Assembly (NCBI GenBank): GCA_904063045.1
Contig: CAJFCJ010000001.1
Coordinates: 2,046,001 to 2,110,000, forward strand
DNA: 64,000 bases
Origin: Dimorphilus gyrociliatus
Lineage: Eukaryota; Animalia; Annelida
Direction of reading: 5' to 3'
Both the position numbers and the translations under genes were made by a program. Below are positions 1 through 64,000 of the stretch, piece by piece; within the stretch, counting starts at the first letter, position 1; every line of letters begins with the position of its first letter. Under the pieces are notes generated by a model, which was not told where the DNA came from, did no database searches, and was given only the letters and a program-made list of their open reading frames with translations.

Positions 1-483
1 AGAAATCAATAACTTTATTATGTATCATTGGGTATTAATTTAGAGATTAAAAACAATAAAATTAACACATCGCCATTGGCTATTAATAGTAATAATTAAT
101 ATCCTCTAAAGGGAACAAAGAATCGATGCTTAAATATTCATAATTTTCATTCTATTTGGTTATAATGCACAAAATAGTAAATTCCTCCTGCTATAAATGC
201 TGATTTACATTAAAACCGCTTTTTTTTTTACTGGTTATAATTCAAACAACTTTATTTCTCTGCGAAATATTTATACGTGATTTATCACAAATTAAGTAGT
301 ATCAAACAAAGACTTATGCATTTCAAAGTTTTTTTCAAGTTATTTTACTCTGCTTTTATCATTACTTTAAAATAAACAGTAGCCCTATATTTATAATAAA
401 TAGATATTTCTTTTTATCAATAATTATTAACTCTTTTAAAGAGTTTCTATCATGTAATTATTATAAGAATTATTGTCTTTTAG

Positions 484-3400
484 AATTACTTAACAAGAAA
501 CCGGAAAATCTAGTAATGAATCAAGCTGATGGATATAAAAAGACCCAAGAACGTAGGGATATTATTGATAAAGCTCTTCCTCTTGTTGAAGATGGAAAAG
601 GATGTACGTCTATAGAGAAAATTAAGTTCAGACTTTTTAATAAAATAAAGAATTTATTTTTATTTAGATCGTTATAAAAGCGAATTTTGGAATCAACACG
701 AATGGTTTGGTGGAGAGGAGACGGGAATATTGTAAGAAAAAGATACAATTCATACTACGTCTATATCCAAGTTAAATTTTTTTTAGTGCCGCCTTATCGG
801 AATCCCAAAAAGGAAATCACCAGCCGATAGAAAAGGTTGGAGTTCCTCGTACTGTAATGAGAGAGAAGGGTATAGATCCTCTACTACCGCCTTCAACTCC
901 TAGTTCAAAACCTTGGCATCAAACTCAATATTTGAAAAAACGTCAAGAACAGTTGGCGGAACTAGTTCGAGAAATCGATCCATATGATCCGGTATATTTC
1001 TTTTTTTTTTTATACAATTTTTCATTCATAAACTCGTTTTAATTCTGTGCAATTAGCAATTTCAAACTTTGGAAGTAATTGGCTCTAATAAGCCGGTTGA
1101 GATCGATAGACTAGAACTGAAAAGTAGGGAAACAACTTTTACTAGATCCGAAAACCAAATGGGCGATATAGGCGATATTTTGACCGAGTCTGTATTCAAA
1201 TTCATAATAAATTGTTTATTTTACAGTTATTATACTGTAAATATCTGCTTTATAGCGATCCTCTAGCGGGAATACCAGATATCCCAGCACCTGTTCAAGG
1301 ACCTTCTATCGTTATAGAAGGTAAACAGTTAGACTGGGAGGGAGATAGTCACTCAAAGTCTGATGAGACTGCATTAGTGGCAAGAGTTGTCTTTGAATGT
1401 ATTTCTGGAGAGAGGAAAACGGAAATGTTCCAAGTAAAAAACAATGGATCAACAGCTATTTACTACAATTGGAACGTAAGTTTAGCAAATAACTCAGCTG
1501 TTTTCTATCAATATGCAAAAAGTATTAATTTATATTTTTAATTATAAAGAAAATTGAAAAATCAAATCCATTTGATCAAGTTAATCGGAAGATTCAAAGA
1601 TTTTATTTTAATACAAATGGAGGTAACCTATATTTTCTACAAAATAGTAAACTATAATTCAAATATATCTATGAATTTCAGGAGTTATTTTGCCAGGAGA
1701 TACCAAAAGATTCCCTATCGTATTTAAATCTAGCAATTACGGTATCTTCTCAGAGACTTGGCAGTTTCATACCCATCCTGTTGTGGCGTCAGGAGCAAGT
1801 ATTTTTGTAACTTTGAAAGGAGTCGCCCTTCAGGTTGACAAGTATGAAAAAGAGAGAAAGGACTTAGAGATTATGCTTACGCACAAAGAAGCTGAAGAAA
1901 CTGTTGGAATGATTTTAGAGAGTATTTTAAATGGAGTTAGAACACCAGAGAGGCCAGCGACGCCTATAGACGCGTACTTGACTGAAGCAGAGGAGTTTAA
2001 AAGAAAGAATCCGACGCTTCTCTACTCCAGTGATACGATTGAAAAATTGAAATTAATTTACAAATCTACGCTACCCCCAACCGAAACAGAAGAAGCAGTT
2101 TGGGATCTGCGCATTGACACTATCAGACAGGCAAGAAATTTAATTGATTGATAGCGTGTAGAATATGTTTTAGCCATTCTGTTAAAATTGCAGGCAATAC
2201 TGTCGATACCAGAAGAGGAGGACAGGAAGCAGGATATTCTGAGCCAATTTAATCAGCATGTTTTTGCTTTATCTCTTAAACCTGTGACGCCAATAAGCGA
2301 GTTGCTTTATCAACATGCGTTAGTGGTCTCATCCATTATTAACATGATTTACTAATAGCTTACTTAATTTACCGATAGATATTCTATTATTTGTGACATG
2401 GTTGATCGCATATCATCGACTGTATCTGGCGTAAGACACCAACTAGGGCTACCTGATACAGACACAGGAGATAGTGTTAGCCGTAAGTAGAGAACTTTAA
2501 CAAATCGTCTGCCCTGCCAGCATTTACAATATTAGAATCATTGATTTGTGGAAACATCCATAAGAAGCCTAATCCTTATCGTTTACAATGAATAATTATT
2601 AAAAATAATATTTATAATCCTTAGACATATTAGAATTAATCGATTGAACCATAACCTTTTCAACCAGTTAACCCCTTACAACCTGAACTCGAAATGGCAG
2701 ACAGCCTAGTTTCACTATCCTCAGATGGTAATTTTAACAAAATATTTCCAGCATGTATTGCACCGAAATTTCTCATTAGATTTTAAAAGTTAAATAATTA
2801 AATAATTGCCAATGATTAAGCACCAACTCAGCATCTTTTAAGCACGATCATTTCCTTTATCGACTCGCCGAGTAATTTTACAACCCCCATCCCTTGGCAC
2901 ATCGATTCCCGCTTTTATGATTTAATAATTTATAGTTATTTTATTTATTTTATTATATTTTTTTTATGTCTTTCAGCTGTTGTCTTCTTTAGTTTCTAAT
3001 TTTACTTATTTTCATTGCATTTTCCTTCCCCCAAGGCAAACTATTAGTATATATAAGTTAGAAAAGCGCAAATAGCGTTTCTAAATATCCTATTACTAAT
3101 AATAACTTTGTTTTTGTTACACTTGTGAAATATTTTTTTCTTATTCGCTTTTAAACAGCAAAACACGGTTTTAACAGTAGAGAATCGAGCAGATCTGGTT
3201 TTTGTAAGTAAAACAAACAAGTACAGTAAAAATAGTAAAAATAAAGAATTAACAAATTCTGGGAAAAGATAATCGTTCTCTACTTTTTTTCTACTGTTTT
3301 CAATTATCGGATGTGTACTAAATATTGTACACATTGTATACTTTAAACTTTTCTAAATCTTCCACCTCCAATTTCTTAAAATAAGGTGTTTCGGAACTAT

Positions 3401-4456
3401 TGTTCTATTTTCTATATATATATTTATATATAAACTGTATTATTCTATACATTTCACCTTTTTTTTAAAAATGTTGTTTCCTATTTTGTTTATTTCTTTT
3501 ATAATATGTAACAGCCACACCTCGTCCGTTAACGAGAAATAAAACGGATACCTCATCAAAACCGGGAACCAGTAAGTCATGTAGGGGGAATGATAACTGA
3601 AGCACTGCAATAAGAGTTATAAATTATTCCTGAAATGTTACTAATTCACTGGAAAGGGCCTATTCTTACTTTGTTATTTATTATTTTCAAAAGAAAGTCT
3701 CTAGTAAAAGCTAAACTAATCTTAAAATCGAAACAAGAAATAGTCAAACTTTCTTCTAAGATTGGTTGAGGGAAACTATAAACAAACTATAAAAAACTTC
3801 ACCTTAGAATTATGTGTTTTGGTTACTTTCATTATTGATTGCTTTTGCACAATGATTTCACACTTCTTAACAATTGTCATTATTATGTTAAATATTTATA
3901 TCTTTTCAATTACAATTAACTTTTATACATCAGATCATTATATTTGAATAGGTGAGGGTAAAAAACAATCTGCGCCATCTGGTGGAAAAAAAGGTGTCAA
4001 GGAGAAGCCAAGCAAAGGTGGTAAAGAGGTCGGTTGATTGATTTTATATACAATATTTGTATAGTTTATCAATGATAATAGTCGATTATGAAAAGACTAA
4101 ACTGCTCTTTTTTATATAGCCTCGAGCCCAAACAAGAGGAGCAGTAACCCCAAAATCTAGGTCTGTCGACAAAATAGCGTCCTCTACGGGTGGAACAATT
4201 ATTTCCTCGCCAACTCCTCCCACCGCTGATCCCTTGTTAGCCATAAAATACAAGGAAAGAGTATACACTCAGGTTTGAAAAAATAACTGTCTAACACGTT
4301 TTCATAGCTTATTTTGATTCCGAAATTATAAGTAGAAATAACATTGATTTTATACAGGCCTACATGGTTTTCTACGAAACGATAGACCGCATGACAGGAA
4401 TATTCGAAGGAGTGTACGAAACAGAGAGCCAATTAAACAGCAATCATTGCCTCTGA
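484..4456 (+). CDS. MYCBPAP: MYCBP-associated protein (multi-exon, 5' end lies before the window)
   Basis: Spliced exons give LLNKKPENLVMNQADGYKKTQERRDIIDKALP, SEFWNQHEWFGGEETG, VKNNGSTAIYYNW, ILPGDTKRFPIVFKS...WQFHTHP and C-terminal KYKERVYTQAYMVFYETIDRM. These match recalled MYCBPAP blocks. GT-AG introns of about 55-65 bp, one GC-AG intron (2131-2193), stop TGA at 4454-4456. Confidence 0.9.
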
Positions 4457-4829
4457 TCAGTAGATTATACTCTCCGTCCAAAGATTTGATTATTTCCTCT
4501 AGCACACTATAATTTCTTTTCTTAAATTACACATCATCTATTTGAATAAACAAAGATATATTCTATATTGTTGTTACATTGACGATTATACAAGTTCAAA
4601 AGTAATTGAAAAGTTTTCATTCTATTCTAGACAAAAACTTCTTCTTTCACCTTCAAACATACGTCATTAGGTCTTGAATATTTATTTAAATTTAAATATA
4701 TTCATATATATATATATAGATATATATATGGATTTTATACTATTAAAGCAATTATCAACCTCCCTAAAATAAATATTAAAATATAACCTATTTTTAAAAA
4801 AAAAAGAAATTATTAAGTATAAAATCATA

Positions 4830-7172
4830 ATGAGCGAATCAACTCAAAAATCTGAAGTAATCGTTGATAAAACTGATATGAAATTTGTAAATTTGACTAA
4901 ATTTGAAAGAAAGTCTACAAATTGTGGAAAATTTAAAATTCGAAAGGGAAAGGATAAAAAACATAAAAGAACTCATGTGATTGATAATTCATCTTTTAAA
5001 ATTGTTAATAATGATGATAATATTCATAAAAGTAGTAAAAATGTAAAGATTTAATTATTCGTTTATAAAGAAAATATAACGTATAACATATTCTATTTAT
5101 TCAACACTCAACAGGGTTTCTTCGGAATTCCTAACCAATTAAACATTAATTATATTTCGAATATACATACTACTATAACAAGAAATTTAAAATCAGAAGC
5201 TCGATTATCTAATGAAAATCATAATTCAAATATAGTTCACGATGAGGGAAGATTTAGAAAGAAGATAGAAGATGAAGAAACAGATGTGCTAAAAGAAAAT
5301 GCACTTACGATCGAGACGATAAAACCGGAAAAAAAAGTTGTAAAGCCATTTCCTGTTTGTTTTGGAATTCCTGTTGAGAAAAAACAAAATAGAGAATCTA
5401 AAGGAGAAGAGTTAATGAATAATAAGAATAGTACTACTAATTCGCAAGATTCATTCGTCAAAAACGCCTGTTTTAGGAAGAATGAGCTGAATTTACTATT
5501 CAACACTTCAAGTATTTAATTTATTGATTTCATTGAAATTTTTCCATTTTATCATAACATATTCATTATAGAAAATAACAGTTGCCCAATAAACAATTTT
5601 GGCATTGACCTAATGCAAAATAAAAGGGAATGTAATCAAATGCAAGCTCTCTTATCGGGCGATTGGACGCAGGAGGAGAATTTAGCTAAATTAAATAAAT
5701 TAAATAATACAAATCAACATATTAAAACTGAATCTTTGGACAAAGATAGCGAAAGAGGTTGTTGTATAGTAAAAGAAAATCATCAACATAATTTTAGCGG
5801 ATCAAAATTACTAGGTCAAAGATGTGCTGAAGGTGATTATATCGTCAAGTCTAATCAAATATACAACGACCAGGCTAAGAAAATGAAGAATAATGAAAAT
5901 ATACAAAATTATTATATGATAAGAGAGAATAAATTCAAAGGTAGACCGACAGGAAAAATCATTTATACTTTGAATAGACATCCTTTACAGTCTCATGAAA
6001 GATTAATAGAATTTAGAGGTATTGTAAGTGAAACTAAAGGAGAATCGGCAGAAGAAGAAAATCGAGAAATGAATGATTGTATTGAAAAAAATAAGTTAAG
6101 TTTCAAAGATGAAGAGATAAAGAAAGAAATAGGAGAAAAGCTTGAATCCGATTGTCGAACGAACAAGTTTAATAAATCTAAATTTTCCTTTGAAAATCAT
6201 GTAAGGAAACCTGCTAGGATACCGTCAAGAATTCAACGTCTTTGTCGGCGTCGTCAAAATAATGAACATATTCCACCTATACAAATAAACTGCAACAATA
6301 TTTCAAAAGAATGTATCGGAAGAAACAGCAACTTAAAGCTGAAAACTATCGAAAAAATCGAAGAGGATATTTCTATAATTCGAAATAAAGGTTTGTAACA
6401 GAAAATTTAATTAAACTATTGATCTCCTTCCGGGGGTTTCATTGTTCTATTTACTCGATTAAAATTAATTAAAAAATTACTCCTCTTCCTTTTCTTTTCT
6501 ATTCTTTTATTCTACTATACCATTTGTATTTTTAAAATAGATTTAGAGATAAAACAGGATGAACCCGTACTAAGCGCATACGATTACCGAAATACTAAAA
6601 TTGAAACTAATCCACCTATTGATCAATCACCTATTGTAAAAGTTAAAGACGCTGTCTTACAGTACGAGAAAATAAATAGAAATAAGCAGCAAAAGGTAAA
6701 CTCATTAATAAGTTATACCTTTCAACAGTAATGAGTATATAAAATGCAGTATATGCTGTATATATATATTACTAATATATATTTTCTTAGTTGGTATGCT
6801 TTAAAAAAAACTTCATATATTTTAATATAAACCATTGATCTATTGATTAATCTCTTCACCTCCCATATTGTTATTGTTTCTTTAAAGGTTAAAAGGGTAC
6901 TTGAATTGAAAAAGTTTAGTCCACAAGGGATAGTTAACTCTATTGGACGTCCGGAAGAGAAAAATTTTCAATTGACAAATGTTCAGAGCGCCCCTAATCT
7001 AGAGAATACGTTAGAAACTCTGGTAGACACCAATCAATGCCAATTAAGTAGGGAAACAATTTATCTAAATACTTCAAAAGTGATATCATTTAATGGTGAT
7101 GAGAAGATAATTTCAAATAAAGCCTTTAATCGTGTTCTGTCAATTACCGCAAGATGTCCAAATACAGTTTGA
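4830..7172 (+). CDS. Uncharacterised K/N/E-rich protein, about 600 aa, probably 5 exons
   Basis: ORFs 4830-5054, 5286-5519, 5613-6398, an exon at about 6541-6694 and ORF 6843-7172 can be joined through GT-AG introns. The first junction is the least certain. No recognisable domain. Confidence 0.6.
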
Positions 7173-7266
7173 TGACTATAAATACATCAATATAGTGTAT
7201 ATTTATATATAAATATGTCTAAAATTAAAGTCATGCAGAAGCCTCGACTGCTTCACCCGTTTCTTT

Positions 7267-8467
7267 TTATAACTTATATTGATACTTCCACAAACAATAA
7301 TTGTTTATGTCTTGAAGGCTTTTATAACCACACATAGCCATATTTGCGTCTAAATCTTTGGTTAATATGTGAAAAGTGTCGATAATCCCTTGAATACCCT
7401 AAGGAAAAAGTTCTTATTAAAAGATTAGAACATTTGTTTGCTATTGCCTTTCTTACATTAACTACTAAACCGCTTATAACAGGTCTGCCTAGGAAGACCA
7501 TATCAGCGCCCAGAGCTAAACATTTCAGAACGTCGCTTCCGCTTCTTATTCCACCGTCTATGAAAAGGGGTATACCGTAACGCTTAACGACAGGACTAAT
7601 AATTTCTAAGGCTTCGACGGTTGGTGGGCAGTCTGACATTTGACGACCGCCGTGATTCGAAATCCATATAGCTGATACACCACTATTGATGGCCTCGATT
7701 GCATTTTGAGGTGTTAAAATTCCTTTTACAATAACAGGCAAATTAGTCTTCTGCTTAAATTGCTTAACATCTTCCCATGTATAAGAACCGTCGAAGGCGC
7801 TGCCATTCACTATTAACATTTCATCATCAGCAAAGATTTGTCTTAGCGAATTAGGTTGAGGATTTTTTAAGCGTAGTTTTTGAGAATATGGTTTATTGGG
7901 ATGTAGTACCGGCATATCTATAGTTATAACAAAACCTTTAACACCTGCTCTTTCGAATCTCTTCATAAGATCGAATGTTGCATTTTTATCTTTTATAAAC
8001 TGGATTTGAGCCAAATGAAAACCATTAACAGTAGATTTAACAATATTCTCTATAGCTACATTTGAAAACATGCTAATTACATAAGGTATGCCTAAACTTT
8101 CAGCTGCCTTGGCTGTTGCTAATTCTCCGCTTGGATGAACTAGCTCATGAGAAGCTGTTGGACTTATACCAAGAGGAAAAGGAAAAGATTCTTTGAATAG
8201 TTTTAACTCCATATTACGATTTGTAACATCTTTACAGATGTTAGGACAAAGAAGGAGCCTGTTTCGAAAAGATATTTGATAATTTCATATGGCTGTTTCA
8301 TCAAAATTATCGAAATATATTAACCTTTCTAGAGCAAATTTATTTCTCTCAACAACCTTACCGTTATTTGTATCGCCGTAGAAAGAAAAATACAAATCTG
8401 AGCTGAGTTTTTCTTTAGCTCTTTCCTCAAATTCGGCCAAAGATCTTAGTTCCGTAGAATTCTCCAT
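7267..8467 (-). CDS. HAO1: FMN-dependent alpha-hydroxy acid oxidase (HAO/glycolate oxidase family), divergent active site
   Basis: Motifs SPTA, HPSGE, IVKG, SNHGGRQ, DGGIRSGSD and GRP are present. Introns 8259-8324 and 7399-7456. The last exon ends ...WKYQYKL, stop at 7267-7269. Confidence 0.9.
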
Positions 8468-8789
8468 TGATAAATTTGTTTGTCAAATAAACAAGGCAAA
8501 TAGAACTTAAACCGTTTATTTCGTTCTTTTTTTAATCGATTTCGAAAAAAACAGTTCTTTCAACAAGAAAAACATTGAATTTGTAATATAAGAAATCAAC
8601 AATGGAAAACTTCTTCAATAAGACAAAGGCACGCAATTGACAGCTGAAATCAATATGTCTCTTTTCTATTCTATTTAAAAAAAGACCACACAATTTCATA
8701 TGACAAAAAAATGTCCCATAAGTTTTTGTCGCTCGGGTTAAATAATACTATTACAGAGATGATTAAATAAGAAAGTACAAAAAATAAGG

Positions 8790-8792
<3 letters not shown>

Positions 8793-8830
<38 letters not shown>

Positions 8831-8876
8831 AGATAGAGATAGAGATGTATAGAGAGAGAGAGAGAGAGGAGAGAGA
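8793..8876. repeat. Compound (GA)n microsatellite
   Basis: Two AG runs (8793-8826 and 8851-8876) between the MYORG-like 3' end and the HAO-like 5' end. Confidence 0.95.
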
Positions 8877-9088
8877 AAACAGCAGCTAGCCCAAAAGTCT
8901 TAATCTCCTCTTCACTCCTCCTTTTCTTTTAATCATTTTCACTTATCCTACACTCCTTATATTCTTCTATTAGTTAGGTAACGAATTATGTAGTGTTTTT
9001 TAAGTGATAGGTAAATTTATTATAGTTGTTTTTTAACCCTATCGATATTTGCTTAGTGTTTTTTCTTTTAAAGAAACTAGGTCTACGC

Positions 9089-11032
9089 TCAACGAGCAAG
9101 CCTCTCAAACACCGCAATTTCGCTTAAGCTTATGGCTAAATTCTTCAAATGTAGACCTTCCGTTGTAACATTGTATAGTTTTCTGTTAATCAAACATTTC
9201 CATTGGCCCTCAGGTAAATAAATATCCCTTGACCTTTGAAAACTATTCAAAATAGGGGCGATAAGAAATTTATCACCCAATAAGAATTGATCATAGGTTT
9301 TTAACGCCGTTAAGTCATTGGGAGCAATCCACCATAAAGGTCTAACAAGAGGTATAAGTCTTCTTGTTGCATTGGTAGAAAGTTTTCTTAACATAGGTAA
9401 GACTAGCGTTTGTCTATAATGTAAGCAGTTCTTGAAGGCTTCATGAACACGATCGTCCTTGACTGCATCAGGTATAGTTCCAAGATGCATAACTGGCATC
9501 CAAGTAACTAATTGTATTTGCCTAATAAATACTTCGGTTTCTACATGATATTTATGAAAGGCTCCTGTAATAAAGAAAGGATAACCGAGAATTCCTAGTT
9601 GTAGGGCGGTTGCTATAATATAAGTTGAGTTTCTATCGGATAATTTTAACCAGATGGCCTTTGGAAAGACATTATTTTGATAAATTGTTGTCACGTAGAT
9701 AATCTTGGTCATATCTGAACCAAATTTCGAAAACGACTTAGAATAAGTAGTAGGTTCTACGAAATCATCGTAAAATTTAGCTTCAAATGGCAATCCTTCA
9801 ACAAAGCCTCCTCGAAGTGATATATAATCGATGGGATTAGCCTTTAACAAGCGATCAATAGTATTGCTTATCCACATTGTAGACGCCTTATGCATATCAA
9901 ATACACCCGAGTAAGTATTATTATCAACGCAGAGGCCTGGTACGTTACCTCCAGCATCCCTAACAAATAAATGAGGCAATTTGGCAAAGTTATCAGATCG
10001 AATGTGAACATAAGTTGATAATTCCAAATTTGTTTGAATACCTTTAGATTTAACTATGGAGAAAATGTTGGTTACATTTTTATATTTTTCCTTATCAAAA
10101 GTAAAATCTCCTATGTATTTTTCCCATTTATTATCAAGATTTATGATATTTCTATATTTACTATAGAATTTTGATATTAATCTGGAAAATTTAATCAATT
10201 TTTTGCTATTACATTCTTCTCTGCAAAATTTCTCCATTGACCATAAAATTGAATTAAAGAGCTTACTATTCGCTAATTTTCTATGTTTTAAACCATTTTT
10301 TGCCCATTCAGTATCAATTGTATGCAAGTGAATTTGTTTTATATCCTTTCCTGTACAAATTCTATAAGAGATGCTCGAGTTGGCAGGAACATTTGTACGT
10401 AATTTAATACTTAATTCGTCTACTTCATATTCAACTGGATAAGGCGAAGTATAGATTAAAGATACCCCCCTGGCCGTAATCCAGTAGCGTTCTAATGCTT
10501 CTGAATAACGGCCCGTGGTAAATAAACGTTTGCTCCTATGTTTCTTATTTATAGGCCATTGTTGATCCTTTGATAAACTCCCGCCGTACCATGCATCGCT
10601 CTCCTGCGTTATTTCGAAGATATCTTCAAACTTCAAAGCATTCTCGAAAGCCGTCCATGATATATCATAGCAACCTATATTTTTTTTAATCACGTGACTT
10701 ATTGTTAAATTGGCAATTTTTCTCCATATTAAGCAAAGATTTTTTAAGCGATTATTTGTTGTGCAATCAAATGGAAGATCAGTGGTGATATCTGAGCCAA
10801 ATCGAGCAAAAAGTAAAAGTTTATGTTCTAAATCTTCAACTTTTAATAAACGTTCATTTTCAATAAATTTAATTCTAATGTTCAGTTCAAGATTTTCCCT
10901 CTTTTCATTATACAGATAATAGATAAGGGCAACTCCAACAACTATAGATATCAATATAAAAATAACTAAAAGTTTTATTCCATATCCTCTCTTCTTTTGC
11001 CAGGGATTCTTCTTATAAGATTTAGATTTCAT
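9089..11032 (-). CDS. MYORG: Myogenesis-regulating glycosidase-like GH31 type II membrane protein, intronless, nucleophile substituted
   Basis: 647-aa ORF with a basic N-terminus and one TM helix. GH31 motifs WYGG, ERYWITARG, LDNKWE..GDFTFD, LGILGYPF, PLVRPLWWIAP, DQFLLGDKFLIAPIL and RDIYLPEGQW. Confidence 0.88.
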   Translation of the reverse strand: MKSKSYKKNPWQKKRGYGIKLLVIFILISIVVGVALIYYLYNEKRENLELNIRIKFIENERLLKVEDLEHKLLLFARFGSDITTDLPFDCTTNNRLKNLCLIWRKIANLTISHVIKKNIGCYDISWTAFENALKFEDIFEITQESDAWYGGSLSKDQQWPINKKHRSKRLFTTGRYSEALERYWITARGVSLIYTSPYPVEYEVDELSIKLRTNVPANSSISYRICTGKDIKQIHLHTIDTEWAKNGLKHRKLANSKLFNSILWSMEKFCREECNSKKLIKFSRLISKFYSKYRNIINLDNKWEKYIGDFTFDKEKYKNVTNIFSIVKSKGIQTNLELSTYVHIRSDNFAKLPHLFVRDAGGNVPGLCVDNNTYSGVFDMHKASTMWISNTIDRLLKANPIDYISLRGGFVEGLPFEAKFYDDFVEPTTYSKSFSKFGSDMTKIIYVTTIYQNNVFPKAIWLKLSDRNSTYIIATALQLGILGYPFFITGAFHKYHVETEVFIRQIQLVTWMPVMHLGTIPDAVKDDRVHEAFKNCLHYRQTLVLPMLRKLSTNATRRLIPLVRPLWWIAPNDLTALKTYDQFLLGDKFLIAPILNSFQRSRDIYLPEGQWKCLINRKLYNVTTEGLHLKNLAISLSEIAVFERLAR

Positions 11033-12361
11033 CTATTGGAAGAGTGAGAAGAAAAGAAAACCCTATTATTATAATTCTAATTTGTTGTTTTCATTTAACT
11101 TACAACTGCAAAATATTCTTTTGAATCACTGTCATCATCTTCCATAATAGTTGTGGAGTGTTTTCCAATCTTTTATCAGGAAGATATAAAGACAAAATTA
11201 AAAAAAGATAAAGAAATAGTTAAGTTTTTTTAATATTTAATTTTAAATAGAAAATAGATAATTCAATCACCTTTCTTTTCTCTTTCTCACCGCCTTCTAC
11301 GTTCAAATATTGAACAGTAACACGAACACTGTCGCGTTTATTGCCTTCCATTATTTAATAGAATTGTATATAAATAAAAACCAATCGAATTCATTCAACG
11401 AAATGACAATAGCTACAATAACGTAATGAAATGATCTGCATCATTTATGACCAGACACGGCAGTGAAAATGAAGGTATAAAGGTAGGGCGCCGTATAGTT
11501 TAGCGTGTAGACTGTTTATTGCAGTTTTTGCTGCATTCCTGCAATTTTCTGCATGCAGTATCGACTGACTACCTCGTTAAATGTTTACTCTTTCTGTAAG
11601 CAAACATTTTCCTTTCGCTTGTTTACTACTGTTTTCTATTATATATTTCTCCTTTGTTTAAAAAAACCTTTAAATCAAACAATTCGTCGAATTCCTTATT
11701 GTTTATATAGTGAAAATACTATTGGAATAGATTACTTTATAGTTGAAGGAGGTTAAATTTATTGCTGTTCGCAGAATGCCATTGAAGAATGGAAAGACGC
11801 GAAAAATCGTGTGTAGTTTCTGTTTCTGTTTTCAATAGATTCAATTCATTCTTTATTTACACATAAAATATAATCATAGCTAAATAATATTATATTTTCC
11901 ATATTTTAATTAAAGAAAGCGCTTTTTGCAGTTAAAGTTATCGTGCGAAAAATGCCGATTGAAAAGTTTGCAAAATCTGGTATAGCGCTCGAAATATCAT
12001 ATGATTGCTTATATATTGATAGGCACTTAGATACCGCTCTAATTTATACGCCATCTTGTTTGTTTTGAGATCGAAGCTCTAAGAATTTTCTTGCTTTTAC
12101 TTGGGATTAATCTTATATTATTTCATAGACTCTTATCGATAAAACAGGAGCCTTCCTCTTCGTATGAATTTGTAACTGTCAAATAAAAAATGATCACAGT
12201 CGCTGATCTAATAACATGATCAGTTGGAAATCGGTTGTTAAGGGCGAGAAGAAGTGGGAAAATTTTGATTGGAATTTGAAACGAATAAATAACGTCTTAT
12301 TTTTTATGGTTTATCATTACGAAGCAATAAATTAAGAAGAACTATACAGCACATCAGTAAA

Positions 12362-15300
12362 ATGGCTGGAAAATATAAAAGACAAATACCTTTACCAGAC
12401 AAAGCGTTAAAAATGTAAGTAAAACTTTTTTCCTTGAAATTTAAATATAAAAAACGTATTAACTCTGGTAATAAACGCCAAAGACTCGAATTTTAGTTAA
12501 CACCACTTATAAAATAAAAAATTGGTTTTTTATTTGCATTTAGTATTATTTTCATAAATGGTTTACTTAAGAAAGTGAAAATTGGTAAAATATTATACTA
12601 TAGATGGCGTGACAATTTACCCATTACTTTGCTTAAATATTATCTATTGATCAACCTCTAAGGTGTTAATGACGTTTTCTTAAGAACAATTAAGTCAACT
12701 TATTTAATTAATTCCCATGAAGAAGAAAAAACAGTTTTCCTGATAATGGCTTTAATTGTGTATTAAGATTAAATAATTGCAAAAAATACTCTACAATTAT
12801 AGGAATTACGAAGGATTACGAAAAGAGCATTCAATTTTTCTTTGGAAGATACTTCTTTATACTCTAATCCTTCGTTGAAAATAGGAGATCTTATAATGTT
12901 CCCTCTATATGATATATCTGTATATATACATATTTACATCTTCATCGCTAGCGAAACCTTCCTTGTCCATTAGGATATTACTCCCTAGAAGCTAAAGTAA
13001 CTCTTACAAAAGGAAGGGTTAAGAAAGTGGAAATCGTTAGTCTGTAATGAAATAGATAGATTTAGTATTATCTTCTCTGTCATCAATCAATATTAATCTC
13101 CTATGATATATTGTGTTTATAATTATAATGTGATGCATATTGAATTGGACTACTTACCTGAATCAACGAGGGTTTATATATTTAGAGACAAAGAAACACA
13201 GAGGTGTTCTTTATAAAAACTGTTACCATATCAAAAACAACTTGATCAATATTGAATGAATTACTTTTAATTATGATGTTATAAGAGTTACTCATTGTAG
13301 TAACGTCGTTTTTATCTACACTTTTAGCAAATATTTACGAGTTGTTGTCATGGAAATTGCTAAAACAATCAGAATTATATCGTAAGCGAACTCTATGTTT
13401 GTCTAGTTTACATATTAAAATTCTTTACTATAACTTACCTATCCAATTTGTGACAAACTGCAAAAAATTATAAACCAAATATTACTGAAAAGCTTTTTAA
13501 TGTAAACGCGTGGTGCATCAGCGGGTGTCTATTGTTCCTTTGCGGCCGTGCAGAACTGTTAAACTACATCAGTTCCAGTAGTGCAATAATATATTATCAT
13601 ATGCATGTAATCAGCGATTCGGAACATTATTCGCTTATTTGACTGCAAGTCAGACAGACGGCAATGGATTTGCATGCTAATTAGACGGCAGTTGCAAACT
13701 TGGTTTGCTAGTTTAAAATATTGTATATGTGCTCGCATAAAATGACTATCTACGGAAAAAAGAAAAACGGCCAAGTTCTTTCAAAGGATTATAAGAGTCT
13801 GGAGGACATTTTAATCGTCAAAGGGTACGGACAGTATAAATATATCAAACTGCAATGGAATGTCAATAATTTATTCGATAAGTAAACTAAACGTTTATCT
13901 AACAGTAGAATATATTGAATCACAATCTCTTTGATCTTTATGCGCCATATTAATGTCTTTACTAAAGAAAAAAATGTTTGTAAAAGATAAAAAGGAATTA
14001 TCAGAGTTTGCGTAATGTATACATTATGTAAAATGTTTTTACGTTGTATTGACACTCCTTTTCATATTTAATGAATCGACAGGCCTATAAAAACTAACAA
14101 TAAATTAGGCCCAAGTTGAGTTGCGACAGTATGCCTTATAACTGCAGCGCTAATGTGCCGTGTTGTTGTAAATGTTACCCGTATTAAGAGAGAGAGATTA
14201 CTTTATACACCATGATAACAATGATTAATCAAAGGGCTAATTCTGATTGCTTAATAAAAGAAACTGAACCAGTGACTATCATAAGGAGGAGACGTCATAC
14301 AGTAGTTGGTGCTCTTAGAGTAGTACCTAAAACTCTTCACGATAGGTTTGTTAATAATTAATAACTTAGCCACTTACATAATTATCTTCGATACTAATTT
14401 CTCAATAGTTTCAAATGCATGCAATCACATCATCAACATTTTCCTATCGATGTATCATTTTTACCGTATTGCTTTTCTTTTCTGTCTACAGACACTCAAA
14501 CTTTATTTTTACTATCCAAGACAAACTAAAATATATATAGAATACTATAAATAATAACTCTCAGCACTTAGGTAATATGTACATTTGTTGTATTTATATC
14601 TGGTAATACAAGTTGATAATCTTTCCGTTACAAAAAGTTTGTAAAGCAAACTATAAAACGCAAAGTAGTATATGGTTTTTGTTTTGTTATTATCATGTAT
14701 ATATATATATATATATATATATACTATACTATACTGTATATATACTAATATATATAGTATCAATACTATATATTTAAAAATGATGATAAAAAATTAATTA
14801 ACTATTCGTCACGAACAGAAATAACCGATCTTTTTTTTTTTATTATAAAATATCAATAAGTTAAGTGTGTTAAGACACTCCTCTTTCTGTATTTTTATCT
14901 TTCTATTCTAACTTTTATAATAAACTAGCTGGAAGAGTTTACTTCTCATTTGGTTGGTGCCTTTTTCAAAAAAAATAATAAAAAATGGCAAACAAAGGAA
15001 AATATTAAGGGAGGGAAGAAGAGAAATAGGATTGAATAGGGAAAATAGCTTTTTTTGTATATGCCTAAACGAGTTTTACGATTCGTAATGTTTAGAGTGG
15101 GTTTTTTGTGTATTTTAGATAAAGGCGTTGATATATGATACCAGAGTAGAAATGGACTAATAATGGATTAAGCTTTTTAAAATTTTTACTAACGCGTAAT
15201 TAAATCCTACTGTTCGATAAAAAGGCACGAGAATATTTATTAATAGTAGGTCTTAGGTCATTAATGGTTTTAATGACAGGTATACAATTTCTATCTAAAT

Positions 15301-18300
15301 CTTGATATAGCATGATAGGGAGCGTTATTATTATTTTTTTTAATATCCATATAATATTCAATCGTTTATTTTCTCATTGACTATACAGAAAAAGCGTATC
15401 TAGAGTTGACACAATTCAAATCGACTCGAAAGATGTCGGTAAGATTGAACATCCTGCAGATGCGAGCGTTTTTCCTCGGCAATTCTCTCCAAGTTTTGAT
15501 GATGATTTTGGAAAGTAAGCATAATAATTATCTTCATTTACAATTGATATTCATGTTTCTCTTCTTTAAACTTTACTAAGGAATAGCGTTGTCTCAACTA
15601 AGTCATTGGCGAGCCCCGAATCAGCTTGTTCAAGTGGTCGGACGACTCCGACGCAAGTAACACAGAGTCAGCAATCTAAATCAATTGGCTCGCTAACCGA
15701 AAGGGACTCAATTGGTTCTTTCGAAGATGAATTCGATAGGAATCAAGGTCTCGAATTGAAAAAAGTTTTCGACGACATCGATCGAATGATGTTCGAACGC
15801 GAAACGCCCAGAGTTGAATCCGTACAAAGGAATAAAACGCTACATATTGAATGTAATCACTGGCTTGAAGCTTTTACACACTTGAGGTTTGTTATTTATT
15901 ATCTACATTCGAGTATCTCGCTCATTGCGAATAAAACACAACAGAATAAATGGAACGTCAGTGGTCTCAGGAGATTCCCGATTCATTGATTCAGGTTTCA
16001 CGTATATTGAAACAACACCCAAAGTTCCCAGCAATGTACTAGTAGACATCAGTGATAACGACTTATCATTAAGTCAAACCGATGAGTAAGTAATCTTATC
16101 TTGATATGAACAATTAAACTAATTAATGAAATTAATTTTTATCGTAATCTAGATTGAAAATTGTTGGCACCGAAGTTCAAGTAAACACAGTTCCAAAGGA
16201 AAAACTAAGAATAAATGATAAAGATCCTCCAGGAGAATATAGTATGTTCGAAGAAGAGATTATTGTAGAAGATGGGCATATTGAAGAAGTTTTCGCCTAC
16301 GATAATTCACCAGATTCGGAAGAAGTTGGCCTCCGTACACGAAGGAAAAGTACATGGCCCAAAGCCACTAGGGGTTTCCAATATCCTCCAATAACACCTC
16401 AAGAATGTTTAAAGGATAATGTAATACAAAATATATTTTACATTTTATGGAAACAGGTGAAAAAATATCTAATAAAGATTATAAAGTGAATTATAATCAT
16501 CTGTAATTTATTTGCAGTGCTCCGTACAAGTCGAACCTCTTTTAAAATTGTATTTAGACTCAATAAATTCAACTCAAACTGTCCAAGGGAAAGAAAAAGA
16601 AACAATCAATATTCTCCCCTCTCCCTCGTTTACTCTACAAGAGTCGAGGGAGACATCAAATATATTTAATACGAAACTATCTTTGGCTTTACCGGAAAAG
16701 GTAAACTTTTTCTCTTTTTTGTATTATATACATTTAATTTCTATTCAGTATATAAACAAAATAACAGTATATCTATATATTTATATATTCTCATATACTG
16801 TATATAATATATAGATATAACATGTCTATAATTTTCTAAAAGGCGCTCCTTTTAAATTCAATGTTTTTTCTTCTATTCTCTCTTTCTGTACTTTTTTCTC
16901 TTTCTCTTTTTCCTCTTGTGTTTCCTTTTCTTTATTCAATTCCTTATATAAACTACTTAAATTATTATCCTATTCTGATCGATTAATTCAGTATTATCCC
17001 TTTTATGCGTTCCTGGTAATTAAACAGCGGTTGTACACTGCAAATACATGCTCCGTAGATGATCTAAAAGATTTGACTCCAAGATCATATTTGGGGATTG
17101 TAAGCAAAAAAAATTACATGATTGATAGTGTTCCTATTTGTTTTTTTACCCATTCCACCACTCCATAGTATTCTATTATCATTTATTAGATTTTATTATT
17201 TATATAGTTGTTTCTTGACAAAATAAGTAAAACAGCAAACTTTTTTTTTATGATTTTTTTAACCCCCCTTTAAGAAAAAAAAGTCTGTTTGTTTTTATAT
17301 TGTTAAAAAAGAAAAAGTGAATAAAAAATTGTTATTCTTTTCTTGTAATCACTTTAATCAAAAAATCAAACAGGAAATTAATTTTTAAAAAAAAAACCCA
17401 ATAAAATGTTGATTGATTGAAGAATTTATGGGTTTTTGTGTAAACGGCACTCATTAGTCATTTTTTTTGCTGTTAAATATCACTTTTACATTATTTAAGT
17501 ATAGATTTTGACAATTTATATTATTTTATTCACTAATATTAATTATTCGTTAATAATTTGTGAAAAAATATCATCTTTTCAGAATAATAATCCAACAAAC
17601 AAGTCAGGGGAATTAATTATTGGAAAAGCTATGCTCATAAGTAAAATGTCTCTACAGAGAAGGGAAAAATCTATACAGTAAGTTAATAATAAAATTTAGG
17701 TTCAACGATGATAATTGCATCTTATAATTAGTAATGAAACTTTGGAGCCACATAGCTCGTTTGGTCAAAGTCGACCACAGAGTATGACTAAACGTGGGGA
17801 ACGTATGGGAACTAGTATAAAGAGATCTAGGGGAACATTGCCCCCTGTTGAAAGAAATAAAACCCCTCAGGTTGATGATCTTATAAGTCCACCGATGCAA
17901 AATGAAGTAATTAAAGGAAAGGCTCTGAGTCAAAAACAGTTACCACCGATTGGTGTAACAGAACAAATTTGGGACACAAAATATACATCAACTGCCCGAG
18001 CAGCAAGTGCTCATCATAAAGATAAATCCAACTTTACGTTAGACGGCAGACCATCAACTACTCACTCAAATTATGCAAATGTTCATAAACGCTTCGAGAT
18101 AGGAACCCCTCAGGGTAGGAACGTAACAAACACTCAGGGATTGAACGTTCAGGGTAGCAATTTTGGCGGATATCATCAAGACGATACTTCCGAATGGGGT
18201 AGATTTGTTTGAACAACCTTGAACATGCTTATTAATAATTCGTGTTTTTTTTTTAAAAAACAGCCGCCAATCAGTACCTTTCAAAGACGTCTAGCCATTC

Positions 18301-18361
18301 CAGACCAAATCGCTTATCAATCTCTAGTAATTCCGCTTTGCCTTACTCAAGTAACAGGTAG
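12362..18361 (+). CDS. FAM149B1: FAM149 family (DUF3719) protein, multi-exon
   Basis: EFDRNQGLELKKVFDDIDRMMFE...ECNHWLEAFTHLR matches DUF3719. First exon 12362-12414 (MAGKYKRQIP, phase 2, GTAAGT donor) joins exon 15389 in frame. Stop TAG at 18359-18361. Exon structure at 16.7-17.8 kb is partly unresolved. Confidence 0.8.
14698..14722. repeat. (TA)n microsatellite
   Basis: Perfect TA run in a FAM149 intron. Confidence 0.9.
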
Positions 18362-18665
18362 CGGTTAAATTAAAAAAAAAAAACAAAACTTGTCCCTACC
18401 ATCCAAGGTCTTTCAGCTACCTCATAAATATTAAAAACAACTCAAAACAGCTTGGCGAATGTTTTACTTTTTTAAAATGTCTTTGTTTTCTCTTGTATAA
18501 CAAATTTTTGTTAAAAAGAAATATTGCGTGTACTTTAATTCTAACATGCAGAAACGTTGTATAATAAACTTTTATTGATATCTGATAACAATTGTTGTTT
18601 ATAATATACTCATAATAATTTAGGCTTAATTATTGATTGGCTACTTTTTCTACGATTCTTTTATG

Positions 18666-20009
18666 TTAAAGAAATTCATCGTCTTCTTCATCGTCGTCGT
18701 CTTCCAAAACCATTCCTTGAAATAGTTGATTATAGCATGGTGATTGATGATCTGTAAAATGTGTATATGGAGAATATTTATTTAAAACTTTATTGCAAAT
18801 CCAGCAGAAGTTTTGACGGCATTTCCAGCATTGCATCCTGTTACATCCGCTAGCTTTTTGAATAAATGTTCTACAGTTGGGGCATTTCTTACTATTTTCT
18901 TTCAACCATTCATTACTGGACATTTCCTCAATCAATTTTTTAATAGTTTTTTGCCCATATTCTCTTTCTAAAGCAGCTTTTTCGGAACTATTAGCTTTTA
19001 AATAAGCATCTCGTATACTCTGCATGTCTTCTGGACGTATAGTACATGAATTAACACCGTGGCTGGCTCTCTTACATATTCTGCAGAAAACGTAATGGCA
19101 TTTAGGACATTCTTCATAGTTCTCATTGGAGCCGAAAAGAACTGGGGTTCCGCACCATGATCGGGGACAGAATATAATATTATCCATTTGATCGATGGCA
19201 TATTGCAGTAAAAGTCTTTCGTACCTTTCGAACAAGCCTTCTGAAAGACATTTTTTAACTTGTTGAGGAAGAGCCTCGCTCTCGCACTTATCACTTGGAC
19301 ATACAAGATTATTAACACTCCCTTCATCGATAAGTACTCGGAAATAATCTGTTATACAATTATTACAGAATGCATGATCACAGGGTATAAATCGGAAACA
19401 ATTCCTTCCTGACATAGATTCAAAACAAATTGCGCAATCGTGCAAACTATTTTCAAATTCTATCTCCAGTGTTTGTTTATTATGTTCCAATACATATTCA
19501 ACAATTTCCTCCGGTGAGAGGTTAAAATTGACAGCCTTTTTATTTAAATCTGTATTGCAGCTTGTAAAGTTTATAGTGTTGCTAATTTCCAATGTATTCA
19601 AAAGATCATTTTGTAGATAGTTAATCCACCTGTAAAGAACAACCTGACCCTCTGAATCGGTCCATATATCGTCGAATTGCTTGCAAACTTTATTAAATTG
19701 TTCATTATTAAGCCATTTGCAAATTAAGGTATATATGGGAGGGGCTGAAGACGGATAATTTGGTGGCAAGCTGAATTGAAGTTCAACTGGAGGTAGAAAC
19801 TTTAACTTCAATTTTCCGTCTTGTTTATTCTTATACTGAAGGTATTTTGCATCATCACTGCACTCTATCGTTAAACTATTTTCTAAGTAAGTGTTTACGG
19901 CAATATTTCCCGACATACGACCTTCCTCTTTGAAGAATTGGATTTCTTCATTCTCAAACATCGATTCCAAAGCTAATTTCTCATTTTGCTGTTCTTCTTC
20001 ATCTTCCAT
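18666..20009 (-). CDS. RNF14: RBR E3 ubiquitin ligase RNF14 (RWD-RING1-IBR-RING2), intronless
   Basis: RWD motif LPPNYPS; RING1 CAICFE...CDHAFCNNC; IBR CPRSWC...CPKCHYVFCRIC; RING2 CPNC...SGCNRMQC with the catalytic Cys. Confidence 0.93.
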   Translation of the reverse strand: MEDEEEQQNEKLALESMFENEEIQFFKEEGRMSGNIAVNTYLENSLTIECSDDAKYLQYKNKQDGKLKLKFLPPVELQFSLPPNYPSSAPPIYTLICKWLNNEQFNKVCKQFDDIWTDSEGQVVLYRWINYLQNDLLNTLEISNTINFTSCNTDLNKKAVNFNLSPEEIVEYVLEHNKQTLEIEFENSLHDCAICFESMSGRNCFRFIPCDHAFCNNCITDYFRVLIDEGSVNNLVCPSDKCESEALPQQVKKCLSEGLFERYERLLLQYAIDQMDNIIFCPRSWCGTPVLFGSNENYEECPKCHYVFCRICKRASHGVNSCTIRPEDMQSIRDAYLKANSSEKAALEREYGQKTIKKLIEEMSSNEWLKENSKKCPNCRTFIQKASGCNRMQCWKCRQNFCWICNKVLNKYSPYTHFTDHQSPCYNQLFQGMVLEDDDDEEDDEFL

Positions 20010-20438
20010 TCTTGATTATTTTGTAGAATTAATCTGTTCTAATAAATAAGTACCCCTGTTGTTTCTATGCTATGTTTTGCGTAAACAAAATCATAATATT
20101 AAGGCAATTGTTGCAAGATCACGTTGTTATCGCGCAATAATACCTTTCTGACCAAAAGAACGTGGACACTGCGTGCGCGCCGAAACATTTTCGATCTTGC
20201 TTTACTAACAACGGACGAAACGAATTTTTAAAGGAACCAATATTAAAATACTTGTCAATCGGATTCATAAATATCATTGCTTGTGTTGAAAATAAAATTG
20301 TTAATTCATCCAATCAACTAATTAGCAAGAGCAGAGGGAAACGCATTGAAAACTATTATTAAAATCGTCGGTCATTTAGAATTCGTGTTTGGACTTGACA
20401 ACGCCTTGTTTTAATGAATTGGCTCGCATTCGGGAGTA

Positions 20439-21377
20439 ATGAGCGATAGACCAAGACCGGTTACTGCAAGAGCTGCTCGACCAAAGATTGATCGAGTAAT
20501 TCATAGCAAATCTTTAGATTCGTTCAGTTCTGATTCGGGTTCCACAGAGTCCTTGACATCTGTTTTAAATCATAATAGTTACAGCAGTCCTGTAGAGAGC
20601 GATGTTGAAAAAACAACGAACGGAAGCCTTATAAGGAAGGTAAAAAAGCCGAAGGAAAATCAATTATCATCGGATGAACAGAAGAAGATATCATGGAAAG
20701 AATGGCTCATAAACAAAGAAAAAGAATTGAGAAAGAAGCGAGCCATTGAGCACGAAAAAACCCAGGAGATGACAAAAAAACAGATAGAAGAAAAACAAAA
20801 GAAGGAAGAAGCTAAAGAGAAAGCAATCAAAAAGTATGCTGAATGGTTAGAAAAAAAGAAACAATCAGAAAAATGCTTAAATGATAAATCTCCAATTAAG
20901 GAAAAAGAGCCTATTAAAAAAGTTCATACCGATGCAAAAAAAGTAGCCGAACAAGTGGAAAAATGGGAAATAAAAAAGAAAAAAGAAGCTGCCGCATTAA
21001 AAAAAAAGGTATTAATTGATAGAAATAAAGTGTTTTTTGTGTTTGTTGTCTGATCTAAAAATATCTTTTTCTGTCTAAAATAGAAGCAGGATGAAGCAAA
21101 AAAATCTGAAGAAGAGGAGACAAAAAAGAAAGAAAAAGCTGAAAAAGCCTATCAAAAATGGTTAGACCAAGCAAAATCTAGACCTAAATCGTCGTGTAGT
21201 AGTTATGGATATACAGGTGGGAAATTAACTGGTTACCATGATATGGCAGCTTATCCTCAGCCATCGTTTATAAATCCCGAGCCGTGGAGACCTTTGGATA
21301 TTCCAAAACAAGAAAAGACTATAAAACCGGCTAAATTAAGAAAGAAGTACGCGTGGAATCCCGATAAATACTTTTAA
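20439..21377 (+). CDS. CCDC34: Coiled-coil domain-containing protein 34
   Basis: SWKEWLINKE coiled coil; intron 21009-21083; C-terminal GYTGGKLTGYHDMAAYPQPSFINPEPWRP matches the CCDC34 signature. Confidence 0.87.
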
Positions 21378-21416
21378 AACAATTGTTTGTATATTTTGTT
21401 TCTTGTTTCTGATATT

Positions 21417-23294
21417 CTAAGATGCGTTTTGGATGGAAGAAGCCGGTAGCACAGAGGGATTAACTCCCGAGTTTGTCAATCCGTTATTGTTTTGATGGTT
21501 ATTTCGTTTTCTTTTATCGTCAAACCTAAGTCGGTCCTTGTGAACGTAATCTTGAATATTTGGTAAACCCTTAACTATACATGCACTGAGCGCGCTTCGG
21601 TAAATATTCATGTCAGTAGCATCGTACCATTCCTCTGTATTAGGATCGTAACACTCTACATTGTAGATAGTTGTTACACCATTAAAACCTCCAATAGCGA
21701 AGACCATATCATCTATTATCTCAACACCGAAATTACTTCTTGGAGAGTACATATCCGCAATATTTGTCCAGGTATTCGTCTCGGAATTCCATCGTTCCCC
21801 ATTATTCATTCTTGTAACTCCGTTGAAACCTCCAAGTGCATAAATGAAGTTGCGGTGTGCTATAATTCCAACACCGGATCGCCTACTTCTCATTTCATTT
21901 ATCAAAGTCCATGTATCGGTTTTTGGATCATAAGCCTCAGCTGAACTTAAACACTCTACACCATTAAAGCCACCTGCAATGTATACCTTTCCATTTAAAG
22001 TTGTTGCACTAGCATCGGATCTTTGATGAATCATTGGAGCTATTAGACTCCATTGATTATCAGATGGAGTATAACGCTCTGCTGTATTTTGTCTGACGTG
22101 ACCATCAAAGCCTCCCATTGCATAGATACAACTATTCAGGACAGCTACGCTTACGTAGCATCGTCTCGCATTCATTGGCGCTACCTCCTTCCATGTGTGC
22201 TTTACGGGGTCAAAGCACCTAACCGAATTGAAATAATCCATACCATCGAATCCGCCCACAATGTAAATACAATAGCCAACAGTGGCACAGCCATGATAGG
22301 CCCGAGGGCCTCTATCCGTTGATTCAATCATAACCCACCGATCCGCCCTTGTATCATAAGATTCGATAACATTAGTAGGACTTCCACCACTCCATCCACC
22401 AACAGCAAAGAGAATTTCATGAGGTAGACGCGGTCTTGCTAAAGGATGGGAGAGATCTATCTCTTTTCCATCTTCCATATCGAGGTCGTAAAGAAATTTT
22501 AAAGTATCAATAACGAGAGGTCGACAATCTTCGTTATCCTTCACATATGGGTGAACTTTTACTGTCTCGACAAAGTATTGTGTGCTTAAAAGACCAAGAC
22601 GGATGCATTTCATGAGACTCATCATATAGCATTTCCGCTTTTGTGGATTATATTTAATCCATTTTAGGCAGGAATCGAAAACGAATTCTTCATTTTTAAC
22701 GTTCAATTCATCGGCCGACACTAGTTCAATCATTTGATCAGCTGTCAAGTATATAAATTCATCACTTTTCATAGCGATATTAACGAAATTCTCTAGTATA
22801 AATTGATAACAGTATTTTTCCAGTTTGTGACAAAAGTATCGCCTCGCAAAGTTCCTAATTCCAATAGCATTTTCGGCATCTATCTGAGAGCGAAGAAATT
22901 CGCAGCATTTCTTAATTAGACCCAAAACGTTAAACTGGTCAGCTGCAGGTAGCAGGCGTTCAACGTTCTCTGTACTAATTGTAACACCCCTCGTATAAGC
23001 ATATTCAATAATCAACGCCATTATATCTTTTTGAATGTTTGGTATCAAAACTTCTTTTTGAACGGATTCATTCATACCATTTGTAAATAGAGCTCTAAAA
23101 TAGGGACTGCAAGCACTAAGAATTGCCCTATGAACTGGAAAGCTCCCATCTTCCACCCTTATAACAGCATCGCATAATTGTCCTGATTTCCGCAATTCAT
23201 TTAAAACATTACAGCCCTCAGAACTTATTCTCTTATCGCAACTAACTGATTCATCAGAATTAGGGGTTCGGTTGAGTCGAGCTTTTTGACTCAT
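21417..23294 (-). CDS. KLHL10: Kelch-like protein 10 (BTB-BACK-Kelch), intronless
   Basis: BTB HRAILSACSPYFRALFT; KLHL10-type PRLPHEILFAVGGWSGGSPTN, YDTRADRW and RCYVSVAVL; six kelch repeats. Confidence 0.92.
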   Translation of the reverse strand: MSQKARLNRTPNSDESVSCDKRISSEGCNVLNELRKSGQLCDAVIRVEDGSFPVHRAILSACSPYFRALFTNGMNESVQKEVLIPNIQKDIMALIIEYAYTRGVTISTENVERLLPAADQFNVLGLIKKCCEFLRSQIDAENAIGIRNFARRYFCHKLEKYCYQFILENFVNIAMKSDEFIYLTADQMIELVSADELNVKNEEFVFDSCLKWIKYNPQKRKCYMMSLMKCIRLGLLSTQYFVETVKVHPYVKDNEDCRPLVIDTLKFLYDLDMEDGKEIDLSHPLARPRLPHEILFAVGGWSGGSPTNVIESYDTRADRWVMIESTDRGPRAYHGCATVGYCIYIVGGFDGMDYFNSVRCFDPVKHTWKEVAPMNARRCYVSVAVLNSCIYAMGGFDGHVRQNTAERYTPSDNQWSLIAPMIHQRSDASATTLNGKVYIAGGFNGVECLSSAEAYDPKTDTWTLINEMRSRRSGVGIIAHRNFIYALGGFNGVTRMNNGERWNSETNTWTNIADMYSPRSNFGVEIIDDMVFAIGGFNGVTTIYNVECYDPNTEEWYDATDMNIYRSALSACIVKGLPNIQDYVHKDRLRFDDKRKRNNHQNNNGLTNSGVNPSVLPASSIQNAS

Positions 23295-23666
23295 GTATAA
23301 ATGGCCGCTTTGGGGATGGTAAAAAATTGATGCATTTGCTTAAAGTTTATATCCGTTCATTAGCGGCGCTTTTGAATTCACTAATGACGTCATAAGAGAA
23401 ACAATTGAAATTCGCAGACGGGTGGAAGATCCACATAAAAGATAGTATATCAGATTTCTGTACTAAACCAAGCTGGGTTGGTAATTTAACCCTTTTTATA
23501 GCCTCCTCCCGCCGCGATTTTGTAGGTGTAAATAGGCCTATAAAACTATATACAAGAATAGTGGAGACTACGAGCCACTTGGGGACTAACGACGCAATTT
23601 GAAGCTCTAAGTACGCTATTACATCCGAAACCCGGGCTAGCAACGCCTCTACGTTCGTTTGGCAGT

Positions 23667-25055
23667 TTGTCTTCAGGCATGACGCGGATAGTACTATTCA
23701 GGGCTCTCTTACTACAAACCTTTTTCTATATAACTGTTTACAGTTCAACGTATAATTGTAACTCAAATGAATTTCTGGAACAAGCAAAGAAAGATTGTCC
23801 ATACTTTGGAGCAAGAGAGAGGAGATTTTGTATCCAGACGAAAATACGCGTATGCCGAAGGTGCCAGAGAGATCCGTTATACTCGGGTTGCGGTAAAGCT
23901 CCAAAAACTACATTTCAACCATCAATACAACCAATGGAAGTGAACGTAAAATCGTCTAATTCTGTTGATACCAGCGCTTACGGAGAGAAAATGAGGTACG
24001 TTTATAGGTCTATTATATTGTTTACATCCAGTACAATTGGTAGAGTTTCGTAAAACGATTTTTTTCCACTTATTTATTATTATAGGAAAAAGGTATACGA
24101 GACAATGCAAAAACTCCATAAAGTTCAACAAAAACTTACCGAACCGGTAAACCAAGTGCCAACTGGCGATTACATAATGAAACAGTTTCACGACGAAAAG
24201 AAAAAAGCTATCGAACAAAATAGAAAGCGTTATGAAACCAAAGGTTCACTTAATGTTAACAAACAAGCTTGTAGACCGTCTGTAAATGCTATTAAGGTTA
24301 ACAGCCATGTCTACTTTGATATAGCCAAATTAAGAACCGCTGAGAGAGTTGAATGGGCATTTTTAAGATTAAAGAGTAAAAGTGCAAGCTATGTTAAAAA
24401 GATTTTAAGGGCCAATGGGTGTAGGGCCAAAGACTCTGATCATGTCAGTTTAATATTGAAACCTAGCAAACTATCAAGACTTTGGTCAGGATTTAGGATT
24501 GAGGCGGACAAAACAAAGAAAAGTCTAAAAGTCGACACAGGACGGGCATTTAAAGCGAACAAATGGTATAGTATTCCTATGAAAACATCATTACTGGATA
24601 GGTGGATGGATAAAAATATAGAGAATTCAGGTGCTCAAATTCTTGTTAAAATTGGTCGATGTCGAAGGTTTTTGGCCTCGGATTTATTCCATATTCACGA
24701 TTGTAGAACTGGTCCAAGTAAATAGATTTTTTCTGTTATTATTAATATTATTACTATTCAACTAATTCCGCTTATAACTTTGCATTTCTTTGCAGTAAAA
24801 GTTCAAACGGTAACACCTATCTTAATACCAGAAAATGAAATATATTCAGTGAACAATGTTTTCATAAATACTGGAATATTTCCATTTATGGATATAATGG
24901 TAAAGGAGGATGATAATTTGAAAGAGGCACCCTTCTTTGAACAAAAAAATCCCAAGAGGCAGGCCCAATTAGAAGAGTATGTCTCTAGTGAGGATTCTAT
25001 ATTAAAAAAACACTTTTTACACCTAAAAAATAACCTCTTTAGAATAAATATTTAG
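23667..25055 (+). CDS. Secreted TGF-beta (myostatin/activin-type) propeptide protein lacking the mature cystine-knot domain, about 406 aa
   Basis: Exons 23667-23995, 24086-24717 and 24796-25055 join in frame. Signal peptide, CxxC motif, VYFDI...VEWAFLRL, KWYSIPMKTSLLDRW...NSGAQI and GIFPFMDIMV match prodomain motifs. No Cys in the last exon. Confidence 0.72.
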
Positions 25056-25837
25056 TTATTTTAATGAAAGTATTTACAAAGGTAACATATTTAACTAAAT
25101 GTGAGGTATTTTCCTTTTTTTTTTAGAGTTATAAAAAATCTTCATTGGATCGTGGACTGACGAAATATTGAAGAAATATAAACCACCTCTAAGCAGGAAG
25201 AAAAAAGTTCATCTTTTCTTTCTTCCCACAAACTTTGTGCCATGCTAATTTTGTAATACGGTTCTTTTTCCCTTTTTGTTCTTTTGTCTTCAACACTTGC
25301 AATGTAAACAATTATATTTTATCTTCTTTTTTTCTATTGTATCTTATCATCGTTAATCCAAGGATCTTTTTTATCTATTCTTTATTTTATACATGTGATA
25401 AACTATGTTGTATATACAGAATATGCATAGATTTAAAACTTATATAGTAATACACTAGTAATCTTTAATAGATAGCAAGCTTACTTTGCAAATCATTCAT
25501 TATGTATTTTGTATAGAACATCATAAAATCTTAGACATATGCCCATTTTGGGCTGGAAACAGGATAATGACATAATTTAATTATTCATGTACACATAAAA
25601 ATTAATCTATAGTTATTTTTAAACAAACTTAATGTAGTTCAATTGATATTTATACATTTTATCCTTGTTCCGAACCAACTAGAGTTCGAACCTAATTCTT
25701 GCCATTGACAATCACGTAAGAGATAACTTATCTCGTCTATTTAATAGGTACCATAGCAGCTTTCGACGATATATAATACTGTAAGCCTATCGGATATAGT
25801 TCAAAGTTCCAAGTACTGTTAAAAAGACTTCTAGATC

Positions 25838-27108
25838 ATGTCAACTGAGGAGTTGAAAAGAATCGCTTGCAAGGCAATTGATGATAATGCAGCTAAATTA
25901 AACGGTGTTAGTCAAGAAATATGGTCTAAACCAGAGTTAGCTTTTGAAGAGGTTGAAGCTCATAAGTTACTGACTGAATTTTTGACTGATCAAGGTTTCG
26001 AAAATGTCGAAAAATCTTTTTTAATGAAAACTGGTTTTAGAGCACGAGCCGGCAATCCTGATCATCAAAGACATGTTGCAATATTATGCGAATATGATGC
26101 TTTACCTGAAATTGGCCATGCATGTGGTCATAATTTAATTGCCGAAGCTGGAGTGGGAGCTGCTATTGGCGTTCTAGCCGCTATTAAAGCTGGAGCAAGA
26201 GGCCGTGTAAGAGTAGTTTCAATTCATTTTACTTTTAACGGTTTTAAATGGTGAAATAATTAATTCTATAATATTTGTATACATAGGTGTCAGTATTTGG
26301 GACTCCAGCTGAAGAAGGCGGCGGTGGTAAATTACCTTTTATTGAAAAGGGTCTATTCAACGACGTCGATGCTGCTATGATGGTACATCCGTGCTTCTTC
26401 GATTCATTCAAGCACGAATTTTTATCTATTAAAAGAATACAGGCGACATTCCATGGAAAAGCTTCGCATGCCGCAGCCTCACCATGGGAAGGTATCAATG
26501 CCCTGGACGCTGCTGTAACGGCTTACACGTCAATTTCTGCTCTAAGACAACAAATGCATCCAAAGTGGAAAGTTCATGGTATTATAAGCGATGGCGGAGT
26601 TAAGCCCAACATTATACCAGAGAGGAGTCAAATTGAATATTATCTTCGAACCCCAACTGAAGTAGAAATGAAAACTTTAGAGATGAAAATACGAAACTGT
26701 ATAGAAGGAGCCGCCCTTACTGCTAATTGTACAGTGGAAATAAAGCAGCTACAGCCATCGTACAAGAATATGGTTTTTAATGATGTTCTAGTTAACCTAT
26801 TCAGCGAAAATGCTAAGGAACTTGGCTTAATTGGAGAAGAATTCGATCCCAGTAAACCTACAGGTTCAACCGACATGGGAAATGTATCACACGTCGTTCC
26901 GAGTATTCATCCCATGTACGCTATACCTACGAAAGCTTTCAATCATACAAGAGAATTTACAGATGATGCTGGAAAAGAATATTCTCAGGCACCGACAATC
27001 CTCCAAGCTAAAGCTATGGCAATGACCGCCATTGACCTGTTTGAAAATCCCAAATTGCTACCAACGATTCGTGAAGATTTTGAAAAGTACAAGACTTTAT
27101 CATCTTAA
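25838..27108 (+). CDS. PM20D2: Peptidase M20 domain-containing protein 2
   Basis: PELAFEE, CEYDALP, HACGHNLIAE, GTPAEEGGGGK, HAAASPWEGINALDA and GSTDMGNVS; intron 26207-26286. Confidence 0.93.
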
Positions 27109-27749
27109 TAATGCTTGTCTTTTTTTTTCTCTTTTAATTTCATTATAAAACACAGATTACTTATATAAAAAATAAAAGAGAATATAAAAAAGAAATGTTT
27201 TATTTTCTCTACGTAGTTTTTTTTTTGTTCTGATGTTTCGATAAAGCATATAACCTAAAAAACACAAAAAGAACAATATTTAACTACTTGTGAGGAGGGG
27301 TAGGTCAAGGTCGGATAGATTGAATACAAACTTGAAGGTCGTTTCATGTCTTTTTTTTGCATTTATCTCTTATTCTACTAAACTTTATATTACGTAATCA
27401 AGTGGACAGAGCTAATAGTAATACGCAATACAATTGATCTTGGTCTATAACTAGTAACAAATTACACATTGTACCTTCAAATAGAATCTAAACAACTAAA
27501 ACTGGGAAACAATTGTTATTTGAGGGAAGGAAGATGCCGTAGGATTGGGATGGAAGGGCAAAAAGTAAAAAACTGGGGGCGGCAGTTTAAATTTGTTATG
27601 TTTTCTTTATTATTATTCAACGTCATCAATAATATTGCGCACGATATTCACTATAGACCTAATTAAAGGAATCTGGTTCTCAGCTTAAGCGTAAATACTA
27701 AACAGCGGTAGCTTTATTTTCGCCCACCTTTCCCAAAAGTTTACATGAG

Positions 27750-29322
27750 ATGAAGTTCGTATTGTTTGGTTTATTTTCTTTATCCAATTTTTTATGGATC
27801 TGTAAAACTGTATCAATACACGAAGAAAGTGAGAAAGTCTTATTAATAAGTTTTGATGGTTTTCTACACAGTTATTTACATCAAGTAAAGCAGAAACGTG
27901 GTTGGGGTTTCACCCCTAATTTTGATTATTTAATTAAAGAAGGGACATTCGTAGAGGGGGGACTATTAGGTTCTTACGCAACAGTTACTATTCCTAGTCA
28001 TTGGACAATTGCCACTGGTATGTACCAAGAAAGTCATGGAGTTGTTGGAAGGCAAATGTACGATCCGAGAATAAACGAAACGTTGACAATCACGGCAGAT
28101 TCCTCCAAATCATCATTCTGGTTCAATAACGGTACATCGGGAGGTGGCGGTGAACCTATTTGGGTAACTAATGAAAGGCAGGGTGGACTCAGTGGCGTTA
28201 TGCATTGGATTGGGCTTGACGTTGAATTACACGGTTTCTTACCAACTAGACAAGAAAAGTTCAATATAGATATGGCCACTGGCCATAAGGAAACTATTGA
28301 TAAATTAATTAATTGGCTCATAGACGAAAATCCAATTAATTTGGGATTATTGTATATTAGCCAACCAGACAAATTTGGTCATTTCTACGGACCAACATCA
28401 ATTGAAGTATTAAATGAAATTATTCGTCTTGACGATATAGTTGGATATCTAATTGAAAGACTTAAAGAAGAGGATTTGTACGATAGTATTAATTTAATAA
28501 TTACAAGCGATCACGGTATGACCGATTCAAGTAAAGAAAAACTAATAGTATTAGAGGATTACTTAGATTCAATGAAGTATGTATCTATAAACAATTCCCC
28601 TATAATTCATATAACTCCTTTAGAAGGTAGGAAGAGAAAAGGAACGATTTCAATTACTGAAACCGCCTATTAAAACAATTTTATACTTTGAAGGTGTTGA
28701 AGCGGATGAAATTATTAAGAATTTATCATCTGTCAAACATATTAAAGTTTGGAAGAAAGAAGATATTCCATCGGAATTTCATTATAAGTTCAACGAGCGT
28801 ATTATGCCTATACTTCTCACTGCTGATTTAAATTGGAACATCGTTAAAACTAGGAGGGAATACAACAAATGGTGTAAGTTTACAATTTTTTACAGAAAAA
28901 ACATTCGCTCCTCCCTTTTATTTATTTATTTTCTCTTAAAGGCCTGCATTTTCTTCTATATTTTTTACATTTCAGTTCACCTCGGCTCGCACGGATACTA
29001 CAACAACATTTCAAGCATGCATCCCATATTTATTGGGAGGGGACCAGCATTTAAGAATAATTATAAGGCAGACCAGTTCGAAAGTGTCGACATCTATCCG
29101 CTAATTTGTCAACTATTAGGTTTAACACCCTTTCCTAATAATGGCTCCTTTCAAAGGGTGGCAAATATTATTAAAGATGAACGATTAAAACGACTTGGAG
29201 TGTTTGGAAGTGTCCAATTGATAGTAGGCCAATTACGTTCATTTATCATAATTTTTATAATTTTAGTACCTTATGCGATTTATAAGATGTATAAGACTAA
29301 ACCATACTATTCAAGGTTTTAA
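27750..29322 (+). CDS. Ectonucleotide pyrophosphatase/phosphodiesterase (ENPP4/5/7-like), type I membrane
   Basis: Signal peptide, SFDGF, TVTIPSHWTIATG with the Thr nucleophile, QPDKFGH, TSDHGM, HGY and a C-terminal TM helix; introns 28627-28693 and 28874-28975. Confidence 0.9.
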
Positions 29323-29801
29323 TAGTTTTCAATTATAAGACATTAAAATGCAAGTCTATTGTATAACATATAAATACAATTACAAAGTTATAAAGAATTT
29401 TCATGCAGTAACTATTACAATTTGCTATTATCATTATTATTATAAGAATCATATCTGCAAGTTACTTTGCAAGTTATCACTATAATGACACACATATGCA
29501 TATCTTTTATGGTGCAGTATTTAAGGCACTTTTGCAGGTGTAGTGGAGAGAATAAGGAGAGAAAGATAGAAAGAGAGAGAGAGGGAGGGAGACTGAAAGA
29601 GAGAGAGGGAGAGGAATTTAGATAATTGAACTTCAGTGTTTGAAGGTTTAGAGCAGAAAATTGTTTCTCATTTAACAAAGAATCATTCTTTCTCTTTAAT
29701 AAGCCAAAATTGGGAAAAAATCTAAAAGACTCTTGCAGGCGTATATAAGTTAAAAAATTATACATATATGTAAAAATATATGTAAAAATAGACATAAAAG
29801 T

Positions 29802-32800
29802 TTAAGGTACACTAGGTAAGGGTCGATTTTGAAGAGGAAAATTCAAAATGAGGCCATTTCCGTCTTTCTTAAAACCCATTGTTCCCGTTTGACCCACAGC
29901 AACTTTAATAAATTTTTGATTTCCATTTACCATACAAGATGGTTGTTGGTCAACTCTTAAATTTAACGTCTTCTTAGTGATGTTCATAGTTGCTGTTGAA
30001 AGAACACCTATTAAATGACCAACTCTTTCTTCGTTTGTATCCAAGCAAACAACGTAGTCGTTTTGAGTGTCAGTATGAATAATGGCTAATTGATCTTCGC
30101 CCGGAGTAATAGTCATACCGGTAACACCAGAAATCTGTTGTCCGGCTTTAATAACTTTAAAAGAGTTACAATCCAGACGGTAAATAACACGCTCCGTTAT
30201 TAAGAGCACTCTTCTATTGCTCTGATTTCTATGGTTAGTTTTGTAAGCAAAGCAAGCAAAAAGAATATCTCCACAATTATCTTTCATGCGAAGTATTGAA
30301 TGGCGTTGTAAAAGGCTTCTGTTATTACCATTTTCCAAAGCAATGTAATTCTTATGCCAAGGTCTATTTAATCCCCACTCTTTTCTTCTTCTGTCTAACA
30401 AATCGTATGTTAAGCACTTCATTTTTAATTCTTCCATAGACAAGGAATCTGGTTTCTCTTTTAGTTTCATTTTGGCCCAAAACTGTTGATGGAGATTTTG
30501 TGCAATTTGCAACCATTTGGCTAAGGAAGGCGGAGCTGACGGCCATGCCGCATTTCTCATATAATTTTCATGTTTCATTGAACGCACCATTTGGAACATC
30601 TTGCAGACTTTGAGTATGTAAGAACGTAATTTATATTTTCTATATGTTCCAACAATTTTTGTGGCGGCTAACGTTCTCTTATATCGTTTACGAGCAAGAG
30701 CTGCTCTAGTAACCTATCATGAAAAACAAGTTTATAGCGAGATCTTAAATTAAATTGTTCATAAATACTTACTGTCTGGAGTAAAATGACCAGACCAGGT
30801 ATACTCTCTTGTCTTTTAGTCTCCAAAGTAAACACAGTCTGAGGTGTTTTAATAAACACTTTGGTCTTTCCTAGCTGAACGTCACTTGCAAGATTATGAC
30901 TATTTAATATTTTAATAACACCATCTCTTGGGTCTGATCTCCAGACTGGCCAAGTATCTTTGCATAGCATCTTGTATCTGCTCACAAATAGATCAATTTT
31001 CTGGCGAAATGCGAAACCAGCTCTTCTAACTCTAACATTTTCTAATAGCCCTAAGTATTCAACTTGATGTTGAACTCGTTCCTCGTTAAACTGACTTGAA
31101 CTTTTCGTTTCGTTGGGTTTAATGCAACGAACATAATAGGGTTCTTTTGATTTTAGTGTATTCACCAAATTGAACATGGACTCCTTAAACGTCGTACCAG
31201 CTGTAGGAGGTCTTTTATTTACTTCAGCAAGCTTTTGTTTCCCTTCAGGCCACATGTTTTTAACAATAGGATCTCTAGAATTATATAAAAGCCTTTTAAA
31301 ATCTTGGAAGAGCAAATCTTTATTTTTATCCATAAAGCCAACAGCTTTATAAGTTACATGGCCAGCGTAGTGTTGAATCTTGAAATCTTCGTCAGGTTGC
31401 AAACTCTTATCGGCTTTCGATAAAGCTCTTGAGGTGTAATGTTTATGAGAGGAAAGATGTTTGTTCATATTTTCTAAAAAGTGCTTGTCTTTAACGTTTC
31501 CTGCCATAAGGCAACATTCGTCCAGCAAGGCAATAATACCAGTTCTTGAAGTATCAATTAAGCTGCATATAACAGAGTTGTCAAAATAATCGACGTGGAC
31601 CCACCCAATACCTTCTGATTCATATTCAGCCTGTTCCTGTTGGAGTACTAGTTGAATGAAAAGCTGTTGCAGTTTCTCATTGCAGTAATTAATGCAAAAC
31701 TGCTCAAAGCTATTGTTGTCAAATATTTCGAAACCATAGATATCCAGCACTCCAATGACCGTGGCTTTGGAATGTAATTCTCCCCTGCCATTAGGTACTT
31801 TCATAGCCTTATTCACACCACTAACTATGAAAGTAAATAAGCGTTCATACAAGGCTTTAGCAAAAGCATCCCTTGCATAAACTGCATGATCAATGGAATG
31901 TCCTTTAGCAATAATATCTCCTCCACCTGAAACAGTTCTTGAAGTTAAGGTTTTGATTGCATCGCCTTCATCAACACTCAATAGATCAGCTAATTTTCTT
32001 ACGCCTGCCTTAGACGTGGACTTTAATTCGCATTCGTCATTATCCTTTTCCTCGTAATCAATATTCCCCAAATGAAGGACCGCAGCAACCATTCGCCAAA
32101 TGGTTTTTTTCTGTTCTTTTGAGAATCCAGTAACCCCAAGCGCGGCTTGAACTTGTTGAAAATCTGTTTTATCATCGATTGAAGCCACCTGTGAAAGATT
32201 TCAAAAAGTTGAAAAAAATAAAAAAACCATTAATACTTTATATTTAGTATTTTCTTATATGATATGAAAAAAAAAGCTAGAAAGGCGAAAAAGAGTAGTT
32301 TGTTAGTATTGTAAATATTTAATCTAATTATCTCGATAAACCAATCGATTATTCAGCACGGCAAACCACTTATGACAATGGTAGCGAAAACTGCTACTGA
32401 TTACAGGTGAAAATATTTATAAGCTTATAAAACAAAACAGAAAAGTATTTAAAAAAAAACTCTATTCGTATAGCAATTGAATTAGATTACCAATAGAGAA
32501 AGTTATAATATATATAATATAAATATAATATAGGCTTAAAAACTATTAGGCCCAAATAGAAAAAAATTCCAACAAGAATAAAAATATTTTCATACAGAGA
32601 GTTTCCCCTCCCCCCTCCCCTAATTAGTCATTATATAATATAGACTAAATTATCAATTATATCAATAGAAATTATATTGTTTAATATTTATCTATAGGCC
32701 TATTGACATATACATATATTTTCTGTAGATAGTATATAGCTAGTCAACGTGCTGATATACATATATATTGTGATACAAATATTCTGCTATCTTTTGTTAA

Positions 32801-33485
32801 GGATAGTTGTTCTTTAAATGACAATAAAAGAATATTAAAAAGAGAGAGAGGAAAAAAAATGAAAATGTTACATTCTCTTTAAAATATTCAAAACTACATT
32901 TTATCATGCTTAAACGTATTGTAAAATAAATGGTTATTAAACATGCTTTCCGTTGATTAAAACTCACATGAAGTCCATCTATATACAAGTCGGGCTGCGA
33001 TTAGATTAAAGTAACAGATATAGAAAGAGAGAATAGTTTTACTACAGACTGCTTAAGTTAAGATATCACTAATAAAAACCAAAGAAAAAGAATTATTTTT
33101 TTTAGCATTTAAACAATCAAGGAAGTTTTTTTCTTCCAGATTAAAAGATAATTATTAATATATAACACAATTTTAATATATTAAGAGTTTATATATAGTG
33201 ATGATCCGTTTTGTATGCATGTTAATAGCAAAAGTTTTGTCAAAAGATAGTGAGAAAGAGAAGAAAGGAACAAAATATAGATGTGTAATACGCATTAGCG
33301 CATTCCTTAAATATCTATTTTGTTATACTAAAATTTTAAGCAACAGCCTGTGGTTTAGCTGCTTTTTTTTTTTTTTAGATTTTAGTCATTTTTTTTTTAC
33401 CGTATATGTGGCAGAGTCATCTTCTGAAATCCAAGTTGACCTTCGAGCATTGACTATCTAGAGTCATGCAAATATTTCATATATA

Positions 33486-33541
<56 letters not shown>

Positions 33542-34806
33542 CATGTATACTGTGTTTTAAAATGAGTTTATGTGTTTTTTATACAAATATGGGTATATGA
33601 TATTTACACTATATAAATAAAAAAATAGCGTTACAATTTACGTAATCTAGTAAATGCCAAATTAGGTGTGGTTTTTTTTATCGTTGGATCATACAAAATA
33701 TTTTTAAACTACTACGCAATATTAGTCATACCTTAGTATCCCCTTGGTTCAAATAATGATAGACCTGCGGCTCTTTTGATAGGCCTAATTCGCTTAAAAT
33801 AGCCGAATCCGCTCCAAACAATAGCTGATAAAAAGAATGAAAATTACGCTCTCCCTTCTGTTGCTTGACCACACGAGATTTTTCTAATAGAAAATTATCG
33901 ATATGTCCCCCAACTGGGTCTGCTTTAAAATCAAAGTTTATATCCATATACTTTCCAAATCGTGAGGAATTGTCATTTCTATTGGTTTTAGCATTGCCAA
34001 AAGCTTCGAGTACAGCATTGGAATTTAACAAAATGTTAGTAACTCGTCGAACTTCACCCTGACCACTAACACCTGTTACTTCACTTATATATCGCATTAT
34101 AATCTTAGAAGCCTCAGTTTTACCAGCCCCACTTTCACCGGAAATAACAATACAAGTATCCCTTCCCCGTCTTTTCATAGCCTTATAAGCAGCATCAGCA
34201 ATAGCAAAAATATGTGGTGGCCTCTCATAGCTATAAAAAAGAGATTATTTCGTAAAGAAACAAAACTTTTATTATACTTTCAAACAATTGTTTGAAAGTT
34301 TCATTTCAAGTACTTACATTTCGCGGCCTTTGTACATATTAACAAAGTTTTTATCATACATTGCCACTTGTTCATAAGGGTTAACCGAAACGACCACTTC
34401 ACCGATGTAGGTGTAGACTTTTTTATTAGCATGCCTAATTTGGTAACATATGTAATTAACACATTTTTATGATTTCATACTTGATTGAACACTTTTTTTT
34501 ATTACTGTTTTGAATTTATTAAGTTTATATTTTAGTCACAAACCACAATTGATATTATAATTAAACTCTTAAATTTTGTTATCAAGGTATAATTTAATTT
34601 AATGACTCAATTTTCGTTTTCATTGAGACGAGATAACAGGGGGAAAATCAATTATTTCGGTCTTGACACAATAAAAATCACTCAATCAGAAACTGTTTGG
34701 ATACAAACCTTATCCGTAAATTATCAATGAACGACTGAACATTGATATCTTTTAATAAAATAAAATCCGAAATACCAAAATCTTCATCGAGAAAACTGCC
34801 CGCCAT
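29802..34806 (-). CDS. MYO1D: Class I myosin, MYO1D/G-like (motor, IQ motifs, TH1)
   Basis: Start ATG at 34806; [10 protein letters not shown]-loop, [34 protein letters not shown]; IQ motifs; TH1 tail. Largest intron 32189-33731. Confidence 0.9.
32968..32994 (-). other. Candidate 27-nt phase 0-0 microexon of the myosin I gene (PDLYIDGLH)
   Basis: CTAATCGCAG acceptor with a branch-like CTAAT, consensus GTGAGT donor, open and frame-preserving. Confidence 0.6.
33401..33457 (-). other. Candidate 57-nt phase 0-0 cassette exon of the myosin I gene ([19 protein letters not shown])
   Basis: CTAG acceptor, open frame and GTAAAA donor; phase matches the flanking exons. Confidence 0.5.
33489..33536. 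repeat. (TA)n microsatellite
   Basis: Perfect TA run about 30 nt upstream (minus strand) of the 57-nt candidate exon acceptor. Confidence 0.95.
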
Positions 34807-35314
34807 TTTGAACGTGAATATTTCACCTTTTACACTGTTCAACCCAGTTTTTACTCCTGAGGTAAGTTAATGAAAGTTCTTGCTGGAAAATATACGGCCG
34901 GCAAGTCGAAGGAATATCACACATATAAGTTTATAATTTATACGGATGTATTTATATTCGTGTGTCAGTAACAAAAAAGCGGCCTGCAGATCGATTAGAT
35001 AACAGGCCAAGCAAATACTGCTGCAATAAAATTTAGTTACTTTCACAATCATTTACTCTCTCATTTTTTCATTGTTTCCAAAGTTATGTCCCTATAAATC
35101 AACGACAATTGCTTTCACGATAATGATTTTCTTACAAAAAAAATATTATGTACAGAGCCATCTGGCTTTGAATGTATTTTTGTCATTCTATAAAATGTTG
35201 CTTCGAAAAAAAAATACACTGAATGCTGCTTTTTAATGGGTTTAAGGTCCAGTGAAATGATAAATATGGAAATGAAAATTCTATTTCGATTGAGCAACGT
35301 TCGTGACTCTAAAA

Positions 35315-35805
35315 TTACGAAGCTGGCTGGTACGCTCGTTTCATCACATAGGCTTCTTCGACGTAATCTTCCAATGCTCGTATTTCGTCAATTAATTGCT
35401 CGTTAGTAATAGAATCGTCTATCAAGCATTTTACGATTAATCTAGGTATCGTTCCTTGGTAAGTTTGTTCATTCACAAATTCTTTCCATTGTACACCATC
35501 AATCTCTAGTCTTCTTATTTGCAAGTTGAGGTCTTCCAGGCGTATCATAGGATCATTAGGTACAATTGAGAGGGTAATTAAGACTTTTGACGGTGGCTCC
35601 CTTGTATCGATACCTTCGTCACTTTCATTATCACTGTACGGGCATGCAACTTTCTTTAATCACAAAAAACAACATAGGAAGACATCAACGAAATTAAAGA
35701 TCTCGTTAAAAATAGATAATAGTTTTTCTAAAAATGCTGCATTTCTATGAAAAGTAACAATTTTAAAACGTACCCCGCAAAATTTTGAACTGGTAACATT
35801 GCCAT
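35315..35805 (-). CDS. Small divergent eEF1B (beta/delta) guanine-nucleotide-exchange-domain protein, about 116 aa
   Basis: SKVLITLSIVPND...IRRLEIDGVQW...IPRLIVKCLIDD...IRALEDYV aligns to the EF1_GNE domain (KSSILLDVKPWD...IQADGLVW...IKKLQIQCVVED...ITAFEDYV). Proposed exons 35805-35774 and 35633-35315 total 351 nt; the first junction is tentative. Confidence 0.75.
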
Positions 35806-35899
35806 GAGACTCCGAACGAGTATTTTCTCAGTGCGTCCGGGGCTTACCCGGATTTTCGAGATTGTTCACAAAATTTGCTTACGTAAGCACACTTGTCTG

Positions 35900-35909
35900 G
35901 TCACGTGAC
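35900..35909. promoter_or_regulatory. Palindromic E-box GTCACGTGAC (CLEAR/USF/MITF-TFE type) in a divergent promoter
   Basis: Perfect 10-bp palindrome in the 366-bp gap between the eEF1B-like and CFAP68 start codons. Confidence 0.5.
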
Positions 35910-36019
35910 TAACTTGATAAAATAATTTCCAAAAATGTAGTAAATAACATCTTTTATTAATATATAGGTTGAACCATAAGGAAAAACTGAAAATTAACTA
36001 CTAAATACGAAAATATCAT

Positions 36020-36032
36020 GTTGCTAGCCAAC
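36020..36032. promoter_or_regulatory. RFX X-box-like site upstream of CFAP68
   Basis: GTTGCTAGCCAAC (reverse GTTGGCTAGCAAC), about 140 bp upstream of a motile-cilia gene ATG. Confidence 0.5.
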
Positions 36033-36171
36033 AAGAAAATGGCGGTAAAAACAAGTTCATAGGCATACAGAATCCACTAAGATATTTTAGTCGTAGCCAA
36101 CAGCACTAGTGTTTAACAAATCGGCAAAGAATTAGAATCAATAGCAATCAGCACAGATCAAATTTATAAAA

Positions 36172-36681
36172 ATGAGTAATAACGCAAGCTGGTCAGTCGC
36201 TTATGATGGCAATAATCTTAACCAACCTGGTTGGAGCTGCACAACAAATGAAGGACTCTACAGAAAAGGGGTTTTAATTGGAAATTGGAGCGAAGAAAGA
36301 GCCGACGTAGATCATGTTAGAATACCAAAGAGACTGCCTTCGGCTTATGATCATTACTACAAAACCATCTACAAAACTACATATTCCAAAGAGCCTACAA
36401 AGGTGCCGGACACTCTTATAGGTCAGAAAAAGAGATTTCCTAATGCTTACCCACACCACCAACCAGAACTTGATACACCTGAGCTGCAGTTTCGGGCTAA
36501 CACTTGGGAAACGACTCAAAGGGCTGATTACTTACATCCGGACTTAAAAAGAACGATATTGATCCCGAGCAATTCGCTAGTCGTTACAAAGACGGAAACA
36601 CCACAACCAACTGCCCAATACACACCAAAAGGATCACACTGCTGCAATCCTGCACCAACTGTTATACCTGCGACATACTAA
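36172..36681 (+). CDS. CFAP68: Cilia- and flagella-associated protein 68 (C11orf1/UPF0686), intronless
   Basis: GWSCTTNEGLY...LIGNWSEER, KRLPSAYDHYYKT and YPHHQPELD match C11orf1 (GWRCTTNE...GNWNQER, KPLPSQFGHYFET, FPGHQPELD). Confidence 0.88.
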   Translation: MSNNASWSVAYDGNNLNQPGWSCTTNEGLYRKGVLIGNWSEERADVDHVRIPKRLPSAYDHYYKTIYKTTYSKEPTKVPDTLIGQKKRFPNAYPHHQPELDTPELQFRANTWETTQRADYLHPDLKRTILIPSNSLVVTKTETPQPTAQYTPKGSHCCNPAPTVIPATY

Positions 36682-37016
36682 ACCGCTAAAATCTATCATC
36701 AGTATTGTAACTACTCAGAATTTGTGTTGTTTGTCTTTCTTCTCTCGGTTTACGTCAGTATTATCACCGAAAAGATATTATCAGCATTATGTACACATTA
36801 TGCAGTATTTCTATGAGTGTATTCAGATATTTTGCAGTGCTTTATGAAATATAATTTTTTTTGAGTGAGACAAAGCACCAGTAAGATTTTAGAAAACGCT
36901 CACAGCCAATTGATTATTAAGCAATTATTAAGATTAAGCTGCGGTTAACATCAAGAGTATACTTATTTATAATGGATTCGACTTCTGTCGGATAACAAAT
37001 AACAAATGTAACGATT

Positions 37017-38593
37017 CTAAAATCTATCTCTTTCTGTCTCAGATTTCACCACCAATTTTAGAATATAATCAATAGCAGAAGCGTCATGTAAAATACCCAA
37101 ATGGTCTGTTTTATTATATTGTCTGTGGAATACAGGAGGCCCATTCATTTTTTGCCATTTTAAACAACCATGAAGGGACCTTAAATTTACTGTACCATCT
37201 CCGTCACCATATATAACGTCTGGCTGATAATTATACCACTGACTAGGAGCATAACGAAAGCTTGCTGGTGTGTCTACTCCTACGCCGTGTAAACAATGAA
37301 CTTCAACACCTGGATGATCTAATTTTTTGATTAAAGGCTCCGTGTCTTTTCTCATTTCCCAAGCGTCTGTATAATTAACGTCTTTTAAAAATTTCTGATA
37401 GTCTGCGACAGTATAATTATATTTTGGAGCATAAATTAAAACTTCATCTTTCCTCCAGAAAGTATCGTACGGCATTAGCCATGCTGAACTGGGTATTGAG
37501 CGTTGAAAAGACCTGACGGACAATGGATTAACAATATAAACATGCAGGTTATCACCCGAAGCTAAAAGACGTAAAGCTTTGACAGCACCCCCCCAAGGAG
37601 AAGCAAGTGTCACAAGTCTTGCAATGTAAGTCTTTTTCCAAGCCGCTGTTTGCTTTTTCAAAAAATAATAGCCAACCGGATTGCCCATACTATGTCCGAT
37701 AAGGGTTACGGGAGTATTGTTGTTCATGGTATATGTCTCTTCTATTAGTCTTTTCATGTCACTTAATAGATTTTTCATTTCGTCTGGTAGATAAGAATTT
37801 TATGTTTTTATATGGTATAAATTCTCTAATCGTAACAGTTAAAGTTGAGAGAAAAAATACCCACTAGGTGCTTTACGAAAGTCAAATGGAACACCCCTTA
37901 CATTTAGTCCTCGTTTATAGCCTAGCTTTTTCACTAATGCGTTCACTATTGATGAATAATAAGCAGCTAAGGAAACAAATATGATGGTTTAGCTACAATT
38001 CAATTGTAAAGAAGAATACTTTAAATTGAAATTACTTAGACTATAGCGGCTAGCGTCTAAATATTCAATAGTGGAGGTATTTCCAAAGTCAGTCACCTTA
38101 ATTTCAACTCCTTCAGTATTTCTCGTTGTTCGAGTTTTGCGATCGTAAATCAATCTGTATCAAAACGTAAGTAAGACATTTATCAAATTGCGCAGTTTGT
38201 GTCTAATATGCAGTTTACTTCATATAATCAGCGAAACAATCAACCAGAACTGGAGGAAAAAATTCTAAATTTAGCCATAAATCAAACCATGATGATTTTT
38301 TCAAGCAAACAACATGTGGTACTTTAGGCTCGTTAAGACGAGCTTGGAGCTGACTCCCTCCGTCTCCAGGAACTACAATAAAGCAAGTCAAAATATATCA
38401 CTCGTGATAACACATTTAACATCTTTATCAACTTAAACAACAAACGAATGTATTTATACATTTCTAACTTACTTAAAATTACAGGTGATTTTCTGACATT
38501 ACTCTTAAAGAGTAAACGTTCGGAGGAGACCTTTACAGGCCAGAAAATCAAAAAAATTAAGAGGAGGGAGTTTGCAATAACAGTTGACCTCAT
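37017..38593 (-). CDS. PLA2G15: Lysosomal phospholipase A2 (LCAT family)
   Basis: Signal peptide, VPGDGGSQLQA, WLNLEFFPPVLVDCF, GHSMG nucleophile, GDGDGTVN and DHLGIL; multi-exon. Confidence 0.92.
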
Positions 38594-39100
38594 AGTTCTG
38601 ACGTAAACTGGTTAATTATAATTAAGCCCTATATCTATTGTGAGTATCACAAACCATACACATATAGATAATTAACTATTATTGCCATACGTTGTGCTCT
38701 TATGTGTTTTGCAAAACATAAGAGGTTTCGTGATTGGTTAGAAAAATCGTCTGCTTGAAAGCATTTAAACAAAATACTCCAAAAGTTTAAGCAAATAAAG
38801 CATTGAAAGTTTAAAGGGTGAGACCTGTGCGAATTTACTGTCCCCAATAGATAAGAAGAAAGATAATAGGAAAAGGAAAGATATGTCTTATCAGTTTCAG
38901 TTAATTACTTCAGATAAAAAAAGTTTGGATAGATCAGAGATAATATAACTCGGAGCAAACAGATATATGCTTTATGAGCTGCTATCGAATTTGTGATAAT
39001 TATTAGCTTTACAAAAAATTGCTGTAATTTTATTGATTTCATGGAATTGTATAGTTAGATACGACTCTTAAGGTTTAATAGTTTGAATATAAAACAAAAG

Positions 39101-41625
39101 TTAGCAAGCGTTGTTTCCACTGCTGAAGAGATCCGCTAGCATCTTTTCGGCATTAATACGACTGACGTCAGTTTTCTTCTTTCCTCCAACAAAATCTTCA
39201 GTACTGTCAGCAGCAACAGATTCCGGTACGGGACACTTTCTCCAATTGATTAGTGTTACAAAGTTGCAATAGTCGATCAATCCTTGCTCATTTTCCGGTA
39301 AATGTGCTATCAAAGCTCCGAGTAGTTCAGTTTGAATTGGAACTCGGAGAGATCTACAGGCTGTTCTAATTTCATCTCGGGAAATGAATCCAGTTCTATT
39401 CCTATCCGTATAAACACATTGGTCAGCTAGAGCCTCGAAATTTTCAAAGTTGGCTCGGTTCAATTGAGCTTGTGCTTTTGCTACTAATCTCTCCAAATTT
39501 TCATTGTTGGGTCTTTCATTTCCAATCGAATAATACCTTGCCAAAGATAAGATTTGATGAGGAGTTGGTCGGTTATTAGGACCAAGGGCAGACTGAATGG
39601 CAGAAGCGAAACTTTCATAGGACATAGTGTTTTGAAACATGGGTAAGCTGTTGCCATTGGCAACTCCGGCTTCATGTAAAGCTGACATTAGCGAGCCGGC
39701 GCTGGCATAGGGAAATTCTCTAGAGTTCGACTCCATATAAGCTAGGGCATATTCATCTGCATCAATAAGTTCAAAGTAGAAATTATGAATCTGTGGAAGA
39801 CGTCAATAAGTGATTAAAAACAACCAGATTTCACTATTTTTTTATTTTACTTACGTTGACACAAGCACCAATAAACATATCTGATGCTTTATAATACTCT
39901 GGGAAGTCTACGCCGTACCTTTCTTGACCTGGTTTTTTTACTCTGCCTCTCTCTAAGAATTTACCCCCTGACACTCCAGTGTTCTTTTGTGGTGGTTCGA
40001 AAACCAAAAGAGTGTCGTCAGCCAAAAAGTAAGAGATGATGAAACGTCTTTCCTTATTAATCGGATCATCTGTCTGCATAATAGCCAGGAAACGGAGAAC
40101 ATTGGAATCTAAACCTTTTCTGTCCTTATCCATAAACTAAAAAGATAATGGTATTAGTGTGTAAATGAAGACATTATCATAATAAAATGGTACAAACTTT
40201 AAGAAAGTCCTTTTTGGGTGGTCCTGGATCCAAATGGAGACAATTTTGTAGTGAATCCTCTTCCGTGCCAAATCCGTTGTAAGGAGGATATTGTCTGGTT
40301 GTCTTTATAGGCTGATTTTTTTCTAGTGTAATCGGACTGAAGTCATCTAAACGGACAAAGAATTGATTTTAAAAAAGATCTCAAATGCGATTTTTTACAC
40401 TAACTTATTCCATATTTTGTGTTGTAGTATTCCTTAGTGAAATCGTCACAGCTCAATAGTTTAAATTTTCTTCCCCAAACATTAACCTCTGCTCCTATGC
40501 ATAAATCTTGATCTGAATAGTATTGAATGTTGACAGCTCCTGTCTTTAAACTGTCCAAAATATATCGTCCACCATGTCCCATTGGACCAAAAACGTTTAA
40601 GACTGTTCTATCGGTATGTTCTCCCGGTTTAAGCAATGGTATAACGTCTTTTGGTAGTTTGCCTCTTCTCAGGAAGACGGAAGTTGAGTCCCTACCTGCA
40701 TTTGGGGGAATTTTCTCACGAATCTCAATGGTATCGTCCGCTAAGAAATAATGAAGAACCATATCGCGATGATCTCCAAACATAGCTCCAGTGTCATCCC
40801 AAAAGCAATCAAATCTAAGAACATGCCTATCGTGATCGAGAAATTGTTTAAGAGTATCCTTTTTCTCATAAGGTCTAAGCGGTTGCATGGATTCATCAAG
40901 AGCTTTTCTGTGGTTCATGTAAGGATCATCTGGTATCATTACAGGTTGTCCAATGTCGACACCCATCTTCTTCAGGAAATTTGCTGTAAATTGGTCACAG
41001 TCCGTCATCTTGAAATGACGAGAGTAAAGAACAATTTCGTTTCCCACGTTTAGATCTTCAACGGTGTAAAACTCATCATCGTGCGGAGCTGGTTTTGGTA
41101 TTCTATGTCGCTTGATGATTGTTCCTTGAGGGATTCCTGCATTTCTTAGTCTATTAAATTCAAGTTTTGATTAAGCTTTTAGCCATGTTAGAAAAAAGTT
41201 ACAAAACTGTACCAACCTTGGTTCAACAACTTGTAAACTATCGTCTTCTAAGTAAAAGAGAATTTTACACTTACGAACTCTGTATCTCTCTTCTCTTCTC
41301 TCATTTATGGCCTCTTGATAATAAGCATCAAAGCTCAACACTTGTTTATCAAAAGCTACAAATGCAGGAACAGCACTTCCACTTCCTCTCGGAATTGCCG
41401 AATGTTTTGGTGGTGGTTTCTTCCACGACAGAGGTTCCCCTCCAACTCCAGGCTTAAAGTCTCCAACATCCATCGCAACCTCATTTTTTACATCGAAATG
41501 GTGCGACAAGTGGTATTTAGTTTTTCCGAGCTGATATATTTCAGATTTCAAAATCAACATCTTTAAAAATTATTAATACTTACATTTCTATCGAATTGAT
41601 TCCCAGGTAGGAAAGGCAAAGCCAT
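39101..41625 (-). CDS. EFHC2: EF-hand domain-containing 2 (RIB72-type, three DM10 domains)
   Basis: MALPFLPGN start, KPGVGGEPL, FVAFDKQVLSFDAY, FLDHDRHVLRF, YFLADDT and GGKFLER; C-terminal EF-hand-like region. Confidence 0.92.
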
Positions 41626-41698
41626 GTTTTTAGTGAACTTATCCTGCAACTAACTTTCGTTCAACTATTAAGCCCAGGAGCTAGACTGTAAACAAGAT

Positions 41699-41722
41699 GT
41701 TGCTATGGTTTGTTGCTATAAC
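41699..41722. promoter_or_regulatory. Tandem RFX X-box-like sites upstream of EFHC2
   Basis: GTTGCTATGGTTT immediately followed by GTTGCTATAAC, about 75-100 bp upstream of the EFHC2 ATG. Confidence 0.6.
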
Positions 41723-42135
41723 TACTTTAAACTGGTTACGGCATTATAGTATATATTCCACATAACAGCGAAACAGAGGCAACCCTCTATTATTTAATTT
41801 TGAAATAAGTAAAAAAACAGCTAAAACTTTTACTACACTTGTATTAAGTAATAAAGTCACAATGAATTTAGCAAAAGTGAACTTTTCTTTTAACTTGTTC
41901 TTTTCTCTTTAAGTCCATTCCACCTCAAACATTCATTTCTATTATATTTATACGCTTAAAATCTTTAGGTAACATAAATTGAATATTCTACTTAACAAAA
42001 GACAAAAATTAAAGATGATTTTTCTGTACCCGAATGTATTACTATTTTTGAACGATGTGTGGGAAATATAATACCGTTTCCGGTTTCGAAAAGTCACATG
42101 GGTAAACAAGTATGGTTGCTGCCTTGAAACTCAAA

Positions 42136-43377
42136 ATGAAAATTCTTTGTCTCTTTGTCATTCAATTATCTATTTTTGTGAGCAATATAAATGCTTATGG
42201 TAATGACTGCTACGATCCTTCTTATGATGCTTTGAGAACTTATAGGTAGTAAAAATTTGAATTTACATATTATATTTATCTGGTGAAATTTTTAGCCGAG
42301 AAAATGAACAACGCAGATATGCATTCCTGAACGTGGAAGATATTCCAAAGTTTTGGGATTGGAGAGACATCAATGGCGTAAATTATTGCAGCCCAGTTAG
42401 AAATCAACACATTCCACAATGTTAGTATTTTTTATTCAAAGTCTAAACAATTGTTATAATTCTCTTTTTGTTTTCTAGGGTGCGGAAGTTGTTGGGCTAT
42501 GGGTAGGCACATAAGTTTCTTTAGCGATCTATTCTGTAATAGTTCAATTTTTTTATAGGCACAACAAGTGCTCTTGCTGACAGAATTAATATTGAAAGAA
42601 AAGGAAAATGGCCAGGTGCCTACTTATCGGTTCAAAATGTTATTGATTGTGGAAATGCTGGTTCATGTCAAGGAGGTGGTATGCTTGGTGTATACGAATA
42701 TGCAAAAAAACAAGGCATCCCGGATGAAACCTGTAATAATTATCAAGCAAAAAATCAAAAATGTGACGAATTCAATCGTTGCTATACTTGTATGCCCAAT
42801 TCTTGTTACAAAATTGCTAATTATACTTCATGGAAAGTTAAGGACTATGGTCAAGTGAGTGGAAGAAAGAAAATGATGGCTGAAATCTATGCTAAAGGAC
42901 CAATAGCGTAAGATTTATTGTAGTAACACTATCACCATTTATGTGTAATTGTTTAACAATAGCTGTGGAATATCCGTAACGGACAAATTTTTAGCCTATA
43001 ATAATGGAATCTATAGCGAATATAATACTCAGCCATCTGTAAGTTAACTTTATTAATTGTTAATTTATTATTATAATTCCTTTTATTATTTATACAGATT
43101 AACCATGTATTATCTATAGTTGGTTGGAATGTTGACAAAGCAACTGGAATTGAATATTGGATTGGAAGGAATTCATGGGGTGAACCTTGGGTACTTAACA
43201 CGATTCTATTTAAATGTGTCTTCAATATAAATATTGCTTAACAAACTTTTTCAATTATAGGGCGAACGAGGATTCTTCCGAATCGTTACCAGTGCTTATC
43301 AGGGAGGTAAAGGAGATAATTACAATCTAGGCATAGAATCCGGATGCACATATGCCGATCCAATTATTACATTCTAA
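42136..43377 (+). CDS. CTSZ: Cathepsin Z (cathepsin X)
   Basis: Short propeptide; RNQHIPQWCGSCWA with the HIP mini-loop; [18 protein letters not shown]; [12 protein letters not shown]; [10 protein letters not shown]; [15 protein letters not shown]. Confidence 0.95.
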
Positions 43378-43905
43378 GCTAATCCATGTCCTGAGAATTG
43401 CTCCTTTATATATTCTTAAATGAGCTATTTGGATTTTTAATGATCTATTGACTTTTAAAGTTTTAATGAAGAATAAAAAACTATACAAAAAACGACTTTA
43501 AGCTTCCAATTTATATTAGAGTTTGATCTTTGAATAGCAAGGAGCCTAATTTTTAGACATATTTAAATTTTTACACTTATTTTTAAAGAGCACTTGTCCT
43601 TTGCAAGGCTGTAGGGCGGGTGACAAATGATTCATAAATGTACTTGTCATAAAGTGTCCTTATTCTGTTTAAAGTTTGGAAAATATTTAATTTAATACTT
43701 TTGATTGTTAAAGATGCTTTTTGGAATGTAATAGAATATTCGAGAGAAAATACTTTTAACAAATTTACGCGGGGAACCGGAAAGTCGGGTATCGCGGTAT
43801 TTGACTAAAACAGGTCACGAGAGGTTTTCTACCAGGTTATATACTATTGAATATTTCGCGGAATTATTTTTAAACCTACCGCTGCCATAAACTACTCTTA
43901 TACAA

Positions 43906-46900
43906 ATGTCTGGACCATTTAAACAGAATGGAGATAAAAGTTTTACTAGTAAAATCAAGTTTGTTGCCTGGGCCCAGAGTATGGATTTACTAGCCCTTGT
44001 ATCTGAGGCGAATCATGTTAGTCTCTAATACCGTCTTAACACACGCGAAATACTATCAGAATTATTCTTTTTAGGTATCTATATACAGAATTAACTGTGA
44101 AAAGGTCTGGGAAATTGAAGATGCTCCTCAAGAGGCCGAGGACAGTCCTATTGCGTCAGTTGCTTTTAGCCCCGATGGAAGCGGTAAATAGTCAAGTGAT
44201 ATAGATGAAAAGAGCCTTGTTTAGTTATTAATTCCTTCAAACAGTAATAGCAATTGGCTTCTTAAATGGGTTTATATGTTTACACGAAGTCGAATCAAAG
44301 AGACGATTATTTCGATATAAAGTTAAAGCATCGATAACATGTTTATATTGGTATGGGAATGTTCAGGAAAATTCATATAAACCTCCTCAATTTCCTATAT
44401 TTAAAGATGAAGTCAGTCAACACTTGCCTGAACTCTCAGCTTTTACTAAAATGTACGATATATACATACATTTTAGGATAAAATATGCTTAATTTTCAGT
44501 CAATTTTTCCTCCCAGTTACGGTATAACAGCTTCAGAGGAGGAGCAAGAAGAATGGGAAGAATTTAAACAGTTAATGCATCAAAACGAGTAGGAATTATT
44601 TTTCAAGTTTCAATCACTTCCTAATCTTAATATCATTACTTCAGATTCAGTATCCTACTAACGGGAACTGAGAACGGTGCTGTTCACTTTTTCACGTATG
44701 GTGTTTCCCCGCTTACTCATATAAAATTGAATAGATTTACCAAAGTCAAAGTATTTCCTTCGAAATATAAATTTACTTTTTTAATTTTATACCAATTAAC
44801 ATAAAATATAACATTCAGGTAGAGAAGATATTAAACGTACATTTGTCTCAAGATATGAAAAGTATCAGTACAATCTGTCAAGTTGTCAGCGAAGAAGGAT
44901 TATCTAGAATTGTTCTAGTAAAGGTAAAGATCAAGATTTAAGAATGAGGAAATAAATTATAAAAAATATATATATATTTTTTTAATAAAAGCTTAATTGT
45001 GGTATGATAGAAGAACATGAAGAACAAATTCAAATTATCGCTCAAAAGTTTATGAATTTATTGATGTGTTCGCAATACTTGAAATCTAGTTTAAGCAAAA
45101 TAAAAGAAGTTTTTGAAACAACTACAAGACAGATGGATGGAAAAATAGCTAAATTACTTGAAGCTAAAAAAGTAAAAATTTCTTAAAGTCCTGTCATTAT
45201 TTTTTATTAAAATGATTAAAAGTGATTAAAACATTATAGAAAGCGGGTGGAGGTGATTTAGTTAACGATTTCCTTAGATTGTTACTCTACGGAACCAAGA
45301 GGTTGCTATAATCATTCTGTTGTTATCAATTGAACATTATTTTAATATTTCACTTTGTTATTGCTTTAGTGATGAAATGGAAGCCTTTTTCATGAGAGAT
45401 AACCAAGAAAGGGTAAGAATATTCAATTCTTATAAACACTTTTTATATATTAACATAATACAGGCAATTAAAACTATAAGTCGTCTTCTTGAATCCTACT
45501 ATTCAAGTATGCATAAGTTACTTATTAAACATATTCAAAGGTGAGCATAATTTTGGATATGCATTTTGTATATAGCTACTATATATAGACTTCCCTATAT
45601 CTTTAATTTCTTTACTATAAAAGTGCTGCCGAAATATCTATATACGAAATGGAAGATCTAAGATCAATGTCACAAAGAGTTGAAGAATTTAATAAATTAA
45701 ATTTCGACAATCATTTGATTGTAAAAAGTTTAAAATTTGCTTTTCTTATACATTACAAAGCCAATGAAATGTCTCAGTAAGTAGCGTAAAATTCATTGTT
45801 ATGAATATAATCTTATTTAATTCCTTCCTTTTAGAGTTATTAACAAATCTACTGATAATTCAAAAGCGTTTTTTAAATGGTTCTATAATAGTTTGTATTG
45901 GTTAATTTATTATTTAAAAGAATTATCAATTTATACGATATATTTATTTGTTTTAGCTATTCTAAGACATAATGAAGAAACTGGTCCAAGCGAATTAACA
46001 AAAGTATGTAACTGCTATTTAATATAAAGATACAGTATACTAATTTTTCTTTTGTATTGATAGATGTCTCATCAAGAGATTGACAAAGTAACTGAATTTT
46101 TAATGGATAGTTTCTATCCTGTAAGTAATTATCATCATTGATTATATATTTTAGTGAAATTCTTCTGTTTTTTTATTTGTTAGGCAGAAAAAGATAATAT
46201 TTCAAATTTTCATCTTGAAAGAGTAGCGCAGGTTTTTGTCTTAAAATAAATAATTTGAAAAGTTTCATAATATCTATTCTTCCACTTCTAGTATTTAAGA
46301 AATGAACCGTTACGAGAGGATTTAAGAGTAGATACTGATGAATTTAATAAATTCTTACAAGATAATCACGATATACTTGGTATATTTAACTTTGTGTTTA
46401 ACATATAAATTTAATGATCACTAACTATAGAATATTTAGGTGATGATGATATTTTTTGTGTTTCTTCCGAATCATCATTGGTTCAAGTTTGTCTCAACTT
46501 TCGTCAAGCATTATACGAATGTATTGAGAATTTTGCTGTAAGAAATTATTTAAATCTTTATTTGATATTCATTTTTTTTCATGACTTTTCTTTATAGATC
46601 TCTTTAGGCGAAAACATAAACTTAGAGAATGTGATCAACCTATCTAAGCCAGCAGTTATTGAAGAATTAAATGTCAACAGAATAAGTGTTTGCCAGTGAG
46701 TTTATATAACTACTTATTATATTATTATTATTTTTAGGATAATTAATTTATTTATATTTACCTCAGGTGGACCAGTTACGACGATGACGGCTGTATATTA
46801 TTAGGTTCTTATGTTCCAAGAGATCAAGTACAATTGTGTTGTTTCGTAAAGCAATCAAGCCAGTATCAGGGCAAAATTATTCATTTTAATGACTTCAAAA

Positions 46901-47443
46901 GGTGAGATTGTGCGCTCATGTATATTACATAAACAGGACAGTTGTTTTTCGTCATTAGCTATGGTAAATGCGACATCCTCTCTATTTCTCATTATAATGA
47001 TAGAATTTTAACAATTTTATTAAAACAATCCAATCCCTCTTTGGGTTGTATTCTCCTACAATTCGATGTAACCTCACTAGTAAATTGGTTTCATGTGGAC
47101 AATGAACTTCCGATTGAAGGGCAAATGTGAGTATACAACATCATTGTATTACTATTATTGTAAATATTAATATGGATCTTTTAGAACCCACGAAAATGCC
47201 TCTGAATTTATTCAAGATCACCAATTTAAAGTTCTTGATAGTAATAACTTTATACACGCATTTGCAAGTGGCCAAAGAGACGTTTGCGCTCTGGTGAATT
47301 TTTTAATATATATAACTCTTCACTATTAAACAATTTTCTTTTTCATCCAGTTGGGAAGTTCTAATAAAAAGTTGCACTTTTACTTTATGCAAGCTGAAGA
47401 TGACGAAGGAGATATGGAAGATACAGATACAGAATTAAGTTAA
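43906..47443 (+). CDS. ANAPC4: Anaphase-promoting complex subunit 4, about 22 short exons
   Basis: N-terminal WD40 (FVAWAQSMDLLALV, VAFSPDGS), KANEMSQVINKSTDNSKAFFKWFYN, FHLERVAQYLRNEPL and ASGQRDVCAL, plus an acidic tail. Confidence 0.85.
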
Positions 47444-48606
47444 ATTACAATAACGTTATAAATATATTTATGTAAAGTTTTACTTTTTTCAATTTTATGT
47501 TTGTTAAAATAAATTTCGATATTAATTCTTATTAATTATTTAATGCTTGATACAAACATATATACAATGGGGATGCATTTACATCAGTAAGTCAAGATTT
47601 ATAGATAGGAATTCAAAATAGTTGGGATATGCAGGTTCAGTAGTCATCTTTTATTAATATAAAGTCTGAAGGAGATAGAAAGACATATCAATTTATAATG
47701 AAAGAATATTTTAAAAATAAACTTACATGATTAAGTAAGTCCAGTTTTACAGATAACTCTATGACGTAGACTTAAATTTACATCATTGTCGTAAAATAAG
47801 CAGCAAAGGGAAAAGTAAACGATGAGAACGCAACTTAAAGTATTCCCTATTCACGCCCAAGAACATTGATATAATAAATAATGACTTTTCACTAACTATT
47901 CTCATTTTATTCGAATTCTATTTGTTCGTTTGACAGTTATAAACCATCGGCAAAAACCTAAAATTGTACTTTTTAAAACAATTTAATTGTAATGTATGTT
48001 TGTCAGTTTGCATTTATGTATGCGCCTTTGTAATATTTTTTATATTATGCTTTATAATGACAACAAAACGCTTTGACGTAGACATTGCATATTTACATAT
48101 GTATGTATGTATATACATAAAGTTAAGGGAAGTTTTTATATCACCGATTGCTAGTATTTTTTAATAGCTTTTTCTTTTTGAATCTGCAAGAGAAAAAGAA
48201 AGAGATAGATTAATATAACTAAAATGGAATACATATATAAGTATACGTAAATATAATAGTTTAAAAAGGATCTTTCACCAATCGGATAAAAAGAAAAAGA
48301 ACATTAAAAAGTATTGATCGTTAAAAATAAAAGGATAGTTTGTTATTGAAAAACTCTTTCATTTTGTTCAACGAACAACTTACTTTTCGTAAGTAAATTT
48401 ACTAGCCTTAGGTCTTCCACTCTATAATATATAAAAAATAAAGACAAGATACTATTTTGAGAGAAGATATATTAAAATAATTTGTTAAAAATATTGAAAT
48501 AGAGACAAAATACGTAATTTACATATATATATATAAATAAAATATATATATATATATTTGAAATAAAACAGAAAAATAGATGCTTTAAAAACTTTTTATG
48601 CTATTT

Positions 48607-51600
48607 TTAGATTGTTACTTCTTCTCCATCGTCCCATCTTATATTACTTTTTTTATCTGTGTCATTTTTATATATGGTATCTAATGATGATGTACGAAAA
48701 AGAGTGTTTCCCGTTTTTGCGATTTCGGCTAAAGATGAACGAGGACGATCCGGACTTGGACCAACTCGTTTTGAATAAAGTTTCTTTTTCAAATTTATAA
48801 TTGGATTCTTTTCTGGTGTTCTTATAAAATTTTTAATATCCGAAACGAGATCTCTCACCTTTGGAGTTTTTGGGGTTGCCGTATCGCTTGTTCGATTCCG
48901 TTTCCTTTTCGGGGTAAAAGGCATCTCAAAGTTCATATTATTCTTGACCTTTGCCTATTACGATTGTTTTTAAAAAGAAGAAAAAAAAGTCATTTAGTAA
49001 AAAACGATAATTTAGCAATAAACAACAATAAAAGAGTTGTATAGTAATCAATAATAATTTGATTGTTCTTTCCTTACAAACCACATAGAAAAAGAAAAGA
49101 ATGAAAGTAAAGATTGTATACTACTATTTACAACATCAACGTTTATCAAATTTTTTAAATATATAACTAACCCAAATTGATTTTGATGAAACTACCTTAT
49201 CAGCTGAACTTGTCCTCCTTGGTAGTCTTATACCACCTTGCAAAGGAGTTGATAATTGATTATTAAGGAATTTTGTTGTGGATAGGAAACGACTTTTGTG
49301 AGATTTTTTTCCTTTTCCTGCAGATTTATATATGTTTGGATCATTTGATGAACTATTAGATTGACTATTTGTTGAGGCGTCTTTATCAGTGAAATTCGTT
49401 TCGTTATCATTTTCCGAATAGTTTGTATTTGATAAATGTGCTGTATAAGATAAGTTCGGCGGTACCAAGGGTAAAAGATGACCTTCTTCCTGTAAAAGTG
49501 GAGATTCTTGGGCGGCCACTTCACAATTCTCATCCTCCAAAACACCAAATTGTAATTGATCTGGTTCGTCGTGAGGAGGGAATATTGGTCCCCAACCTTT
49601 GATTTCTAATCGATAATTATCCGCAGATTTATTAACTCTTTCTTTTTGTTCCTCACCGTCCAAAACTTTTCTCTTTTCTTTACCCAAATCAAGTTGTAAT
49701 TTTTCGATTATTCTATTCTTTTCAGTAATTTCGTTCATATAGATTTGAACTGTTTGAGAACTTTTTTCTAAAAGTGTCGTTTGTTGATTATTCGTTTTCA
49801 ATAATCTATCAATTTTAGACGTTAATTTCTCTTTACTTTCAACTAGTTCATTCTATCAAAATAAATATGCATAAATAACTAATTAAGGATGTAATTTTTA
49901 TGAAAATACCTTTAATCTTGATTCTCTCGATAATAATACATCAAGTTTCTTCTTTAGCTTTTCCAATTCAAGTTTTAGTATATCTTCTTTTCGTTTTTTA
50001 TTCAAACCTTCCGAATCCGATAGATGACTACCTTCCTTTAAATAATTAATTTCAGCGTGAGCATCGCTCAATTGATGATTCAATTTTTCAATAGCCAACT
50101 CTCTTTCCATAATATCGGCGTGTAAATCACCAATAATATTTGCTCTGGAAATCAATTCACTAGTTAAGGATGACGCTTCCTCGGTTCTTTCGGCACATTT
50201 CGTTTCTATCATAACTTTATTCTCTTCTAAACTCTTCTTATACTTATTCATTTCATTTAATGAACTATTCATTTTATCAACTTTTTTATGTAATTCAAGA
50301 TTTTCACTCTTTAAATGCTCCAACTTCGATTTAAAATTATCGCAATAATCTTTATACTTTGTTACAACTCTATCGCTCGTTTCTAATTCCCTAATTAATT
50401 GTTTTATCTTCTTTTTTGATTCATCTAATGCTTTAAATAAATCTTTTTTCTCTTTATCCGAATCTTTTAGCTTATTAACTAAATTAGATATATTTTTATG
50501 ATATTCACTTCTTTTAATTTCAGCTTCGTCTTTTAGTTCGATTATTTCAACTTTTAAACTGGTCACTTGAATTTTTGATTGTTGCAATTCTCTCATTGTC
50601 TGTTGATAAGCGTCAAAATTCTCTTTTACCTTATTCTCTAAATTGTTTATATTTCCTTCATAATTTTCCATATTCGAATTGGCCTTTTTTAATAAACTCT
50701 CCAATTCTGAATTATCACTTTTCAAACTATTCTGATCAGTATTTAATTTATCAAAAATAGTTTTTCTTTCGTTGATTAAATTCTTTATACTCTTATCTTT
50801 CTCTTCCAATTTCTCATTTAACTCTTTCACTAGAGTATCCAATTTCGTATACTCTTCGTTCAATTTTTTACTATGGCTATTCATCTCGTTTAAACACAAT
50901 TGCATATTTGATAAAGAATCCTCTTTCGTTTTAAATTCTTCTTGAATAAATTTTAATTCTTCCTTTAGATTCTCAATAGTATTTGCCTGTTTGCTACTCT
51001 TTTCTTTTTCTACGTCGAAATCTTCTTGTATGATGTCCAATTGTTCTTTGAGTTTATCAATAATGGCTGCTTTCTCCTCGTCCGAAATACGAAAATCATT
51101 TAACCGCTTTGTTAATGATTCTAAAGTTGCACTCTGTTTCGAAATCTCCTCTTTAGAAGATTTCAATTGATTGTCCAATTTAACAGCAAGTTCACTCTTT
51201 TCTTTTAGCCGATCGACAAGATGAGCCATATCCTCTTCAACTTCTTCCATAGATATCATATTCTCTTTCTTTTGCCTTTCAATAACCTCTTCTAATTTCT
51301 TTAAACTTTCTTCTTTCTGCGATATTTTTACTTTTAAATTTTGTAAAATCATTTCCTTTTCATCTAATTGGTTATTCAAATTATTAATTATCGTTTGTAA
51401 GTTACTTTCCAGTGTGTCCTCGACACTTTTCAAAAGGTTTTGTACAGGTTCATCCTCCTTAAATAAATCTTTATGATCTTTCAGAGAAAGAAAGACCTTT
51501 TGTATGTCCGTGAATTCCATTTCCTTTTTTATTATTTCATTTTGCTTTTTATCGAGTAGGGTATTAGATTCTTTTAACTTTGAACGATATTCCAAAAGTT

Positions 51601-53402
51601 TATTGTCTTTTTCATCAATCACCGTTTTTAATTTTTCAATCAATTTATCCTTCTCCGTTATATTTTCATTAAGATTGTCAATTTCTTTTTCCTTATCGCC
51701 ATCTTGATCGTTTTTCAATAAAGAAACCTCTTCCTTATGATTACAATCTTTCAGATGAGTATCCAAATCATCTCTTAGCGTTTTATTTTCATCTTTTATC
51801 ACTTCTAATTCGGTTAAAAGAGTAAACTTTGAATTTGATAAGAAATCAATCTCTCTTTTATGTTCATCGATTTCTATTTGATAGTCTTTTCTCAGCTTTT
51901 TCAAATTGAGAATATCAACTTTCAGATCTTGATTTTCATTCGACAACTGTTCAACATGCTCTTTTAAGTCAGAGTCATCTGAATTCTTTCCACTATTAGC
52001 ACTATCATCTTTATCTTTATAAGCTTCAAGTTGTACTTTTAATTCTTTTATATCATTTTGTAATATTCCTATAGTTTGAGTTTTAGTTCTCTCCTGTTCT
52101 CTTAATTTATTAACAAGTAGCTCATTTTCTGCGTTAGACGTCTGCACGATATTGCTTATTTTCTTTTTAAGCTCTTCATTCTCCATTAAAGTGGCTCGGA
52201 GACTTTCTGATATTTCTGCTTTTTCTTTTTCAAAAGTTTCAATATCTTTATCTAAATCATCAAGTGCTTTCTGTTGATCTTCAACTGTATTCTGCAATTC
52301 TAAAATCCAAATTGATTTATTGTTTATATCGGTTAATAAGCTATCCTTTTCAGCTTTCATTTGTACTTGATTTAGGTGAATTTCTTCGATAGATTTCCTT
52401 AGATTTTCTTCAGCAGTTTTAAGACTATCCTTCAGTTCTTCGACTTTGGACTCTTTCACTTTGAGTTGTTCGTTGAGAGTACTGATATTTTTACATAACT
52501 CATAATTTTTATCTTCCAGTACACCGATAGTCGTTGAAAAATCCATTTCCATTTCTTGAATTTGCAATGACTTTTCCTCTAAAGTGTTTTTATTATGCTC
52601 CAAAACAATATTCATGCTTTCAATGGTATCCTCAAAACCACTTGACTTCTTTTGCTCTTCTTCTAAAGCATTGTTTAATCTATCAATGGTATCATTACAA
52701 CCAGCAATAGTTAACTTCAATGCCTCTTTCTGGCTAAAAATCTGACTGTAATCTTTCTCCAGTAGTTCCAATTGTTCTGTATAATCTTCGTATATTGTTT
52801 TTATCCTTTTGTATTCTATCTCCTTATTATTAATAAGTCGATTGAGTTCATCTCTTTCGTCCTCTAGCTCGTTGATTTTCTCAAGAAGATCTCTATGGAC
52901 TATAACATCTCCTAAATTTTCACCAGAGTTGTCACTATGCTGTCGCGAATAGAAAAAGTCGGATGAATCCATTTTAACTCTTAATTCATTGATTTGCTCT
53001 TTTTGATATTCAATTTCTCTTTGTTGAATATCTATTTGTTTCAGTAATGTAATTTTCTCTTCCTCATATATTGTAGAATCGTTATTTAGTCTTTTTTTAG
53101 GCCTAATAAAAGTAAGAAAAAATTATTTTTAAGTAAATAATTACAATACTAGAAAAATAAAGGTTACGTTAGAGAGTTTATTTCGTTTTTAGAATAGTTC
53201 GGCGTGTTATTTTCCGTAATTTTAAATATTTTTCGTGCTTCTTCTAATTGTTTAAGTAGATCATCATTCTCTTCATTAAGTTGATTATTTTTTCTAATCG
53301 ACGCATTCAATTGAACCGTTAACTCTTGACATTTAGTTTCAGCTTCACTAGCCCTATTATATTTTTGTTATAAGATTCATATTTAGACTGATAGCATTCA
53401 CA

Positions 53403-53433
<31 letters not shown>

Positions 53434-54989
53434 GACACTATATTGTATAGTAGAACTACTCATGCCTTTTACGTACCTGTTGATGTGTTGTTTAGTAGAT
53501 TGTTTCTCATTTGCTTGATATTCTATTATTTGCTCTTCGGCAAAGAAAAGTTTGTTCTTTAGCATTTCTATTTCCATTTGCATAGAAGAAAGAAGTGTAT
53601 CTTTTTGTTTGATTAGAGCGGCATCTCGTTCTGTATCTAACTCAAGATCGTACGTTCTATCTAACGCTTCCGTTAATCGTCTCTTTAGCTTCCTTATTTC
53701 ATACTCTTTCTCATTCAATTCCAATTTGGTAACAATTTGAGGACTTTTCATAAAACGATTAACGGGTGATGTTATGCTGACTGAGTTAGTAAAAACTTGA
53801 CCATTAGAGGCGCCGTAGGAGGTAGAGACGTTAGTTTTAATATCCTGGCTAGGTGAGCCACCTGGGGGTGAGTAAAATATCTAATTATCAACAATCAACT
53901 TAACATAAAAATGTCAAAATATTTGAGCAAATTAACATTTAACAACTAATCCGATGATTAAATGACAACTTTACAATCTCTGTTATCTTTGAATGGAAAG
54001 TGGTGGTTTCAATTTTCAACCAAATAAAAATTTTGGATTTCATTAGGTCGTCGTAACACATTAAAATATATAAAACTCTTACCAGAAATTGTGCTATATA
54101 CTGTATAGCGTCGAACGATGGGAGGACATGTACGACTTTTCTCAGGAGAGTCTCTGATGTTATCTTGGACGGGTGTGGATGAAGATACCGGATGAGTATC
54201 ATTTTGAGAATAGCTAGAATGAGCTGATAGGTGATTGGATAGTATGATGGATAATTAGAATCGAAAGTAAAGTTTCAAATGATAAAGATAGTTACGATCG
54301 CATAGTACTTTTCCAAAATCTTCATTAAAGTCTTCAACTTTAAGAATGGGTGACAACATGTGACAGATATGAGATTGAATGTCATTGTTCATCTTTGTAC
54401 TACTATCTTTGAAAATTTGATGATTGCCACTCGAAATACCCAAACTAAGGAGGAGTAATGCCATCTGAAAAGATATCAAGTATTTAGTTGCATAATATAA
54501 TTGCCCTTGAATTTCAAATTAACCTTTGCAATATCAAATTCATCACCATTGTATATGTTTAATAGCCACTTTTCAAGGGGTTTTTCATACATTTCTGTTG
54601 GTTATATCGTTGCTCTATTAGTGCATTCCTTCTAATACTTGTTTTTTATGCATACCTGACAGAAAATTCACTAAATTTCGTAATCTTTTGTCGCTCTCTC
54701 CTGTCTTCTCGAAACCATTATCTCTAATAGATATTTAGGTCAATACTTTCTATTAAAATTAAATGCAAAAGAAACTCACGCTAATGCCGCAACACTTTCT
54801 AGAGACTTTCCATCATTTAAACTTTTTAAGTCAGTAATATTTTCATCCAATAAATTGCTTAACTAATAGATTATTTACATTATTTCTTTCTAGTTTATTA
54901 AGAAATAAAATTGATAATTCTAGAATACAAACCCATGAGAGTAACGCTTTCGTCTTATTTGGATGAACATATTGTTTATCACCCTCCAT
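48607..54989 (-). CDS. NUMA1: NuMA/Mud-like spindle protein (Hook-type CH domain, long coiled coil, LGN-binding tail)
   Basis: N-terminal VHPNKTKALLSW, KRLRNLVNFLS and GDEFDIAKMALLLL; SPVNRFMKSPQ...EIRKLKRRL; 1024-aa coiled-coil exon; tail HDEPDQL and multiple TP/SP sites. Confidence 0.78.
53403..53433. repeat. (TAT)n trinucleotide microsatellite
   Basis: Perfect run inside a NuMA intron. Confidence 0.9.
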
Positions 54990-55260
54990 GATAAATAACA
55001 AATTGGGCGTAAAAAATAGCTCTTTAATTATGAGGAACTTTAGTTAACAATCATTTAAAATCACTTTTAGGTATTTTAAGACTAATATAGTCATAAAAAA
55101 ACAAGAAAACACTACAAATTTGCTTTCCTGCCGGATTTCAAATTACTTCACTAAAGGGTTGCACTAGAATGTAAATGTCATATGTAACTTTTCCAACCAA
55201 CAGGTGTCACCATGTGTATAAAAAAAGTTTCATCTGAAAGTTAGTCATACCCAAATAATC

Positions 55261-55653
55261 ATGGCGCTGCACATGGCTCTGAAGAACAGTGTTAAAACAA
55301 GTAATTTCTTCTTAAAATTGCATTCATCAAACGTAAAAATCCTCCAGTCTGCTTCTATCTGCATATGCTCTCATTTGGAGAATTCACATAGAACAGACAT
55401 TGTTCGCACAAACCGAAGTGTTTACCCTAGGACATATCCGGTAACTTTAGTTCAATCCGACGGATCAACAACAACAATCAGATATGCAGAGCCTCGAAAA
55501 ATTATAAAATTGCCTCTCGATCTTGAGAAAGTCAGCGCAACAGTGAAAGAAGAGCGTCTTCGTTTAAGAAGACCAAAACAAAAACTAATAATTCAAGAAG
55601 ATGTTGATGTTGACTTTAATGTTGAAGACTATGAAGATTTGTGGAAAAAATGA
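55261..55653 (+). CDS. MRPL55: Mitochondrial ribosomal protein L55 (bL31m)
   Basis: RTNRSVYPRTYPVTLVQSDGSTTTIRYAEPRKIIKLPLDL with an N-terminal presequence-like region. Confidence 0.92.
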   Translation: MALHMALKNSVKTSNFFLKLHSSNVKILQSASICICSHLENSHRTDIVRTNRSVYPRTYPVTLVQSDGSTTTIRYAEPRKIIKLPLDLEKVSATVKEERLRLRRPKQKLIIQEDVDVDFNVEDYEDLWKK

Positions 55654-56326
55654 CCGGGTTTTCTTAAGATTTAGGTCAATCAGTTTATTTTAATGTAAAC
55701 CTCAAATGTTATTCTGAATTTTTGTGAATAAAGAGAATCTATTTTTTGCTGTTAAACTACATTAACATCTTTTATACAACTTATACAGTTTTAAGATATT
55801 TCCAATTAAATAGTTAATATTTTTTACTCGAACAGTCTCTTAGAAAGCTTTATGTTACTGTTTACTAAATGAAAATTATAATCAATGCGAGACTTCTCTT
55901 AAACTATTGCCATTTATTCTACCCTTGGTGATAGAAAAACCAATAATGAAACCTAAAACTACAGATTTGTATTTCCTTTTCTCATATTTCATAATACAAT
56001 GGCTTTAGAATTACAAACTTTTTAATTAATTGAACTTTTATTACAAAACAATCCATTTTCTATTCGATTATATATACTTAACTATTAAATAAACTGTTTA
56101 ATTAGTACGAAGATAATAAGAACAAGTGATATATTAGTCAAACGTCTCTTTTTCTAAAATTTGAATAATCTAACTTTTGTTTGGTGTTATTTTTGTATTG
56201 TGAAAAAAACTTTTTGGCGCAAAATAACTGGAAGTGACATCTATTGATAATTTTCTCTTTTCGCTTATTCTTTTTTTTCGTTTAATTTATCGAATAATAT
56301 ATGGAAGATATTATACATTCTTCGTT

Positions 56327-59059
56327 ATGTCTGTCAAATATGATATTTGCGATGCTTCAGACGAATCATCTGAATCAGATTTTCTAGATCAAAGTTTAAG
56401 TAAGTATCTTAATATAAAAGTTTAACTATATCATATTTATTCCATTCACACAGGTGTTTGGAGAGGGTGGACAGTATATGAAAAGGAGGCAGGTTTTAGT
56501 CCGACACCTATTGATATTTTTACAGCATCTAGTCTTGGATTATACAGTTCTGTTTTACATAATCTTAAAAGGTAATATATGTTTCAGTTTTTAAACTATC
56601 TTAGAAATATACTTCATATTTGATTTGCAGTTGCAACGTAAACAATCAGAATGTAAGCGGTTGGACAGCTCTTATGTACGCTTCTTACATTGGCCATGTT
56701 GATATTGTGGATGTATTATTACGAGAAAATGCTCTAACTGATATAAGCAACAAAAAAAAGAGAACAGCATTAATGTTAGCTTCATCATGTGGCAATCAAA
56801 GCGTCACTCACAGGCTTCTAGAAGCTGGAAGTAATATGGAATTGATCGACGAATCTGGGTGGACAGCGTTATACCATTCAACTCACTATGGTCATCAAAG
56901 TGTTGTTAAATTCCTTTTGAGTCGTGGAGCAAAGACGAACATCGTGTAAGTTTTTATATAAAGAAGTAAATAACAAACAAAATATGAAGGAAAGCTTAAC
57001 AAAATATAACAGATTTTTTGAAGTTTTTAACTAATTAACAATTAAAGAAGATAGATTTTAAAACCTTAATGTAACAAGATAACAAGGTTATAAAAGATTT
57101 TTCTATAGAGAACGTCATATGGGCATGACACCATTTATGGAAGCTGCTATACAAGGTCATGAAATAATAGTTCAGGAATTCTTAAATTACGTTAGTTAAA
57201 AATATCAATGTTTTTTAATTATAAATTGACTCTGCTTTAAAAAAAACAACGAAACAAACAAAGCAAAGAAAACAACTATCTTCATTCTTAAAATTCTTAT
57301 TTTTTTCTTTAGTTTTTCTATTATTAGTAATATTTACATTATTCTCTTACTAGAAAAGAGTATTTTTCATTATTCAGATATTTCTTTATATAGATTAATC
57401 AATTCTTCTTTATTATCTTAAATTTCAAAATTCGTTCACTAATCATTTATTAAAAAAACTTTTAAGCAGTAACTAACTTCAACGTAGGTTTTTTTTCTCT
57501 CTCTCCCCTTTCCTACTGACGTCTCTTATTTTTGTTTGTTTGTTACAAATGTTATATTCTCAATTTATCACTCTTTAAAAATTATTTATGTATTTCTATG
57601 CATATTCATAGTTTTTTAAAGCACTTAATTCTATATACGGAATTAATTATTAACGAAAACGTTTCTTTAATCCTTACTAATCTATCTAGAATGTTGATAT
57701 CTCTATTCGGAATAAGCAAGGGGAAACAGCTAGATCTTTAGCATTACTAAAAGGATTCACCAAAGTTGTATCGTTAATTGATAATCATCTTTATGCTAAT
57801 CAACGTCCGCTTCGATCTCGACCAGGTTGAATAATGATTTATTACTGTCCATTGAAACTGTATCCGAATTATTTATGTTTTTCTTTTTCTCTAATAAAAG
57901 GTCTGGGGCGCTCTATAGATACTAGTTCATCTGAGGAGAGCTTATACGAACAGCGACAATACAATAGACCTAGAAGCAAATTGAAAGGTAATTTTTTTTA
58001 TTTGGTCAATAATCATATATTAATGATTTTTTACTCAGCTGTTCCGAATATCGGCGAAGGACCAGAGGCTGTTCAAAGACTACTAAATAATATGGATCCT
58101 ATTAATTCTTTAGGATTACAATTTTCAAATCTGCTAACCAATCCGGACAATTTAACCTATAATTATTTATCGGAAAATCCTGATGTTATACCAAAAGTTT
58201 CGGATAATGATAAACAACCAAAAGATTTAAGAGAGTTCTTAACTGATATGAACTTACTAAAGTATTTACCAACATTTGAAGAGCAAGATGTAGATCTCAC
58301 CGTATTTCTTTCCTTAAATGATGATGATCTCAAAGAACTGGGCGTAAAGTGAGTAATTTCCTCTATCATAAAAAGAATAGTTGTTAAAATTACTTTCCTT
58401 TTTATTTGCGAAAAATTATTAGACTACTTGGACCGAGAAGGAAAATGATCAATGCAATAAAACGCTTACAAAACAATTCAGATGAGCACGTACTTTCACC
58501 TTTTGTATCCGATACCCTTTTAGCTAAAAATCGATTACGAATTGTTCGTATATACTATACAATTAATATTTATAGTATTTTTTTTCTTATTTATTTATAA
58601 ATTGATTGTTTATGAAAGGCGGAAAGACAAATAGCTGAATTGCGGGATGCTTTATCGAAAGAGAATCAGCTTAGAGCTATTTCAGAAAATTGTCTAATGG
58701 ATGTTAAGCAAAGATGTTCTGATTTACAAAAATTCCCTTCTGCCTTATACGAACAAATCAAGGACATTAGATCTTATTATTCCCAAATGTGGTAAGGTTT
58801 TCTTTCATTTATTTACCGAATAACATAGACTTTACGCAAGACATACACTATATTTACATAAATCTGCTATTTCAGCCTTTATCAGCAGGAATTATGTAGC
58901 AGAAACACCGCAGGTTCGGACAAATCGGTTGTTCAGTTATCCAACTTGTCTAATCAACAACTAATTGATAGTTTGGTATCAATCTCCTCACATGTTGGAG
59001 GATTAATCGAAAAACTATACCACTCTAAGGGATTCATAGTGGCTTCTAATTATAGTTAA
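56327..59059 (+). CDS. ANKS3: Ankyrin repeat and SAM domain-containing protein 3
   Basis: SDESSESDFLDQSLSVW, GWTALMYASYIGH and LMLASSCGN; SAM domain PTFEEQDVDLTVFLSLNDDDLKELGV..LGPRRKM. Confidence 0.92.
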
Positions 59060-59262
59060 ATCAATAACCACTATTTTTATACACAATGATGAATTATGAA
59101 AGTTTGCAATAGATTCCTTATCATTCTACTAAATGTATAATTGAAGAAATACAACTACAGAATATTAGTCAAATTTACAATATTTTATTGAGTCTGTTTT
59201 GTCTTGGAGAAAGCAAATGATAAATAAAAAAAACTCTATTAGAAAATACAACGTTTTCCGTT

Positions 59263-62200
59263 TTAAGCTTCTTTTAGAGTTTTTAGAGCGTACTCTTTCG
59301 CTTTTTCCATAGCTTCGTTCAAACAAGCAATATTCGTTCCATTTGATTGAGCTGAGTTGGCTTTACCGCCACCCTTTCCTTTCATAAGACCTTGAATTTG
59401 GGAAACCCATTCATTAGCCTTTAAACCTCGTGATACGGCGCAATTGGGTGCGACAGCGAGACATAATATTTTCGAGTTGACTTGGTCTATCGAAAAGAAT
59501 AAGCAGCTGGTTTCAGGTGATAAGGCTTTAAATTGTTTGACAGCATTATCTAATGCTTTTCCATCGGCTTCCGAATTCTCAAAATAATGAACAAGAATTT
59601 GTTGATTAGGCTTTTCGGCAATTAGCATTTTAGCTTCTTCTGTTACCTAAGCAAAAAATTTACTTATCATTTATTATAATAAAAATAATAATTTGTAACA
59701 TACTTTGACAGCGATTTGAGCTTTTCTTGCCTTCTCTTGATCATCAATTCTCTTCTTTAGAGCTTTCAAATTATTTTTAGTATTGTCCCTCCTCCAATAA
59801 GGTGTATTGGATTGGGATACCTCTTCGGTTAGTTCAGTAATCAGTTTCAAAAGCTCTTTCTGAGTAAACTTGGTAGAATCTTTAAAGTATTCGTTTACTT
59901 TTTCTTCGATAGACTTAACTTCCCTATCATACACATCGGATTTATGAATAGCTTTAGAAGCTTCATTTCCAGTAACAGCAACAACTCGTCTTATTCCCTT
60001 AGCGATGGCTTCTTCTGAGACAATAACAAACTTACCAATATGCGAACTGTTTTGAAGATGACTGTTCAAAAGCGACAGAAATTTTAAAAAATATTCAACC
60101 ACGAAAAATTATTATTGTTTACTGACGTTCCACCACAAAATTCTACAGAATGATTACAACCAGCCGGTCCATCAGGATCCGAGAGTAAATCATCAATTGG
60201 GATCCCAACGCAAACGCATCTTACAGGATCAGGATAAACTTCATCGAAAACCGCTCTCAATCCTTGAATAGCCTTACACTTAACCAGCTCAGCTTCTTTA
60301 GCGTAAACTTTCAATTTCTTTTCAGAGATTTCATTACAGATATCCTCCACCGCCTTTATTTGTTTGCTATTCATTGCACCTTTAGCCGAAAAATCGAAAC
60401 GTAGTTTATCAGGTGCGACGAGAGAACCTTTTTGATCAGCTTCTCCCAAAACTTTTCGCAAACCATAATTCAAAACATGAGTAGCAGTATGGTTAGACAT
60501 AACTGGTCTCCTTCGTTGCTAATTAAAAATGAAGTACTTTAATATAACTGAAACAATAAATTAAAAAAAACTCACTGTACCTCGTCAATTGTAAGTGTTA
60601 CTTTATCTCCAACTTTTAGAGTTCCTTCAACAGTTCCGATATGTAAGATAAAACCTCCTCTAACTTGTACAGATTTGACAACCATTTCATCTTCCTAAAA
60701 ACAACATATTTGATGTTAAATAAACACTAAGCTAGATATAATATACAATTTATATTTTATATATTAAACTAGAGCATACTTCACTGCCTTCTTTACTAAT
60801 AAAGCCAGTATCAAAAATTTGCCCTCCTTGTTCAGCATAGAAACAAGTTTGATCAAGGATGATTCCGCATTCAGCACCTGTTTTTACTTCTTGGACAAAT
60901 TCTTTAGAAAATCTTAGAGCTAGAATGGTTCCAACAGCCTTTTCATATTCTGTAAACAAGTATGAAAAAGCTAATAATCTTGCAAAACCTTTTATTAATA
61001 ATCCTTACGGTATTCTCCATTTTCATTTGAAGAATATTGATATTTTGGTTTATCATTTGTTATTGGCACTGCTTTATCTTTCAAATGAGTTATGGCATGT
61101 ACGTCAAGATCAACCAATTCTTCTACAGTACTTCCACCAGCTTTGGATTTGAGCTGAGATTCCTTTTTTGCAGCTTCAAAACTCTCGCAATCTACTTTTA
61201 AACCTTTTTCTTCTACCATAAGTTCAGTTAAGTCGACGGGAAAGCCATAGGTATCGTAGAGACGCCATGCCACCTCTCCTGGAAGAGTTTTAGAGTCTCC
61301 CATTTTCGAAATGGTTCTTTCTAAAATTAATCGACCTTTGCTTAAGGTTTTTAAGAATTGGGTCTCTTCTTCATTAATAATATCTTTAACTATTTGAGGG
61401 TCTTTTGTGACTTCGGGGAATGCGTCGCCCTTAAAAGTGAAATTAAATCATGGATGGATAGTCTCAATTGAAAGATAAATATCATTACCAAGATGGTGAC
61501 AACAATATCAACCAGAGAAGCAAACAATCCTGGCTTAGCATTAAGCTTTTCAGAAGCAAAGCGGATACCTCGTCTTAAAATCCTTCTCAAAACGTAGCTA
61601 TAAAGAGACAATATTTATAAATAACGATAGAAATTTGATACTAATGAACTAACCCTCTTCCTGTATTATCTGGACGTCCACCATCGGAAAGAGCAATGGT
61701 AAGAGTACGAACGTGATCAGCAAGAACACGATAAGCCATATCAACACCATCAGCATCTTCAGCACCGACTTTTCCTGTGTATTGTCGGCAATCGGTAGCC
61801 TAGATAGAATTTTTAACAATTATTTAAAAGATATAGTTAGGCCATATTTCTTACGTCTTTAATGGCTTTAAATATAGGTACAAACAGATCGGTGTCATAA
61901 TTGGAGTTTTTATTCTGAACAACAGAGGCTAGTCTTTCTAGTCCCATGCCTGTATCTACGCTCATAAAAGGAAGTGGCTTAAACACATTATTTGGTTCCC
62001 TATTAAATTGAGTAAACACTAAGTTCCAAACTTCCAAAACGTCAGGTACATCCATATTAACTAAATGAGCAGCATCTCTATTTCCAATTCGATCAAAGTG
62101 AATTTCTGTGCAGGGTCCACAAGTACCAAGGTCTCCCATGGCCCAAAAATTATCTTTGACGCCAAATGGCATAACCCTCTCCTTTGGAATTCTGAATAAA

Positions 62201-62785
62201 GAAACCTATTAAGTTTTAAACAAAAATTGTGTGTCATATGTAAATCTGTACCCAAGGTTTATCCAAATATCTCTAGTCTCCAAATCAGCTTCTAATCCGA
62301 GATCTTTGTCACCTCCAAAGTAAGTGATATATAATCTCTCCTTTGGCATTTTATAAACTTCAGTCAATAACTCCCAAGCCCATTCTATTGCTTCTGTCTT
62401 GAAAAAATCACCAAATGACCAGTTACCCAGCATTTCAAAAAATGTATGGTGATAGACGTCTTTTCCCACATCATCCAAATCATTATGTTTACCTCCAGCT
62501 CTGATGCACTTTTGACTATTGACAACTCTTTTCAGTTTTCCCAAATCGCTATTTGGATCAGCAATACCCAAAAGGACAGGTTTGAACTGAGAAAGAAATA
62601 TGATGCAATCTTTCAGTAACTAATATGCACATGTGAAATACCTGGTTCATTCCTGCATTAGCGAACAATAGAGTTGGATCATCCAAAGGAATAGTTGATG
62701 AAGAATGCCAGTATCTATGTTGCTTTTTCACAAAAAAGTCAATGAACATCTGACGAAGTTCGGAGGAAGTTAGGCTTGAGTTCAT
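59263..62785 (-). CDS. AARS1: Alanyl-tRNA synthetase, cytosolic type
   Basis: [71 protein letters not shown]; editing motifs HTATH and EFCGGTH; C-terminal GKGGG. Confidence 0.96.
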
Positions 62786-63141
62786 CTTAAATAATCTACA
62801 ACAGAAATATAACACGTTGCATCAGCCGGAAGAATCAAAACTAGCAAAAATACAATGTAAAAGAAAAGTTGAAAGTTTTAGATAAAGTATAAAATTTGAA
62901 AAAAATTGTAATAATGTTTAAGCTATTAACCTGTTATAGCCAAGTTGATCTTTGTCTTATAATTCGGATTATACGCAATAGTATGCTTGCCAAGAAAACG
63001 GAAATACAATTGTCAATTGAGCGAATGTTTTCCCAAAATTTTATGGAATTAGAACCAGTCTGTGTTCTAGTGTGGTTTTATGTATGCTGTCTCCATATCT
63101 CAATACCACATTCGCGCTAATTTTTACATTTTTTAGACGAA

Positions 63142-64000
63142 ATGGCTAACAATATGAATCTAAATATGAATGATGACGAACCCTTGGATCTGGATCTCCA
63201 TTTAAGCGATCCAACGGAATTAGTTAACTCAGGAATTCATGGCCTTCATGATGGTATGGCCGTTTCTTCATCTGTATATGAAGAAAACATGAATTATGGT
63301 TATTTGTCTACTGGAAGTCCTCTTCTTCAGATGTCTCGAGAAGACTCTCTTCCTAATCCTCAATCACCACCAGCGAGTCCGCAGTCAGCTGTTTCCGAGA
63401 GTAACAGCTACATTAATAGTCGTTCTCCTTCAAGAAACATGTCGCCACGGGGTAGTGGACCTGAATCTCCAGATAGCAGACACTCAAACTCGAGGAGCTA
63501 TGCAAGTAGTCGAGATGGATCTGTTGCTTCTATTAGAAGCTGCGACCGTTCACGCTCGAATTCAAGATCAAGATCAAGAAGTATCTCCTCGCAGAGGTCC
63601 AATTCAGTTGGTAGCAATATGAGCTCCCGCTCCAGGTCAAGAAGCCGACAATCTCGCAGCAAAAGCAGATCCCTAGCTCTATCACGCTCCGTTAGTCGAT
63701 CAAGCAGTGGACGTTCCAGATCAAGATCGGTTTCCAGATCGGTTTCTAGATCTGTTTCTAGGTCTCCTTCTAGATCTGTTTCTAGATCAGTTTCTCGATC
63801 AAGGTCGAGATCAAGATCCAGATCAGGTTCTCCTGTTGCCAGTAAAAGTAGAAAAAGGATAAGAGTTGGATCTGAAAGTGATAAAAGTGACAAAGAGTAA
63901 TTATTAAATATTATTGTAAGAAATTCTATATAACAATTTACCCTCATTCCAGATCCGATTCAGGAAAAGCTATTGCTGAAATTTTTGGATCCAGTGACGA
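63142..64000 (+). CDS. RS-repeat-rich nuclear protein, probably IWS1-like (LEO1 not excluded), 3' partial
   Basis: Long SRS/SRSV low-complexity N-terminus. After intron 63896-63952 (the donor follows GAC AAA GA) the frame reads ESDSGKAIAEIFGSSD, resembling the IWS1 LIADIFGESGD motif. Confidence 0.5.
63721..63830 (+). repeat. Coding 12-nt tandem repeat (SRSV units) followed by SR dipeptides
   Basis: TC(C/T)AGATC(G/T/A)GTT units repeated in frame. Confidence 0.85.

Follow-up and report, generated by a model that had tools for sequence, protein, structure and literature searches.

DgyrCDS556 of the annelid Dimorphilus gyrociliatus encodes a secreted-type protein without a growth-factor domain and with a probable TGF-beta prodomain fold

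DgyrCDS556, a gene of the annelid Dimorphilus gyrociliatus, is a real gene, expressed and spliced, whose product is a secreted-type protein without a growth-factor domain and is probably a stand-alone protein of TGF-beta-prodomain fold. It lies in a window of 64,000 nucleotides, the whole stretch of DNA analysed here. Language-model features, structure neighbours in the ESM Atlas and hallmark motifs collinear with those of pro-myostatin (GDF8) make a prodomain the best reading of the predicted fold, which is likely to extend over residues ~100-365, and descent of the gene from a TGF-beta-family ligand precursor is, a little less firmly, also probable. As an overall explanation, we lean slightly towards a secreted, basic dinophilid protein of prodomain fold that has no growth factor.

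Gene model, expression and conservation

A word search with exon 2 identified the gene as DgyrCDS556 (P0001, 387 aa, 100% identity); its NCBI entry is unnamed and carries no precomputed Pfam domain. RNA-derived contigs placed on window positions 23300-27300 define three introns and hence four exons, with joints at ~23995>24086, 24717>24796 and 24987>25127 and GT..AG ends in all three. Each joint is present in the X6 contig (0 mismatches) and in the X3 contig (~9% diverged), and the third is additionally found in the X2 metatranscriptome contig. X6 and X3 are not registered as RNA and were taken as such because their contigs lack the three canonical introns. A previous sequence-only reading of this DNA had proposed three reading stretches with GT..AG borders; these exist and the first two introns were placed correctly, but the joint 24987>25127 adds a fourth exon. 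Its start at a TTG (23667) gives way to the first ATG at 23679, and instead of a 406-aa product reaching 25055, the RNA contigs yield a spliced main product of 382 aa with the C-terminus ...KNPKRQAQLEEYVSKL (...EEYVSKL) and a stop codon at 25132-25134.

On the forward strand, exon 1 thus runs from the start ATG to the first joint (23679..23995), followed by intron 1 (23996..24085, 90 nt, skipped in X6 and X3, with borders conserved in the orthologous contig L002), exon 2 (24086..24717, residues 106-317, matched in a dinophilid relative by the 78% identical ORF P0002), intron 2 (24718..24795, 78 nt, likewise skipped in X6 and X3), exon 3 (24796..24987, residues 317-381), intron 3 (24988..25126, 139 nt, its joint in X6, X2 and X3) and exon 4 (25127..25454), which holds two coding residues, the stop TAA and then 3' UTR. 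The database model P0001 uses an alternative donor for intron 3 at 24975, 13 nt upstream, and ends in ...EEVIKNLHWIVD, so that its last 10 residues read VIKNLHWIVD as against the transcript-supported YVSKL. This donor was rejected for the main isoform, since transcript contigs favour the one at 24988, and so was the three-exon read-through C-terminus, since the contigs splice 24987>25127. Three versions of the C-terminal tail can therefore be written (main splice, P0001 and read-through to 25055), none of which contains a growth-factor domain.

Three Logan contigs from the relative (L001-L003) follow the window collinearly, with 79% of DNA positions identical, and preserve its synteny, with a Kelch gene upstream and M20 and ENPP genes downstream. 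The orthologue on L002 keeps all six splice borders, start, stop and 10/10 cysteines, at an amino-acid identity of 290/383 (76%). Comparison of the two genes by the Nei-Gojobori method gives a dN/dS of 0.18 at a dS of 0.83; the ratio is lowest (0.086) in residues 321-382, encoded largely by exon 3, and highest in the poorly conserved linker of exon 1 formed by residues 76-105. DgyrCDS556 is under purifying selection with respect to this relative. Beyond DgyrCDS556 itself, the word search had no matches other than P0002 and P0003, exon-sized ORFs of the relative, and a phmmer search of 1.84 billion representatives with P0001 as query returned two matches only, both of them ORF fragments of the dinophilid relative. 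By these sequence searches, the gene appears only in dinophilid annelids.

A secreted-type protein without a growth-factor domain

Residues 4-21 have a mean Kyte-Doolittle value of 1.71, so that the protein begins with a hydrophobic stretch, in agreement with the signal peptide claimed earlier, and the signal-peptide-like residues 1-22 are encoded at 23679-23744 in exon 1. The same exon encodes the six-Cys module with a CxxC that the earlier reading had described (C27-C71, 23757-23891), with cysteines at 27, 40, 51, 59, 62 and 71, among them C59-R-R-C62. Its spacing, C-x12-C-x10-C-x7-C-x2-C-x8-C, is conserved and all six cysteines are kept in the orthologue; no family match was obtained for the module in a Pfam search of the sub-region or in an Atlas search of residues 20-105, where the best score, 0.77, is uninformative. 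The protein is strongly basic (70 K+R versus 38 D+E) and contains no N-x-S/T sequon for N-glycosylation.

All six frames of L001-L003 and of the entire window were scanned for a TGF-beta cystine knot with the patterns [LIVM]-x2-P-x2-[FY]-x4-C-x-G-x-C (PS00250-type) and C.G.C...CC...C.C, and none was found. The earlier statement that no knot is encoded ahead of PM20D2 thus stands; transcripts likewise end before that gene. The contig ends lie at 25381 (X6) and 25454 (X3), after which depth is ~0 up to ~25795, at the start of the next gene, leaving the DgyrCDS556 transcript ~350 bases short of PM20D2, the M20 peptidase (PM20D2-like) gene read from 25838 on the forward strand, itself followed by a neighbouring ENPP-type phosphodiesterase gene from 27750. 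Stops are abundant in all three frames of the 780 bases ahead of PM20D2. Within the protein, the stop falls 11 residues past a conserved dibasic string, NPKR (residues 368-371, 24948-24959, exon 3), and the canonical ligand layout of an R-x-x-R site followed by a PF00019 knot is not present. The assertion that R-x-x-R is absent was too broad, as four such strings occur (RERR 46-49, RVCR 57-60, RCQR 61-64 and RCRR 297-300, of which RCRR is kept in the relative and RERR is not), but it holds for the boundary between prodomain and growth factor, where none is located.

These data bear on the possibility that DgyrCDS556 is a full ligand gene that has decayed or been mis-assembled, its knot exon missing, lying further downstream or lost by recent pseudogenisation. 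NPKR does sit where a processing site is expected, and Dinophilidae are reported to have lost TGF-beta ligands (PMC7854359). Against this, the window contains no N bases, and the independent contigs of the relative are collinear with it through PM20D2 and ENPP. Transcripts of three runs stop at ~25381-25454 and the stop codon is conserved. With no knot signature in any frame, and with a low dN/dS that falls to its minimum in the C-terminal part, this explanation is highly improbable and close to refuted. Spliced leaders, trans-splicing and operons have been excluded for the D. gyrociliatus genome (PMC7854359); the id of DgyrCDS556 and the names of ligands are both absent from its supplements.

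Evidence bearing on a TGF-beta prodomain fold

Sequence and profile searches give no support to a prodomain. The earlier reading had named the lack of a profile match to TGF-beta propeptides as grounds for its own refutation, and by that measure its claim fails: with the cut-off relaxed to E<=10, Pfam PF00688 still produced no row, whether for the whole protein, the three exons, five sub-regions or exon 2 of the orthologue; the remaining Pfam rows are sub-threshold noise alone (Duc1, DUF294_C, CAMSAP_CC1). Searches of PDB sequences by phmmer, with the protein and two parts of it, and by profile gave chance rows only (imelysin, E 0.34; Avh240, E 0.93).

ESM Atlas features point in another direction. 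The whole protein scores 0.95 (197/256 features shared) with an arthropod 'protein anachronism' cluster, 56% of whose members carry PF00688, and the next rows are prodomain fragments of Lefty2 and TGF-beta1. With signal peptide and Cys module removed, residues 100-365 alone still reach 0.95, now with a cluster from arthropods named 'TGF-beta propeptide domain-containing protein' (87% PF00688), and give 11 hits >=0.9 in the TGFb_propeptide family set, the best scores sharing 194-197 features. A first hit at 0.95 is reached by ~1 in 100 shuffled proteins, and while the ten best family-bearing hits, for the whole protein as for residues 100-365, are all TGFb_propeptide, ten hits sharing one family is the outcome for one third of shuffled proteins.

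Structure neighbours of the Atlas ESMFold model (mean pLDDT 0.57), restricted to residues 100-365, include Anachronism (TM by query 0.50 over residues 133-360) and TGF-beta precursors (TM 0.47, within residues 133-361), along with bacterial and viral CBM96/DNRLRE proteins (TM 0.43-0.52 over residues 156-365); one bacterial CBM96 cluster is labelled PF00688 as well. TM values of about 0.5 or less on a model of such modest pLDDT weigh against the prodomain fold. To CBM96/DNRLRE the likeness is structural only, Pfam having no row for PF24517 in the DgyrCDS556 protein. By the tool's own reckoning, Atlas features and Atlas structure neighbours count as one source of evidence. AlphaFold2 run with the two-species alignment reaches a pLDDT of 35 for the whole protein and 31 for residues 150-365, that is, no confident fold.

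The motif strings quoted in the earlier reading are all present in the protein, with KKVYETMQKLHKVQQKL at 107, KWYSIPM at 265, GIFPFMD at 343 and NPKR at 368, and the myostatin strings that it had cited are truly contained in the pro-GDF8 chains 5NXS, 5NTU and 6UMX. The GDF8 hallmark motif aligns to W266-I291 (24564..24641, form W.SI..KT.L..W......N.G..I) with a BLOSUM62 score of 45, against 23 +/- 3.6 for shuffles, of which 0/3000 reach 45 (z ~6); this is the best score among 196 ORFs of the window. The GDF8 PF motif finds its best match at G343-E354 (24873-24908, exon 3), between the first motif and K-R 370-371, at a significance of about 0.01-0.05 (35/3000 shuffles of the downstream segment reach the score). 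The hallmark motifs occur in family order, W..(D/P)V/M..x..W......N.G followed by PF(L/M) and lastly a basic site. Because the motif was picked post hoc and a rough pairwise estimate for the whole prodomain gives E ~0.03, we treat the motif evidence as supportive only.

Comparison with pro-myostatin structures (PDB 5NTU, 5NXS, 6UMX) shows both the likeness and its extent. Arm-domain and PF motifs align in the same order, and a P-K-R string follows the PF motif at a similar distance in both proteins. Unlike GDF8, DgyrCDS556 has neither a growth-factor domain nor a boundary R-x-x-R, carries ~31 extra residues between the motifs, including a conserved C298...C312 pair, and separates its CxxC from the first helix by 45 residues where GDF8 has about a dozen; similarity over the full length is not statistically significant. 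In TGF-beta1 LAP (CSC) and activin A (CEQC), cysteines come directly after the strand that follows the N-x-G motif, a place that C298 would occupy in DgyrCDS556, and VEWAFLRL (194-201) would resemble the 'A-E-L-R-L' strand of LAP. As a difference from TGF-beta1 LAP and the activin A prodomain, DgyrCDS556 contains no RGD, and the Atlas rows nearest to it among such prodomains consist of fragments. The assignment to a myostatin/activin type is not upheld, the nearest clusters being arthropod Anachronism-type proteins, Lefty and TGF-beta1 fragments; the prodomain reading itself gains from Atlas features, structure and collinear motifs, but not from any sequence-profile match.

Two further explanations have to be weighed against a prodomain. 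One is a lineage-specific secreted protein with a generic jelly roll of CBM96/DNRLRE type that binds glycans or matrix, plays no part in TGF-beta signalling and resembles prodomains in fold only. It draws on TM values to CBM96/DNRLRE as high as those to TGF-beta hits, on the very basic character of the protein, and on the absence of furin site, ligand and any detectable sequence homology to TGF-beta precursors. However, the feature search returns animal TGFb_propeptide clusters only, with CBM96 absent from its hits; the W..N.G and PF motifs, which are animal-specific, occur in the correct order; and two candidate helices would lie ahead of the sandwich, an order known from prodomains, whereas the bacterial CBM96/DNRLRE proteins are multidomain proteins without N-terminal helices. 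We consider this reading rather unlikely. A dinophilid orphan protein with a fold of its own, for which the language-model hits, the low-TM structure hits and the motif match would all be chance, is less probable still: in its favour, sequence and profile methods all come up blank, no confident fold emerges from AlphaFold2, and shuffled proteins reach comparable feature results at the rates given above, but three partly independent signals converge on one family, namely features (whole protein and part), Atlas structure, and the z ~6 motif together with a collinear second motif.

Proposed role and further features of the locus

Under the favoured reading of a prodomain-fold protein, a signal peptide and the small six-Cys module would precede a body of residues ~100-365 with TGF-beta prodomain fold. 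The body would begin with two helices parted by a proline-containing loop (candidate alpha1, loop and alpha2, 24086-24239 in exon 2, ahead of most of the candidate arm domain), continue as the 'arm' beta-sandwich, and close with the strand motif GIFPFMD, the putatively vestigial dibasic NPKR and 11 further residues. An isolated GDF8 prodomain inhibits its ligand. By analogy with this behaviour, we propose that the DgyrCDS556 protein might bind a TGF-beta-family ligand encoded by another gene, or hold such a ligand on matrix or heparan sulfate, for which its basic charge would be suited, and would so act in trans as a latency factor or trap. A role as ligand trap, antagonist or trans-chaperone is an inference only, drawn from that analogy.

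The closest known counterparts are the arthropod Anachronism (Ana) and 'TGF-beta propeptide domain-containing' clusters (352 and 370 aa), which supply the best matches in features (0.95) and structure (TM 0.50). Members of Ana-type clusters are secreted, of similar length and carry PF00688 without a TGF_beta domain (PF00019), a layout that DgyrCDS556 parallels with its hydrophobic N-terminus and a propeptide-like domain as the one recognisable domain. The two differ in that DgyrCDS556 has no Pfam match, which 56-87% of Ana-type cluster members have, and in that Ana is a glycoprotein whereas the DgyrCDS556 protein has no N-x-S/T sequon; homology to arthropod Ana was not detected by phmmer among the 1.84 billion representatives. 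Ana has remained an orphan since 1993. In Drosophila, glia secrete it as a glycoprotein that maintains neuroblast quiescence (PMC10913833, PMC7179833), and the perlecan Trol is its presumed antagonist (PMC7179833); the reviews consulted call it 'a secreted glycoprotein' only, with no mention of a TGF-beta link. Activin- and BMP-type signals promote neuroblast proliferation (PMC11195991, PMC5829083), so the quiescence imposed by Ana against such signals fits trans ligand binding, and the mechanism suggested here for DgyrCDS556 could by the same analogy account for Ana's restraint of arthropod neuroblast proliferation.

Growth-factor-less propeptides also occur in choanoflagellates, which encode TGFb_propeptide without a TGF_beta domain (Richter et al. 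2018, PMC6040629); those are detected by Pfam, whereas DgyrCDS556 is not. The claim of an undescribed class hence falls, as prodomain-only proteins exist both in arthropod databases and in choanoflagellates (PMC6040629), and DgyrCDS556 would be a divergent new example of stand-alone propeptide proteins already known in Anachronism-type and choanoflagellate form. What is new is that it comes from annelids, that it has diverged to an extreme degree, that it carries the six-Cys module and that it occurs in Dinophilidae, whose set of TGF-beta ligands is reported to be reduced (PMC7854359). If fold and trans role are correct, an animal with a pared-down ligand set keeps a growth-factor-less prodomain under selection, and the link to arthropod Anachronism would suggest that prodomain-only regulators arose repeatedly. 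A bolder and unlikely extension is that dinophilids retained, as genes in their own right, the prodomains of ligands that they had lost, DgyrCDS556 among them, that these act in trans as latency factors or traps for the ligands still present, and that together with Ana these form a widespread unrecognised class of protostome TGF-beta regulators; this would give Ana a mechanism. Should the fold be wrong, DgyrCDS556 is another lineage-restricted secreted protein. The case illustrates that a conserved, expressed gene can escape Pfam and phmmer over billions of proteins and yet be placed by language-model features.

Several further observations concern the locus itself. A 63-nt block (24954..25016), the longest perfect run in the locus, and a 31-nt block (25120-25150) are identical in both species, against 79% identity overall and a dS of 0.83. 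Together they take in both intron 3 donors (24975 and 24988), 29 nt of the intron itself, the acceptor and adjoining exon 4 sequence, and may represent a conserved alternative-splicing or RNA element. All three possible tails, from the main splice, the upstream donor and intron retention, are open in both species. Well-conserved blocks also lie in the 3' UTR (25176-25310), which is otherwise poorly alignable, for instance around ACAAACTTTGTGCCATG and in a T-rich block at 25249-25300.

Upstream, on the reverse strand, lies an intronless BTB-BACK-Kelch (KLHL-type) gene (21417-23294, 625 aa), of the same length and position in contig L001 of the relative. A 4786-nt X6 contig (record 19; window 23300-23993) joins this divergent Kelch gene, a 385-nt spacer and DgyrCDS556, and reflects either overlapping transcription from a shared promoter region or UTRs merged by the assembler. 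Near-identical fragments of DgyrCDS556 and PM20D2 (0-3 mismatches; window 23789-23978 and 24796-25363) turn up in two metatranscriptomes, one from coral (X1) and one marine (X2), pointing to the presence of Dimorphilus or a very close relative in these samples.
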